From Candidatus Poribacteria bacterium (GTDB lineage: Bacteria > Poribacteria > WGA-4E > PCPOR2b), in contig OZ242315.1 of assembly GCA_965207975.1 (NCBI GenBank), forward strand, positions 6,203,424 through 6,267,423: DNA of 64,000 nucleotides, read 5' to 3'. The position numbers were made by a program, and so were the translations under genes. Position 1 is the first letter of the stretch. Every line of letters begins with the position of its first letter. Of this stretch, positions 1 through 64,000 are shown piece by piece. The notes beneath the pieces are model-generated. The model was not told the DNA's origin. It searched no databases and saw only the letters and a list, made by a program, of their open reading frames with translations.

Positions 1-2
1 GG

Positions 3-1154
3 TTTAGTTTTCTGCGGATGGGTGTCACCGGACTGACAGCACAAGCCTATGGTGCAAGAGATTCTGAAGAAAGTACCCTCCTCCTGAAGCGGGGAGTGAT
101 GGTTGCACTACTGATCGCGCTGCTGCTCCTGCTTCTTCAATCGTTAATTGCAGCACTCAGTTTTTATCTAATGGACGCTGGTCCTGAGGTCGAAAGACTT
201 GCGCGTTCCTATTTCCACATCCGCCTCTGTGCTGCGCCGGCCACCTTAACCCTGCATGTCTTTCACGGTTGGTTTCTGGGTATGCAGAATGCCAAATATC
301 CGATGCTCATCACCATCATGGTGAATCTTTTGAACCTTGCGTTGAACTTCTTTTTTGTAAAGGTTCTAATGATGACCTCCGATGGTGTTGCCCTTGGAAC
401 GGTGATCGCCCAGTATCTTGGGTTGTTATGCACTATTGGCTTATTTTTGAAGAGATATAGACATCTGTGGGACGGGTGGCATCTAAAAGGGGTGTTACAT
501 CTCCCAGCCCTGAAGCGTTTTTTCAGAATAGGTGGTGATATCTTAATTCGCACGTTTGCGGTGCTTTTCTGCCATGCATTTTTCACGTCAAAGGCTGCGG
601 CGTTAAGTGATACTGCACTTGCCATCAATACCATTCTGTTGCAGTTTATCCATATCTTGGCGTATGGCATTGACGGCTTTGCTTTTGCGGCGGAAAGCCT
701 AGTTGGCAGGTACAAGGGAGCGCGGGAACTAGCTACCTTAAAACGCGCCGTGCGGTATTCGTTCTGGTGGGCACTTATCCTATCGGCGGGCTTCAGCTTG
801 GTTTTTGGCTTGCTTGGGACGCATTTACTGTACCTTTTCACGGACAAAACTGAGCTGCTGATTGGTGCCCGCCCCTACCTAATCTGGATTGCGATAGCAC
901 CGCCCATCAATTCTGTTGCATATATTTGGGATGGGGTTTTTGTCGGTGCCACCGCCTCTGCCGCTATGCGAAACTCGATGTTGGCTTCGATGGTGGTTTT
1001 TCTGTTAGCGTATTTCCTGTTGCAAGGATTGGGAAATCATGGGCTTTGGATGACGTTGACGTTATTTTCGATCGCACGCGGTGCGACGTTAACCTTTTTT
1101 GCACCCAAGCACATCTTTTCATTGAGTCCGCCTCAGAAACAGCGTTTGAGGTAG
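3..1154 (+). CDS. MATE family efflux transporter (DinF-like), 5'-truncated by window edge
   Basis: Frame open from position 3 (FSFLRMGVTGLTAQ, DinF-type motif); many TM segments; DGFAFAAESLVG motif. Confidence 0.9.
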   Translation, partial: FSFLRMGVTGLTAQAYGARDSEESTLLLKRGVMVALLIALLLLLLQSLIAALSFYLMDAGPEVERLARSYFHIRLCAAPATLTLHVFHGWFLGMQNAKYPMLITIMVNLLNLALNFFFVKVLMMTSDGVALGTVIAQYLGLLCTIGLFLKRYRHLWDGWHLKGVLHLPALKRFFRIGGDILIRTFAVLFCHAFFTSKAAALSDTALAINTILLQFIHILAYGIDGFAFAAESLVGRYKGARELATLKRAVRYSFWWALILSAGFSLVFGLLGTHLLYLFTDKTELLIGARPYLIWIAIAPPINSVAYIWDGVFVGATASAAMRNSMLASMVVFLLAYFLLQGLGNHGLWMTLTLFSIARGATLTFFAPKHIFSLSPPQKQRLR

Positions 1155-1269
1155 GGATAATGCGTAGCACATTTTTTTTACGCATTACGTATTACTTTTT
1201 GGAAAACACAGAAAAGTCATAGGAAAATAGTGCCTTTTATATAACACATATTTCTGGAGGACGCTTACA

Positions 1270-2043
1270 ATGGTCTTAAAAGATCGGGTCGCCATTGTCA
1301 CCGGTGCCAGTTCGGGTATCGGACGAGGTATCGCAGTTGAGTTTGCCCGCGAGGGAGCTAAAGTCGTCGTTGCCGATGTCCAAGAAGTTCCCAAACGTGG
1401 CAAATACCATGAGCAAGACACGACGACTCCAACGGTTGAGGAAATTGAGAGATTGGGTGCCCAGGGGTTGTTCGTTCAAACTGATATGTCGGATGACTCG
1501 CAGGTCGAAAGACTGGTTCAGGAGGCGGTTTCACACTTTGGTGAGTTGGACATCCTTGTCAACAATGCTGGCATCCATATCCCCGGTACGAGCCAAGAAA
1601 TTACGATAGCCGATTGGGACAAGGTGGTTGGTGTGAACCTGCGCGGCATTTTTGTGGCGACTAAGTTCGCTATCCCTCACTTGACAAAATCGCAGTATGG
1701 GCGTATCATCCAAATCGCTTCCGTTCACGCTTTCGGTGGTGGCGGTGGTCCAGCTTACGCGTCCGCGAAGGCTGCGCTTGTCAACATGGTACGTGACACC
1801 GCCTTGGAGGTTGGAGGATACGGTGTTACCGTCAACGCAATCTGCCCCGGCTATATTGAGACCGCCATCCAAGATTACTTGACACCGGAACAGATTCGGG
1901 AAGCGAGCGAAAGGACAGCGATGCCGCGTTTCGGTTTGCCACGAGATATTGGTAGGGCATCGGTCTTTCTCGCATCGGATGATGCGGAGTGGATCACCGG
2001 TGCTTCGTTGTTAGTTGATGGTGGATATGTTGCTGCGCTTTAG
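1270..2043 (+). CDS. SDR family NAD(P)-dependent oxidoreductase
   Basis: TGASSGIG, NNAG, YASAK motifs; GGAGG RBS. Confidence 0.95.
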   Translation: MVLKDRVAIVTGASSGIGRGIAVEFAREGAKVVVADVQEVPKRGKYHEQDTTTPTVEEIERLGAQGLFVQTDMSDDSQVERLVQEAVSHFGELDILVNNAGIHIPGTSQEITIADWDKVVGVNLRGIFVATKFAIPHLTKSQYGRIIQIASVHAFGGGGGPAYASAKAALVNMVRDTALEVGGYGVTVNAICPGYIETAIQDYLTPEQIREASERTAMPRFGLPRDIGRASVFLASDDAEWITGASLLVDGGYVAAL

Positions 2044-2053
2044 CAGTGCGAAG

Positions 2054-2120
2054 AGAAACCGAGTTTTTTTTGCCGACTTGTCGAGCATCCCGAGAATCGG
2101 GACTTGAAAACTCGGTTTCT
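2054..2120. repeat. AGAAACCGAGTTTT inverted-repeat hairpin with 33 extra nt in the loop
   Basis: 14-bp arms at 2054-2067 and 2107-2120; same arms at 20737-20770 with a 6-nt loop. Confidence 0.85.
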
Positions 2121-2187
2121 GTTGTACAATTTCCTGACATGAGCCACACTTTTTATACCGTAAATCAAACTGGAAGAGGAGAATTTC

Positions 2188-3261
2188 ATGAATCAAAAAA
2201 CGTATCGTGCTGCCGCGATTGGACATACCGGTGCTGGAAACTACGGACACGGACTTCATTTGCCGTTTCAGGAGTTGGATAACATTGAGTTTGTTGCCAT
2301 CGCCGATCCCGACGAAGCGGGACGGGGTGAGGAGATGGAAAAGACAGGCGTAGAGCGTGGTTACGCCGATTACCGTGAAATGCTCGACAAAGAGGATTTG
2401 GACATCGTCAGCATGGGACCTCGTTGGACGACTGACCACCTTGAGATGCTGTTGGCATGTATCAACGCCGGTTGTCACGTCTACAGCGAAAAGCCGATGA
2501 CGGCAACCCTCGCCGAAGGTGACCAAGTTGTGAAAGCGGCAAATCAGGCAGGGAAAAAGGTTGCCGTGGCGCATCAAGCGGTCTATCTGCCGTCAATTCA
2601 CGCGGTCAAGAAGATGCTGCACGACGGAACGATCGGAACGGTTCAAGCGATTCACGCACACGGCAAACAAGATCAGCGCGGCGGTGGTGAAGATATGATT
2701 GTGCTCGGCACGCATCTGTTTAACATGATGCGCTTTTTCGTCGGAGATGTTGCATGGATGCAGGGGCATGTCACAGAGAATGGGAAAGAGGTTACCCTCG
2801 ACGATGCACGTGATGCGACAGAGCCTGTGGGTCTTATCGCTGGCGACTGTGTCAACAGTTATTTTGCTTTTGAAAGCGGTGTTTCTGGATTGTTTGATTC
2901 GCGAAAGCATGAGGTAAGTGGTGATTACTACGGGATGGAGATTATCGGTGAGGAAGGCAGGATATCAATGCGCGGCGGCGGCGGGGACAATTTGGTCATC
3001 TATCGGCATCCGTGCTGGTCGCCGGCTAATACCGCTCAGAAATGGGAAACGATGGAGGTTGATGACACGCCTTTTTCGAGTGGTAATAACCTTGCAGTCC
3101 TTGATTTGATTGACGCGATTGAAAATGACCGGAAGCCGATTTCCGCGGCGGAAGATGCTGTTGCAGCGTTGGAGATGATTCTCGGTGCTTATGAGTCGCA
3201 ACTAACAGGAGAGCGGGTTTCGTTTCCGATTGAGAATCGGGAGCATCCACTGCAAAGATAA
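2188..3261 (+). CDS. Gfo/Idh/MocA family oxidoreductase
   Basis: N-terminal Rossmann fold, SEKP motif, GGGEDMIVLGTH. Confidence 0.93.
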   Translation: MNQKTYRAAAIGHTGAGNYGHGLHLPFQELDNIEFVAIADPDEAGRGEEMEKTGVERGYADYREMLDKEDLDIVSMGPRWTTDHLEMLLACINAGCHVYSEKPMTATLAEGDQVVKAANQAGKKVAVAHQAVYLPSIHAVKKMLHDGTIGTVQAIHAHGKQDQRGGGEDMIVLGTHLFNMMRFFVGDVAWMQGHVTENGKEVTLDDARDATEPVGLIAGDCVNSYFAFESGVSGLFDSRKHEVSGDYYGMEIIGEEGRISMRGGGGDNLVIYRHPCWSPANTAQKWETMEVDDTPFSSGNNLAVLDLIDAIENDRKPISAAEDAVAALEMILGAYESQLTGERVSFPIENREHPLQR

Positions 3262-3277
3262 CCGCTGGTATTATTAA

Positions 3278-4764
3278 AATTCCATTTACATCTGGGCAAG
3301 AGGCAAAAGCGATGGCAACACCGGCACTGAGTCCTTCTGGTTACAGTTTGATACCCAAATCGGCACCACAGATCACACCGCGGCCCCGAACTTTATGGGT
3401 CGTGGGTTGGGCAATTGGCGTGAAGTTTTCAATGCCGGCATTTACAAGTGGCTCAGTTAGGGCATTCCTCCCCTGACGGTCGTTGAGTGGACGGCAAAAA
3501 AGAGCTGTCTTCACCGAGTCCGTGCTCAACCGAGACAACATCCGCATTTTCTTGATCAGCTGCTGCTAAGCCAGGATCAAGATGAGCAGCCGGACGACGA
3601 TCCTTGGCCAACGGAATTTCCTAGAAGGGATCCTCGCGCTACTGAAGATGGGGAAACCCTCGCAACCGTTTTAGATACACTAAAAAATGATGGACAACCG
3701 GCGGCAGACTCCGGTGTCGGATAGGCATTTTCTAAGACTCCAATTCACCTCAACGATACTTTTACCCTCGACCTCCGCGCAGAAGACATCTCCGATTTGG
3801 CGGGATGGCAGTTTAATATCACCTTTGATCCTGCCATCCTCAAAGCTATTGACGCGACCGAAGGTGACTTCCTCACAACAGGCGGCACCACCACCTTCTT
3901 TCAGGGCGGGAAGATTGATAAAGCAAACGGTAGAATTACGGGACTCAGTGCCGCGCGGATCGCCACCAACGGCGTGAGCGGCAGCGGAGTCCTGCTTCAG
4001 GTGAGTTTCAAGGCGAAATTGGTCGTGAAACAGAATTGACACTGCAAAAGTTCGAGTTTGCCTCTAGCACAGGTGCTGTTATTCCGGCTGGCCCACACCA
4101 CGTCCGCATCGTCGTGGAGGAACCACGGGACCCTGGGGATGTCAACGGGGATGGACGAGTTAGCATTCTGGATATGGTTCTTGTTGCACAGCAGTTGGGC
4201 AACGCCGTATCAGTTGGCTCGCCGGTGGATACAAACGGTGATGGAGTTGTTAGCATTCTCGACCTCATCCGTGTAGCACAAGGGATTGCCGAATCAGCGG
4301 CTGCCCCTCTTGCTTTGAATCTCGATTTTATTGGGGCGGTTGAGACAGAAAGCCTAGATCCTGCAACGATAGCAGCGTGGATAGCACAGGCACGGTTGGA
4401 AGATGACGGTTCACTTGCCTTCAAAGAGGGTATCGAAAATCTTCAAAAACTGCTAGCATCACTGATCCCCGAAGAAACCGCGTTATTGGCAAACTATCCG
4501 AACCCGTTTAACCCGGAGACATGGATACCGTATCAGTTGGCAGAATCAGCAGATGTGGCATTAACAATCTACGATATGAATGGACAGTTAGTGCGCCGTT
4601 TGGCGGTTGGGCATCAGGCAGCGGGTGTGTATCAGAGTCGCAGCCGTGCAGTCTATTAGGACGGACGGAACCAACTCGGAGAGCCCCTCGCTAGTGGTCT
4701 CTATTTCTATACACTAACAGCCGGTAAATTCACAGCGACGCGGCGGATGCTGATTTTGAAATAG
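3278..4764 (+). pseudogene. Decayed secreted protein: unknown domain + cohesin-like + dockerin-like EF-hand repeats + FlgD-type C-terminal domain
   Basis: One frame from 3278 with in-frame TAGs at 3458 and 3722, frameshift near 4020 (KAK/GRETELTL), TAG at 4657 inside AVY*DGRN, natural end RRMLILK-TAG at 4764; DVNGDGRVSILD-type repeat x2; YPNPFNPETWIPY. Confidence 0.85.
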
Positions 4765-5694
4765 TATCAAATGCCCCGATGATGATTGGAATGCTGATGT
4801 TTATTGCCTTGCAGTCATCAGACATGAGCGGTTCGGGTGGGTTGAGCGAGCCTATCCTTATCCTCAGAAGCGAAGTAAGTCAGAATAACCAGCTTCATGC
4901 GAGTTGTGACGATAGACTTTCCTTTTTGCGGATATTCATCAGTTGTTCATAACTGAGCATGGTTTGATAAGGTGTTAGGGATGAACATCCACGACAGCGG
5001 CTATAAGAAACTATTCTCAAATCGTACCATCTTTCGGCAACTGATTGAAACCTTCGTCAACCAAGAGTGGGTACATTCTCTCGATTTCGACACCTGTGAA
5101 CCCCTTGATAAATCCTTTATCTCCGAACACTACAAAGAGACCGAGAGTGATTTAATCTACGAAATCCAGTTTCAGGACCGCGAGGTCTATATTTAGATTC
5201 TCATCGAGTTTCAATCCACCGTTGACCCGTTCATGGCGTTGCGGGTGCTGAACTACATCACCAACTTTTACATGGATTTTCTCGTCAATAACAGCGGTGT
5301 CAACAAACTGCCGGCGGTCTTTCCAATTGTGCTGTACAATGGAAGTACACCGTGGACAGCACCAGTCAACCTTTTGGGATTAATTGAGCGGAACCCACCG
5401 CTCGGCAGGTTCACGTTAGATTTTGAGTATTTCCTGATTGCTGAGAACCAATACAGTCAGGAGGCATTGTTAAAAATCCGAAACATCGTATCGACATTGT
5501 TTTTGGCAGAATCGCATTACGATTTAGATGTGCTGGAGGTGGAGCTGCTGAATCTATTTTCGACTGAGCGGGACAGACAGGCGGTGAGTCTGTTCTTAAA
5601 CTGGTTTAGGCAGTTGGCTTTTCACGGACGGCTTGAATCTGACGATTATGAGTCATTGGAGTCCATTTATCGGACCGAAGAGGAGGTGCAGACG

Positions 5695-5943
5695 ATGTTA
5701 GTCACAGCATTAGAGAAGGAGAGGGAGCGGTTTTTTCAAAACGGTTTGCGTGAGGGCAAGCAGGAAGGACTACTTGAAGGCAAGCAGGAAGGACTGCTTG
5801 AAGGTGAACAGAAAGGGAGAATTGAAACCGCAAAGGCAATGCTTGCTAAGGGAATGGAAATGACGCTCATTGCTGAAATCACAAACCTGCCAGAAGCACA
5901 ACTTTTGGAGTTGAGAGATGGACTTTCCTCAATAAAACAGTGA
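5695..5943 (+). CDS. Putative internally initiated small Rpn protein (Rpn-S antitoxin-like), 82 aa
   Basis: AGGAGG at 5681-5686, 8 nt before in-frame ATG 5695. Confidence 0.55.
   Translation: MLVTALEKERERFFQNGLREGKQEGLLEGKQEGLLEGEQKGRIETAKAMLAKGMEMTLIAEITNLPEAQLLELRDGLSSIKQ
5752..5805 (+). repeat. 24-nt tandem coding repeat (EGKQEGLL, about 2 copies)
   Basis: gagggcaagcaggaaggactactt then gaaggcaagcaggaaggactgctt. Confidence 0.85.
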
Positions 5944-6047
5944 AAACAGTGTTAATCACTTGAATCCGCGATTCAAATGGCTTTGCATCCCGACACAACA
6001 TCGGGGCAATACAGATGCGATTGCTCTGATTTGAACTGCGTTTGATA

Positions 6048-6076
6048 TTGACGTTGCTCTTTTTTCGTGTTAGAAT
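6048..6076 (+). promoter_or_regulatory. Sigma70-like promoter
   Basis: TTGACG-17 nt-TAGAAT. Confidence 0.6.
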
Positions 6077-6101
6077 GAGAGGGTAAACCATCCCGTAGCT
6101 A

Positions 6102-7007
6102 TAGTAGACGCAAGAAATAACGGGACAATAGTTTAGAAGTATGTTATCCTGTTTGCATTATGGCACATTCATCAGATTTACGCACACGCGTCCTTCAATT
6201 CATAGAAAATGGTGGCAGTAAAACAGAAGCGGCAAAACGGTTCAAAGTCGGTCGAACTGCGATTTACCGATGGCTCAATGACCCAGACCCACTCACACCG
6301 GGCAAACCGGGTCCCCGAAAACCGAGACTACTTGACCCAACGGCACTGGCTGAACATGTCAAGGCACACCCTGACCAAACCCTTAAAGAACGCGCCACAC
6401 ACTTTGGGGTTTCACCCGCCTGTGTCGGCTATGGACTCAAAAGACTCGGCTACACGCGTAAAAAAAAACGGTTGGATATAAGGAGCAATGTCCAGAAAAA
6501 CGACAAGCCTATCAGGAGCAACTCGCAACGGCGAAAGCATCAGGCAAAACGCTGATTTACCTCGACGAGACCGGTTTTACAGATGAAACGTTTAGAAGTC
6601 ATGGCTATGCCCCCCGGGGACAATGTGTCCAGGGGTTGATACCCAGCCAAAAGACCCGCACCACCACTTTGATAGTGGCACAACTGAATAATAAGTTGAT
6701 TGCCCCAAAGTTAATATCGGGCAGTTGTAATGCACAACGGTTTAATACATGGCTTGATGAAGCGTTATCGCCACATTTAGATGCCAACAGTCTCGTGATA
6801 ATGGATAATGCACGCATTCACAAGACCACCGAGACCCAAGCATTGATACAAGCCTGTGGTGCTAAGGTGTTATACTTGCCCCCGTATTCGCCGGATTATA
6901 ATCCCGTTGAACAAAAGTTTGCCAATATAAAGAGAGTCCGGTCATACAATGCGGATAAGCCCATTGAGGAGATTATCAATATGTATCGTTAATTGTTAAA
7001 TCTACTA
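6102..7007 (+). mobile_element. IS630 family insertion sequence
   Basis: Termini TAGTAGA...TCTACTA, flanking TA at 6100-6101 and 7008-7009; transposase inside. Confidence 0.92.
6160..6992 (+). CDS. IS630 transposase (two ORFs joined by -1 frameshift at the A9 run, 6460-6468)
   Basis: HTH N-terminus SSDLRTRV; -1 frame gives YLDETGF, VIMDNA, LPPYSPDYNPVE (DDE). Confidence 0.9.
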
Positions 7008-7090
7008 TAAGTTATTATATTGCCTCACAAAATTGCACGGCTTGTAAACCATCTGAATGCTTTAGTGGTTTCTCCAAAGGGGTACAGTCT

Positions 7091-8608
7091 ATGAAATCCA
7101 AAAGACGCATTATCAGCGTTGTGTTGATACTACTTGGCAGCCTGTCTTGGTTGGCAGCCGTCTCGTCAGATGATGCACTTGTATACGTTATCAATATACG
7201 GAATGAGATCGGGAATGGACTCCGCGTGTATATTGACAACGGGATTAAGCGGGCATCGGAGGCGGAGGCGGACGCAATTATATTTGACGTTCATACACCC
7301 GGAGGTGCTGTCGGTGCCGCGCGAGATATTATTGATGCTATCCAGCGCACAGAGATTCCGACGATTGCTTACGTCAACACGGAAGCAATCTCTGCCGGTG
7401 CGATGATTTCCTTGTCGTGTGACCAGATTGTCATGAGGCACGGTGGTGCCATTGGAGATTCAGCACCCGTCTCAATTCAAGGGGAAGAACTGAATGAAAA
7501 GGCAGTTTCTTTTATCCGTGGCAAGATTCGTGCGACAGCGGAACGGAGTGGCAGAAACTCTGACATCGCCGCCGCCATGGTGGATAAACGGCTCTATCTC
7601 GTCAGATTTGCGGATGGCGAGATTATAACGCTTAGGGAGGAAGAATATATCGAACGGAAGGACCTTGGGGAAGAGATGGAAATTATCGCCGCTGGAGGAC
7701 CCGAGGGGGAGCTGCTGACTTTAACAACTGAAGAGGCGTTAGAGTATAACCTAGTGGATGGCGAAGCAGATTCCGTTGAGGATCTGTTGGGTTTGTATCA
7801 GATTGTCGAGGTTGATGGGGAGCGTAAAGCCTTAACGGCAGATGGAATCGTGCAGAAGCAGATGGAGTTTGGTGATGATAATGTCAGAGTAATTAAGTCC
7901 CTAAAAAACGCGACACAGGAGGCAGTTTTGGCAACTCTGGCAGACCGGTTTGTCTTCTTTGTTACCAGTCCAATTATTAGTGGGTTACTACTTACATTGG
8001 GCGGACTCGGATTATTTGTGGAATTTCGGACTCCCGGCTTTGGTGTTCCGGGGATTGCTGGTCTTATTTGTCTTGGGCTGTTTTTCTGGGGGCATAGGCT
8101 CTTGAATATTAGCGCGGACTATGCTGCACTCGCATTCATCATTGGCGTGGGACTGCTTCTGATAGAGTTGTTTGTGATACCGGGGTTTGGCATTGCAGGT
8201 ATCGCTGGCATTGGGCTGATGTTGGGCAGCGTCTTTTTTGTGTTCCGAAGCGCATATAAATTTGAGACAGCAATGTTTACAATGTCCTCCGCGATTATCC
8301 TTGCCTTCGTGCTTGCAGTTGGGCTTTCTTACCTTCTGCCCAAAACCCGTGCATGGAATCATCTCGTCTTGAGTACTGCCATGGATTCGGGTTCAGGGTT
8401 TCATTCCGCGCCGCGGGAGGATTTTCAGGTGTATGTGGGTAAGACAGGGGTTGCTCTTACACCATTGCGCCCTGCCGGTACGGTTCGTGTTGATGACACA
8501 CGACTCGATGTAGTCACTGCCGGTGATTTTATCGTGCGCGACACGCCTGTGAAGATCATCAATGTCGAAGGCTCGAAAATATTCGTCGAAGCGATTGATG
8601 AAACATAG
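7091..8608 (+). CDS. nfeD: Long NfeD-family membrane-bound serine protease (YqeZ-like)
   Basis: Signal peptide, DVHTPGG, AISAGA, EFRTPGFG TM region, TPLRPAG C-terminal domain. Confidence 0.9.
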   Translation: MKSKRRIISVVLILLGSLSWLAAVSSDDALVYVINIRNEIGNGLRVYIDNGIKRASEAEADAIIFDVHTPGGAVGAARDIIDAIQRTEIPTIAYVNTEAISAGAMISLSCDQIVMRHGGAIGDSAPVSIQGEELNEKAVSFIRGKIRATAERSGRNSDIAAAMVDKRLYLVRFADGEIITLREEEYIERKDLGEEMEIIAAGGPEGELLTLTTEEALEYNLVDGEADSVEDLLGLYQIVEVDGERKALTADGIVQKQMEFGDDNVRVIKSLKNATQEAVLATLADRFVFFVTSPIISGLLLTLGGLGLFVEFRTPGFGVPGIAGLICLGLFFWGHRLLNISADYAALAFIIGVGLLLIELFVIPGFGIAGIAGIGLMLGSVFFVFRSAYKFETAMFTMSSAIILAFVLAVGLSYLLPKTRAWNHLVLSTAMDSGSGFHSAPREDFQVYVGKTGVALTPLRPAGTVRVDDTRLDVVTAGDFIVRDTPVKIINVEGSKIFVEAIDET

Positions 8609-8624
8609 GGTATTACCTAATCCC

Positions 8625-9107
8625 ATGTCATGGTTTCTAATTTTCCTTATAGGTCTAGGGGTTTTATTGCTTTTCATTGAAATTGCCTTGCTGCCCGGCT
8701 TTGGGGCGGCGGGTATCCCTGGATTAGTGCTAATTGTCGGAGGTGTCGGGCTCGCGTGGGTGCAGTTTGGATTGAGAACAGGGTTAATTTTTGCGAGTGC
8801 TACGGTTGCGTTGACCATTCCACTGACGATTCTGGCACTTTGGCTTTTCCGACGTACCAGGCTTGGATCGGCATTTATCCTCAATATCGCCGCCGATCGT
8901 GCGGATGGGTTTCAAGCACCGCCCCAAGAATTAGTCAACTTGGTCGGTAAATCGGGTCAATCGATCACTCCCTTACGCCCTGCCGGTACTGCGTTGATTA
9001 ACGATCAGCGGGTTGATGTCGTTACACTCGGTGATTTCATAGATGCCGAGATTGAAATTGAAGTGATTCTCGTTGAAGGAAATCGTGTTGTCGTTAGAAG
9101 TTTGTAA
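8625..9107 (+). CDS. Short NfeD-family protein (TM + C-terminal domain)
   Basis: EIALLPGFG and TPLRPAG motifs, no protease domain; start uncertain. Confidence 0.85.
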   Translation: MSWFLIFLIGLGVLLLFIEIALLPGFGAAGIPGLVLIVGGVGLAWVQFGLRTGLIFASATVALTIPLTILALWLFRRTRLGSAFILNIAADRADGFQAPPQELVNLVGKSGQSITPLRPAGTALINDQRVDVVTLGDFIDAEIEIEVILVEGNRVVVRSL

Positions 9108-9142
9108 AAATAGATATGTGAAATACAAAAAGGAGGTCAAGA

Positions 9143-10045
9143 ATGGCTCCAGAACAGATGTCTCTCCTGTTTCTTGCTATTGTAATCATCGTTGGGTTGC
9201 TAGTTATCTTCTGGGTTGTGCCTGTCGGGTTATGGATTGCTGCTATTTTCGCGGGTGTACGGGTCCGCATTATCGAGTTGATTGGTATGCGTCTCCGTCG
9301 GGTCAGTCCGCCGGTGATCGTGAATGCACAGATCAGTGCCCATAAAGCAGGATTGATCCTTGATATGGAACGATTGGAAGCTCACTACCTCGCGCGTGGC
9401 AATGTCATTCGTGTGGTTAACGCCTTGATTGCCGCCGACAAGGCAAAGATCGATCTCGGTCTCCAGCAAGCAACGGCGATTGATTTAGCGGGACGCGACG
9501 TGCTTGATGCTGTTCAGGTGAGCGTGAATCCCCGCGTCATTACAACGCCCAAGATTACGGCGGTCGCGCTTGATGGGGTCCAGCTCATTGCTACGGTACG
9601 GATCACCGTGAGAGCAAACATCAACCGACTTGTCGGGGGTGCCGGTGAGGAGACGATTATCGCACGCGTTGGTGAGGGCATCGTTAGCGCGATTGGTGCT
9701 TCAGAGACATACGAGGATGTTCTGGAAAATCCCGACATCATTTCTAGAACTGTGTTAGATCGAGGTCTTGATTCAGGAACAGCCTTTGATATTCTCTCCA
9801 TTGACATCGCCGATGTGAATGTTGGGAAAAACATCGGTGCCGAGCTACAAGCAGAACAAGCGGAGGCGGACCTCGTTGTTGCACAAGCCAAAGCGGAGGA
9901 ACGTCGCGCCATGGCGGTTGCACGCAAACAGGAGATGACAGCGAACGTACAAGAGATGCGTTCTAGAGTTGTTGAAGCAGAAGCGGGGGTTCCCCGTGCA
10001 ATTGCCGGTGCATTTCGGGACGGAAATCTAATCGGTCAGAATTAA
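9143..10045 (+). CDS. floA: Flotillin-like protein FloA (YqfA family), copy 1
   Basis: [35 protein letters not shown]; AGGAGG RBS. Confidence 0.92.
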
Positions 10046-10099
10046 GAATTAGTGCCGATAAGTCGGGATTTACATGCTAATCCCCAAAGGAGGTTTCAG

Positions 10100-11125
10100 A
10101 TGGCTATTCCATACATCATTCCAGCGATTCTTGTAATCATTTTTGTACTCTGGTTGGCTTGGTTCGTGCCGCTAGGACTCTGGATCGCCGCCCTTGCAGC
10201 AGGGGTGCGTATCCGAATTTTCGGCGATCTCGTCGCAATGCGTCTGCGGCGGGTTCCCCCTAAGGCGATTGTGGAGCCCCAAATCGAGGCGACTAAGGCT
10301 GGGCTGCAGCTCAGAGTTGATAACCTTGAAGCACATTTTCTCGCCGGAGGCAATGTGACAGACGTTGTGCGAGCATTGATTGCGGCTGATAAAGCGAACA
10401 TCAAGTTGGATTTTGCCCAAGCTGCTGCAATTGATCTGGCGGGCAGAGATGTATTACAAGCGGTACAGATGAGCGTTAATCCACAGATTATTGATGTCCC
10501 TGCTAAAGGCGACGTTAGCCCCGGCATTACCGCTGTTGCACGCGATGGGATTCAACTGATTGCCAGAGCCAGAGTCACGGTGCGAGCCAATATTGATAGA
10601 CTCGTCGGCGGGGCAGGAGAGGCAACTGTTATCGCACGGGTCGGTGAGGGGATCATTACAACGATCGGTTCGTCCGCGAGCCACAAAGCGGTCTTAGAAA
10701 ATCCTGCGCAGATTTCAGAGGTTGTCTTAGAAAAGGGCTTGGCAGCGGGCACAGCTTTTGAAATCCTGTCCATTGATATTGCAGATATTGACATCGGCGA
10801 GAATGTAGGTGCCAAACTGCAAACGGATCAAGCTGAAGCGGAATTAAAAATTGCTCGCGCCAAAGCGGAAGAGAGACGGGCACTCGCCCAAGCGCAAGAA
10901 GAGGAAAATAAAGCCTTGGTCGAAGAGATGACTGTCAACCTCGTTGAGGCGGATGCCGAGGTGCCTCGCGCAATTGCGGATTCTTTTGCATCTGGCAGGA
11001 TTAGTGTAATGGACTACTATAACCTGCGGAATGTTATCGCGGATACGGAAATGCGCCAATCGATTGCAGCACCTACCGGCGATGGAAGCACAACCCGTTC
11101 ATCCCACGCGGTAGGTTTGTCGTAG
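10100..11125 (+). CDS. floA: Flotillin-like protein FloA (YqfA family), copy 2
   Basis: Same motifs plus [16 protein letters not shown] tail; AGGAGG RBS before ATG 10100. Confidence 0.92.
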
Positions 11126-11158
11126 GAGATTAGAGCGGCTGCAAAAAGGGGAATACCG

Positions 11159-11554
11159 ATGGAAGAATGGATTCAACTAATTCTTTTCATAATTTTTGGT
11201 GCTGTGGCATTGATCTCAAGGATGTTGAGTCGCAGAGGCGCGAAAGAAGAGCCTGACGTTCTACCGGAAGAAGAGGAAGTAACTTTGCCGCCTTGGGGAA
11301 ACGTGCCAATGGAGGAAGAGGAGTTCCCACTGCCTGAGTTCGTTGAGGAGGAGGCGACACTCGCCGCTCCACCTGAGCCCCCGCCTGTCGCTGAGGTTGC
11401 TACAGAGCGGCCGCCAGTAGACGAGGAAGCTCAATCCCCTCCTCCTATACCGACAATTGCAGGAATCCCGCTGACACCCCAGACATTTCGACAGGGGATT
11501 ATCCTTGCGGAGATTCTACGTCCTCCCAAATCGCTCCGCGAACCTCGTCAGTAG
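11159..11554 (+). CDS. Membrane-anchored acidic/Pro-rich protein, YqfB-like
   Basis: N-terminal TM helix, C-terminal RQGIILAEILRPPK; follows floA. Confidence 0.7.
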   Translation: MEEWIQLILFIIFGAVALISRMLSRRGAKEEPDVLPEEEEVTLPPWGNVPMEEEEFPLPEFVEEEATLAAPPEPPPVAEVATERPPVDEEAQSPPPIPTIAGIPLTPQTFRQGIILAEILRPPKSLREPRQ

Positions 11555-11558
11555 ATTA

Positions 11559-11680
11559 TAGTGAATTCAAAAAATAAGTAGACACTTACCAATAACTCCG
11601 ACCTTCGCGCGGTTTCCAAAGTCCCCCTGATAAGGGGGATTTAGGGGGTTGGTTGTGCATTGGAAGTGTCTAAAATCTGC
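11559..11680. mobile_element. Degenerate IS630-type MITE
   Basis: TA|TAGTGAATTCAAAAAATAAGTAGACAC matches termini at 17323-17347 (rc) and 52879-52905; other end eroded. Confidence 0.55.
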
Positions 11681-11688
11681 ACACACCC

Positions 11689-11797
11689 GTAGGTCGGGCA
11701 TCCCCGATAAATCGGGATCCAAAGCGACTTGCCCGACCCTGCCGTGCCGTTCAATACCAACAGGAAGCTTGTAGGTCGAGATTCATATCTCGACCTC
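11689..11797. repeat. Two GTAG-headed REP-like hairpins; the first holds a CCCGATAAATCGGG palindrome in its loop
   Basis: gtaggtcgggca...tgcccgacc and gtaggtcgagattcatatctcgacct; between convergent genes. Confidence 0.7.
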
Positions 11798-11813
11798 CGC
11801 ATGTCAAGAGTGC

Positions 11814-12575
11814 CTAGTCAGCACACAACGCCTCCCACAAAGCGCGATAGTAGTTCATCATACGCACCGGATCTGGACTCCCCGGAATCTCAGCGAGTGT
11901 GTAGCCTGTATATCCAGATGCCTTCAAGAGTGTGAAGAGTTCACGCCATGGATATTCCCGCCGATGCAGCTCGTTGATGTGAACTAACCGTATCCACTCC
12001 TTGACCAGATTAAAGTTGTTCTCAACAGACCCATCTTCCACTTCTCCTGGATTAGAGTTCCAGCAGACGAACACATTACTGTGATCCGCTATTTCCATGA
12101 TTGTTCGGATATGTGGAGGGTGCGACGTTTCGCTACCGTGCACTTCAAGACGAATCTGAACGCCTAGATTATTGGCGAACTCACCACATTCGCGTAGGGA
12201 TAGCCCGATCTGTGTGAGTGTTTTTTCCACAGGAACGTCTTCGGGGAGACCGTTGGGGCGCACCTTCACGCCGGGCGCGCCGACATCCGCTGCAAGCTGT
12301 GAATATTCTTTCGTCCCTTCAATATTTTGGCGTACCTCTTCGGCATCTGTTGAGTGATAATCGAATGCACTGCCCAACCCTGCCAATTCAATCGGCGAAT
12401 CCTCAAACTGCTTCCTGACCTCTTGACGCTCATTCGCGGGAAGATTCACCTCAACATTATGAGCGTGGGTGGTGCGAAGTTCCACGCCTTGAAAACTCGT
12501 CGCCGCACAATTTTCGATAATCGTTGGCACGTCCCAATCCTTTGCCATATTATATGTTACAAGCCCCAATTTCAT
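11814..12575 (-). CDS. Sugar phosphate isomerase/epimerase (xylose-isomerase-like TIM barrel)
   Basis: GVELR, IRLEVHG, LVHINEL, GYTLAE. Confidence 0.85.
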   Translation of the reverse strand: MKLGLVTYNMAKDWDVPTIIENCAATSFQGVELRTTHAHNVEVNLPANERQEVRKQFEDSPIELAGLGSAFDYHSTDAEEVRQNIEGTKEYSQLAADVGAPGVKVRPNGLPEDVPVEKTLTQIGLSLRECGEFANNLGVQIRLEVHGSETSHPPHIRTIMEIADHSNVFVCWNSNPGEVEDGSVENNFNLVKEWIRLVHINELHRREYPWRELFTLLKASGYTGYTLAEIPGSPDPVRMMNYYRALWEALCAD

Positions 12576-12843
12576 CGCAGATCTCCTCTATCTGTGGTGG
12601 GTACATAGCCCCCTGTAAAATTGCTAGGAAAAATAAATCATCTCTTGATAACGGAAAACATTTGATCTCAATTGGTTTTTATATTACAATACCTTCTCAT
12701 CAGATGCAAAGGCAAAAGAGATTTGTGGGTTCATTGGTGCATTAGTTGATTGGTTCATTAATGAACAAGTGAACAAACGATTAGAGTCCTCCTTACCATC
12801 AACTTGCACCAAAAGTTATCAAAAAAGAGGATTATAAAAATAG

Positions 12844-13932
12844 ATGGAACGAAGATTTTATGATGAACTTGCCCAAATGGGTTTACAGGGGCAAATGCTC
12901 TCCGACGAGTTGTGTCTGGATATATTAACTTCAGCTGCAATTGAACTCCTCCCGTTGCTTGATGCAGCCTATCAGGTGCGAAAAAAATATACCGGCAAAG
13001 AGGTTCAACTACATATCATTAATAACGCCCAAAATGGCTACTGTCCCGAAGATTGTTATTATTGCGCGCAGGCGAAATCATCAGATGCAGATATCGAGGC
13101 GTATGCGATGAAGTCCGATGCAGAAATGTTGGCAGAAGCGCAATGTGCTTATGAATCGGGAGCGTATCGCTACTGTATGGTCTTTGCGGGTCGGGGACCG
13201 TCCAAAAATCGCGTTGTGCATCTCGCTAGATTGATTGGGGAAATAAAATCCCGCTATCCAATCCAAGTTTGCTTGAGTGCGGGACTAATTGATAATGAAG
13301 ACGCGCAAACGCTCAAGGCGGCTGGATTAGATCGGCTCAACCACAATCTCAATACATCAGAAAGACACTATCCCAAGATCTGTACAACTCACACATATCA
13401 GGATCGGTTGGATACATTGCATGCCGCACAAACTGCGAGTATCGAATTATGTGCCGGAATCATTGTCGGCATGGGAGAAGTGGAAAAAGATGTGATTGCG
13501 GTCGCCAAGACCCTTCGGGAGTTAGAAGTTCAGTCGATACCCGTCAATTTTTTGATTCCGATTCCGGGAAATGCGCTGTCAGAAGCACCGTATCTCAGTC
13601 CAGAGTATTGCTTGCGCGTGTTGTGCCTGTACCGTTTCCTGAATCCCAAGGCAGAGATCCGAATCGCGGCAGGCAGGGAGGTACATCTGCGAAGCATGGA
13701 GGTCATGACACTCTATCCAGCCAATTCACTCTTTGTGGAAGGTTACCTGAATACGCGGGGAGCGTCGCGAAGGCAAACACTACAGATGATCAGGGATGCA
13801 GGCTTTACTATTAAAGCGGATCGCGCCTTGGAAGAGCTATTAAAACAGGAAGATGACACCCAAAATCTGCTGACAATTGACGATTCAAAAGCTTTGTTGA
13901 AAGATATCAAGGATTTGAGACCGCAGGTTTAG
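12844..13932 (+). CDS. bioB: Biotin synthase
   Basis: CPEDCYYCAQ radical-SAM motif, LNHNLNT, IPVNFL, IRIAAGRE. Confidence 0.95.
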   Translation: MERRFYDELAQMGLQGQMLSDELCLDILTSAAIELLPLLDAAYQVRKKYTGKEVQLHIINNAQNGYCPEDCYYCAQAKSSDADIEAYAMKSDAEMLAEAQCAYESGAYRYCMVFAGRGPSKNRVVHLARLIGEIKSRYPIQVCLSAGLIDNEDAQTLKAAGLDRLNHNLNTSERHYPKICTTHTYQDRLDTLHAAQTASIELCAGIIVGMGEVEKDVIAVAKTLRELEVQSIPVNFLIPIPGNALSEAPYLSPEYCLRVLCLYRFLNPKAEIRIAAGREVHLRSMEVMTLYPANSLFVEGYLNTRGASRRQTLQMIRDAGFTIKADRALEELLKQEDDTQNLLTIDDSKALLKDIKDLRPQV

Positions 13933-14009
13933 TACCCCCTGCGGCGTTTCAAACCTGTGTGCAGTTTAGTATACAATGCTTCTTTGTTACGCATAAGGAG
14001 GTTCAACGG

Positions 14010-14804
14010 ATGGTTAGATTATCTGATGAGGATATTCTGTTTTTCAAGCGGGAAGGCTATCTGGTTAAGCGGAGCGTTCTGGATCCGGAGCTGATGGCGC
14101 GGGCGAGGGATCGACTATGGGACGGTGCACCGCCCTCCATGGACCGGTATGCTCCCGATACTTGGGTGGGTCCCATTAAAAAAGAGGAAGAATGCCAAGA
14201 TACGATGAATGCGAAACGCGGCTTCCGATGGAACTTCCGTGAGCCGGGGAGCGAGGATTGGATGGTTCGGCTACTTGCCACCGATCCAAGCGTGTGGGGC
14301 ATGGCGGAACAGTTTCTAGGTGAAGGGAATGTACAGACACCCGATGGGATTCGGGGGATCTACTGCACGCTCCCTTACGGCAATGAGCCTGAGAAGCCGA
14401 CTACCTGCCATGTGGACGGACATCCTTTCCATCTAGGCGTTGTCGGGTATATCGACCACGTTCCGCCACGGGGCGGTGGATTTACAGTTTGGCCCAAAAG
14501 TCACCTGAAGTTCTATTATGAATTCCACTCCCAATACAAGCATGAGCGCACCGATGGATACGATGAGGTGTTAGCAGAAATTAACCAGACACCCTATGTC
14601 GAAACTTATGGAGAGCCGGGGGATATCGTTTTCTGGCATCACCGGATCGGTCATGCGGCGGGGCAGAATTTCTCCAAGCAGATACGTCAGGCGGTGCTGT
14701 ACGATTTCCGCAAAAAAGACCTGGAGCAGACGCAAGAAGAACCACCGTGTGCGGACATGTGGCGGGATTGGCCAGGTATTCAAGCGTTGAGAGATGAGGA
14801 TTGA
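14010..14804 (+). CDS. Phytanoyl-CoA dioxygenase (PhyH) family protein
   Basis: FFKREGYLV, HVD, GFTVWPKSH, GDIVFWHHRIGH; AGGAGG RBS. Confidence 0.88.
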   Translation: MVRLSDEDILFFKREGYLVKRSVLDPELMARARDRLWDGAPPSMDRYAPDTWVGPIKKEEECQDTMNAKRGFRWNFREPGSEDWMVRLLATDPSVWGMAEQFLGEGNVQTPDGIRGIYCTLPYGNEPEKPTTCHVDGHPFHLGVVGYIDHVPPRGGGFTVWPKSHLKFYYEFHSQYKHERTDGYDEVLAEINQTPYVETYGEPGDIVFWHHRIGHAAGQNFSKQIRQAVLYDFRKKDLEQTQEEPPCADMWRDWPGIQALRDED

Positions 14805-14816
14805 CAAGGAGGGGAT

Positions 14817-16055
14817 ATGGACAAAATTAGACTTGGATTGGTGGGGTGTGGCGGCATGGGTACGCGACATCTCTACGGTCTGCGAGAGCTGACACAAACC
14901 CCATTCAACAATGTTGAACTGTGTGCCTTATGCGACATTCGCCGCGAAAACGCCGAACTCGCCGCTGTTGAGGCGGAAAAGCTGCTGGGAGTACGACCGG
15001 CAATTTTCACTGATCTGGAAGAGATGGTACGTCAGATGCCGGATCTCACCGCTGTGGATGTGGTAACGGATCCGTCGGTACACCATACCGTTGTCTGTCA
15101 GGCACTAGACTTGGGGCTGCATGTGATGGTCGAGAAACCGATGGCGATCACAGTTGGAGCGTGTCTAGCAATGATTGACGCTGCGGAACGGAACAACCGA
15201 AAACTGTCGGTGGCGGAGAACTACCGGCGTGATCCCTCCGCGCGGTTGGTTAATCATCTGCTGAAAATGGGTGCTATTGGTACGCCCTATATGGGGCTTT
15301 TCCACTCGCTCAGTGCCGGCAATGATATTTTTATTACCCCGTGGCGGCACCTCAAGGATAAGGGCGGCCCCATCGTCGATATGGGTGTCCACATGGCAGA
15401 CCAGATCCGTTATCAGCTTGGAGATATTGCGGAGGTCTACGGCGATGTGTGGCTGATCGAGCCGGTGAGACGCAAGGCGGACAGTATTGGCGACACCTAC
15501 ACCTTTTATCAGAATCGGCATCGGGCGATGGACGCTGAGGTGCCCGCGACGGCGGAGGACACCTCAATGGCGATATTCAAGATGGAAAACGGCGTGACTG
15601 TGAACTGGTTAATCAGCAGGGGCGGCACCGGCAGCTACGGCGGTCAACTCATTCTGGGGGATCAGGGATGCATCAACGGCTTTGGAGCGCGTGGCAGCCG
15701 AGTCAGTATGAAACGGCGAGACGAGGAGGAGATAACTCAAGAAGATATGCTTGCATCTGTAGAGGAATTTGCGCTTGAACCTCTGGCAGAACACCTCTTT
15801 CCCACCCGAATCACCGACAAGGATAGCAAGGTAGATTGGAAGATTATCGCGCTAGAGTACCATGAACTGGCTGAAGCGATCCTCAATGGACGAGAGATTG
15901 AGGTGGATGGGCGTGAAGGCATGAAGGATGTGGCTGCTATCTATGCTATATTTGAGTCGGCGAGGGCCGGGCGAGCAGTGAAAATGAGTGAAGTAGAGAG
16001 CTGCCAAGTTTACGAATATCAATCGGAAATTGACGAAGTGCTGGGGCTTACGTGA
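14817..16055 (+). CDS. Gfo/Idh/MocA family oxidoreductase
   Basis: GLVGCGGMG, VEKP, DMGVH. Confidence 0.92.
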   Translation: MDKIRLGLVGCGGMGTRHLYGLRELTQTPFNNVELCALCDIRRENAELAAVEAEKLLGVRPAIFTDLEEMVRQMPDLTAVDVVTDPSVHHTVVCQALDLGLHVMVEKPMAITVGACLAMIDAAERNNRKLSVAENYRRDPSARLVNHLLKMGAIGTPYMGLFHSLSAGNDIFITPWRHLKDKGGPIVDMGVHMADQIRYQLGDIAEVYGDVWLIEPVRRKADSIGDTYTFYQNRHRAMDAEVPATAEDTSMAIFKMENGVTVNWLISRGGTGSYGGQLILGDQGCINGFGARGSRVSMKRRDEEEITQEDMLASVEEFALEPLAEHLFPTRITDKDSKVDWKIIALEYHELAEAILNGREIEVDGREGMKDVAAIYAIFESARAGRAVKMSEVESCQVYEYQSEIDEVLGLT

Positions 16056-16064
16056 GGAGAAGAT

Positions 16065-17045
16065 ATGGAGTATCGACACATAGGAAAAACCGGTGTCAAG
16101 GTGTCTAGCATCTGTCTGGGGACAGCGTTTCGTGGCCAGGCGGACGAAAGCACTGCCATACGGGTGATAGATCGGGCGATAGATCTCGGGTGCAATTTTA
16201 TTGATACCGCCCTATACGGGGCGGGCCGATCCGAGGTCATTGTAGGTAAGGCGATTAAGGAGAAACGCGACGATATCGTGCTGTGCACCAAAATCTTTGG
16301 GACGCTTGGGGATAGCCCGAACCACACCGGCTTATCACGCGTCAATCTGATGCAGGGTGTTGATGCAAGCCTTGGTCGGCTCCAGACCGACCATATTGAC
16401 CTCTACCTGCTCCACAGCTTCGATCCCAAAACCCCGCTTGAAGAGACCGTGCGCGCCTTAGACGATATGGTACGCGCAGGAAAGGTGCGGTATATCGGTT
16501 GCAGCAATTTTCGAGCGTGGAAAGTTATGGAGGCTCTCGGAATCAGCGCGCTTCGGAACTTAGAGCCGTTTGTCTGTATCCAAAACCAATACAACCTGTT
16601 GAACCGTTGGGAGATCGAGCCGGACCTGATGCCGTTGTGCCGCGAACAAGGTATAGGAATTATGACCTTCAGTCCGCTTGCGATTGGACTGTTGAGCGGA
16701 CATTTTCGGCGTGGGCAGGAACCACCGGCGAACACCCCTTGGGGGAAGGGACCTGAGTGGGGATTAAGCGCACACAAATACAACTTTGAAGAGGCGATGA
16801 CAGAGCGAGTCGATAGGATTGTACAGACGCTCATTGACATCGGTGCGGAGAATGGTCGAACGCCCGCACAGGTAGCGGTCGCGTGGGTTTTAGACCATCC
16901 AGAGATTACCGCCCCCATTCACGGCGCAGACTTCCCCGAACATGTGGACGAGGTTTTCGGATCGGCGGACTGGCGATTACCCCCGGAGGCGCGGGATACC
17001 TTAGATGAGGTGTCGAGGATCGAAGAATTGAGGAGATACGCCTAA
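16065..17045 (+). CDS. Aldo/keto reductase
   Basis: DTALYG, LQTDHIDLYLLH, GKVRYIGCSN, FSPLA. Confidence 0.95.
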   Translation: MEYRHIGKTGVKVSSICLGTAFRGQADESTAIRVIDRAIDLGCNFIDTALYGAGRSEVIVGKAIKEKRDDIVLCTKIFGTLGDSPNHTGLSRVNLMQGVDASLGRLQTDHIDLYLLHSFDPKTPLEETVRALDDMVRAGKVRYIGCSNFRAWKVMEALGISALRNLEPFVCIQNQYNLLNRWEIEPDLMPLCREQGIGIMTFSPLAIGLLSGHFRRGQEPPANTPWGKGPEWGLSAHKYNFEEAMTERVDRIVQTLIDIGAENGRTPAQVAVAWVLDHPEITAPIHGADFPEHVDEVFGSADWRLPPEARDTLDEVSRIEELRRYA

Positions 17046-17101
17046 GACGGGAGCTGTGTACAACTTTTTTGTAGAAGTATTGTATGAAAATTCAGGTTTT
17101 A

Positions 17102-17347
17102 TAGTAGATTTTAGAATTAATTGGACACTATGAACGAGTCCCGATAGATCGGGATTGGCAGGGTTACGGCACATTGCTTTGAATCCCGATTCGTCGGGAT
17201 GGTGCCCGCCTCTGATGTAAAGGGCAATCTGCCAAATGTAACGTCCCGACCTGTCGGGATTAGTTTGCGGCTTGGGATCACAATCTAACAGATCGTGGTA
17301 CAGAAAACTATCTACTTTTAATGTCTACTTATTTTTAGAATTCACTA
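17102..17347. mobile_element. IS630-type MITE carrying three CCCGA-N4-TCGGG palindromes
   Basis: Termini TAGTAGATTTTAGAATTAA and GAATTCACTA, TA on both flanks. Confidence 0.8.
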
Positions 17348-17390
17348 TAGTTAATCCGACTTGAACGAAATATTATTGGAGGACAAATCT

Positions 17391-18500
17391 ATGTCAACCT
17401 ATCGTGCCGCAGTCATTGGTCTGGGCAGAATGGGTAGCACCTTTGACGACGAAATCACACAGGGCGGCTCACTTTTCCTGCCCTACTGCCATGGGCCTAG
17501 TTACCACGCAGCACCCAATGTCGAATTGGTCGCCGGGGCAGATCTCCATGAGGAACAGGCAGCCATCTTCGGAGAGCGTTGGGGTATAAGCCCTGACCAT
17601 CTGTATAGCGACTATCGGGAGATGTTAGCGGCAGAGCAGTTAGACCTCGTCAGTGTATGCACAACGGCGCGTGTTCGCTCTGCCATTGTGCAGAATGTCG
17701 CCCGTGCAGGCGTTAAAGCCATCTGGGCGGAAAAGCCAATTGCCTTGACCTTAGAGGAAGCGGATACGATGGTGAATGTCTGCCGTGAGAACGGTGTTGC
17801 GTTGGCTGTCAACTGTGCCCGCCGCTGGAATCCATTCTTCAGTGAGGCTCGACGGCTCATTGACGCAGGAGAGCTGGGCGAACTTCTACAGGTCACTGTC
17901 TACGCTCAGTGTGGCTTGTCCCATAACGGCAGTCACGCCATCGATATCTTGCGCTACATGGCTGGCGGAAATGTCGAATGGGTTTTCGGTGAGATGGAAT
18001 CGGACGAAGCCGCCGCCGGTGAAAACGACCTGAGTGGCAACGGATACCTCGTTTTTGATAACGGGGTGCGTGCTTATCTTAGGAGTATGCCCACTGGTGC
18101 TGCGTCTTGGGAGGTCGATGTGATTGGTACAGAGGGACGTATTCGCTCCCTAAACAATGCGGAGGAATTTGAATTTATCCTCACCGTACCCGGCGGTCGT
18201 CGGGGACGACCCAGACCCGCAAAGGTGCCATTCCCTTGGCCCGTGCGGATGCAGGGCATGGGACTGACAATCGTCGCCGACCTGATCAACGCTGCTGAAA
18301 CAGGGCAGCCCCCCAAATGTTCGGGAGATGACGGCCGGGCGGCGTTAGAAGTCGCTGTTGGATTACGGGAATCACACCGGCGTGGCGGAGCCAAGGTTGA
18401 CCTGCCATTGGCAGACCGCGGCTTGGGCATTCAATCTATAGAGATTGCCAACGATAGTGTGCCTGCACGGATTCGACGGCTACAGCAGGAAGGTGCCTAG
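17391..18500 (+). CDS. Gfo/Idh/MocA family oxidoreductase
   Basis: VIGLGRMG, AEKP, HNGSH; GGAGG RBS. Confidence 0.92.
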   Translation: MSTYRAAVIGLGRMGSTFDDEITQGGSLFLPYCHGPSYHAAPNVELVAGADLHEEQAAIFGERWGISPDHLYSDYREMLAAEQLDLVSVCTTARVRSAIVQNVARAGVKAIWAEKPIALTLEEADTMVNVCRENGVALAVNCARRWNPFFSEARRLIDAGELGELLQVTVYAQCGLSHNGSHAIDILRYMAGGNVEWVFGEMESDEAAAGENDLSGNGYLVFDNGVRAYLRSMPTGAASWEVDVIGTEGRIRSLNNAEEFEFILTVPGGRRGRPRPAKVPFPWPVRMQGMGLTIVADLINAAETGQPPKCSGDDGRAALEVAVGLRESHRRGGAKVDLPLADRGLGIQSIEIANDSVPARIRRLQQEGA

Positions 18501-18596
18501 GAATTTTGGCGCGAAAGTAGTGGACTCCCAATTTTCGTTGATCCATACTGTAGGTTTCAGTCGCAAGTCCAGATTCGTATAAGGAGAACTATTGAC

Positions 18597-19601
18597 ATGA
18601 AAATTACGCGAGTGGATCTTTACGAGGTAGAAATTCCTCCAATCCCACCGGTTGCCAAATACGTTCCTAAGATCTACGACATCACCCTCTGCCGCGTTCA
18701 GACAGACGAAGGCATAGAGGGTTGGGGTGAGTACCTAGGCACGCGATCTACACACGAGGGAACAGCGCAGGCTTATATCGGTCAGGAGGTCTTTGCGTTA
18801 GATCCATTCGCCCAGCCGGATGGGTTCACCTGTGCATTACTGGATATCACCGGGCAAGCCTACGGTATGCCAGTCCACCGCTTTTTCGGTCAGAAGGTAC
18901 GTGACGAGGTGCCGGTTTCTTACTGGTCTACCACAATGGAACCGCACGAAACAGCTGCGGAGGCAGAGGTGGGTGCGCGCTTGGGATTCACCAACCACAA
19001 ACTGAAGGCGCGTGCTTCGGATGTCGTGGAAACGGTGCGTCTCATAAAGGAAGTAGCAGGACCCGATTACACTGTCGGCTTGGATCCCAATATGGGATTC
19101 CAATACGTACATATCGCCACGCGCTTGGCAGAACAACTTGAACCTTTTGGAACAGTTGCGAACTTTGAAGACCCAGTCCTCAAAACGAACTTGGATTGGT
19201 ATCGCTTGTTGCGTGAGAAAACGCACATCCCCCAAGCGCTGCACTTGGGACCGCCGGACGAAGTGCTGGCAGCGCTCAAGGCAGAGTGTATCGACTACCT
19301 GAACTTGGGCGGACCTGTCCAACAGGTATGCAAATCTGCTGCGTTGACTGAAGCCGCAGATGTGCCTTGCTGGGTACAGATCGGAGGTCTCTGCTTGAGC
19401 ATTATGGCTGCCTATTCCGTCCACGTGCAATGCACCCTGCCCAGCGCAACCCTGCCTTGTGACGAGTTGCCCCACATCCGTATCGCCGACGTTGTGAAAG
19501 AAGGGTTGACAATCAAAGCGGGGCACTTTCTGGTGCCGGAGGGTCCAGGCCTTGGTATCAAAGTAGACATGGACGTAATTGAAAAGTATCGAGTCGCGTG
19601 A
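18597..19601 (+). CDS. Mandelate racemase/muconate lactonizing enzyme family protein, copy 1
   Basis: GIEGWGE, KLK, DPN, FEDP, PEGPGLG. Confidence 0.9.
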   Translation: MKITRVDLYEVEIPPIPPVAKYVPKIYDITLCRVQTDEGIEGWGEYLGTRSTHEGTAQAYIGQEVFALDPFAQPDGFTCALLDITGQAYGMPVHRFFGQKVRDEVPVSYWSTTMEPHETAAEAEVGARLGFTNHKLKARASDVVETVRLIKEVAGPDYTVGLDPNMGFQYVHIATRLAEQLEPFGTVANFEDPVLKTNLDWYRLLREKTHIPQALHLGPPDEVLAALKAECIDYLNLGGPVQQVCKSAALTEAADVPCWVQIGGLCLSIMAAYSVHVQCTLPSATLPCDELPHIRIADVVKEGLTIKAGHFLVPEGPGLGIKVDMDVIEKYRVA

Positions 19602-19628
19602 AACCTGAAACGAAGGAGAACTATTGAC

Positions 19629-20633
19629 ATGAAAATTACGGAAGTGAATCTTTACGAGATAGAAATCCCACCAATTCCGCCGATTGCCAAATACATGCCC
19701 AAGATCTACGACATCACCCTCTGCCGCGTTCAGACCGACGAGGGTATAGAAGGTTGGGGCGAGTACCAAGGCGCACGATCCGCACACGAGAGCACGGCAC
19801 AGTCTTACATCGGTCAAGAGGTGTTGGCGTTAGACCCATTCGCTCAACCCGATGCGTTCACCTGCGCGCTTTTGGACATCACCGGTCAGATGCACGGTAT
19901 TCCAGTCCACCGCTTTTTTGGTCAAAAGGTGCGCGATGAGGTGCCGGTCTCTTACTGGTCCTGTCCCATGGAACCGCACGAAACAGCTGCGGAGGCAGAG
20001 GTGGGAGCGCGTTTGGGATTCACCAATCACAAACTGAAGGCGCGTTCCTGGAACATCGTGGAAACGGTGCGCCTCATAAAAGAAGCAGCCGGTCCCGATT
20101 ACACCGTCGGCGTGGATCCAAATACCGAGTTCAAATACCTCCATATTGCCACGCAGCTAGCGGAACAGCTTGAACCTTTCGGAACGGTTGCCAACTTTGA
20201 AGACCCGGTCCTCAAAACGAACTTGGATTGGTATCGCTTGTTACGTGAGAAGACCCACATTCCCCAAGCACTTCACCTCGGACCACCGGGCGGGGTTCTC
20301 GCAGCACTCAAGGCAGAGTGCATCGACTATGTGAACCTGGGTGGTTCTGCCCAAAGCCTACGAAAATCCGCTGCATTAGCCGAAGCCGCAGATGTGCCTT
20401 GCTGGGTCCAGATGGGAGGCCTCTGTTTGAGCATTATGGCTGCCTATTCCGTCCATGTGCAATGCACCTTGCCCAACGCAACCTTGCCTTGTGACGAGTT
20501 ACCCCACATGCGCGTCGCTGACGTTGCGAAAGAGGGACTAACAATCAAGGCAGGGCATTTTCTGGTGCCAGAGGGACCAGGGCTTGGTATCACAGTAGAC
20601 ATGGATGTAATTGAAAAGTATCGCGTAGCCTGA
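19629..20633 (+). CDS. Mandelate racemase/muconate lactonizing enzyme family protein, copy 2 (tandem paralog)
   Basis: Same length (334 aa), motifs and 16-nt RBS region as copy 1. Confidence 0.9.
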   Translation: MKITEVNLYEIEIPPIPPIAKYMPKIYDITLCRVQTDEGIEGWGEYQGARSAHESTAQSYIGQEVLALDPFAQPDAFTCALLDITGQMHGIPVHRFFGQKVRDEVPVSYWSCPMEPHETAAEAEVGARLGFTNHKLKARSWNIVETVRLIKEAAGPDYTVGVDPNTEFKYLHIATQLAEQLEPFGTVANFEDPVLKTNLDWYRLLREKTHIPQALHLGPPGGVLAALKAECIDYVNLGGSAQSLRKSAALAEAADVPCWVQMGGLCLSIMAAYSVHVQCTLPNATLPCDELPHMRVADVAKEGLTIKAGHFLVPEGPGLGITVDMDVIEKYRVA

Positions 20634-20671
20634 AACGTCGAAAAAGGAATGCGAAGAAGCTAGGACATAAA

Positions 20672-20734
20672 TGGGACTTACGCAGCCACTTGTAGGCGAG
20701 GCATCTTGCCCCGCGCTGAAATGCGTAGCTCCTA
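20672..20734. mobile_element. Minimal MITE with (T)AGGACTTACGCA-type termini enclosing a GTAG hairpin
   Basis: tgggacttacgca ... tgcgtagctccta. Confidence 0.6.
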
Positions 20735-20736
20735 AA

Positions 20737-20770
20737 AGAAACCGAGTTTTTTCTTGAAAACTCGGTTTCT
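20737..20770. repeat. AGAAACCGAGTTTT hairpin (short-loop form); possible terminator
   Basis: Perfect 14-bp stem, 6-nt loop. Confidence 0.75.
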
Positions 20771-20793
20771 GTTGCACCATTTTTTAACATAAG

Positions 20794-21124
20794 TAGGACT
20801 TACGCAGTTGAGCACTCAAAGTCCTGTAGTTCGGCGATTCATCGCCGCTGGACATAACTTTCAACGCCCGTTAAGAAACGGGCAACTACAGCAGGGGAAC
20901 CATCAAGGATCCCGACCATAAGATGTAATTGTTTGTAATGCGATTGAAGGTCCATGACAAAACGTTTCATGCTGAAATAGGGACAATTTTCCCATTTGCG
21001 CGGGAAAAATGGGAAAATTTGATTTTCGCAGGCGAAACGTAACCTTTTTAATCTCACTCATGCGACCTTCATCTGCGAGATCTGCGTTTGTCTCTACTCT
21101 TAAAACTGAAGTGCGTAGGTCCTA
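20794..21124. mobile_element. MITE with TAGGACTTACGCA termini
   Basis: taggacttacgcagttga ... aaactgaagtgcgtaggtccta; both ends resemble 58694-58832. Confidence 0.75.
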
Positions 21125-21213
21125 TACACAATTAACTTGAACTGATGTTTTGCGCTTGGGTCAATTCAAATTGTCAAAATCTAACAAAATCTAACACTTT
21201 TTACAAAAATTCT

Positions 21214-21441
21214 TAGGACTTATGCAGTTGAACACTCAAAGCCTCCGTTCCGAGAGTCTTCGACTTGTAGTTCGGCGATTTATCACCGCCCCGATAAATC
21301 GGGATTCAAAGCAATTGGACACCGTTCCCAACCCTGGTCTCGGAGCGGATGCCCAATGAATCCCCGATAAATCCCCGATGAGTCGGGACAGTCGGGATTA
21401 AGAAACGGGCAACTACAGTAAGGTTTAGTCCGTAACTCTTA
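21214..21441. mobile_element. MITE copy (TAGGACTTATGCA) expanded by palindrome insertions
   Basis: Shares gtagttcggcgatt and ttaagaaacgggcaactacag with the 20794 copy; right end degenerate. Confidence 0.65.
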
Positions 21442-21573
21442 CATAAGGTAAAAAATAATAGAAATTCTTCCTAGCGTCTTGGCGACTTTGCGCTAAAATT
21501 CTCCTGTTAATCTTTTAATCCTGAAAATCCTGATTCTGACTTAATGCAGCTATCGAAGAAAGATTGCCCCCGA

Positions 21574-22332
21574 ATGCCACTAATTGAATTGGAGATCTCC
21601 AATCGAGTCGCCACGTTGACCCTGTGTCGTCCTGAAGCACTTAACGCTATCAATCAAGCCCTGTTGCGCGATTTTGAGGAGGCACTGTGTCAGGTGCGGG
21701 AGGCTTCAGAAACGGTGGTGCTTGTCACACAAGGTAGCGGACGAGCGTTTTCCGCGGGCAGTGACTTGAAGGAGTTAGCGGAATGTTCACCCCGACAGGC
21801 GGCAGAATTTGAATATACACACGGACAGGTTTTCGCGCAGCTGGAGGAACTTCCGCAGATTACCGTAGCGGCATGGAGAGGATATGTTCTGGGCGGAGGG
21901 CTCTTCTTGGGTGTCTACCACGATTTCCGTGTGGCTGCAAAGGGAGCTCGCATCGGACTGCCAGAGGTGGCGCACGGTTGGACCCCGCCTTGGGGTGTTT
22001 CGCGGCTGGTAGAATTGGTTGGAGTTCAAGCTGCCCGAAAGATTATGTTGTGTGGTGGGCAATTTGACGGTGCAGCAGCACAGAATCTCGGCTTGGTTGA
22101 TGAGGTGTGGTCTGACGCGGAATTTGACACCCAATTTCGTAATTGGGTTGAGGAGCTCGCTTCGTGCCCAAAGGCTGCGTTGGCTGAAACCAAAGCGTTA
22201 CTGCGTGAAATGCGGGGGCTGGATCACGAACATTGGGAACGACGGACGGTTGAGGCGTTTGAAAGGTGTTATGTGACACCGGAGGCACAGGGGTCGGTGC
22301 GTCGGTTTATGAAACGAGAACGTAAAGAGTAA
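21574..22332 (+). CDS. Enoyl-CoA hydratase/isomerase family protein
   Basis: RPEALNA, AFSAGSDL, GYVLGGG, GLPEV; start uncertain. Confidence 0.9.
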   Translation: MPLIELEISNRVATLTLCRPEALNAINQALLRDFEEALCQVREASETVVLVTQGSGRAFSAGSDLKELAECSPRQAAEFEYTHGQVFAQLEELPQITVAAWRGYVLGGGLFLGVYHDFRVAAKGARIGLPEVAHGWTPPWGVSRLVELVGVQAARKIMLCGGQFDGAAAQNLGLVDEVWSDAEFDTQFRNWVEELASCPKAALAETKALLREMRGLDHEHWERRTVEAFERCYVTPEAQGSVRRFMKRERKE

Positions 22333-22358
22333 TTTCGTAGCGTTGAAGGAGAGATAGA

Positions 22359-23921
22359 GTGGACATCGCTGGGAATCGTACACTATCATCTATCTTTAGT
22401 CAATTTGCAGCATATCATCCCGACAAGACCTATCTGATTTTCGAGGACTTGGAAGGGAATTGTCAACAGTGGAGCTTTGCACAGTTTGAGGAACGGGTGA
22501 ATCAGACCGCTCGGTGGCTGTTAGAGATAGGGATCAAACGGGGCGAATCATTCGCCTTTCACGCTCCCAATTCGCCCGTTTTCGTTGCGCTTGCCATCGC
22601 TGCAAGTCGCATTGGCGCGGTCATGGTGCCGACTGACCACCGTGCTACCGTTGATGAGCTCGTCTATATCCTCGACAACTCGGAATCACGGCTTGTTATT
22701 ACAGAGTTCGATCAACTGATGCTTACACAGACGGCAGCGGCAGCGACCTCTTGTGTGCAGGAGGTTGTGGTGTCTCGATGTGAACATCCGAGCGGGCATC
22801 CGATATTTGAACGTGAGATTGCGCGTCAGGATACCTCCGCACCCAATGTTGAGATTTCCCCCGACGATGTGGTACACATGATATATACCTCTGGCACAAC
22901 TAGCAAACCCAAAGGCGTACTGATGACCAACAGGGCGTTGATCTATGGGGCAGAGGTCTTCGTGCGTGGCAGTGGTCTGCGAAACGAGGACCGGCACCTC
23001 ATCACGTTGCCTGTTTTTCACGCTGCGGCACACTGTCACGCCTTTTGGCCCTCTCTGGTTTGTGGTGCTAGCATTGTGGTATCTCCGCGATTTAGTCCCT
23101 CCCGATTCTTCGGCTTGGCTGTTCGGCATCAATGCACGATGGCTGCGTTGTTCTCCGCACCGCTCCGTATGTTACTTGCCCAACCTCCCAATGAAGGCTG
23201 GCGATCCCATCGCCTGAGAAACGTCACCTTTGCGATTGCCCTCACCGACGAGCAGTTTGCCGAGTGGGATACGCGCTTCGGCGCACCACTCCAGCACCTC
23301 TGGGGGATGACCGAAACGGTTGGACTACCGCTGATGAGTCCGCTCTACGGTCCGCGCAACCTCCCCTCAATGGGAAAACCTGTCTTGGGTTACGATGTCC
23401 GAATCCTCGACGATAATGGCAACGAAGCACCTCCGGGAGAGATTGGACAGATTGCAATTGGGGCAGATCCTGGCCGCACGGTGATGAAAGGGTACTTCAA
23501 AAATCCGAAGGCGACGGAAGAGACCATGCGGGATGGCTGGCTATACACCGGCGATAACGCCTATTACGATGAGCAGGGATATTTCTATTTCATTGATCGG
23601 GGCAAGGATATCATCAAGCGCGGTGGGGAGAATGTCGCTCCAAGCGAAATCGAGGCGGTGATTAAGGGGGTGGAGGGTGTTTCTGATGTCGCAGTCGTTG
23701 GTATGCCTGATGAGATGTTCGACGAGGTGCCTCAAGCGTTTGTGATCCCCCAACCGGGAGCCACACTGACCGAGGATCAGATTATAGAGGGGTGTCGTCA
23801 GTCGCTCACGCGGTTCAAAGTGCCGGTGGCTGTTACGTTTTGCGACGAATTTCCCAGAACCTCTGTGGGGAAGATCCAGAAACATCTGTTGCGGGATCAG
23901 GCGTTGGAGTCAACCGAGTGA
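22359..23921 (+). CDS. ATP-dependent acyl-CoA ligase, CaiC-like
   Basis: YTSGTTSKPKG, WGMTE, TGD, IKRGGENV, PRTSVGK. Confidence 0.88.
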   Translation: MDIAGNRTLSSIFSQFAAYHPDKTYLIFEDLEGNCQQWSFAQFEERVNQTARWLLEIGIKRGESFAFHAPNSPVFVALAIAASRIGAVMVPTDHRATVDELVYILDNSESRLVITEFDQLMLTQTAAAATSCVQEVVVSRCEHPSGHPIFEREIARQDTSAPNVEISPDDVVHMIYTSGTTSKPKGVLMTNRALIYGAEVFVRGSGLRNEDRHLITLPVFHAAAHCHAFWPSLVCGASIVVSPRFSPSRFFGLAVRHQCTMAALFSAPLRMLLAQPPNEGWRSHRLRNVTFAIALTDEQFAEWDTRFGAPLQHLWGMTETVGLPLMSPLYGPRNLPSMGKPVLGYDVRILDDNGNEAPPGEIGQIAIGADPGRTVMKGYFKNPKATEETMRDGWLYTGDNAYYDEQGYFYFIDRGKDIIKRGGENVAPSEIEAVIKGVEGVSDVAVVGMPDEMFDEVPQAFVIPQPGATLTEDQIIEGCRQSLTRFKVPVAVTFCDEFPRTSVGKIQKHLLRDQALESTE

Positions 23922-23965
23922 TTTTTTGATGTAAAACTGAAAGGCTTAATTCGGAGAAAAGTCGA

Positions 23966-24178
23966 ATGAAGTGTTTGCACTGCCAATCGGAATTGAAACG
24001 CGGCACAGCGACATTTACCGATAGCCGTAACGGTTATGTTATTGCACTACAGGATATCCCTGCTTGGGTTTGTAGACAGTGTGGCGAACCTATGTTTGAC
24101 CACGATGCTGTATCCGGCATTCAAGATTTACTTCGGGCAGTAGATGAGCGTATTGAGAAATTACGTGACGTTGCATAG
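23966..24178 (+). CDS. YgiT-type zinc finger protein (MqsA N-terminal-like)
   Basis: MKCLHC ... IPAWVCRQCGE; GGAG RBS. Confidence 0.85.
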   Translation: MKCLHCQSELKRGTATFTDSRNGYVIALQDIPAWVCRQCGEPMFDHDAVSGIQDLLRAVDERIEKLRDVA

Positions 24179-24229
24179 ATGCAGCAACTCAATTTAGTCG
24201 ATAAGGTAAGGACTCCGTACTTTATTCCT

Positions 24230-24775
24230 TTAAAGTGAACCTTGTTTGTGGGTATAAATAACAGGAACCCCTATCTTTTTCAATACACCCACAAGTTGTT
24301 GTCGCAGTACAGGAGCCTCAGTGACGAAAAAAACTTCTATACTAGCTAAAATCTCGGCTGTCTGCTTTTTGATGATGCGTATTTGTCGGAAGTTCGCATA
24401 AGTAAGTACAATATAATCTGCCTCAATATCCGCAAACTCGGCATACCTTTCAATCAATTTCCCTTCGCCGGATTTGTGTGCAGCTTGGTTGCCTTCTATT
24501 GTCTGAATCTTACCTTCTACTGCAACCTCTTTTGTAATCTCCTTAGTTGCTGGACGGCTAACGACCTTAACGCCTGCGCTGATAATAGCTGCCTCTACTG
24601 CATTTGCAAACGCCACCTGATTCAGATAGTTATTTGCGGGAATAACAACGAAAGATGGAAACTCCGGAACATCTCGCAGAACAACAAACTGAATTTGAGT
24701 TTGAGTAGAGCAGCCTATAATTGCAAAAAAAAACACAAAACTAAAAATTACAATCCATAAACCGCGTAACAACAT
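24230..24775 (-). CDS. Hypothetical lipoprotein
   Basis: Hydrophobic N-terminus ending IIGC (lipobox-like). Confidence 0.7.
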   Translation of the reverse strand: MLLRGLWIVIFSFVFFFAIIGCSTQTQIQFVVLRDVPEFPSFVVIPANNYLNQVAFANAVEAAIISAGVKVVSRPATKEITKEVAVEGKIQTIEGNQAAHKSGEGKLIERYAEFADIEADYIVLTYANFRQIRIIKKQTAEILASIEVFFVTEAPVLRQQLVGVLKKIGVPVIYTHKQGSL

Positions 24776-24805
24776 TTTGAACCCCTTTTGATGATGAATT
24801 AGGCC

Positions 24806-26482
24806 CTATGTCTTACGGTTGACATGCCCCTCAACCTGCGTTGGGAAATATTTCATCAAACTATCGGTAAGATTTGGCGCGGCTGTTCCAAGACTACACG
24901 CACTGGTCGCTTTCATGGCTGCGCCGATGTCGCTAACCTCACGCTTCCACTTTGTCAGATCGCTAGGTCCTGCCTCGCCAGCAAGCCGTTCGGTGAGGCG
25001 TTGCGTGCCGATACGGCAAGGGAAGCACTTGCCACACGACTCCTCAGCGAAAAATTCCATTGCGCCATGTGCCATTTCGATTATGTCTCGGCTATCATCG
25101 AACACAATAATTCCAGCGGCACCGAGCATGGCTCCTACCTTCCCAATACTCGGCTCATCGAGGGTTACGTTCAGGTCATCTCCAGCGAGGAAGCCGCCGG
25201 ATAAGCCCGCCATTGTAACCGCCTGAATCGAACGCCCTTCCGGTGCGCCGCCTGCCCAGTCGTAGAGCAGCGTCGGCAACGGCAATCCAAACGGCACCTC
25301 GTAGTTACCCGGTTTCTGGATGTCACCGGAGAGGCTGATGACCTTCGTGCCGGCGTGCCCGTTCATTCCGAGACTGCGATACCAATCCGCTCCCCGGCGC
25401 ATAATCTGTGCTGCAGCCGCAAGGGTTTCGACGTTATTGACAACCGTTGGCAGATTGTCATATCCATGGGTGACTGGATAGGGAGGACGGTTGCGCGGGA
25501 AGGGGTGCTTACCTTCAAGGCTATTCAGCAGTGAGCCTTCCTCACCGCAGATGTAGGCACCGGCACCGCGCCGCAGATAGAGTTGGAAGTTGAAGTCTGC
25601 GTCGAGAATCCGCTCGCCGAGGAATCCCGCTTCCTCCGCTTCCGCGATTGCCCTTGCTAGCGTGTTGAGGGTTTCGGGATATTCATACCGGAGGTAGATG
25701 AAGCCGCGTGTCGCACCGGTCGCGTAGGCGGCGAGAACCATCGCCTCAATCACCGCGTGTGGATCGTGGTCGAGGATTGCGCGGTCTTTGAAACAGCCGG
25801 GCTCCCCTTCGTCCGCATTACAGACAATGGTTTTCGGATTGCCGGGTGCTTCGGCGACCGCCTGCCACTTGAGGCCGGTAGGAAAGCCAGCCCCTCCACG
25901 TCCCGCGAGCTTGCTCTCTGTGATGACTTCGACCACTTCGGTTGGCTGCATCTCCTGCACTGCGCGTGTAAGCCCCTCGTATCCACCGGAACGGCGATAC
26001 CCCTCAATGCTAGCTCGATCTGGTTCACGAATTCCGCCGAAGACACACTCATCAATTCCACCCGGATTCGGCGATGGCAGGGGAGAGGGTTTGGCTTCAA
26101 GCCCGTCCGAATCCACGCCGATGAGGACTTGATGACCTTTAAGCACCGGGACGAAATCATCACAGCGACCCGCACATGGCATTGGCGTTGCACCATCGTC
26201 CTTGAGTGCAGCAAGGATTTCATTCCCACCGACCAAGCAGCAAACAGGTCCCGTACAGACACGCGGGGCACTTTGCCCCGGTGCCGTGCGGGAGAAGTGA
26301 TGGTAGAACGTAACAGTTCCAAAGAGATCTGCAAGGGGAATCCTGAGTCCCACCGCTATGTCTCGGAGCGCGTCCTCAGAGATGAAACCGTCTCGATCGT
26401 GGAAGGCGTGGAGCAGCGGGAGCAGCGGTGCTGGCTCGTTCCGCCAGCACTCGATCAGCTCTTGGTTCGTTGGGGTTGCCAT
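24806..26482 (-). CDS. Fused NuoE-NuoF-like NAD(P)H-binding flavo-iron-sulfur protein
   Basis: CTGPVC/CAGRC 2Fe-2S ligands; GRGGAGFPTG, NADEGEPG, GAGAYICGEE, ESCGKCFPCR. Confidence 0.92.
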   Translation of the reverse strand: MATPTNQELIECWRNEPAPLLPLLHAFHDRDGFISEDALRDIAVGLRIPLADLFGTVTFYHHFSRTAPGQSAPRVCTGPVCCLVGGNEILAALKDDGATPMPCAGRCDDFVPVLKGHQVLIGVDSDGLEAKPSPLPSPNPGGIDECVFGGIREPDRASIEGYRRSGGYEGLTRAVQEMQPTEVVEVITESKLAGRGGAGFPTGLKWQAVAEAPGNPKTIVCNADEGEPGCFKDRAILDHDPHAVIEAMVLAAYATGATRGFIYLRYEYPETLNTLARAIAEAEEAGFLGERILDADFNFQLYLRRGAGAYICGEEGSLLNSLEGKHPFPRNRPPYPVTHGYDNLPTVVNNVETLAAAAQIMRRGADWYRSLGMNGHAGTKVISLSGDIQKPGNYEVPFGLPLPTLLYDWAGGAPEGRSIQAVTMAGLSGGFLAGDDLNVTLDEPSIGKVGAMLGAAGIIVFDDSRDIIEMAHGAMEFFAEESCGKCFPCRIGTQRLTERLAGEAGPSDLTKWKREVSDIGAAMKATSACSLGTAAPNLTDSLMKYFPTQVEGHVNRKT

Positions 26483-26497
26483 GGATAGGTATCTCCG

Positions 26498-27292
26498 TTA
26501 ATAGCCTGCTAGCAGTGTGCGTAGTTGGCTAGCGGCTTTCCGGACCTGATCGATACGGTCTGGATGTTCGCCTTCGTAGACGATGGATATGCATCCGTTA
26601 TAGTTGACGCTTTTCAAAATCTCTGCGATTCGCTCATAGTCCAGCCACTCCTCCGTGCCACTTTCGTTTTTGTAAAATTTTGTGCGGACATACAAGGCGT
26701 ATGGCACAGTCTGTTCCATGAACCCGTAAAAGTCGATATCGGGATCTGTTTCTCCTTTTGGACCTGATCCAGGTGAGCCAACCCACTGACCCGTATCCAT
26801 AATAAAGGAGAAGTTCTCTCGGTTGGTCTCGCTCCGGATACGCAGCATATCATCGCCTGTGGATGGGTGATTCTGCAACCCTACAGCGATGCCTTTCGTG
26901 GCTGCATAATCGGCGGCCTCCTGATACCCCTGAATCATCGCGGGCCAAGGATCATCGCCATCGCCATTCTTTTCGGGTATCACGGCGCAGAACGCGCGGA
27001 TCAGCGGTGAACCGAGAAACGCAGCGAGGTCAATCGCATCCCTACAATTTTGCGCGTGTTCCTCTCGTTCTGCTGCATTCCCGACGAACAGACCGCTCAC
27101 ACCGATGTAGCCAATGGGCATACCGTATTGAAGGCACTTCAGTTTGATACTGCTGAGATATTCTGGATCCGTTGAGGGGAAAGCCCGGTAGTGAAAGTCA
27201 ACGATGTCCATTCTTAGATCATGAGCGACATCAAGGAAGGTCTCAACATCTGTATTTTGTAAACTGAGAAAGTTACAGCCAATTTTGATCAT
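26498..27292 (-). CDS. Sugar phosphate isomerase/epimerase family protein
   Basis: GLQNH, MDTGQW, YNGCISIVYE. Confidence 0.85.
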   Translation of the reverse strand: MIKIGCNFLSLQNTDVETFLDVAHDLRMDIVDFHYRAFPSTDPEYLSSIKLKCLQYGMPIGYIGVSGLFVGNAAEREEHAQNCRDAIDLAAFLGSPLIRAFCAVIPEKNGDGDDPWPAMIQGYQEAADYAATKGIAVGLQNHPSTGDDMLRIRSETNRENFSFIMDTGQWVGSPGSGPKGETDPDIDFYGFMEQTVPYALYVRTKFYKNESGTEEWLDYERIAEILKSVNYNGCISIVYEGEHPDRIDQVRKAASQLRTLLAGY

Positions 27293-27433
27293 GTTACTTG
27301 TTTCCTTTCATATGGATGGTTGCCATTGTAGCCGATTAAACTATCAAAGATTCCTTCCACCTGAGGCGTGATGATATTCTCACGGCTCCAAGTCGAAAAA
27401 CTATGCTACTATACATACAACAGGAAGTCAATA

Positions 27434-28942
27434 TCAATTCTTCCATGAATAACTGAACAGTTTCGCATTTTGCAGTGTAAAGCGGAGTTTTATCCGTTTG
27501 CCGACCAAATCGGCAAGAGGCTTGGAAAAGGACACGGCAGCTTCAATATGGTCTCCCCGAATCGGTTGGGACTGCTCGTAGCCCTTCAGCGGTCGTCCCC
27601 GCTCGGTCAGGACGCTGACTACCAACTCGCCATCTGTGGCATCAAGATTGACTAACAAACGGCTGCCGCTCACAGTCACCTCTTTCGTGATCACGCGCCC
27701 GATACGCTGACCCGCCTCCAAGGAGATGTAACGGTCGGGTCGAAAGCGAACACAACCAATTGCTTGCAACGGGTGTCGTTTTCCTGCTTCGATCAATCTG
27801 CGCTGTTCAACTAGCCATTGCTGATCTACGGAAGGATGAGGAAGATTGCCAGAGGAATAATACTGGTACATCCAATCCCCCACACGTATCGGAACACTAT
27901 CGAAGTGTATCATGGCGCAATCCTGTTCGCCGGCTTCGCCTCTCCCAATCCACGGTTGGCGATCGCCAAGCCGATCCCAATGCACCAGATCACGGCTATA
28001 CACCAGTTGCGTTTCCATAATACCGTGCTGATTCCACATGCTATGTTTGTACATATCCATGCTGACATCGAAGATATAAAGTGCGCCAAGAAAAACATTG
28101 CCGACAGTCCACGGTTGCATGGTGTAGAATTCACAGTGTTGGTCTACCGGGTCGTTGTAGTGGATGATTCCCTCCGCATAAGCGTTGTCCAAGCGTTCGC
28201 GCGCCATTTCATCGTCAAGTAGATCCGGGGAGAGAACGAGGTTGGGACGGGGCCAATCTAACATCAATCGAGCGCGATTGGGTAAGGAATTGGCAAATGT
28301 CATCCCGACAGCCCGACGGCGGAAATGACCAACGGTAGCGTGGAGACGTGGGAAAGCAATATAGCGGCCGGGTACATCGTCGCGCATCATAGGGAAGGCA
28401 TCGTCGGCAACCAAAAAGGTGCCGGTGTCGCCTACACCATCGCTGATGCCGGGTTCCTCATCGGCGTTTTCCGCTGTATGCCAATTGAATCCATCCGGGC
28501 TAAAAATTGGGAGATACCGTTGCCTCCATTCACCGCCGGGGATCCACGATACCGTCCGATATAACGTATCCTCACCTTCAGAAAGGGTGGACTCCGGACA
28601 GTAAAAAACTGCGCCGGGTCCAATCCGCCCCGGTGTCTTAACTTTGTTATTCTCGGTACTACCATCGATCTCTGCTAGATGGAGAATCGGTTTCTCCCAG
28701 TGAAGACCATCTTCGCTTGTTGCGTAAAGGTCGTTAAGATCGTCTTTTGAGTTCCAATACCACATCTTGAGTGTCCCGTCCGAATCGCTGACGACCATGG
28801 GACAGGCGCATCCAGACAGATCTTCCCAAGGCTGGTCCGGTTGAAGCACGGTGCCGACCTTTTCTGGTGGATGGAACCTTCGCTTGAGGTGCTGCTTCGC
28901 TTCAATCTCGAAATCATCAATAAACAGGTGTTTGTGTTCCAT
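27434..28942 (-). CDS. Hypothetical beta-propeller glycoside-hydrolase-like protein
   Basis: Asp-box-like repeats SEDGLHW, SPDGFNW, SRDLVHW; C-terminal beta-sandwich-like segment. Confidence 0.7.
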   Translation of the reverse strand: MEHKHLFIDDFEIEAKQHLKRRFHPPEKVGTVLQPDQPWEDLSGCACPMVVSDSDGTLKMWYWNSKDDLNDLYATSEDGLHWEKPILHLAEIDGSTENNKVKTPGRIGPGAVFYCPESTLSEGEDTLYRTVSWIPGGEWRQRYLPIFSPDGFNWHTAENADEEPGISDGVGDTGTFLVADDAFPMMRDDVPGRYIAFPRLHATVGHFRRRAVGMTFANSLPNRARLMLDWPRPNLVLSPDLLDDEMARERLDNAYAEGIIHYNDPVDQHCEFYTMQPWTVGNVFLGALYIFDVSMDMYKHSMWNQHGIMETQLVYSRDLVHWDRLGDRQPWIGRGEAGEQDCAMIHFDSVPIRVGDWMYQYYSSGNLPHPSVDQQWLVEQRRLIEAGKRHPLQAIGCVRFRPDRYISLEAGQRIGRVITKEVTVSGSRLLVNLDATDGELVVSVLTERGRPLKGYEQSQPIRGDHIEAAVSFSKPLADLVGKRIKLRFTLQNAKLFSYSWKN

Positions 28943-29100
28943 TTTGCTTCCTTTCTACGTTCCCTTACACCATATTATAGCATGTTTCGCTTTTAATGAC
29001 AGCTACCTTCAAAAAATGTCTGGCATTGACGCTCGAAATCGGGTATCCTCTTAGTAGCAATTGTTTTTACGACCTACACATTCAAGAGTCGGAGGGAGAA

Positions 29101-29931
29101 ATGTCAGTTCAAAACGATTTGACCGGGTGCGTGGTCCTGACTCCAGAACAGAAGGAGTTCGTCGATGCTAACGGATACCTTGTCATTGAAAATGCAATAG
29201 AGCCAGAGGTGGTTGCTGAAATTGATGCGGCGATTGATGAGCTGCATGAACGCGAGGATAAGGCTGGGCGTTTGGAAGCTGATGGCAGGCTGAATATGCG
29301 TAACTGCATCACTGAGCACGATGCCTTTTTCCAACTCCTTGATTGGCCCAAAACGGCACCACTCGCTTGGGGCATCCTGAATTGGAATATTCAGCTGATC
29401 ACCTCGCACCTGCTTGTACTTCCATCGAAGGATGAGCCGCCACCGAAGGTCAAGGACAGGATTGGTCTGCACCGTGATGGCGGTACATCGCCGAGTGAGA
29501 TGCAGGAGCCTCATCCCAGAATCTTGCTTAAGATTGCTTACGCCATCAGCGATCAGTCGGATCCGGCTTCAGGCGCGACAGTGCTTGTCCCTGGTAGTAA
29601 CAGGCTCACTGGCACACCGCCCGTGGATACGGAAACTGGACACGCGAGAGGGGCTATCGCGATGAACGTAAAAGCAGGAGATGCGTTCATCTTTGAGCAA
29701 CGGACATGGCACGGTCCGGGACATAACTGGTCCGGTAAGCCGAGGAAGACAATCTTTATGGGCTATGCTTATCGATGGGTCAAACCGATGGACTATATTG
29801 CGATGCCAGACGAACTGATAGCTAAATGCAAAAACCCTCTACAGAAACAGCTGCTCGGCGTGGTCAGCGATCCACTGAGTTATTACCTGCCCAAGGATGA
29901 AGATGTGCCTTTGCGGGCACTGCTGAGTTAA
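29101..29931 (-). CDS. Phytanoyl-CoA dioxygenase (PhyH) family protein (NOTE: encoded on the + strand; see evidence)
   Basis: This duplicate-orientation entry is not supported; the gene is on the + strand, listed next. Confidence 0.01.
29101..29931 (+). CDS. Phytanoyl-CoA dioxygenase (PhyH) family protein
   Basis: NGYLVIE, LHRD, LVPGSN, GDAFIFEQRTWH; GGAGGGAG RBS. Confidence 0.9.
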   Translation: MSVQNDLTGCVVLTPEQKEFVDANGYLVIENAIEPEVVAEIDAAIDELHEREDKAGRLEADGRLNMRNCITEHDAFFQLLDWPKTAPLAWGILNWNIQLITSHLLVLPSKDEPPPKVKDRIGLHRDGGTSPSEMQEPHPRILLKIAYAISDQSDPASGATVLVPGSNRLTGTPPVDTETGHARGAIAMNVKAGDAFIFEQRTWHGPGHNWSGKPRKTIFMGYAYRWVKPMDYIAMPDELIAKCKNPLQKQLLGVVSDPLSYYLPKDEDVPLRALLS

Positions 29932-29963
29932 ACGGATTTCTCGCTTAAAATTCAGCGCGAGAA

Positions 29964-31586
29964 TCACTGGTTTCTATTCAGCAGTGTGCCCAAAAAGGTA
30001 TAGCGCAGGAAGAATTGGTGGATTAACAACAGAATACCCGTTACCGCAAAACACACCAGACCGAACTTGAGAACCGACGGCAGCTCCCACGTTCGCGCTA
30101 TCTCCTGCACAACAAGAAGTAAGGGAAGGTGTGCGAGGTATAACCAGTAAGCGACATCTGAAAGGTATCGCCATACCCTACTCTCTCTTGATATCAACTC
30201 ACGGGCAATGCCGATAAGGGAGAAGACCATCACCCACGCGAACGTTGCCTTCAAGACGAGTAAAACGAGATGGCGGTATCCGCCCAACGTGTTTTGACTT
30301 AGTTCCAGCGTCAGCGTCACCGGAAAGATAACTAATAGAGCCAGAGGCATTGTGACTATCCACTGCTTTCCAACTCTTGCGTCGCTATCGTCACAATCAT
30401 AGTAGAATGCGCCACCAAGGAAGAATATGGCGTAATAAATAGGTATATACGGCATGGGTATAATAAAGATGAAGTTATCTGGGCCAAAGTTCGGTATCGC
30501 ACCTTTTGCTGACATAAACCATTGGGGCACCATGGTAAGGGGAATCAGCCAGAGATAGCGGAGCGGAGATAGCATCATTTTTTCGGGCGGGCCCCTCCAC
30601 AACCTCCGTTCGGCGATTGTCGCATATAGGGCGAAAGCGAGAACCAACCAACAGACAAGATAGAATATCCAAAGGTGCGCGAAGACATGGCCTGTCGTAA
30701 GTGTGCGCCATAGACGGTTCTGTTTCTTTACGTTAGGAGTTTGTTCCGTTGACTCGTATTTCTTGAGAATCGTAGCGATGCGCGTTCTGCCGTAATAGGC
30801 TTTTACCGGATCTAGCTTGACTTGTAATTCCCTGACCCTCACGTATATATCGGTCCAATCGGCCTGTGCACGGTTCAATGGGGTTTTGCCGTTCTCATCC
30901 GTAGCCTCCACATCCGCCCCGTTTTGAAGGAGGACTCGAGCAATCTGATCCCGTCCCATAAAGGCGGCTTCATGTAAGGGTGTGCCGCCATCTCTGTTTT
31001 TTCCATTTACGTCTGCTCCCGCACTGATGAGTTGTTCGACAGTCTCGACTTTTCCTACAAAGATAGCCCACGACAAAGGGGTCAGTCCGGTTTGCGGATC
31101 TTGGGTATTGAGATCCGTTCCGTTTGCGAAGTGTACATTCAGAGCTTCACGATTCCCAGTTTTTACAGCAACCCAAATATTCACCTTAGAATCTTCTGAG
31201 GGAGACGGAGCAGCGTCTCTCGCACGTTGCAGCGTGGCTTCAATCAGTTGTTCGTTAATCCAGTATGTAAGCGGGGCGATAGTGATAAGCGTGAACACCA
31301 ACGGCATAAAGAGACGCCGAAATCGGTGTTCTAACATCCCTCTCACTCCACGGGTACGCCACAGCATCGCAGTGAAGAAGCCGCTTGTCATAAAGAAAAG
31401 CGGCATTTGAAACCCGTGTACGACAAGAAAAAAAACTCCAAATCCTTCGTTTCTCTGCACATCTCGAACTGGCCAGGGGACATCAAAAAACGCTAGAGAG
31501 CCATAAAATGCAATGATCAATAACATGGATAGGGCGCGTAATGCCTCTAGGTCATGTCGTTGGGGTACGGAGGTACGGGTATCCAT
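29964..31586 (-). CDS. Acyltransferase-3 (OpgC/MdoC-like) with inserted ankyrin repeats
   Basis: HDLEALRA, FQMPLFF, HLW, YWLYLAHLP; internal GLTPLSWA, GGTPLHEAA, GKTPLNRA. Confidence 0.88.
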   Translation of the reverse strand: MDTRTSVPQRHDLEALRALSMLLIIAFYGSLAFFDVPWPVRDVQRNEGFGVFFLVVHGFQMPLFFMTSGFFTAMLWRTRGVRGMLEHRFRRLFMPLVFTLITIAPLTYWINEQLIEATLQRARDAAPSPSEDSKVNIWVAVKTGNREALNVHFANGTDLNTQDPQTGLTPLSWAIFVGKVETVEQLISAGADVNGKNRDGGTPLHEAAFMGRDQIARVLLQNGADVEATDENGKTPLNRAQADWTDIYVRVRELQVKLDPVKAYYGRTRIATILKKYESTEQTPNVKKQNRLWRTLTTGHVFAHLWIFYLVCWLVLAFALYATIAERRLWRGPPEKMMLSPLRYLWLIPLTMVPQWFMSAKGAIPNFGPDNFIFIIPMPYIPIYYAIFFLGGAFYYDCDDSDARVGKQWIVTMPLALLVIFPVTLTLELSQNTLGGYRHLVLLVLKATFAWVMVFSLIGIARELISRESRVWRYLSDVAYWLYLAHLPLLLVVQEIARTWELPSVLKFGLVCFAVTGILLLIHQFFLRYTFLGTLLNRNQ

Positions 31587-31673
31587 ATAACGAATTTTTC
31601 TCTATACGAGTTTTCGATGAAGACAATCTGTATTGAATATTAAAGACTAATCGGGACGCTTCCTTTGCACATT

Positions 31674-33560
31674 TCATGCACGTTTCTGAATGAAATACAC
31701 AGTAGCAAATAACCCGAGGGCGATCACAAAAGTATAGATATTATAGATATATGCTAACAAAGCAGCAACTGCCAGAATAATCCATTCTATCCATGTCGTT
31801 TTTCGGAGAAAGTATCCCATCGTAACGATCGAAAAGATGAACGTGCCCACTACAGCAGTCACAACCGACAGGACATTTTGCAGTAGTGTGCCGTCAAACA
31901 GGATGTGGGTATAAGCGAACAGCAGCGGCATGATATACAGGAACTTAGCGAATTTGAAACACGCCCAGCCTGTTCTCCACGGATCCGCACGCGCTACTGC
32001 AGCCCCAGCATACGCACCAAGTGCGACAGGTGGCGTAATATTAGAATCTTGACTGAGCCAAAAGACAATCAGGTGTGCCGCAATTAAGGAAACTCCCATC
32101 TGATCGCTTGTGAGGATGGGAACAGCGAGCTCGGAGGTAATCAGATAGGCGGCGGTGACGGGGATACCCATCCCCAAGATGAGGGACGCACCGGCGAGCA
32201 GTAGGATAGCGATTGCACGGCTATCTCCAGCGACGGAGAGGACGAGGTCAGGAAAAATCCTGCCAAGTCCGGTGAGATCGATCACGGCAATAATGATGCC
32301 GATGCTGCCAACTGCTCCGCCAATGGCGAGGGAGTTTTTCGCTCCACCGACCATGGCTTCCCAAAGACGTTTGGGTGTGAGACGTGTGTCCGGTCGAAGG
32401 TAGCTGATGCCGATTGTAGTCAGGATAGCGAAGAACGCCGCTTGGGAGGCTGTATGCCCCGCGATTAGAGTGGCGATGAGCACAACTAACGGAATCATGC
32501 AGTACCACTGGTTTTTGAGCAGGGTGCCCAGGTGTGGCAATTCAACTTTAGGCAGTCCTTCGATGCCCTCCTTTTTTGCTTCAAGGTGTACCATTACCCA
32601 CACTGAGAAGAAATACAGCAGTGCGGGAATAACCGATAGCAGTGCGATGTGGCTATACGGCAGCTCAGTGCGTTCCGCCATGATAAACGCGCCGGCACCC
32701 ATCACCGGCGGCAGGAATTGTCCGCCGACCGACGCTGTCGCTTCAACGGCACCAGCGATATGAGATCGAAAGCCGGTGCGCTTCATCAACGGAACAGTAA
32801 ATGCGCCGGTTGCAACGGTGTTTGCAATGGCGCTTCCGGCAACGGAGCCAAAGAATCCGGAAGCCACGACTGCTACTTTCGCGGGACCTCCCACCAGTCG
32901 CCCTGCTACAGCCATCGGCAGATCGATGAAAAACTGTCCTACCCCCGATTTTTCCAAGAATGCGCCGAAGAAGATAAACAGAACAACATACGTCGCCATG
33001 ACGTTTGCCATGATGCCGAAGATACCCGCCTGGCTGAAGAAACTGTATTCAAAAATCCGGCGTAACGGGAATCCCTTGTGGGCGATGACAGACGGCATTG
33101 ACTGACCAAATAGGGCGTACATAATCCCGACCGCCGCGATTATGGTCAGTGCCCAACCGACTGTCCGCCGGCTATACTCAAGGCTCAAAATCACCGCCAC
33201 CGCCCCAACGCATACATCGAGTTGGCTATACGCCCCCGCCCGATCAGCAAGTTTTTTGTATTCGACAATCCAGTATCCGATCACGAAAATGGTCAAGCCA
33301 ACGAGTATCAGATCTAGCACCGACGGACGCGATTCGGGTGAGCTGCGTCTGAACTGATGGAACATACCGGTCAAAACAAATGTGAGGAGCAGGTACAATC
33401 CAACGTGATACTGCTCACCGGACGTTCCGAAACCCGCTCCATAGATGTAAAAGAATACAAAGCCGACGGCAATAATCTCAAAAATCCACTTCCAGACACC
33501 TTTCAGATCTCGACCCCGGCGCTCAAGTTTTTGCAATGTTTTCGCTTCTGTATCTGCCAT
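31674..33560 (-). CDS. TRAP transporter fused 4TM/12TM permease
   Basis: GGPAKVAV, GSAIAN, GGQFLPPVMGAGAF, ITPPVAL. Confidence 0.93.
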   Translation of the reverse strand: MADTEAKTLQKLERRGRDLKGVWKWIFEIIAVGFVFFYIYGAGFGTSGEQYHVGLYLLLTFVLTGMFHQFRRSSPESRPSVLDLILVGLTIFVIGYWIVEYKKLADRAGAYSQLDVCVGAVAVILSLEYSRRTVGWALTIIAAVGIMYALFGQSMPSVIAHKGFPLRRIFEYSFFSQAGIFGIMANVMATYVVLFIFFGAFLEKSGVGQFFIDLPMAVAGRLVGGPAKVAVVASGFFGSVAGSAIANTVATGAFTVPLMKRTGFRSHIAGAVEATASVGGQFLPPVMGAGAFIMAERTELPYSHIALLSVIPALLYFFSVWVMVHLEAKKEGIEGLPKVELPHLGTLLKNQWYCMIPLVVLIATLIAGHTASQAAFFAILTTIGISYLRPDTRLTPKRLWEAMVGGAKNSLAIGGAVGSIGIIIAVIDLTGLGRIFPDLVLSVAGDSRAIAILLLAGASLILGMGIPVTAAYLITSELAVPILTSDQMGVSLIAAHLIVFWLSQDSNITPPVALGAYAGAAVARADPWRTGWACFKFAKFLYIMPLLFAYTHILFDGTLLQNVLSVVTAVVGTFIFSIVTMGYFLRKTTWIEWIILAVAALLAYIYNIYTFVIALGLFATVYFIQKRA

Positions 33561-33614
33561 CTCCTCCCATGCCCCTCAAACCGACAAGTGCAAAATTTGG
33601 ATTACATAACCATA

Positions 33615-34436
33615 TCACGATCTACGCCGCCGTAGTTCATTCTCAAGTTGTCGAATCCGCTCCTCCGCCTCAATGCGGGCTTGGGCTTCTTCAGTGGCGC
33701 GGTTTTCTGCCTCAACGCGGGCCTGGGCTTCTTCGGCAGCACGAGCCGATACATCAACATAGTCTGGTATCAGATCGCCCGTTTCATCATAACAAACGAG
33801 ATTTTCGCCCTCCAAGTTCAACCAGATGTTGACGGGTTCAATCCAGAGCCAGCCATCCGCATTAGGACTCAATTCCTCATAGCCATCCGGTGTGAGCCGG
33901 TATCCCACCAACGCTCGCTCCATTACCCCCCGTCGTTCAAATCGATCCACAATGATGTAATTCGGTACACCGACCCGCGCATAGTGGTCAACCTTCGTGA
34001 CAACATCAGTTGAGCGGGTCGAAGGCGAGACGATTTCTATAATCAGGCTTGGCTTGGTTTCCTCGTCTTCCTCTGAAAAGGTACTCCAATTGATGTGCCG
34101 CCGGAGGTCGAAAATCACCGAAATATCAGGTCCATGCGCTCTCAGATCGGGCAGTGCCCACGCTACGCGCACATCGTGCAAGACTATGGCATTCGGTTCA
34201 TCCGCAATCCGATCTGACAATACATTGTAGAGATAGTTACAAAATCGTTCATGTTCTTCATCGTGCATTCGGTAATCTCCCACCTGTGGGTGAAGGATGT
34301 CCTCAAGTGTTAGGGGCGTCCGCTCGAGCACCTCTGTTCCGTCTGGCAAGGTCCGTATTGCTTCACGCCACCCGTAGGGATAGGGGTCTTTCTTATCAAG
34401 GATTTCTCCGTTGGTTGGAACGGTTACTACTTTCAT
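33615..34436 (-). CDS. Uma2 family endonuclease with coiled-coil repeat tail
   Basis: GPDISV, IIEIVSPST, YARVGVPNYIIVD; EEAQARxEAE x2. Confidence 0.88.
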   Translation of the reverse strand: MKVVTVPTNGEILDKKDPYPYGWREAIRTLPDGTEVLERTPLTLEDILHPQVGDYRMHDEEHERFCNYLYNVLSDRIADEPNAIVLHDVRVAWALPDLRAHGPDISVIFDLRRHINWSTFSEEDEETKPSLIIEIVSPSTRSTDVVTKVDHYARVGVPNYIIVDRFERRGVMERALVGYRLTPDGYEELSPNADGWLWIEPVNIWLNLEGENLVCYDETGDLIPDYVDVSARAAEEAQARVEAENRATEEAQARIEAEERIRQLENELRRRRS

Positions 34437-34477
34437 GGCGATCTCCTTCCCTTAGTGGGTAATAACTCACAAGTCCC

Positions 34478-36049
34478 TTAGTGATAATGAATCGAAACTG
34501 TTACGTCCTTCAGTATTAACGGTTCACGCCTTATCAGTTGGGGGTTGACCTGTCGAATTTCTAGTTCGTTGATTCCTTTTGTCAGGGGTGGGCTGCCGAT
34601 GTCAAAGTCGATGGCATCACCGGAGATCGATACCTCTTGGGTTCGAGATGGATATTGATTCCACCCTTGCTCATACTCCACACGAGTCTTGTTATCTGAA
34701 GCATCACTACCGGTACTCCAGGGGATAGGTATTTGGTTCAGTTGTATTTCAAACGTATCTTCGGCAGTTAGTCCTTCAAATCCCAGACCGAGTACACATC
34801 TGTTCAAAGCCCCATCAGAAGTTGCCGATACTAGGTCGTCAGCGATATTCAACTGGAGTCTTACACCACGGGCATAGAAAGTTTGGTTGAACTGAACGGG
34901 GAGTTGCGCTGCTGGGATGGCGTTAAGGAACGAATAGCCGAGTTGAGATGTCGGTTGATGCCGATTGGAGTGATCTAACTCGTAACGCTTGTCCAGCCGG
35001 CGCAGCACTATAGGATCAGCCAGTTGGTTCAGGATATTTCGCTTCCAGTCGTTGGACATGCTGTAGTAGTTGAAAAAGTAGATGCCATCTACGCCAGCCT
35101 CCCAATACCGTAGAGCAAGTGCCCTGAGCGATTCTTCGTTCAACAGTGGTCTTAGCCCCTCGAAACAGCCGTAGATTCTGCAACCGGTGCCTTCGGCGGT
35201 TTCAACCCATTGCCGGATTGGCATCTCAAACGGAATGAGTCCACCGCCTGCAATGAGCATGTCAACCATGCCCTCTTTCATCCATACCTCGGCATCCAGT
35301 CCGATTCGTTTGGCATCCGCTAGCGTCGGTGGCACACGCACCGCAAGATCAAGGTGCTTCCTTTTCTCTTGACCGACTTCGTCTAACTTCCTCCGAACAC
35401 CATATACAAAATCTGTCATTAGGTATTGGTACTGATACGCTTCTGCAACGCGGAAGAAGGCGGGATGGCGCATAAAGTCCAATTCGATGCCGTCAATGTC
35501 GAAACGTTCAATCAGCTCAAAGATAATCTTCGACATGTGGGCACGCACTTCTGGAAATGCGTAGTTCAGTCCGGTCCGTATGCCCCATTCTAAGCTTCCG
35601 TGCGGTATTGATTCGTCGGGACGACCGATACACAATTCCGGATGGTCGCGGCGAAGTCGTCCGTAATTCGGAGCTGCTTCCTCCATATCGTAATGCTCGT
35701 TCATTCTGACGGATGGAAAAAACGCCATACCCGCCTCATGACACAGCTGCGAAATTACCGTCACCGGACCACCGTGTGCCTTTATCATCTGACGTAGATT
35801 TTCAGCCTTCCGCTGTTGCCCGGCATCAAGGTCTTCATACCCGTCTCCGAATCGTTCTCCCACTTCGGTTTCGTAGTCATAGACCTCGTGTCCTCCAATA
35901 GACCAGAGAAAAACATCAACCGGTGAGCCTGCAAAGGGAGCAATCATTTTATCGCGCATATCGTCTATAGTCAACGGGGGACCGTAGGTGCCCATTATCC
36001 AGCCATCGTCATTGCTGAGTACCCGCCAATGCTTCTGTGATATTGTCAT
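34478..36049 (-). CDS. Putative glycoside hydrolase (GHL10-like TIM barrel)
   Basis: NDDG, SVRMN, LNYAFPEVR, DGIELDFMR, DGIYFFNY. Confidence 0.75.
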   Translation of the reverse strand: MTISQKHWRVLSNDDGWIMGTYGPPLTIDDMRDKMIAPFAGSPVDVFLWSIGGHEVYDYETEVGERFGDGYEDLDAGQQRKAENLRQMIKAHGGPVTVISQLCHEAGMAFFPSVRMNEHYDMEEAAPNYGRLRRDHPELCIGRPDESIPHGSLEWGIRTGLNYAFPEVRAHMSKIIFELIERFDIDGIELDFMRHPAFFRVAEAYQYQYLMTDFVYGVRRKLDEVGQEKRKHLDLAVRVPPTLADAKRIGLDAEVWMKEGMVDMLIAGGGLIPFEMPIRQWVETAEGTGCRIYGCFEGLRPLLNEESLRALALRYWEAGVDGIYFFNYYSMSNDWKRNILNQLADPIVLRRLDKRYELDHSNRHQPTSQLGYSFLNAIPAAQLPVQFNQTFYARGVRLQLNIADDLVSATSDGALNRCVLGLGFEGLTAEDTFEIQLNQIPIPWSTGSDASDNKTRVEYEQGWNQYPSRTQEVSISGDAIDFDIGSPPLTKGINELEIRQVNPQLIRREPLILKDVTVSIHYH

Positions 36050-36084
36050 GTCAGGGGCTCCTTGAACGTTAATTCCTATGTCTT

Positions 36085-36260
36085 TTTGTACTTTATCAGT
36101 ATTTGACGTACTCCCAAAGCTAAAGCATTGGGATTCTTATCCGTTATGTTAGCCGGATTTACATAAGTGCCAATCAAATCTGACACCTATCGGGGACGCC
36201 ATCGCCCCAACTACGGGACTCAACATGAATCCCGATACTTTGTTCCACAGGTTGATAGCA
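36085..36260 (-). ncRNA. Putative TnpB omega/reRNA (scaffold over tnpB 3' end and right end; guide from flank)
   Basis: Inferred from established TnpB architecture; RE hairpin and TCAA boundary seen; limits approximate. Confidence 0.5.
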
Positions 36261-37497
36261 CCAACGCCGTCTCGGTGATATTCAAAGCCACAATGGTTGC
36301 AGTGATAGTTACGGTTAGTAGGCTTCTTTCGGTTGCCACAACTCGGACAAGTCTGAGAGGTGTATGCCTCAGATACAAACTTGACTTTGAGTCCTGCCAG
36401 TTCTGCTTTGTAGCATATCATGAATTGGAGACGGGCAAACGCCCACTGATGAACCTTCTGGTTAGACTTCTTTGAAAACTTCGCTCGCTTACGAATGCCT
36501 TTTAGGTCTCCTATCACTATCGTATCTGCCTTCGCCTTGATGCAGTCAGATATAAATCGAGATGTGATTTTATGTTCAGCGTCCTTGAGTTGAGCATTCA
36601 ACTTCGCAAGTATCTTCGTCTTGATTCGTTTCAACCGATACCAGCGATTACTTCGTTTGACACACCTATCCATTTTGGATTGGATATATGCCTTGAATTT
36701 GTTGATATATTGCTTGATAGCACGTACTGCCCGACCATTGTAGATTATCGTCTGTTCGCCATCATGCGACACTATCGGGTGAATCTCGCCCATGTCTATC
36801 GCAACCGCTTTGCCTGTTTCGTGTTTGGGTGGCGTGTGGACTTTGTAGACCAGTGAGAAATAGTAGCTCCCGCGTTGGAAATACATCTCCACATAGACCG
36901 GTTCTACTATGGATTGAAGCGTGATAGGCGGGTTGCCTTTGCCGTTGGATAATCTCAATACACCGTCTCTGAGTGAAATAGCACTCGACTTCCAACGCAC
37001 CTTGAAAAAGTGGGGGTACGCTTAGGAGGCTTCGCTTCAGGGTTCGACTTAACAGCCCGAAAATAAGACTTGAGAGAATCGAAGTAGCTCTCAATTATCG
37101 CTTGAATCGTCTGACTATGGAGATTGTACCCACGCAAGCGCATATACTTTTGGACAGCACCTTGAGATAGCCAAACCCCTTTTTTACGCTTGACCTTGCG
37201 AATCAACGAAACCACCTTGGAGTAGACGCGTCCTGATTCACTGGCAAGTATATCCAATTCAGACGTTGGAGACACTTTGATTTTCTTGGTAGTGTACATG
37301 GGGAGGGGCTTTCCGTCTTTCGTTCTCTATACCGCAGAGTGTAGGGGACACCATCTTGCAATGGTGCGATATTCCCCTACCGAAAGACAAATCAAGCATA
37401 TCATATCTTGGCTACAAATTCAAGGAAAAACAGGGCTAAAGCATAGCTTATATCCCAAACCTAAAGACTTGGGCTTTACGGGCTAAAGCCCCACTCG
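36103..37497 (-). mobile_element. IS200/IS605-family element lacking tnpA
   Basis: Minus strand: TTAC (37498-37501) precedes left end, AAAG before the LE hairpin; GAAT before the RE hairpin, ends in TCAA. Confidence 0.88.
36149..37299 (-). pseudogene. tnpB: RNA-guided endonuclease TnpB, frameshifted at a C5 run near 37011-37016 (real or assembly error)
   Basis: AIDMG, IGDL, EAYTSQTCPSCG, CNHCG, HRDGVGAINL; one extra C gives PKRTPHFFKVRW and joins the two ORFs. Confidence 0.85.
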
Positions 37498-37811
37498 GTA
37501 AATATGAATAGCCCGACAGCCTAGTCACTATAACACGCACTAAGTTTTCAAGCCATAAAAAAATAGGGATTCAACGGGGGCGTGATAAATTGGCAACCTG
37601 CTTTGGGTAGGATTGAATATGAGGTGTTGATTGTGATATACTCATGGTTGATACGGAAGATCTGAAGTTATTGCGGAACTAGGAATTAAACAGAACTGGT
37701 TCGCGCCTTCCTATTAAGAATCTGTGCCACTATTGGGAAAGCTGCGCCCAAAAGAGTTATTACAATGTCAGGCATTAGACTGTAACTGTATGAGAGAGTG
37801 AATAAATACCA

Positions 37812-40064
37812 ATGAAACCGTTTATGGAAACCTTGCCTCCCGAAGTGGATACTAAGCTGAAGCAGGTAAAACCGCCGGAGGAACAGGTACTTTTCCAAGT
37901 CTCCACAGATCTCATCAGCGACCAATTATTCGGGGAAAAATGGCTGGTAGCTACAGATCGGCACCTGCTGTTTATACCGGCTGGGGGTGTGGATGGCGTT
38001 GTGCAAGTACCACTTGCAGCTGTGCAGGAGGCAAAAACAGAGGAGCTCGTCGGGGGAGGACGGCTGGCGGTAGAACGTAAGGAAGAGGGACCTGTTTATC
38101 TACACTACTCCAGTTCATTGGCACCCAAGTTTGCTGAGGTCGCCGAGGGAATTCAGCAGCTCTCCACAGGGGAAACTCTTGAGCTGCCGACGGAGATGGA
38201 GCGCACACGGTGTGAAAAGTGTGGATGCCTACTTGCAGAAAAAGATGGCAGATGTATTAACTGTACGAAGAAGCGGGATACGCTCCGGCGGATTCTTAGC
38301 TACGTTAGGCCTTATCGCCTTCAACTGGTACTTGTTTTTGTCATTACGACGGTTGCCGCACTAGTCGAGTTACTGCCTCCCCTTATCACGGAACGCATTA
38401 TTGACGATGTTCTCACGCCGAAATCAAACTTGGGACTTTTGGGGTGGCTTGTATTGGCACTTTTGGGGATTCGTTTATTGATGTGGTTTTCTCAAGTGGG
38501 TCGTACAGCAATAAGTAGTTGGCTCGGATTTCGAGCAGCAGAAGACATCCGCGCTGAACTCTACCGGGTGCTACAGTTTACACCTTTGAGATTTTACGAT
38601 AAGCGAAAGGTCGGATCTCTCATCTCCCGGATGACTAACGACGCAGAACTTCTGGAGGAATACCTAATCTATGACCTACCTTTCATCCTGTCGAATATAT
38701 TGTTGTTATTTGGCATCTTGACGTTGTTGTTATATAAAAGCTGGCTGCTCACGATATATGTGTTGCTTCCTGTACCGCTGATTGTCTTGGGTGGGGCATT
38801 AATCTGGAATCGTATGGAACGTTACTGGCGTCGTTGGTCTGTTAAGTGGGGACGGTTTTCAGCCCATTTGAACGAATCAATCACCGGCATCCGATTGGTC
38901 AAAGCCTTTGCCCAAGAAAAACGCGAAGGTATTCGTTTTAGTCAGCGGAATGACGAACTGCGGCAGGTGAGTGTTAGCGCGGATCGGGCTTGGTTCGTCT
39001 TCTTTACTGTGATGAATTTTTTGATGAGTTTTGGCGTGTTCTTTGTTTGGTACTTTGGCGGACGACAAATCCTCGGGGGAGAATTAACGCTTGGAGAATT
39101 GACGGCATTTATCAGTTACCTCTGGATGCTCTACCGTCCTCTCAGATGGCTTGGTGACTTCTACAACTTTATGATCCGTGCCTATGCGGGTGCAGAGCGA
39201 ATTTTTGAGGTCATGGACACGCCTGTTGAGCCGTTTAACTCCCCGGACGCGAAACCAATGCCTCAAATTGGGGGACGGGTATCCTTCAAAGATGTTACCT
39301 TTGGTTACGATCCGGGTAAACCTGTTCTCAAAGGAATTAATCTCGAAGTGGCACCCGGTGAAATGATCGGCTTGGTGGGCAAATCGGGAGTTGGCAAAAG
39401 CACTTTCATCAACCTCATCTGCCGATTTTACGATGTCAATCGCGGACGTTTAGATGTTGACAGCGAGGATATTCGAGACATCCGTCTTGAAGATTTGCGT
39501 GGGCAGATAGGAATGGTCCATCAGGAACCGACGTTATTTAATGTTACAATTGCTGAAAACATCCGCTACGGTAAACCGGATGCAACGTTTGCTGAGGTGA
39601 TTCGCGCGGCGATAGCAGCGGAAGCGCATGAATTTATCGTTGCCAAACCGGACGGTTATGACACAAAGGCTGGCGAACGCGGTGGAAAGCTCTCCGGCGG
39701 CGAAAAGCAGCGCATTGCAATCGCACGCGCCATCCTGCATGACCCCAAAATTCTTATCCTTGATGAGGCGACCTCCTCGCTTGATACACCGACTGAGAAG
39801 AAGATTCAGATAGCGATTGCGCGACTGGTTAAAGGACGAACCACCTTTGCGATTGCCCACCGGCTCTCAACCCTGCGAAATGCGGACCGACTGGTTGTCT
39901 TGGACGATGGCAAAATTGCTGAGGTTGGCACCCATGCGGAGTTGATAGGGCAGAAAGGCATTTTCTACAACCTTGTTCACACGCAGCAAACAACAACGGC
40001 AATTATGGCGGTCGGCGGTGGGAAAGAGGACTCGGAGGATGATTCGGAGGATGATGATGAATAG
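37812..40064 (+). CDS. ABC transporter, fused permease/ATPase with N-terminal extension and CxxC-CxxC motif
   Basis: GKSGVGKS, LSGGEKQR, ILILDEATS; CEKC...CINC. Confidence 0.93.
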   Translation: MKPFMETLPPEVDTKLKQVKPPEEQVLFQVSTDLISDQLFGEKWLVATDRHLLFIPAGGVDGVVQVPLAAVQEAKTEELVGGGRLAVERKEEGPVYLHYSSSLAPKFAEVAEGIQQLSTGETLELPTEMERTRCEKCGCLLAEKDGRCINCTKKRDTLRRILSYVRPYRLQLVLVFVITTVAALVELLPPLITERIIDDVLTPKSNLGLLGWLVLALLGIRLLMWFSQVGRTAISSWLGFRAAEDIRAELYRVLQFTPLRFYDKRKVGSLISRMTNDAELLEEYLIYDLPFILSNILLLFGILTLLLYKSWLLTIYVLLPVPLIVLGGALIWNRMERYWRRWSVKWGRFSAHLNESITGIRLVKAFAQEKREGIRFSQRNDELRQVSVSADRAWFVFFTVMNFLMSFGVFFVWYFGGRQILGGELTLGELTAFISYLWMLYRPLRWLGDFYNFMIRAYAGAERIFEVMDTPVEPFNSPDAKPMPQIGGRVSFKDVTFGYDPGKPVLKGINLEVAPGEMIGLVGKSGVGKSTFINLICRFYDVNRGRLDVDSEDIRDIRLEDLRGQIGMVHQEPTLFNVTIAENIRYGKPDATFAEVIRAAIAAEAHEFIVAKPDGYDTKAGERGGKLSGGEKQRIAIARAILHDPKILILDEATSSLDTPTEKKIQIAIARLVKGRTTFAIAHRLSTLRNADRLVVLDDGKIAEVGTHAELIGQKGIFYNLVHTQQTTTAIMAVGGGKEDSEDDSEDDDE

Positions 40065-40084
40065 CGTCATCGTGTGAAAGCCAT

Positions 40085-40114
40085 TTGACTTTTCTATGGA
40101 GCACTCGGTATAAT
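40085..40114 (+). promoter_or_regulatory. Sigma70-like promoter
   Basis: TTGACT-18 nt-TATAAT. Confidence 0.6.
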
Positions 40115-40241
40115 GTGAACTCTTACTTCCCTACCGGAGCACACTAAAATGGATAACATCACCTATCGCACAATTTTTGACGACTCACTGAGTGATAGAT
40201 ATATTTGGATAACAACTTAGGTGACTACACTGGAGAATGTA

Positions 40242-40814
40242 ATGGCATCTGAATCGGAAAAAATTGAAACACCCACGGAGAGTGGAAAAGCAAAAACGGA
40301 GAGGACAATCACTCCCATTCAGGTAACCCATCCGGAACATGTTGAGCCTGAAACGATCCGCCTATTCCGGGAACCGCCGTGGGTATTGCGGTTGACTATT
40401 AAGGGCGATCGTTCCTACCTCAAGGTTCGAGTGGTGTGTGCTGCCCCATTATCTCAACCCGATCGATACATCTGCTTTCTTGACGAAAAGAATGAGGTAA
40501 TCTGTACAGTCGAAGATCCGATTGATTTAGACGAGGTGTCTCAGCGGCTGATCAAAGAAGAGCTTGAGCAGCGATATATGACCGCTATTATCAAGCGGGT
40601 CGACTCGCTCAAGAGTGAGTTTGGTGTGTCCTATTGGGAGGTCCAGACTGACCGAGGGGACAGAGAGTTTGTCGTGCGGAATGTATCTGAGAACGCACAG
40701 TGGATTACAGATCGCCGGCTGCTGTTGCTTGATGTAGACGGCAATAGGTTCGAGATCTCCAACTTAGAGGTTCTTGATAAAAAGAGCCGCGGACTAATCG
40801 AAATGGTGTTATAG
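40242..40814 (+). CDS. DUF1854 family protein
   Basis: AAPLSQPDRYI, WEVQTDRG, DVDGNRFEI; follows ABC transporter. Confidence 0.8.
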   Translation: MASESEKIETPTESGKAKTERTITPIQVTHPEHVEPETIRLFREPPWVLRLTIKGDRSYLKVRVVCAAPLSQPDRYICFLDEKNEVICTVEDPIDLDEVSQRLIKEELEQRYMTAIIKRVDSLKSEFGVSYWEVQTDRGDREFVVRNVSENAQWITDRRLLLLDVDGNRFEISNLEVLDKKSRGLIEMVL

Positions 40815-41019
40815 AATGCGAAGACTATTCAGGTGATGAAAGTTTCAGTGAACCTTGACTAGTCCTCATTGAACATTAGCATCACCCCGCCTTGCCCTCG
40901 GTGGGGAAACGCTCAACTTGTGGGGGCGTAGAGAAAAATTATGAATTACAAACAGAAGTTAGGTTATACAGGTTCGGCGGGATGCCGGATGACGATTCTG
41001 ATGAAAGAGGAGGATAAAG

Positions 41020-42003
41020 ATGTCTGAAGAACGGAGGCATGACCTACACCACTTCATGCAGCAGCTGAGTACTGCAATGGATAAAAACTATGAATATCTT
41101 AAAACGCGGGTAGGCGAGGATCCAGGGACTACCGGAGACCAAGCAGAGATACATTGGGCTAAGTGGTTGAGTCGCTGGCTTCCGCCGACCTATAAAGTTG
41201 TCACTAAAGGGCGAATCATCAACCAAAATGGGGAAGCAAGTCCACAAGTTGATGTTTTAGTTCTAAAGAGTTTTTACCCGAAGGAGTTGCATACCAACAA
41301 ACATTATCTCTCTGCAGGTGTCGCTGCCGCGTTTGAATGCAAAACCACGCTAGAGGCACGGTATATTAAAGAGGCGACTCAAATCTGTGTAGAAATCAAA
41401 AACTTGTATCGAAATCGAAAAGAAACTCCCGACAAAGAAACTCCTTACAGGGAATTGCACACTCCCATTGTTTATGGGTTGTTAGCACACTCCCATATTT
41501 GGAAGGGCGAGGGGGCAACACCTGAAGATAATATCACACGAAATCTATCAGAGTCAGATGTTTCGTATGTTTCACACCCTCGCCTTGGGCTCGATTTTCT
41601 CTGTGTCGCGGATTGTGGCACATGGGTTTTGTCTAAGTTTCCGTTTAGTTATGGATCTCAATCGGTTCTGCCTCCAGAACTTCAAGATGGAGTAGATAGT
41701 GGACATCTTCCACATACTCCTTTTCTTGAACAAGAAACAGAGGATTTCACTCCTATTGGTTCTTTTTATGCTAATCTCATGGAACGACTCGCATGGGAAG
41801 ACCCAACATTGCGCGATATTGTTGATTACTTACGAGCCACAAAAATCGGTGGAGAGGGTGGCGGACAACTTCGTAGATGGACTTTTGACATACTCAGTGA
41901 TGCTGTTCAAAAACAGATAAGAGAAGGTCGCAGACTATCAAACGACCCTTTGAGTTGGGATGAATGGAAAAATAATTTCGGCATTCGTATGCAGGTCCAT
42001 TAA
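41020..42003 (+). CDS. DUF6602-like protein, putative PD-(D/E)XK nuclease fold
   Basis: GDQAE..W..WLP, SPQVDVLV, AAFECKTTL; GAGGAGG RBS. Confidence 0.7.
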   Translation: MSEERRHDLHHFMQQLSTAMDKNYEYLKTRVGEDPGTTGDQAEIHWAKWLSRWLPPTYKVVTKGRIINQNGEASPQVDVLVLKSFYPKELHTNKHYLSAGVAAAFECKTTLEARYIKEATQICVEIKNLYRNRKETPDKETPYRELHTPIVYGLLAHSHIWKGEGATPEDNITRNLSESDVSYVSHPRLGLDFLCVADCGTWVLSKFPFSYGSQSVLPPELQDGVDSGHLPHTPFLEQETEDFTPIGSFYANLMERLAWEDPTLRDIVDYLRATKIGGEGGGQLRRWTFDILSDAVQKQIREGRRLSNDPLSWDEWKNNFGIRMQVH

Positions 42004-43086
42004 AAGGGGTGAAAATATCCGGTAATTATCCACACATATTATTACGGTATGAAATGTTTATAAGCCCCGCCCCTATTACTCGGAATAAAATAAAGAATCA
42101 ATCCCACCACAAGCCCCAAGTATCAGATGTTCATAGATACCACCTATATTTGCAATAAAACCAAGAAATGCTTCAGCGGTGATTGGGGAAACAACTGTAT
42201 ACCTTCCATATCTTGATTTATGCTTAGCACCCTAACTCCTTTTATGGGTTACAAACCGAGCAGGGGGAATACGATTTTTCAGCCACTTCTAGTGTGAGGG
42301 GTTTTTTGCCTCCCCTCAAATGTTTGCAACCATCGCGATGATATTTCAATCCTCTTTCCGTAACATAAACAGGCGCAAAAGGCCAATTGACTGTACCTCT
42401 TTCTTTGCGTGCCTTGAAGGGATCTTTGACAATATGTTTCTTTTTTTCTTCCTCCACCTTCGATTTTTCATCTTCCCAGTTTTCAAGCCTTTTCTTAGTG
42501 TATTCTACATACTCAGATGAAATGTCCATGCCAATAAAGTGATGACCAAGAATCTTTGCTGCGACTAGAGTTGTTCCCGTACCACAGAACGGATCAAGTA
42601 TGATCTTTTTAGAATCGCCGGGCATAGAGTAAATAGCACGCACAGGTAATTCAATAGGAAATGGAGACGGATGCCAATCAGTTCTTTTAACAGGCTTGAT
42701 CCTCCAAATAGATGAAATTTTAGCGTGCCGTGATTCTAATTCCTCACCAACTATGTGTTTTTTGATAGGACGATACAACCAATAAATCCGTTCATCAACC
42801 TGAAAGAATCTCCAACCTCGGAGATTACTTGCTAATAGACGATCCCATATTATCTCCTGACGCAAAGCCCAATCTGATTCTGATACCCAGGTGTAAGGGT
42901 GTATCAATTTACCCTTGTCCCATCGAATTTTGTGATTATAAAAAAGTGAACCTCCCGGTTTTGTCACCCGAAATAATTCGTTTAACACATTAATCTGCCA
43001 AGCTTGATAATCTTCCTCCTGCATATAGTCATCGAAGTCGGTATAGGTGTACTGCCCGCGTTAATTAGGGCCATAAATCGCCAAAT

Positions 43087-43935
43087 TTAAGCCAAGAGTT
43101 GTTGTTCAAATTCAACGGGCGTTAAATAGCCTAACGCTGAATGAGGTCTCTTGTGATTATACACTTGTAAAATAAAATGCTCAATTCTGGTTCTTGCGTC
43201 GATAATATCATCGTATTCATTGAGATGGACCTCTTCCTCTTTGAGGGTTCGTATGAGTCTTTCGGCATAGCCATTGTCCCAAGGTCGTCCTCTATGGGCT
43301 AAAGAAATCTTAATCCCATGGCTGATGAGCGTCGACACATAAGCCGTCGAAAGGTACTGAACCCCTTGGTCGCTATGGTGAATCTCCGGAACACTTTGGG
43401 TTAATGCGTGTTGCAAGGGTCTCAAGGTGAGCGGTTGTGTCAAGTTTAGGCTCACCTGCCAGCCTCTGACCATTCGCGTGAATACATCCATTAACACCGA
43501 CACATAGATGAATTGTCCCTTGAGTCGAACATAGGTAATATCACCGACCCACACCTGATTGCGTCGACAGATGTCAAGGTTCTCAATTCGATTCACCCAT
43601 TGACCTAACCCCGCAACCGATTGGGTGGTTTGGCACGCACGGTTGATGGGGATTGAAAGATTTTGCTCTTGCATCAATCGGGCGATCCGGGTGGTGCCAA
43701 CGTCATATCCCATACGCTTCAGCAACTGGGTGATACGTCTATAGCCGTATGTAGGATACCGGGCAGACAGTTTCTCTATCTCATCTCGTAACTGTTGTTC
43801 AGAAGGGTCTGTTTTCGGTTGATAATAGAGACTGCTCCGATTGAAACCGAGAACCTCACAAATCTGTCGAACCGAGTAATCGGTCTGCAACGCCTGAACT
43901 ATCTGTTGTTTTTGTGACCGATTCAACTGAGCCAC
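43087..43935 (-). CDS. IS3 transposase OrfB (integrase core)
   Basis: YGYRRI, WVGDITY, HHSDQG, NGYAER, YNHKRPHSALG. Confidence 0.93.
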   Translation of the reverse strand: MAQLNRSQKQQIVQALQTDYSVRQICEVLGFNRSSLYYQPKTDPSEQQLRDEIEKLSARYPTYGYRRITQLLKRMGYDVGTTRIARLMQEQNLSIPINRACQTTQSVAGLGQWVNRIENLDICRRNQVWVGDITYVRLKGQFIYVSVLMDVFTRMVRGWQVSLNLTQPLTLRPLQHALTQSVPEIHHSDQGVQYLSTAYVSTLISHGIKISLAHRGRPWDNGYAERLIRTLKEEEVHLNEYDDIIDARTRIEHFILQVYNHKRPHSALGYLTPVEFEQQLLA

Positions 43936-44207
43936 GTCGAGGCTTTTTTTTGGATGTCTAACGCTATAGTCAACCGTCCGACCAGCTGTTCCAGTTGAGC
44001 AATCTGTTCGTTATGGTCATTAGATTGCTTGTCAGTCGATTCAAACAAACTCGCCGCGTTGTCAACCAACTGGTGTTTCCACTTCGACAGTTGGTCTGCA
44101 CTGAGGTTGTGTTTGCGACACAACTCGGCTTGAGAACTTTGACCGCTCAGTGCCTCAATGACCACTTCTGCCTTAAATTGGGGCGTGAATCTTCTACGTT
44201 TTGCCAT
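43923..44207 (-). CDS. IS3 transposase OrfA; AAAAAAG slippery site near 43943-43951
   Basis: RRFTPQFKAEVV HTH; overlaps OrfB. Confidence 0.92.
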   Translation of the reverse strand: MAKRRRFTPQFKAEVVIEALSGQSSQAELCRKHNLSADQLSKWKHQLVDNAASLFESTDKQSNDHNEQIAQLEQLVGRLTIALDIQKKASTWLS

Positions 44208-45485
44208 CGGAAAGCTCCTTTCGATTAGATTGATATTCTATCACAATCTTGGTTTAGACAGTGGCCCTAATTTCCGATGGCAGTACAAGGCATTGTTTGA
44301 AACGAGCCAACCATTTCTTTGTTTTCCTTTGTTGTAGGGAGGAGAAGTAACGGTTATATCAACAGAAAAATCAGGGAGTTTCTTTAATTCTGCCAGAACA
44401 TCTCCTGCAATAACTTCATTTAATGGTAATTTGTGAGTATTCATTCCTTTCAATACTTTCTGGTTTACTGAGTTTGATTGATTATTTTGTAAAACGAGTA
44501 AGTTCGTTTACTAATTTTCCCATTGAGACATTCACTAACACATCTTCGCCTTTTATAAGTATCGCATTATTCGTTTTACCAGACAGATACTTAATAGCGT
44601 CTCTGATTTCATCAGATGTAATATTATTAAAAGGATCATAACGGGACACTTCTACTCTTATCATTTCAATATTACGAGTTTTATCAATTATGCGTTTCTC
44701 AAGATCCCGGATAGATTTCAGAATTGTCTGATAAAGCAATTTGCTTTTTAAAGGTTGAGAAGCAATCTCCTCCAATCTTGTTGTGACATCATGTGGGCTA
44801 AAGTGATTAAGTACAATATCTAACAGATCTGTTGCATGGAATTGGCGTGATTCTGCATCTTCAACAAATTTTGCAAGTTGTTCCACTGTCCAACATGAGA
44901 TTTTCAACTGATTTGCTCGTTTTGCAGCCTCATTGTCTGGTCTAGTTTTGCCCGGGTAATCAGGTGCAACGAGTAAACAGCCATCGGCATTGTTTTCTAT
45001 CTTATGACTGTTTAAAGCTCCAAAACCAATCGAGACTAAGGATGGAACATCTGCAGAGGATTTCGCTTCAAGTATGATCTTTTTTTCGCCGCCTGGTTGA
45101 TTCAGCCTTGCCATACCATCAGGTTCACTAGAACGCCCCATGTGTGTTGCGTCAAAACCCAGCGCACGTACAGCGACAACAATCATATTTTCAAGATCTT
45201 TCGCGTTAGATGCGGCATCTCTCAGAAATTGAGCAATTGCTGGATTTGCATACGTTTCTGCTTTAATAAGTTTCCGCAAGAGAGCATCCCGTTTTTCCAG
45301 CACACTGCCAATGAGACGAGCCGGTATTTTTTTCTCTCTAAGATAAATCTCAAGCAGAGCTTCCGCGGTCGCAAAATCTTCAAGTAAGCGTTTTGAGTCT
45401 TGATTATTATCAATTGCGTATTCTAGGACAAGCTCATGGTCTAGGTTTAGCCAAAACGTTGAAGTTTGTGGATTGAATTTGACTA

Positions 45486-46351
45486 GGTAGTGTTTACATT
45501 TTTTTAGCAGTGATAAGTAAAGCTGCGAAATAGACGAATCCGAGGTATCGGTTTGCATATTTATCATATCGGGTGGCAACCCTGCGATACTGCTTCAACC
45601 GATGGAAAAAACGCTCTATAATGTTGCGACGTTTATACACCTCTTTATCATAAGGCCGATCCTCAACGCGGTTGTTGCGCGGCCTTATCACCGCCACCGC
45701 CCCTTGGGCAACAATCATTTCTCGCAGCGCATCGGCGTCATAAGCCGCATCGGCAACAATGTATTGGCACGTGTAGCCGGTAATCAATGCCGGGGCTTGT
45801 GTCACGTCATGACACGCACCCGCTGTCAAGGTAAAACGCAAAGGAACAAACGCATCATTCACCGCAGCATTGAGTTTCGTGGTAAAGCCGCCTCGGCTCC
45901 GACCGAGTGCTTCTGATTGCTGACCTCCGTTTTTTTTGGGGCACCCGCTGCAGCAGCATGTGCCCGCACAATCGTTGAATCAATGAGGAGTGCCGAGAAT
46001 GCACCCGCCTCATGGAAATGTTCATGGAGTTTTTCAAAGACCCCGGCATCGCACCATCTGCCGAAGCGTCTATAGATGGCATTCCAATATCCGTAAACTT
46101 TCGGCAACGACCGCCAAGTCGCCCCTTCTTTTGTTATCCAGATGAGTGCCGAAAGGAAACGTCTACAATCTTCAGGGGCCCCGACATAGACGTTTGGCAA
46201 TGTTTGCAAAAACGGGTGTATGCTCTGCCAAGCTGCATCACTAAGCATCACAGGAAAGTCTTGAGGGGCATCTATCTGTTGAGTTTTCATGCAAGACAGT
46301 TTACAAAGACTTACTTAAAATGTCAATAACTTACACAATGTAAACACAACC
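45486..46351 (-). mobile_element. IS5 family insertion sequence (IS427-like organisation)
   Basis: IRs ggtagtgtttacatt / aatgtaaacacaacc; inserted in CTAG with TA duplicated. Confidence 0.93.
45494..46290 (-). CDS. IS5 transposase (two ORFs joined by frameshift at the A8 run, 45930-45937)
   Basis: GATWRSLP, IDSTIVRAH, GRSRGGFTTK, ADAAYD, RNIIERFF, ATRYDK. Confidence 0.9.
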
Positions 46352-47953
46352 TAGTCTCTCAGTACGTCCATTCTCCCGGTATTCATAGCTGAGTTCTCGG
46401 CGAGAGTTGGTTGTATACAATGATTGTATCAATTCATTAAATTCACTAGTATCGGTATCAATTTGTTCAAGATAAAAAAAATCCTCATCTGCTTCAGTAC
46501 CTTGTGAATCCATTTTCTGACTAGATAAGACATTGGCAGTAGGATGCTCTATGTCGCGTGGAGCAAAGATTGTCCTCTTGCCTTCTTTGGGTTGCTTCTG
46601 TGAAGACTCGCGATCTCTCTTCCACCTTGCAAACCTTGAATTGGCTTCATTGAAAATTTCCCTCAACAGTCTTTGAAAAGCAGATTTTGTAGGCGAGTGC
46701 TCAACTGTTTCGCGTGATACCTTTAGACCTTCATCTAAGTCGTCAGCTTGAATTTCTGCTCGCATACGATTGGTAATTTCGTAGGTCATTGGAGATACAC
46801 CGAAAAGCGGGTCCTCTTCGTTAATAAGTCTTCCGCGAACACGAATAAAGAACCCGTGACTTCTGGCAAGCTGGTCGCTCTTACCTCCATAAATAGTTTT
46901 CTCGGTAATTTTTACCGTGCCAGTTATCCCCGATATAAAGGAATTTGATTTAAGACTGTCACCTTCGACAAAAAAACATTCGCCCGTATCTTCTTGTATG
47001 GATTCGATTCGTTCCTTCGGTAGATCTTTCAGATCAAACATTACGATTGCTTCACGATCTTCTTTGGAACTTTGTATCTCCTGTCCATTCAAATAAAGGT
47101 GGAAAGAAGTACCTAGCGGCATTGCCGTACTAAGTACCCACTGTAGCCTCTTGCTTGTTATCTTTCGAGCTTTGTCCTTCAAATCTTCCAAAATTGCAAT
47201 TGTCCATGATTTACTCTTAAAGAGTGTTTCTGGATTGAGATTAATTTTCTGTAAAATTTCTGGCATGTATAAATCATTGAAAAATTTATCCCAATCATTG
47301 ATGTCTCGAACAGGTAAATTAATAGAATAATTTTCTCTTGTAGACGGAGATGAAAAATCTCTGAAATCCATTGTTACTGCAAGAATCTCGTCTTGCCGAC
47401 TCCGGCTTATGTAAGTTAATCGGTTTGCAAGTGCATAAGCAGCAAGTTTCCCTATACCGAATTTACCAATCTGCTTGTGTTTCCGCTTTGATTGAATCTC
47501 CTGCGTTCTTTTATTGCTTTGACCAATTTTCCATAAGTCAACTAAATCACTACGATTCATACCCACTCCATCATCAAATACTAGTGCAAAGTTCTGGTCA
47601 GAATGACTAGGTAGTGGGACATACACTCGACACTCTGATGCGTCAGCATCATAAGCATTAACAACTAGTTCTTCTATTGCTTTAATAGGTGATTGATATA
47701 ACTCTTCTGATACTAGGTTAAGCAGTTCATACGAAGTTGACACTTGGATGCGTTTATCCAATTCATCGAAACTATCAATTGCGTTTGCAATCAGAATTGA
47801 TGATTGATTCATATTTTTCCCCAATCTAAGAAAAAGGCTAATGTGGCGGTCGCGTCTCTGCCTGATAGATCGTCCTTCCGTTGAGGTTCAGTAGATTGTG
47901 TAGATTTTGCTAGACGCTAAACAACGGATTATTCTCAAAATAATCTTCCTACC

Positions 47954-47988
47954 ATCAGGACTGCTTGTCTCCTCCAAGCAGTCCTGAT
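47954..47988. terminator. Strong hairpin upstream of the ATPase-nuclease gene; role unknown
   Basis: atcaggactgcttg / caagcagtcctgat 14-bp stem. Confidence 0.4.
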
Positions 47989-48327
47989 AGCATCTTTTTG
48001 CTGTCTGAACCCTTCAGTGATTTTATGCAAATCCACATCAAATGACACGTCGATCGTTTCTTCCAAGGACACTAGGTTCGCTCTACATGCAGCAGCAAGG
48101 CGCGTTATAAATTAGCCACCGCAAATAAAATAGGGAAGTTGGCTTGACGAGCCTATCCATCAAGAAACTCAACAAATGGATATGAATATAATAAAGTATA
48201 ACGCAAGTTGCCACCTGATACCCAATTAACTAAACTCCTATTATTTTCCATCTTGGATTTCCACTATGCTACTCTACAGGAAAACTGATGGATTTTTAAT
48301 AAGTGGCAACTTAGGTTATATCACGTT

Positions 48328-51273
48328 TCACGCTTCACGTACCGCATCAGCCAAAACTTCAATCAGATGCCTTGCCTCTTTGCCCGTTCCCTGCTTGACC
48401 TGCTCACGGCAAGAGACTCCCGCAACAGCTACCTCAAAATCGCCATCCTTCTCATTGATCGCTTTGAATAGTTGACGCTCACCAACCTGCATTGATACGT
48501 CGTAGTGTTCGGCTTCATAACCGAATGAGCCCGCCATACCGCAACATCCAGAATCGACGACATTGACATTATAACCCGATGGTAAACTCAGAACCTGTTC
48601 GGAAGGTTTCACACCGACAATAGCTTTCTGGTGGCAATGCCCGTGCAACAGGATCTCTTTCTGTATATCTTGAAACTCCAGATCCAGTTCTCCTTTCTCG
48701 TGGAGGGAGAGTAGGAACTCCTCAAGCATAAATGTGTGTTGTGCGACGAGATCTGTATCCGCGCCTGGGATAAGATCCACATAATCGTCGCGCAACGCCA
48801 AGAGGCAGCTCGGTTCGCAGCCGACGATGGGGATGCCTTGGGTGGCGTAAGGTAGGAGGCGTTCAACGTTGTAACGCGCATTCTCAATCGCGTCCTCAAG
48901 CATACCCTTAGAAATCATCGGACGGCCACAACACCGCTTTTCTGGCAGAATCACCTCGAATCCCGCAGCTTCAAGCACAGCGGTGGCAGCTTTGCCGATG
49001 CTGGGGTAGTTGTAGTTCATGAAGGTATCGTGGAAAAGGACAACCTGCTTCCGTGTTTCGTTCCTGTGGTCGGTGTGAGAATCCTGATGTTTCTGAAACC
49101 ATTTCTCGAACGTTTCACGGACAAAGTTGGGCAGCGATCTGCGTCGATCGATTCCGGTAAACTTTTCCATCGCCCATTTAGAGATACCGCTGTTCATGAA
49201 CCAATTCGACATCGGTGCAAACGCGGAGCCGATCTCGCTAAGTTCGGCGATATTGCCGAACAGACGGTTCCGCAGGGGCAGACCGTTTGCCTTATAGTAG
49301 TGAGCGAGAAATTCGTACTTCAACTTCGCCATATCCACGTTGGACGGGCACTCCGCCTTACAGGCTTTACACTCCAAGCAAAGGTCTAAAACCTCGTAGA
49401 GCCGTTCCCCCGTAAAGTGATCATGCGGCAACGTTCCAGAGAGCACGTTTCTTAGTGCATTTGCGCGACCACGGGTTGAGTGTTCCTCTTCCAGCGTTGC
49501 CATGTACGAGGGACACATTGTACCGGTCAGTTTCTTGCGACATGCACCAACGCCGTTACACATCTCAATGGCACCGCCGAATCCCCCTTGACTGGAGAAG
49601 TCGAAATAGGTGTCGATCTTGATTGCGTTGTATGTGGGTCCAAAGCGCAAGTTTTCCGTCATCGGTGGTGGGTCGATAATCTTGCCGGGATTCATGATGC
49701 CCGTCGGATCGAATGCGGCTTTGACTTCGCGGAACGCCTGATTAATCTGAGGTCCGAACATGCTCTCGATCCATTCACTTCGTACAAGCCCATCGCCATG
49801 CTCACCACTCATCGCACCGCCGAGTTCCATCAGTAGATCTCGGACGTGCGCCGCGATGGAGTGCATTTTCTGAATATCTTCTTCCTTTTTAAGGTTAATT
49901 ACGGGACGGTTATGCAATAATCCGACGCTGGCGTGGGCGTAATAGGAAGCCGTTGTATCATGATCGGCAACAATCTTTTCAAATCGGCGGACGTACTCCG
50001 GCAGATTTTCGATCGAAACTGCTGCGTCCTCCACGAAGCCGACCGGTTTATAGTCGCTTCGTGCACCCATAAGCAAACCTAATCCCGCTTTCCGCGTGTC
50101 CCATACCCGTGTTTTCTCCTCCGCTGTCATGCAGCGCACAAAGGCGTAGCCGAGTCCGACAGATTTCATCTTTCGTTCGAGGGCATCCAGTTGATCAAAC
50201 AGTTCGTCTTCCGATTCGCCGTAGAATTCCACCGCGAGAATCGCTCCCGGGCTGCCTTGGATAAAGGTGCTGATCCGAGAAAACTCCAACGACTGTTTTG
50301 TCATATCAATGATAGTTTTGTCGATGAGTTCAACGGCGGTGGGGTTGCATTCGAGGATCGGTTGCATCGCCTCCATCGACTCGATTAACGTGTGAAAGTG
50401 AATCACATTAAGCGCGGTCATCTTGGGGGTTGGGACAAGATTAATCTTCGCTTCGACCGTTGTTGCAAGCGTTCCCTCTGATCCGACGATAATTCTCGCG
50501 AGGCTGAAGGGATGGTCAGGGTCGCAGCCATCTCTGCGGTAGGGGGTTAGATCCCTTGATCCTGCATTGGGGACATATTCATCAAGGTTGTATCCAGCAA
50601 CACGCCGTAGGACCCGCGGGAACTGTTTCCGGATCTCATCTTCGTTTTCCGATGCGATTCGACATATCTCCCGATAGATATGGCTTTCGCGGGAGTCGCC
50701 CCGCTGCTTGGCAGCAAGTTCATCGATCGAGATGGGTTCAACAAAAATTACTTCCCCGTTGGATAGCCGCAGATCCAGCGACATCGTGTGATCAATGGTT
50801 TTACCGTAAATTAGGGAATGTGCTCCTGCTGAATTGTTGCCGATTGTGCCACCGATATTTGCCCGACTGCTCGTCGCCACGTCGGCGGAATACATTAGAT
50901 TATGCGGCTTCAGGTACTCGTTCAATTCGTCTATGACGACCCCCGGTTGCACCCGTGCCCAGTGCTCCTCGACGTTGACCTCGATAATCTCGTTCATGTA
51001 CTTGGACATGTCGATGACAATTGCTTGGCCCACCGTCTGTCCTGCCAAACTGGTTCCGCCGCCGCGAGGCAGAATTGGCAAGTCACGGTCATAAGCGATC
51101 TGGATTGCCCTAGTCACGTCCTCTTTGTGTCGTGGGATAACAACGCCGATGGGCTCCATCTGGTACAGGCTTGCATCGGTGCTGTATAGGACTTTGGAAT
51201 ACGGATCAAAGCGCACCTCACCTTCGATCTCTTTTCTTAGTACCTGTTCCAGTTCATTAGGGGAATTGTTCAT
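48328..51273 (-). CDS. FAD-binding and (Fe-S)-binding oxidoreductase (YdiJ/GlcDF-like)
   Basis: RGGGTSLAGQ, GSEGTL, SGEHGDG, CNGVGAC, CLECKACKAECP, CCG motifs. Confidence 0.93.
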   Translation of the reverse strand: MNNSPNELEQVLRKEIEGEVRFDPYSKVLYSTDASLYQMEPIGVVIPRHKEDVTRAIQIAYDRDLPILPRGGGTSLAGQTVGQAIVIDMSKYMNEIIEVNVEEHWARVQPGVVIDELNEYLKPHNLMYSADVATSSRANIGGTIGNNSAGAHSLIYGKTIDHTMSLDLRLSNGEVIFVEPISIDELAAKQRGDSRESHIYREICRIASENEDEIRKQFPRVLRRVAGYNLDEYVPNAGSRDLTPYRRDGCDPDHPFSLARIIVGSEGTLATTVEAKINLVPTPKMTALNVIHFHTLIESMEAMQPILECNPTAVELIDKTIIDMTKQSLEFSRISTFIQGSPGAILAVEFYGESEDELFDQLDALERKMKSVGLGYAFVRCMTAEEKTRVWDTRKAGLGLLMGARSDYKPVGFVEDAAVSIENLPEYVRRFEKIVADHDTTASYYAHASVGLLHNRPVINLKKEEDIQKMHSIAAHVRDLLMELGGAMSGEHGDGLVRSEWIESMFGPQINQAFREVKAAFDPTGIMNPGKIIDPPPMTENLRFGPTYNAIKIDTYFDFSSQGGFGGAIEMCNGVGACRKKLTGTMCPSYMATLEEEHSTRGRANALRNVLSGTLPHDHFTGERLYEVLDLCLECKACKAECPSNVDMAKLKYEFLAHYYKANGLPLRNRLFGNIAELSEIGSAFAPMSNWFMNSGISKWAMEKFTGIDRRRSLPNFVRETFEKWFQKHQDSHTDHRNETRKQVVLFHDTFMNYNYPSIGKAATAVLEAAGFEVILPEKRCCGRPMISKGMLEDAIENARYNVERLLPYATQGIPIVGCEPSCLLALRDDYVDLIPGADTDLVAQHTFMLEEFLLSLHEKGELDLEFQDIQKEILLHGHCHQKAIVGVKPSEQVLSLPSGYNVNVVDSGCCGMAGSFGYEAEHYDVSMQVGERQLFKAINEKDGDFEVAVAGVSCREQVKQGTGKEARHLIEVLADAVREA

Positions 51274-51848
51274 ATTTGCTGGGGCTCACTTTCTATTGGA
51301 ACATTGCGCTTTTGGTTGAGCAGATTAATCCTACATCTTACCATAGCAGAGAGAAAAAGTCTATGAAAATCTTATCTTTAATGGGGTCTGATCCTCAATT
51401 GGACCGCTTATGTAAGTAGGAATCAATCGTAGATCTCATATTGACACAATCTCGGTTGCGTGTTAATATTTTCAGGGTTGGCCCGGTCATCTGCCGAAGT
51501 CGGTGAAATTGTGTAAAGGCGTCCGAAAACACAGTCTTAAAATTGCGATACAACAGAGCATGAGGAGTTGGTAGAGAGTTTGATGGGATTGTGTGGGGAG
51601 ATACAGAACGTGATGGACAACATTTGTGGGATATGGATAATCACCGGAATAGACCCGAAGTACAGGAGGCATTGACGGGTGGAATTGGTACGATAGATCG
51701 GTATAGCGATACGGTGATGACAACGCTCCGCTATCTTGCCTTGCCGTTGCAAAGGAGAGTCTCGGCGACGGCACAGATAGTACAGCATTCTCAGATTGAC
51801 GACGATCGAACCTTTGAATCCTTTGGCAATTTATAAGACGGGCAGAAT

Positions 51849-51885
51849 AAAAAAGCCCTATTCGGCAAAATACCGAACAGGGCTT
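51849..51885 (-). terminator. Intrinsic terminator after tRNA-Asn
   Basis: Stem aagccct.ttcgg / ccgaa.agggctt followed by a T-run on the minus strand. Confidence 0.75.
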
Positions 51886-51892
51886 AGAATAA

Positions 51893-51965
51893 CTCTCCCG
51901 GACGGATTCGAACCGCCGACAAAGTGGTTAACAGCCACCTGCTCTACCAGCTGAGCTACGGGAGA
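51893..51965 (-). tRNA. tRNA-Asn (GTT), CCA not encoded
   Basis: TCTCCCG TAGCTCAGCTGGTAGAGC AGGTGGCTGTTAACCAC ... GGTTCGAATCC ... CGGGAGA G cloverleaf. Confidence 0.96.
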
Positions 51966-52014
51966 TCATTGTGCAAAAAATCGCCGGCAACGTGTTGCAG
52001 CGCAACGAGGGTTA

Positions 52015-52043
52015 ATTATACATAATCGTTTGCGGAATTGCAA
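52015..52043 (-). promoter_or_regulatory. Sigma70-like promoter for tRNA-Asn
   Basis: TTGCAA-17 nt-TATAAT on minus strand. Confidence 0.7.
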
Positions 52044-52138
52044 GGAAAATTGGATCACGGAAAGAAGAACGAAGGAAATAAATTTATGAAAATAGTTATT
52101 AAGTTCTTTACGGATTGGTTTTCACTAGTTGGCTTTAG

Positions 52139-52465
52139 TTATCCAACTTCCAAATCTAAGGCAAATGAGATAGCGTTTTTAATCTCTATCATCACATTGT
52201 TTGAAAGTTTACCAAGCCTTCGCTCAAGTCGAACTTTCGGTATAGAACCCAACCCTTGTACATTGGCGTAAGAATCTTGATTAAGAAATCTCAATCTTGG
52301 TAGTGCTACTTCGTAGGGGCTTTGTCTGTACTGTGTGGTTAAAGGGACATAAGTCACCATAGCGCGTGGCGGATCTGGATCGTAGCGAGATACTATGAGA
52401 ATGGGGCGTGTTTTCGCGGCTAAACCAAGATCTGCCAGCCAAATCTCACCGGGATACGGGTTCAT
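52139..52465 (-). CDS. PemK/MazF family toxin
   Basis: GEIWLADLG, KTRPILIVS, VPLTT, RLGKL. Confidence 0.9.
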   Translation of the reverse strand: MNPYPGEIWLADLGLAAKTRPILIVSRYDPDPPRAMVTYVPLTTQYRQSPYEVALPRLRFLNQDSYANVQGLGSIPKVRLERRLGKLSNNVMIEIKNAISFALDLEVG

Positions 52466-52631
52466 CGAGTAGATTCAAAACCTCCTGTTCTACGAAACGC
52501 GATTGCATTATATCTAATACATCATGGTCCGCAAGATCAATAATTTCTGCAATTCGTTCCCTGACCTCCGCTACAGTATTCGGTTCCCATTCGCGTAATT
52601 TCGCGTCCAATCTTTCAGCTAACACATCCAT
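52446..52631 (-). CDS. Putative cognate antitoxin (61 aa, acidic)
   Basis: Directly upstream of and overlapping the toxin; GGAGG RBS. Confidence 0.7.
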   Translation of the reverse strand: MDVLAERLDAKLREWEPNTVAEVRERIAEIIDLADHDVLDIMQSRFVEQEVLNLLDEPVSR

Positions 52632-52878
52632 TGCGTTCCCTCCATTGATTCACTGTTTCCATACACCTATAGACAATGAAAATCTGCAAAAGTCAGTAGG
52701 TGTCTTCTAAGTGAACAAGATAACACAAATACCCTCTACATGTCAACCCGAAATTGACGGGCATTAGGGTCATTTAATTCTCCCGTAGCTCGATGTCTTG
52801 GTTGACGCTACGGCGGGGTAAGATGCCCCGCCTACGGGTTTCGGGTCATTCCAAAACCGGTCAAAAAACCGAAAACTA

Positions 52879-53051
52879 TGGTAAATTCTAAAAATAAATA
52901 GACACTTTCGCCCCTGGTAGGTGCCGTGGTGGGTTGAACCGGCTTGTCCCGATTCTCCCCGATTGCATCGGGACAGGCGGGATCCCGATAAATCGGGATT
53001 GGAAACAGCGCCTACCAATTTGGAGTATCTCATTAATTCTAAAATCTACTA
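52879..53051. mobile_element. IS630-type MITE carrying a GTAG hairpin pair and nested palindromes
   Basis: TA|TGGTAAATTCTAAAAATAAATAGACAC ... TTAATTCTAAAATCTACTA|TA. Confidence 0.8.
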
Positions 53052-53078
53052 TAAATGACCCTAGACGGGCATAATCCC

Positions 53079-53108
53079 TTGACGCTATTCTCTATCATCT
53101 GATATAAT
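53079..53108 (+). promoter_or_regulatory. Sigma70-like promoter for mqnD
   Basis: TTGACG-18 nt-TATAAT with TGn extended -10. Confidence 0.65.
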
Positions 53109-53183
53109 CGGCGCAAAGTTCGTGGAAGCGATCACACGTCCAGTCCACGACTCGCGGACCTTGAGTCGTAATGGGAGAAATAG

Positions 53184-54026
53184 ATGTCACAACCGGAACA
53201 GATTCGTATTGGTCATAGCCCTGATTCTGATGATGCTTTTATGTTCTATGCCATCGCTAACGGGTTGATTCCAACCGACGGCTTTGAGATTGTCCAAGTT
53301 GCCGAGGATATTGAAAGTTTGAACAAACGCGCGGTCAACGGGGAGTTGGAGGTGACAGCCATATCGGTACACGCCTACGCCTACGTCGCCCAACACTATG
53401 CGCTGATGTCGTGTGGGGCAAGCATCGGTGATCGGTACGGTCCACTCGTTGTGTCCAAGGAACCGATGCAGCGTGAAGATCTTGTGGGCAAAAAAATCGC
53501 GATACCCGGTGAAATGACGACCGCTTACCTGACATTGCGGCTTTGTCAACCTGACTTTGAGCCTGAAGTTGTCCAATTTGATCAGATCTTGCCGTATGTT
53601 CGGGAGGGCAATGCGGATGCGGGGTTAATTATCCACGAAGGACAGCTAACCTATGGTCAGGCAGGGCTGCATAAGGTGGTCGATCTGGGGGAATGGTGGT
53701 ATGAGGAGAGCGGATTGCCGCTGCCGCTTGGGGCGAATGCCATCCGTCGGGATCTCGGTGCGGAGAAGATCCGCCGCATTACTTCGCTCATCAAGCAGAG
53801 CATTCAGTATTCGCTAGAGCATCGAGAGGGCGGCTTGGCTTACGCCATGAACTATGCGCGCGATATGGAGACGGAACTGGCAGACCGATTCGTTGGCATG
53901 TATGTGAACGACTACACCCTCGACTACGGTGAAAAGGGCAGGGCAGGGGTCAGAGAACTGATGGAACGTGGTTATAAATCTGGTGTTATTCCGCATCCAG
54001 TCGACGTTGAATTTGCGACGGGATGA
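53184..54026 (+). CDS. mqnD: 1,4-dihydroxy-6-naphthoate synthase (futalosine menaquinone pathway)
   Basis: GHSPDSDDAFMF, DIESLN, LIIHEGQLTY, LPLPLG, MYVNDYT. Confidence 0.88.
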   Translation: MSQPEQIRIGHSPDSDDAFMFYAIANGLIPTDGFEIVQVAEDIESLNKRAVNGELEVTAISVHAYAYVAQHYALMSCGASIGDRYGPLVVSKEPMQREDLVGKKIAIPGEMTTAYLTLRLCQPDFEPEVVQFDQILPYVREGNADAGLIIHEGQLTYGQAGLHKVVDLGEWWYEESGLPLPLGANAIRRDLGAEKIRRITSLIKQSIQYSLEHREGGLAYAMNYARDMETELADRFVGMYVNDYTLDYGEKGRAGVRELMERGYKSGVIPHPVDVEFATG

Positions 54027-54046
54027 TCGCTTGGAGGTAGGTCGAT

Positions 54047-54919
54047 ATGGAAAATCCAAAATTGGATATATCCCCTCATTTCAAGAGCGAACCTTTTTTT
54101 GAGGGGATGGGCACTTATATTATCAATGACGACGTTTGTAAACCCGATCTGTTTACAGGTGAGTTTATTGACCTGATTGTTACATCTCCCCCATACAATG
54201 TCGGTATTGATTACGATTCCAACGATGATACACTAGGTTACGAGGATTACCTCGATTTTAGTAGAGAATGGATACAAAATTGCTACAAATGGAGTAAGCC
54301 GCACGCTCGCCTGCTTCTGAACATTCCGCTCGATAAGAACAAGGGGGGGCATAGAAGCGTCGGTTCCGATCTTACGAGAATTGCACAGGCGGTAGATTGG
54401 AAATACCACGCCACAATTGTTTGGAATGAAGGAAATATCTCTCGTCGAACTGCATGGGGATCTTGGATGTCCGCATCCGCGCCTTACGTCATTGCCCCCG
54501 TTGAATTGATTGTTATTCTGTATAAGGACTCTTGGAAGAAACAGCTTGGCAGCAAAGAATCAGACATCCCACGCGATGAATTTATGGCATGGACAAATGG
54601 GTTATGGACATTCAATGGGGAGAGTAAAAAACGGGTAGGACACCCCGCCCCCTTCCCGCGTGAGTTGCCGTATCGTTGCATCAAATTATTTAGCTACGTT
54701 GGGGACGTTGTATTCGATCCATTTTTGGGGAGCGGGACAACCTTAATAGAAGCACAGAACAACGACCGGTTTGGTGTGGGCGTTGAAATTGACAGCGGTT
54801 ATTGCGAATTGGCTCAAAAGCGGATAATGAATAGTCGGAGTCTGTTCGCAACACCGGAGGAAAAAAGTCTTGCTCGACCTTCCGCAGATCCCGTCCCTAG
54901 GCAAGTGGAAAATGGTTGA
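54047..54919 (+). CDS. Beta-class amino-DNA methyltransferase, no adjacent nuclease
   Basis: TSPPYNV, HPAPFP, DPFLGSGTT. Confidence 0.92.
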   Translation: MENPKLDISPHFKSEPFFEGMGTYIINDDVCKPDLFTGEFIDLIVTSPPYNVGIDYDSNDDTLGYEDYLDFSREWIQNCYKWSKPHARLLLNIPLDKNKGGHRSVGSDLTRIAQAVDWKYHATIVWNEGNISRRTAWGSWMSASAPYVIAPVELIVILYKDSWKKQLGSKESDIPRDEFMAWTNGLWTFNGESKKRVGHPAPFPRELPYRCIKLFSYVGDVVFDPFLGSGTTLIEAQNNDRFGVGVEIDSGYCELAQKRIMNSRSLFATPEEKSLARPSADPVPRQVENG

Positions 54920-54952
54920 ATGGGTTGGGGCGGTTCAACATCCCATACCGAT

Positions 54953-55735
54953 TCAGACATCAACCGCGATGCGTTGTCCGATACCTGTTAGCAAACGTCC
55001 ACCGTCAACGACAAACGCGGTTCCCGTAACAAATGACGCATCATCGGATGCCAGATACGCAACGGCTTTGGCGGTGTCCTCAGGTTCACCCGCGCGTCCA
55101 ATCGGCAACTCCGCTGCCCATCGGTCAAGTGTACTTTGTCGGTCAGCATCAGAGGAAACGATCATCGGTGTCGCCGTTGGACCGGGACAGACCGCATTGA
55201 CGCGAATGTTGTGTTTTGCGAAATCGAGAGCCATACACTGCGTCAGGAGAATAATGGCTGCCTTCGACGCGCCGTAGACAGAATAACCGCCGCCGCCGGA
55301 CATACCGGCTGTGGAAGCGGTGTTGATAATCACGCCGCCGCCTGTCTGTTGCATTGCGGGGATAGCGTATTTGGAAACGAGGTAGACACTTTTCAAGTTA
55401 ATGTCGATGCACCGATCCCAATCGGCTTCTGGTATTGTGGTAACAGCCCCAACAACCAAAATTCCTGCGTTATTGTGCAGGATGTCTAACTGACTATATT
55501 GGCGGAGGGTTTCTTGGATGAGGCGGTCTGCATCTTCCGCTTTTGAAACGTCAGCTTGGACAAAAGATATTTCAGTTTGGGTTTCTTGACCGATTTCCTC
55601 AGCAACGGTTTGACCATCAAGATTTATATCAGCGATGACAACACTTGCGCCTTCGGAGGCGAACTGTTTGACGGTTGCCTTTCCAATGCCTGAAGCCCCG
55701 CCTGTTACGATAACCGATTTTCCTTGAAATCTCAT
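54953..55735 (-). CDS. SDR family oxidoreductase
   Basis: TGGASGIG, NNAG, YGASK. Confidence 0.95.
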   Translation of the reverse strand: MRFQGKSVIVTGGASGIGKATVKQFASEGASVVIADINLDGQTVAEEIGQETQTEISFVQADVSKAEDADRLIQETLRQYSQLDILHNNAGILVVGAVTTIPEADWDRCIDINLKSVYLVSKYAIPAMQQTGGGVIINTASTAGMSGGGGYSVYGASKAAIILLTQCMALDFAKHNIRVNAVCPGPTATPMIVSSDADRQSTLDRWAAELPIGRAGEPEDTAKAVAYLASDDASFVTGTAFVVDGGRLLTGIGQRIAVDV

Positions 55736-55866
55736 CTGTTCTCCCGATCGTAATAGAGGTTATTGAATGCGGGGCAATTGTACCTCGATCTGGAAAACAA
55801 GTCAACTATCCTAGCGTCATACTTTTTCTGCATCATCCACAAACAGCTCGAAAGTGGGTTTTATGA

Positions 55867-56955
55867 ATGAAGCTTGGCATCGTTGGATTACCTTACGTCG
55901 GTAAAACTACCCTGTTCAATGCGCTGACACAGTCTGAAGCAGAAACGGGGACTTATGCCGCCAAAAAGGGTGCCAATGTCGGTTCGGTGAAAGTGCCGGA
56001 CGAGCGATTGACAACGTTGGCGGAGGTCTTCAACCCGAAACGGGTGACTCCAACAAGCATTGATTATGTGGATATCGCTGGCGTTTCCAAGGGGGATATT
56101 GCGCTTGAGGGGTTGGAAACGGGAGCCATCGCTGAACTCCGTGAGGTTGACGCGCTTGCACATGTCGTGCGCGTATTCGCAGATGACGCTGTGCCCCACG
56201 TTGACGGCGATGTAGACCCGGAGCGGGATATCGAAACGATTGACATCGAACTTGCCTTTGCAGATTTGGGGATTATTGACAGCCGCTTAGATCGGCTCAA
56301 CCGGGAGCTTCGGACACAGAAAATTCCAGCGTTAGAACATGAGCGCGCGGTGTTGAATCAATGTAAGAACGCATTGGAAGGGGGCACCGCTATTAGAGAG
56401 CTGCGGCTTTCCCCTGAAGATGAGCGTGCGATACGCGGTTACGGACTCTTGACGCAAAAACCGCTACTGTTGATTCTCAATATTGGCGAGGAGAGACTGG
56501 AAAGGGCAGAGGAGGTACGCTCTAGTTTTGCAGAGTACGCCCAAAATCGGCAAATTGAAATCATCACGCTTTCCGCAAGATTGGAGATGGAATTGACACA
56601 ACTTGACGCGGAGGATGCGGAAATCTTCCGTACTGAAATGGGACTCAACGAGTCCGCGCTGGCGTGGGTGATTGATGCTTCGTATCGCGCCCTCGGACTG
56701 ATAACCTTTTTCACTGTTGTTTCGGATGAGTTACGCGCTTGGACGCTTAAAGCGGGCATGACTACCCTTGATGCGGCGGGGACAATCCATACGGACATGG
56801 CGCGGGGATTTATCCGAGCGGAAGCCATCCAGTGGGCGGATCTGGTGGATTGTGGAGGCTTAACAAAGGCGCGGGACAACGGGTTGCTACGGCTTGAAGG
56901 GAAGGATTACCTTGTATCGGATGGCGATGTCCTGACGATACGGTTTAATGTTTAG
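55867..56955 (+). CDS. ychF: Obg-family ATPase YchF
   Basis: GLPYVGKTTLFNALT, DIAG, AAGTIHTD..GFIRAE, EGKDY. Confidence 0.93.
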   Translation: MKLGIVGLPYVGKTTLFNALTQSEAETGTYAAKKGANVGSVKVPDERLTTLAEVFNPKRVTPTSIDYVDIAGVSKGDIALEGLETGAIAELREVDALAHVVRVFADDAVPHVDGDVDPERDIETIDIELAFADLGIIDSRLDRLNRELRTQKIPALEHERAVLNQCKNALEGGTAIRELRLSPEDERAIRGYGLLTQKPLLLILNIGEERLERAEEVRSSFAEYAQNRQIEIITLSARLEMELTQLDAEDAEIFRTEMGLNESALAWVIDASYRALGLITFFTVVSDELRAWTLKAGMTTLDAAGTIHTDMARGFIRAEAIQWADLVDCGGLTKARDNGLLRLEGKDYLVSDGDVLTIRFNV

Positions 56956-56959
56956 AGAC

Positions 56960-57442
56960 TCAAGACTCTTTGACATATAGGATGCCATCTTCCACTTTGA
57001 CCGGCAGCTTCTCCATCGGTCGAGGCGGTGGGCCCGCAACGACATTTCCTGCGTTGTCGAAGATCGCACCGTGGCAGGGGCAGAGGAACTGATCTTTGTC
57101 CTCATCCCATCGCACAAGGCAACCGAGATGGGAGCAGACACGCGAAAAGACCACGAAATTTCCGTCTCCCTGATCTGTCACGTAGACAGAGCGTTTTTTG
57201 TTCGTCTCAACCCAACCATCTTTGGCATTAAAGGTGTAGTTGATCTTTTTATAGCGGCTCCCCTTAAGCAGATCGACGATACCGAGATCCACCCATTTCT
57301 TTGATGCTTTCCTGAAAGCGGGCGAGATGGCAAATCCGATCAACGGGACCCCCATCGCTAGACTGATTAGACCGCCGATAGCTGCCATACAAGCCTTAAA
57401 GAATGTACGTCGTTTCTGCCCTTCCTCTGGGACGTTTGTCAT
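56960..57442 (-). CDS. Rieske 2Fe-2S protein with Tat-like anchor (QcrA-like)
   Basis: RRTFFK + TM helix; CSHLGC, CPCHG. Confidence 0.92.
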   Translation of the reverse strand: MTNVPEEGQKRRTFFKACMAAIGGLISLAMGVPLIGFAISPAFRKASKKWVDLGIVDLLKGSRYKKINYTFNAKDGWVETNKKRSVYVTDQGDGNFVVFSRVCSHLGCLVRWDEDKDQFLCPCHGAIFDNAGNVVAGPPPRPMEKLPVKVEDGILYVKES

Positions 57443-57453
57443 ATCAATCCCTC

Positions 57454-58419
57454 CTAATTTAAGTCCTCATCTAGGTCAATCTCCTCCACGCTGAAACGGA
57501 GATGCGCTTTATCGACCACATCAATGATTTCCTGCCACTGTTTTTGGGTTTTCTCAGAGATACCTTCTGCTTCAAGGGTTTGGGCAAATTCATTGATGGC
57601 ACTGCGGAACTGTTGTTGAAAATAGGTATATTCTTCTGTTTCGTTTGGATTTTTAGGAGGTTCAAAATAGTCGATTAATTCGGTATACTTGCCAAGCTGT
57701 TTTGCTGCCTGCACTGCCGCTGCCTTATCATTATCCTTTGATTCTGCCCCCTTTTGGAAATACGCCCGGATAAGATCATATTCATCTTTCATCATCGCCA
57801 TAACCTCCTTAAGATCCTCCGGTTCAATCATTTCTGGGGCATCTTCTTCAGGCTTCGCAGGTCTTTTCAAAAACAGGGCGTAACTGATAGCAAGGGTTTT
57901 TTGTGGGAGGAGTGCAACCGCCTGCGAAGCTGCTTGCGCTCCGTCAAATGATTTGACATCTTCACCGACTTTGAATTTGCCTTCGATCCCCTTGCCCTGG
58001 AACTGGTTGAGGAATTTGTCGGCGGCAATACCAGCGGCCTCACTGTGTTTATGGATCTCGACTTTGACTACCTTTCCCGTCATATCGAGTCCCACACCAC
58101 CGCTGATGACACCATTCGGTCCTTTAACAGCTAGAAGGAGAGCCAATCCGATTGGCTTTTTGTTTTTATTGACAGCGATGTAAAATGTCGGTTTAAGGTC
58201 TTCGGGACGTAGTTTTGTTCCGATTTCTTCTTCGATGGAAGCAACCTTTTCGGGCGTTAGATCCGCCTTTTTCTCCAAGAAGTTCGCCGCATTTGGAAAA
58301 ATGGAAGCCAATTTCTCATTGGGCAGGGTTATTTCCTGTCCCCAAGCGAGAGTGGCCGAGACAGCAATTAACACGCTTAAAAGAGCGATTCGGCAAGATA
58401 CAACGGCTTTGGGTTTCAT
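57454..58419 (-). CDS. Exported protein: FMN-binding-like domain + C-terminal four-helix (cytochrome b562-like) domain
   Basis: Signal peptide; KGPNG, FLNQFQGK, FDGAQAAS; DLKEVM ... VDKAHLRF. Confidence 0.6.
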   Translation of the reverse strand: MKPKAVVSCRIALLSVLIAVSATLAWGQEITLPNEKLASIFPNAANFLEKKADLTPEKVASIEEEIGTKLRPEDLKPTFYIAVNKNKKPIGLALLLAVKGPNGVISGGVGLDMTGKVVKVEIHKHSEAAGIAADKFLNQFQGKGIEGKFKVGEDVKSFDGAQAASQAVALLPQKTLAISYALFLKRPAKPEEDAPEMIEPEDLKEVMAMMKDEYDLIRAYFQKGAESKDNDKAAAVQAAKQLGKYTELIDYFEPPKNPNETEEYTYFQQQFRSAINEFAQTLEAEGISEKTQKQWQEIIDVVDKAHLRFSVEEIDLDEDLN

Positions 58420-58693
58420 CGGTTTTTCTCCCTTGCAGGTTAGTCTTGTGTATCAGTATAACTGGCACAGATGGCAACTGTCAAGCCAATCAGGAAAGAT
58501 GGCGGCGAGTTTAGTTCATTGGTTCATTGGCTGTGAGTGTTGGGTTTCACTCTCGCCGCCTGTAAAAATACAGTGTTGATAGGCAGAAACCCTACTGCCC
58601 TTGATGGTGGTGTGTTTTCAAGCGTTTAGCCCAGCCTACGATACTGGGACTTCAACGCGAAGACGAAAGCACAAGAAAACCGGGTATCCCTAA

Positions 58694-58832
58694 TAGGACT
58701 TACGCACTTGAACGCTCAAAGCGGGCAACCACAAGGGTTGCCCCTACGGTCAGATCCTCGGTTTATAGTCGGGCGCGTGTGTCGTGACGCGCAATGAATT
58801 GTGCTACTACAAACTGAACTGCGTAATTCCTA
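58694..58832. mobile_element. MITE with TAGGACTTACGCA termini and 5-bp target duplication CCTAA
   Basis: cctaa|taggacttacgca ... tgcgtaattccta|cctaa. Confidence 0.85.
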
Positions 58833-58853
58833 CCTAATTAAGAGGGCGGTATT

Positions 58854-58957
58854 GTAGGGAACAACGATTGTTGTTCCCTACTTGTTGACGGCTAATGTCG
58901 AGATGTGAATCTCGACCTACTGGGCTCCTAATGTTGAAATGCGAATTTCGACCTACT
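58854..58957. repeat. Cluster of GTAG/CTAC-flanked REP-like hairpins
   Basis: gtagggaacaac..gttgttccctac; gtcgagatgtgaatctcgacctac (cf. 11771-11796); degenerate third copy. Confidence 0.7.
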
Positions 58958-58968
58958 GGTGGACCGAT

Positions 58969-60291
58969 TTATCCCAGATCGCGGCGAAGTTCCTCTGCTG
59001 AGGCAAGGTCCGCAACCGTGCCTGGGGGATGTTTATACCACCCCGGATCATCATAGCTGGTCAGATGCTCTCGGATTTTTAGGAGGGTAAACATGCCGCC
59101 CATTGTGATGTAATCAAAGGGCCCCCGCGCACCGACCATGGGAATGCTGTTCTTTGGCACTGGCATGTGTCCTGCTTCAACGTGAATGCCGTGTTCCCCC
59201 ATGCCGTGCTCGCCCATCATCATATACGCAGGCAACAGGCTACGCACTTTCTGGTCGAACCCCTCTTTCTGAACCCCAACTACATTAGGAAAATCGTGTC
59301 CCATCTGATTCATAACGTGGTGGGTCATGTGACAATGCACCGCCCAATCGCCGGGGTCACTCGCAATAAACTCAATATCCTGTGTGTCACCAACAGGGAC
59401 AAAGAGCGTGCTGCCGGGCTGCTGCGCGGCAGTTGGAATGCGACCTCCATTGGTCGCGGTAATCTTGAAGTAGTGTCCGTGGAGATGAATTGAGTGATGG
59501 TCCATCGCGGAGAGATTGCCGAAGCGAATCCGAACCCTATCGCCCATCTTGGCGACTAAGGGCTCGGTTCCGGGATAACACTTTGCGTTCATTGTCAGGA
59601 CGTTGAAGTCGTTCATCTCGTTGGGATTGGGGGTAGAGGTTCCCGGATCAATCCGCCACTCACTTAGCATGATAGCAAAGTCGCGATCCACTTTGTAATC
59701 GGACGAGAGTTTTCTGGGGTGGAAAATGAGCATTCCCATCATCCCCATCGCCATCTGGGTCATTTCGTCATGGTGGGAGTGGTACATATAGGTCCCCGAT
59801 TGGCGCACCGTCCACTCATATTTGAAGGTCTCCCCCGGTTGGATGGCACGCTGGGTTAGCCCGCCGACGCCGTCCATCCCGTTTGGGAGAAAGACACCAT
59901 GCCAGTGGACAGACGTGGGAGCTTTGAGCTTGTTGGTAACATAGATGCGGATATGCTCGCCCTCCACTGCCTCAATGGTGGGACCGTGGACTTTTCCATT
60001 GTACCCCCAACACTTTGCCTTCAGACCGGAAGCGAAATTATGCCATACCTCTTCGGCGACCAAGTGGAAGACTTTTACGCCGTCAACAATTTTCCACGGT
60101 AAAGACGAGATGTTGGGTGTTATCACCGGTGTGTAGTCTTTACCGGGCAGCCCCGGTGCTAACGCTGGTCGTTGTATGTCTCCTGAGTAGGATTTCTCCC
60201 ATTGGGACTCTGCTGCGCTGGCTTTCGCTGCGCCTAGAGCAACGGCACCGCCAACCAGTGCCCCTGTTTTGAGCATATCTCTTCGATTCAT
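58969..60291 (-). CDS. Multicopper oxidase, Tat-exported
   Basis: RRDML Tat motif; HWHG, YHSH, HLHGH, HCHMTHH; Met/His-rich tail. Confidence 0.92.
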   Translation of the reverse strand: MNRRDMLKTGALVGGAVALGAAKASAAESQWEKSYSGDIQRPALAPGLPGKDYTPVITPNISSLPWKIVDGVKVFHLVAEEVWHNFASGLKAKCWGYNGKVHGPTIEAVEGEHIRIYVTNKLKAPTSVHWHGVFLPNGMDGVGGLTQRAIQPGETFKYEWTVRQSGTYMYHSHHDEMTQMAMGMMGMLIFHPRKLSSDYKVDRDFAIMLSEWRIDPGTSTPNPNEMNDFNVLTMNAKCYPGTEPLVAKMGDRVRIRFGNLSAMDHHSIHLHGHYFKITATNGGRIPTAAQQPGSTLFVPVGDTQDIEFIASDPGDWAVHCHMTHHVMNQMGHDFPNVVGVQKEGFDQKVRSLLPAYMMMGEHGMGEHGIHVEAGHMPVPKNSIPMVGARGPFDYITMGGMFTLLKIREHLTSYDDPGWYKHPPGTVADLASAEELRRDLG

Positions 60292-60292
60292 T

Positions 60293-61753
60293 TTAATGCC
60301 CTCCTGCTGCGTCTGCGTTTTCAAGGTGTTTTGCAGTGCCGTTCCCTTGTGATAGGGGTGTATTGTCTTGTGTGTCTGAGACTAGCCTGCCGTTAAGGAT
60401 CTGGTCAAATTCGGTGCGTGCAACATGATAGCTGTAGAGTTCTTGGATGTAACTTCGACCGGCATCAATCTGTTGTTTTTTTGCCAGCAACAGCCGTGGC
60501 GTACCCACCTGCATTGCGTTGTACTGTAACTGTACCTGGTCGAGAATTTTTTCTTGGAGTGGAAGTATCTCGTTTTGATAAGAGAGTGCGGTCTGTCGAG
60601 CAGTTAGTAAACGACGATGCGCCGCGCGAACCGCCGAACGAATCTCAACCGCTAGCGCGTAGTATTCCTCCTGTCGGCGGCGCAGCTCTGCGGCTGCCGC
60701 TGCTCGCTGCCCCTGTTTTCGATCAAACAGTGGAATCTCAAATCCAAATGCGGGCCCCGCCGACCATACTCCAGCTTCCTGTTCAAGCTCTCCAACAATG
60801 TCTAGATGTGGCACTAGCGACATCGCTTTTGCCACACCAAGTTGTTTTCCTGTAGACACAATCTCTCCTTGGGCGATGGCGAGGTCTATACTGTTTTCGA
60901 TAGCAATCTTCTCAATATTATCAAGTTGCGGGGGTTCTGCTGGGATCTCCGGCAGTCGAGCCTCAACCGTCCACGCTGTATCCTGCCCCCACACTCCCAT
61001 CAACCGGTTAAGCCGTTCGCTGCTTTCAGCAAGTGTTGCCTCCGCAGCAGTAAGTGCTAGCTTCGACTGTTCATAAAGGGTGCGCTGAAGCAGCAGATCT
61101 AGCTCCGGGATATTCCCGACTTCGTAGAGTTCGCTAGCAAATTTGTATCCCGCTTCGGTTGCGGCGACAACCTGCTGGTACATTTCCAGCATCTGCTGTT
61201 CGGACTGAACGCGATAAAATGTCCTGCGTGTTTGTCCTGCTAGATCTATCACAGCGGCCGTCACGCGGAGTTGTGTTGTCTCGAACTCCGATTTTGCAGC
61301 TGACTTTCGCATTGACCCAAACAGCAGCGAAAGAAAGTCCATCTCAATCTCATAGACATAGTGGTCGTGAGCGGCGTGTGCTGCTCCAGGATCCTGGGGG
61401 AGCCCAAACGTCCCACCCCCATGAAAAGTGGGGTTTGAAGGAGTCCCCGCTTCAACGACAGCGGCGTAGGCAATACCTAGATCCTCGTAGGTTGCTTGTA
61501 GACGACGATTATTCAGCAGCGCAATTTGTACGGCGTTATCAGCCACTAGCGGTTGGCTCAGCAGATTTTTAGTCATTTGTGCTGCTGCATCAACCGAATC
61601 GGTGTTTGCATTCCAGTGGACAGGGTAACCAATCCGTTCATCTACCTGCTGCTGGACTTCACTGAAAGCCATCTCCTTTGATACACTGGCGCAGCCTGCT
61701 AGGATAGATAACGCCGCGAAAAGTAACGCGGCGTATCTCATTTTCTTGTTCAT
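60293..61753 (-). CDS. TolC-family outer membrane lipoprotein
   Basis: LAGC lipobox, AVQIALLNN, IPLFD, helical repeats. Confidence 0.88.
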   Translation of the reverse strand: MNKKMRYAALLFAALSILAGCASVSKEMAFSEVQQQVDERIGYPVHWNANTDSVDAAAQMTKNLLSQPLVADNAVQIALLNNRRLQATYEDLGIAYAAVVEAGTPSNPTFHGGGTFGLPQDPGAAHAAHDHYVYEIEMDFLSLLFGSMRKSAAKSEFETTQLRVTAAVIDLAGQTRRTFYRVQSEQQMLEMYQQVVAATEAGYKFASELYEVGNIPELDLLLQRTLYEQSKLALTAAEATLAESSERLNRLMGVWGQDTAWTVEARLPEIPAEPPQLDNIEKIAIENSIDLAIAQGEIVSTGKQLGVAKAMSLVPHLDIVGELEQEAGVWSAGPAFGFEIPLFDRKQGQRAAAAAELRRRQEEYYALAVEIRSAVRAAHRRLLTARQTALSYQNEILPLQEKILDQVQLQYNAMQVGTPRLLLAKKQQIDAGRSYIQELYSYHVARTEFDQILNGRLVSDTQDNTPLSQGNGTAKHLENADAAGGH

Positions 61754-61775
61754 TTGTCAAACTCCTTCATCTGTG

Positions 61776-62537
61776 TTAATGGCTATGCTTGTGCGATTCC
61801 ATCTCTTTGGTATCAGACATATCTGCACTTGAGACGGACATCTGTTCTTTCGCGGTGTGACACTTGAGCATCGCACTCCCGAAATAGGGGTTACGCACGG
61901 ACGCGTCGGTTTGCATCCAAATCCCTGCTTTAGGGACATCGGGTGCCATCCCACACACATAGCTGTAGAGGGGTTTTCCATAATTTGCAGGCACCCCCAC
62001 AGCCGCGATAAAATGCTTGAAGCTATCGCTCAGTGAGCCGTAGGCGATTCGGGCAGCTTTGATGTCCGAGAGATTGCCAAGCTTATGCGTGGTGTCGTGA
62101 ATCATCTGTGTGTGGGCTTCGTGAGCGTTCCACAGATCGTCAGGAACTCCGTCTTCGACGGTATGAAAGGCTTCAATCATTGCCTGTGCCTTTGCATTGA
62201 CATCGTCCATCGTATCGGTAGCGAGTTGGTCCCCGATAGCAAGGTAAGCATCAAGCATCGCCTCCAATGCTTCTGTGCCATCAGGAGAGAGCTCTATGCC
62301 GCTATGACCTGCATCCCCTTCGTGCATCTCTGCCATCGGCATATCCCCTTTGTGCATCTTTTCCATAGCCATATTGTGATGGTCGGTAGATGCTCCCTGT
62401 TGGGCGTTGGGATCTGCCGGGTGATCTTGTGAGGTGGTGAGATCAACGGTTTTGCTAGCGCAGCCGATAGCTATCAGTGATAGTAGAGTGGTGATAAGTA
62501 TAGGTAGAATTTGTTGCTTGAAAACTCTGGATAACAT
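61776..62537 (-). CDS. His/Met-rich lipoprotein, DUF3347-like
   Basis: AIGC lipobox; YLAIGDQLA, CGMA..W....RNPYFGSAMLKC. Confidence 0.78.
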   Translation of the reverse strand: MLSRVFKQQILPILITTLLSLIAIGCASKTVDLTTSQDHPADPNAQQGASTDHHNMAMEKMHKGDMPMAEMHEGDAGHSGIELSPDGTEALEAMLDAYLAIGDQLATDTMDDVNAKAQAMIEAFHTVEDGVPDDLWNAHEAHTQMIHDTTHKLGNLSDIKAARIAYGSLSDSFKHFIAAVGVPANYGKPLYSYVCGMAPDVPKAGIWMQTDASVRNPYFGSAMLKCHTAKEQMSVSSADMSDTKEMESHKHSH

Positions 62538-62660
62538 GAGAATAACCTCCGTTTTGAATGAAAAATAATCAGAGCTAGACCGGTGGCATAGTGAAATGGG
62601 TGTGCAGACCAACCGATCAATCGGGACATTTCAGATTTGGGAAAAGCCTGTATGGAAAAA

Positions 62661-63125
62661 TTAGGAGAGAAAAAACGGAGGTGCTCGAGGAGAAAGCTGC
62701 GGGATGGGAGTATCGGTATAGGGTTTATGAGTAGGTTGAAGATAGGTGGTGAAAGAGACAGGATCAGGAGAAATGCTAGGTGTTGTCGGGATTAAGACAA
62801 CAGACAAAAATGTGTCTTTTTGTATTTGTAAGGCAAGTTGGGGTTCGCTTGTCCCAAGCGATTCCCACTGGTTGAAGCAACAATATCCCGCTTCCTCCTC
62901 TTGACGTTCATGGGGAAGGGCTGGTTGATTTTCAGACTCACAGCAAGCGGATTGATTCGTTTCATCAACGGTTTGTGAATCAATCCGATGCTGATGATGG
63001 CTTGAAACCTCATCGGAGGCGGCGTTTTTACCTGTTTCTTGGATTGCTGCACATTGTACTGGGCAGATGAAGTAAACCGAAGCTAGTGAGAGTAAGAAAA
63101 GCGCGCAAAGGTTTTTGAATTTCAT
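62661..63125 (-). CDS. Small Cys/His-rich exported protein with terminal RAPP motif
   Basis: Signal peptide, CPVQC, CC x2, SPRAPP; first gene of the copper cluster. Confidence 0.6.
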   Translation of the reverse strand: MKFKNLCALFLLSLASVYFICPVQCAAIQETGKNAASDEVSSHHQHRIDSQTVDETNQSACCESENQPALPHERQEEEAGYCCFNQWESLGTSEPQLALQIQKDTFLSVVLIPTTPSISPDPVSFTTYLQPTHKPYTDTPIPQLSPRAPPFFLS

Positions 63126-63212
63126 TAAATTGTTACCTCCCATGCCGTTATATACCGATGCAATGGGAAAAATTATTTTTTGTTCGCAGGACCTTCGGAA
63201 GGTTGGGGGCGA

Positions 63213-63800
63213 CTATATATATTCTTCCTCATCATCTTCTGCGGGGTAGATGTTGACCTCCGATAAAGAGATGGATTCGCCGACATAGAAAGTCAACCAA
63301 TTCCCGACTAGCTCGACAGACATCATCTCATCATCTTCGCTGGTGTATTCGTGCAATTCTGCCTCGAATGTTTCCATCTCTAGGAGATTTACAACGGTCA
63401 TTTCCGCCGGAACGATCTCCTGACGCACGTATTCAACGGAGATGTCTGCATCTTCGTCGTCCGGGTCGGGGTAATGGAGCGTGATTACATCGGGAAGATC
63501 TTCAGCCAGCTCCTCTTCGCCGTCAATAATCCAGCGGGAGATCTCATATTCGTTTGTGCCGCCGATCCGATCTACCCCTAAAACCACGACTTCATCTTCG
63601 TCTTCAAGACGGTACATATAGCGCAGTAAGCTGCTGCCTTCATACTTTTTCCGCTCTATCAACTCAAACGTGCGGGAAGCTGCGTCGCTGATTTCAAACG
63701 TGATCGAATCAGAAAGTTCAATCATGCTTCCAAGTGGAATATCCAACAATTCGTGCCGCTTCGGTTTTTCATCTCTTGATTTGCGGCGAAATAGTCCCAT
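63213..63800 (-). CDS. Hypothetical acidic protein (possibly DUF4178-like)
   Basis: 195-aa ORF with GAGG RBS; family is a guess. Confidence 0.6.
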   Translation of the reverse strand: MGLFRRKSRDEKPKRHELLDIPLGSMIELSDSITFEISDAASRTFELIERKKYEGSSLLRYMYRLEDEDEVVVLGVDRIGGTNEYEISRWIIDGEEELAEDLPDVITLHYPDPDDEDADISVEYVRQEIVPAEMTVVNLLEMETFEAELHEYTSEDDEMMSVELVGNWLTFYVGESISLSEVNIYPAEDDEEEYI

Positions 63801-64000
63801 TGCGTTAACCTCTACTTAGTAACGATTAATTGGAGGATTTAGTTTATGCGCTGTAGTACATTAATTCATGACCAGTCAGGATACACCAGCAACCATCCGC
63901 AAATTCCCATCTAAAAGTAACCTTTGTTATACATTATCAAAACGACAACCCCAATAATCAGGAGGCTGCCAAAAACAAGAACAAACCATGTGCCTCCAGA

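Follow-up and report, generated by a model that had tools for sequence, protein, structure and literature searches.

Two genes on the minus strand at 42242-47824 of the window, the 64-kb stretch of DNA analysed here, are each interrupted by one insertion sequence and probably represent an inactivated (pseudogenised) copy of a Type II-like restriction-modification (R-M) module with two genes. The module reading is based on the open frames that both genes regain on excision of the insertions, on an undamaged sister pair elsewhere in the genome, on a DNA methyltransferase beside the ATPase-nuclease in 63 of 80 homologous loci, and on the ATPase and nuclease matches of the larger protein. We consider the module inactivated because the ATPase-nuclease gene (R) is split by an IS5-type and the methyltransferase gene (M) by an IS3-type insertion. 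The open reading frames and motifs of the original prediction were confirmed in place, and the locus contains the following features.

46351-47824, minus strand: N-terminal 491 codons of the ATPase-nuclease gene (TTG start at 47824, ATG at 47812), with a GHKL and S5-like ATPase module
45487-46350, minus strand: IS5-family insertion sequence of 864 bp splitting the ATPase-nuclease gene, with CTAG duplicated on both sides
44482-45486, minus strand: C-terminal 334 codons of the ATPase-nuclease gene, with helical linker, PD-ExK nuclease and winged helix; stop at 44482-44484
44288-44453, minus strand: N-terminal part of the methyltransferase gene (TTG at 44453, ATG at 44444), with motif IV SPPY
43048-44287, minus strand: IS3-family insertion sequence of 1240 bp splitting the methyltransferase gene, with CCT duplicated
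42242-43047, minus strand: C-terminal part of the methyltransferase gene, with motifs through FxGxG (DPFCGTGTT) and a C-x-H...C-x-x-C tail
41020-42003, plus strand: intact gene for a 327-aa DUF6602/NucC-like PD-(D/E)xK nuclease, convergent with the methyltransferase gene

For reconstruction, each insertion sequence was excised by its coordinates, and of the two copies of its target duplication one was removed along with it; the last four bases of the N-terminal ATPase-nuclease segment (46351-46354, CTAG) are one such copy. After excision, the ATPase-nuclease gene reads as one open frame of 824 aa (820 if counted from the ATG at 47812) and the methyltransferase gene, whose frame runs on across the IS3-type element, as one of 322 aa; the gap from the ATPase-nuclease to the downstream methyltransferase ATG was 37 nt. 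These data bear out the original prediction of an 820-aa protein followed 37 nt later by a beta-class methyltransferase, both core genes being split. Each element was assigned to its family by its transposase, terminal inverted repeats, target duplication and further genomic copies. The IS5-type element has 14-nt inverted repeats and a transposase in two frames (143 and 122 aa) with Pfam matches to DUF4096 (8.7e-21) and DDE_Tnp_1 (3.6e-13), and the genome holds a second identical copy and one copy at 94%. The IS3-type element has TG..CA ends with 26-nt inverted arms and encodes orfA (43923-44207) and orfB (43087-43935) with the Pfam domains HTH_Tnp_1 and rve; at least five copies at 100% were found in the genome among the matches listed, together with one at 88% and fragments. 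All four gene/IS junctions were covered by short-read contigs from runs X1/X2, which probably derive from the source sample, and no X1/X2 contig bridged an IS-free allele. Since identical copies occur elsewhere in the genome and the junctions are present on contigs, both insertions are real and recent.

The locus lies in a 7.5-kb low-GC block holding the ATPase-nuclease, methyltransferase and DUF6602 genes. The GC content of the locus genes is 0.36-0.44, compared with 0.49 for the 64-kb window, consistent with the AT-rich block described earlier. Homologues were found in none of 19 congeners, and in 8 of 11 loci from congeners the genes flanking the block are separated by 77-1175 nt. The block is an inserted island between two genes that adjoin in most of the congener loci examined. 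The R-M module would have arrived in this island together with, or beside, the DUF6602 nuclease gene, and would then have been inactivated by insertion of the IS5-type element into R and the IS3-type element into M. The main value of the pseudogenised locus is as an example of IS-mediated R-M loss while a sister system persists.

The reconstructed R protein is modelled as an N-terminal MORC/Hsp90-like GHKL and S5-like ATPase, a helical linker, a FokI/HindIII-like PD-ExK nuclease (residues ~570-730) and a C-terminal winged helix (~737-824). Indeed, the predicted GHKL motifs (N56, D84-G86-G88 and K121/G123/G125) and PD..EAK nuclease motif (D613, E630 and K632, with E589 also kept) are intact. 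The ATPase module matched HATPase_c_3 in Pfam (PF13589, 7.5e-19), and Foldseek matched the model of the sister protein to TRAP1/Hsp90 and MORC2/3 at E-values of about 1e-12 to 1e-13. The C-terminal model had a pLDDT of 87.8, and in VIA-align its nuclease matched FokI (Z 15.1, rmsd 2.4 over 147 residues), HindIII (Z 14.8) and N.BspD6I (Z 14.3), and its winged helix matched ORC/Cdc6 (Z about 10). Foldseek likewise matched the nuclease to HindIII (4.6e-05) and FokI (6.3e-05), and the Pfam FokI_cleav_dom match was weak (0.0014). The full-length model was mediocre (pLDDT 76, pTM 0.43) and is silent on dimers. The E, D, G and K of the nuclease are invariant in 45 sequences with identities down to 21%. 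Of 116 columns invariant among 25 relatives, 112 are kept in the window copy and 4 differ, so decay or divergence of this copy may already have been under way.

The M protein is most likely a beta-class cytosine-N4 methyltransferase, as judged from sequence. Its C-terminal part matched N6_N4_Mtase in Pfam (PF01555, 5.4e-28), and its motif order, with IV (SPPY) near the N-terminus before I (FxGxG) near the C-terminus, indicates the beta class. The cytosine-N4 reading follows from the best solved relative, the rotifer cytosine-N4 methyltransferase N4CMT (8s9n), which matched the sister methyltransferase at 1.5e-44, and from the SPPY motif, which the available text of PMC8885841 states to be typical of N4C enzymes. 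The original prediction also described a metal finger in this protein. The C-x-H...C-x-x-C motif is real, forming a tail of ~40 residues at about 42245-42370 with only a weak match to DUF6233 (0.0055), but it is peculiar to this copy and missing from all 12 orthologous methyltransferases.

The search for intact homologous loci, which had been proposed as a check, revealed a sister pair 2 Mb away in the same genome, encoding proteins of 818 and 283 aa with a 38-nt gap and the same gene order. This pair may carry the same specificity as the window copy. Among 80 homologous ATPase-nuclease loci from many phyla, 63 carry a DNA methyltransferase gene no more than 500 nt away (62 PF01555 and 1 PF00145), which often overlaps the ATPase-nuclease gene or sits within tens of bases of it, usually on the same strand. 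For this count, the Pfam search covered 117 of 373 neighbouring ORFs, namely those of at least 180 aa nearest the ATPase-nuclease gene. The ATPase-nuclease and methyltransferase are a conserved R-M-like pair, as predicted, and the nuclease retains an intact catalytic motif. In addition, the enzymes linked to a beta-methyltransferase form one clade (13 rows, support 99, at least 6 phyla) in which the window copy and its sister are nearest kin. The other 17 loci show no adjacent methyltransferase, ~11 of them being truncated contigs, broken genes or loci with an IS between; a small clade (L038, L039, L041 and L046) as well as L012, L036, L061 and L077 seemingly have none, so some family members may work without a linked methylase. 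The family is widespread, with 538 clusters at 50% identity (E up to 1e-30). The suggestion that the system is hidden from annotation applies to this locus only, where both genes are split. The few labels seen on intact relatives were 'hypothetical protein', 'ATP-binding protein' or the HATPase domain, so defence catalogues may undercount the family.

GHKL-fused restriction nucleases, including R.HgiDII, are already known as a kind from computational work of 2008, and what is new is the inactivated window copy. The original placement of the system outside the classic layouts was therefore overstated, given that R.HgiDII/R.BbrUII (NF050001), R.VeiORF1182P and paraMORC3 are on record. The available text of two 2008 papers describes paraMORC3 (Iyer, Abhiman & Aravind 2008, PMC2292703) and the REBASE subfamily R.VeiORF1182P (Orlowski & Bujnicki 2008, PMC2441816) computationally, with a predicted role in restriction-modification. 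Compared by these descriptions, the window protein shares with both a GHKL and S5 ATPase module and, C-terminal to it, a conserved RE-fold domain bearing E-D-ExK. The nuclease-bearing paraMORC3 genes are described as standing alone for the most part and as belonging to proteobacteria and bacteroidetes (PMC2292703), whereas the ~820-aa family is methylase-linked in most loci and spread over many other phyla. No biochemistry for the ~820-aa family was found in the literature. R.HgiDII and R.BbrUII have a homologous N-terminal ATPase half and also a methylase partner, but their C-terminal halves do not match the FokI/HindIII-like window nuclease; the HgiDII C-terminal domain was assigned to no fold in the part of the 2008 account available (PMC2441816). 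Correspondingly, the NCBIfam profile NF050001 matched the ATPase half only (3.6e-23, profile positions 10-370 of 659), scoring 82 bits against a cut-off of 550, which places the window protein outside the BbrUII/HgiDII family. With FokI and HindIII, the nuclease shares its fold over about 150 residues and the PDG..(16)..ExK spacing, but identity is only about 14-17%, and FokI lacks an ATPase and recognises DNA through separate domains. Eukaryotic MORC2/MORC3 and Hsp90/TRAP1 share the GHKL and transducer fold at modest TM-scores (0.35-0.41 on target), whereas the window protein is nuclease-fused and without CW, coiled-coil and client-binding domains. PADLOC profiles matched the ATPase-nuclease (REase_II, 3.5e-10; TmtA, weakly at 2e-05 and GHKL-local, residues 39-137 only), the methyltransferase N-terminal part (MTase_II, 9.8e-09) and the DUF6602 gene (NucC effector, 1.2e-22).

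An intact module of this kind would use its methyltransferase to mark the host's own sites, with the ~820-aa partner as the restriction enzyme. Unmethylated DNA would be bound by two protomers, ATP binding would shut the GHKL gate at the N-terminus in the manner of MORC, MutL and Hsp90, and gate closure would pair two FokI-like cleavage domains and thereby license double-strand cutting. Candidates for specificity are the variable winged helix and a variable insert in the ATPase domain. Of the originally proposed ATP-dependent R-M-like anti-phage system, the R-M-like pair stands as conserved; ATP-gated dimeric cleavage, sequence specificity and anti-phage protection are predicted. Whether the family forms a mechanistically distinct restriction-enzyme class, a single polypeptide whose MORC/Hsp90-type ATP gate first clamps unmethylated DNA and only then lets two FokI-like domains pair and cut, with a cytosine-N4 methylase partner from the bacterial group closest to rotifer N4CMT, is a tentative proposal to which we lean somewhat less than even. 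If true, it would offer the simplest living model of how MORC-type clamps link the capture of DNA to an effector. Should the intact relatives prove to be ATP-gated restriction enzymes, they would provide a small, tractable bacterial model for such clamps and extend Type II restriction by an ATP-dependent variant.

The larger protein might instead be a self-sufficient defence protein like Tiamat (TmtA), sensing infection rather than methylation, with the methyltransferase only a frequent island neighbour. According to the available part of a preprint (10.64898/2026.09.30.754977), Tiamat is a GHL ATPase with a PD-(D/E)xK nuclease that defends alone, needs its ATPase site, is proposed to form a clamp-like dimer and is also found near helicases, nucleases and methyltransferases. 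[quoted passage not shown] However, Tiamat is much larger (a 1486-position PADLOC profile), with TPR-like middle domains and a DUF3883/NOV_C nuclease, while the window protein has no Pfam match to DUF3684 or DUF3883/NOV_C and no full-length TmtA match, and is thus not assigned to Tiamat. Moreover, the methylase is immediately adjacent in most loci, and R and M co-diversify as a clade, so this reading appears unlikely. It is extremely improbable that the protein is a modification-dependent (Type IV-like) nuclease or a MutL-like repair factor merely located beside a methylase. The GHKL and S5 module is common to MutL (NCBIfam MutL, about 1e-05), and the weaker fold matches, at a Z of about 8, include the AspBHI and MspJI nuclease domains. 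Nevertheless, linkage to its own methylase would make a Type IV enzyme self-destructive, neither Pfam nor fold comparison revealed a methyl-reader domain (SRA or similar), and the family is patchy and horizontally moved, being absent from all 19 congeners, unlike a repair gene. The Type II-like R-M module is the reading retained here.

A three-gene system, in which the DUF6602 nuclease works with the ATPase-nuclease and methyltransferase, is very improbable. The convergent gene indeed has the predicted QVD..ECK motif and is DUF6602-like (PF20247, 1.8e-23 in Pfam), and it shares one low-GC inserted island with the other two genes. However, no DUF6602 homologue occurs within 6 kb of any of the 80 GHKL loci (blastp, 1e-5), PF20247 is absent from their 117 adjacent ORFs in Pfam, the intact sister pair has no DUF6602 gene, and relatives carry DUF6602 inside another kind of operon, a Type III-like one. 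This non-co-occurrence largely refutes the gene as a component of the system; on sequence grounds, it is a neighbour in the same island and no part of the pair. Its protein shares a homologous nuclease core with NucC (PDB 6q1h, 5.7e-10), the CBASS and Type III CRISPR effector, but differs in ~150 extra C-terminal residues and in that its relatives sit in a Type III-like R-M operon. The cyclase search of the genome, which covered PF18144 and TIGR02578 only, gave no match to the CD-NTase family PF18144 and a best score of 24.9 bits for TIGR02578 (Csm1) against a cut-off of 170. DUF6602 genes are repeatedly found beside R-M genes: this genome has a second copy at a distance of 1.7 kb from a CfrBI-like R-M pair, and in relatives a DNA methyltransferase lies no more than 4.2 kb away in 12 of 20 contexts. 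As accessory effectors, DUF6602 nucleases may ride with R-M systems of several types.

The minus strand of the window between 42242 and 47824 carries four ORF pieces. Between them lie two sets of transposase genes, which belong to the following elements.

45487-46350: IS5-family element of 864 bp, with 14-nt inverted ends and CTAG on both sides
43048-44287: IS3-family element of 1240 bp, bounded by TG..CA, with inverted arms of 26 nt and a flanking CCT at either end

The IS5-family transposase (DUF4096 and DDE_Tnp_1) lies in two frames, and the genes of the IS3-family element matched HTH_Tnp_1 and rve. Both IS are live repeat families of the host genome, in which the IS5-type has one more identical copy and one at 94% identity, and the IS3-type has at least five copies at 100% among those listed, one at 88% and fragments. 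Each IS was cut out by its coordinates plus one copy of the target duplication. After excision, the ATPase-nuclease gene (R) had an uninterrupted frame of 824 aa (820 aa from the ATG at 47812), and the methyltransferase gene (M) an uninterrupted frame of 322 aa with its ATG 37 nt beyond the R stop. Since both frames were restored by IS excision, the original prediction of two IS-interrupted genes is confirmed. At all four gene/IS junctions, contigs of X1 and X2, two sequencing runs that are probably from the source sample of the window, each go from unique sequence ~29 nt into the IS end. No contig of X1 or X2 bridged an IS-free allele; because rare variants drop out of contigs, a minority intact allele may still exist. 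Runs X5 and X6, which have small word shares with the window, contained IS-like sequence only, and the genes were absent; these runs are uninformative on habitat.

The N-terminal half of R matched HATPase_c_3 (7.5e-19), and the same half matched the NCBIfam BbrUII/HgiDII restriction-enzyme family at 3.6e-23 over profile positions 10-370 of 659, its 82 bits falling short of the cut-off of 550. Against PADLOC, R matched REase_II models (3.5e-10) and, weakly, TmtA (2e-05). The model of the sister R, an intact homologue in the same genome, was built from a 25-sequence alignment (pLDDT 76, pTM 0.43) and resembles the ATPase modules of TRAP1/Hsp90 and MORC2/MORC3 over ~440 residues (E ~1e-12). The C-terminal part of R gave no match to solved structures by sequence search, and its domains were identified by fold comparison only. 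A model of the C-terminal 334 residues of the window R (45-sequence alignment, pLDDT 87.8) has two recognisable domains: model residues 80-240 resemble the cleavage domain of FokI (Z 15.1, rmsd 2.4 Å, 147 aligned), HindIII (Z 14.8) and N.BspD6I (Z 14.3), and residues 247-334 form a winged helix (ORC/Cdc6, CAP-like; Z 8-10). Foldseek concurred. In the motif E..PDG..(16)..ExK, the E, D, G and K are invariant in the 45 sequences, with identities down to 21%. The reconstructed window R retains these nuclease residues as well as the GHKL motifs, and keeps 112 of 116 invariant columns, the changes being R-to-H116, D-to-Q318, E-to-K814 and R-to-E818. Within the family, sequence varies most in an insert at ~161-200, in the linker at ~401-420 and in the C-terminal winged helix, which are candidate specificity determinants.

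With the N-terminal piece of R as the query, more than 1,250 relatives were found, nearly all of 810-860 aa. The sister R (818 aa; G000 C1:4189976-4192429), located 2 Mb off in the same genome, shares 72% identity with the N-terminal piece and ~68% over the full length. It is followed after 38 nt by the sister M (283 aa), which is 77% identical to the reconstructed window M (78% in the BLAST alignment), and the pair is surrounded by metabolic genes. One genome per species was surveyed, giving 80 loci from many phyla, and the Pfam search covered 117 ORFs of at least 180 aa within 500 nt of R, from 373 neighbours (at least 110 aa, within 2.6 kb). R and M are a conserved pair: by Pfam, a DNA methyltransferase gene sits next to R at 63 of the 80 loci, 62 of PF01555 and one of PF00145. 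The 17 loci without one are L012, L013, L014, L026, L027, L036, L038, L039, L041, L046, L052, L061, L065, L066, L070, L077 and L082. Approximately 11 of them are accounted for by short or cut contigs, broken genes or an intervening IS; at L013 and L052 an IS lies between, with a weak methylase-like BLAST match beyond. A true lack of a linked methyltransferase appears to apply to L012, L036, L038, L041, L061 and L077. No adjacent methyltransferase was seen in two small clades, L038/L039/L041/L046 and L012-L014. A DUF4928 gene lies upstream at L012, and a gene for a XamI-type restriction endonuclease lies downstream at L077.

At least three kinds of partner methylase occur. One is a beta-class enzyme of ~290 aa just downstream of R; another comprises enzymes of ~390-640 aa whose N-terminus matches the C-terminal motif of the profile and which may be upstream, downstream or convergent; the third is a single C5 enzyme. 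In a FastTree phylogeny of 74 full-length R proteins (rows shorter than 700 aa left out), the R proteins whose partner is a beta-class methylase group in a single 13-member clade (SH-like support 99) spanning Poribacteria, Chloroflexota, Deinococcota, Bacteroidota, Acidobacteriota and Atribacterota, in which the window R and the sister R are nearest kin (support 100). A distant Bacteroidota subclade (L067:8449-10665, L072:3269-5485, L074:8449-10665) has a 739-aa protein after R, with HATPase_c_3 at its N-terminus and a histidine-kinase-type HATPase_c at its C-terminus. This protein resembles the paraMORC-related HK-like genes described in the available text of PMC8011034. A Z1/ResIII helicase takes its place at L068 and L087.

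The methylase partner of the beta-class clade resembles N4CMT, a cytosine-N4 enzyme of bdelloid rotifers; the following loci are concerned.

Window 42242-44453, minus strand: M, split by the IS3-family element
L007:7084-7935: methylase partner of the clade

M is of the beta class: SPPY lies close to its N-terminus and DPFCGTGTT close to its C-terminus. Its nearest solved relative is N4CMT (8s9n, 1.5e-44; ~40% identity counted from the alignment). SPPY is common to most bacterial N4C enzymes (PMC8885841), the structure of N4CMT is described (PMC10406627), and N4CMT is considered to have come from bacteria (PMC10406627, PMC8885841). Given this origin and the ~40% identity, the R-M clade is among the close bacterial relatives of N4CMT. 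A C-x-H...C-x-x-C tail of ~40 residues (window 42245-42370) occurs only in the window copy of M, being found in 0 of 12 M orthologues, and has only a weak DUF6233 match (0.0055).

The two genes are laid out as in a Type II-like system, in which the methylase would mark self and the nuclease would cut unmarked DNA. The partner methylase changes from family to family, yet R and M remain neighbours, so R probably recognises DNA by itself, as Type II enzymes do, and would not depend on the recognition of the methylase, unlike Types I and III. Cleavage of duplex DNA by FokI-type domains requires a dimer, and ATP binding dimerises GHKL modules, with FokI, MutL, Hsp90 and MORC as established cases of dimerisation. 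Taken together, these properties make ATP-gated pairing of FokI-like cleavage domains on captured DNA the most economical model for the R family. The model is near the proposal of Iyer et al. for paraMORCs (PMC2292703, in the available text) and that made for the Tiamat protein in the available part of the Tiamat preprint. If ATP gating is demonstrated, its significance would be greater for the family than for the window locus. In the accessible text of Orlowski & Bujnicki 2008 (PMC2441816), five REBASE subfamilies have N-terminal GHKL domains, one of which, R.VeiORF1182P, has a PD-(D/E)XK C-terminus, and paraMORC3 is described as GHKL + S5 + RE-fold (Iyer et al. 2008, PMC2292703); both resemble the R family in their described architecture. 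In the literature outside subscription journals, no biochemical work was found on any GHKL + PD-ExK restriction enzyme of ~820-aa size. The window locus is a new, IS-inactivated member of a kind known from computation.

The original prediction also counted a DUF6602-like gene as part of the defence system. The genome has two copies of this gene.

41020-42003, plus strand: intact DUF6602 gene of the window (327 aa)
L090:2383-7452 (G000 C1:3031382-3036451, the same genome): context of the second DUF6602 copy

The window protein is NucC-like (PF20247, 1.8e-23; PADLOC NucC effector, 1.2e-22; PDB 6q1h, 5.7e-10). In the genome, no SMODS cyclase was found, nor Csm1 above the cut-off. A DUF6602 homologue was found by blastp within 6 kb of the GHKL genes at 0 of 80 loci, and by Pfam among 0 of the 117 adjacent ORFs, and none lies near the sister pair, so its inclusion in the module was rejected. 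Upstream of the second copy (62% identity), at a distance of 1.7 kb, is a pair consisting of a HEAT-repeat N6_N4 methylase and a CfrBI-like restriction enzyme; the interval contains a 290-aa ORF that has no family assignment. Lacking co-occurrence with the GHKL family and having R-M contexts of its own, DUF6602 is a separate defence-island gene favouring R-M neighbourhoods.

Homologues occur in 30 of 176 genomes of the phylum, several with internal stops. A DNA methyltransferase lies within 4.2 kb in 12 of the 20 DUF6602 contexts fetched, and a five-gene operon recurs in ~7-11 of these (L121-L137, e.g. L121:491-9811), these counts coming from kin genomes that are not independent. Pfam was run on 86 of 119 neighbouring ORFs, with the outermost omitted, including L132:2-1531 (weak methylase BLAST match). 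The operon encodes, in order, a Type III-like methylase of ~990 aa (PADLOC MTase_III, 2e-173), a ~123-aa ORF, DUF6602, a ~385-aa protein without assignment and a ~994-aa protein, which in L121, the one case run, is a BPTD_3080-family restriction endonuclease (NCBIfam, 961 bits, above the cut-off). The operon has the appearance of a Type III-like system to which two further genes, as yet unexplained, have been added.

No GHKL homologue was found in 19 same-genus genomes (E up to 1e-20), and the upstream ABC-transporter/DUF1854 flank is kept in 19 of 19.

40221-40814 and 37812-40064: DUF1854 gene and ABC transporter ATPase/permease of the upstream flank

The DUF1854 gene matched an NCBIfam cyanophycin metabolism-associated family below the cut-off. 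A full-length R homologue was found in none of 72,556 plasmid records (one match, 28% coverage) and in none of 50,697 phage records. Neither flanking direct repeats nor a tRNA-like boundary was seen at the island edges, and the promoter and terminator scan gave counts near the shuffled expectation. Of 11 congener loci inspected, 8 have the DUF1854 gene 77-1175 nt from the 981-aa oxidase gene; in the window the two are 7.5 kb apart, and the cargo genes have a GC content of 0.36-0.44 versus 0.49 for the window.
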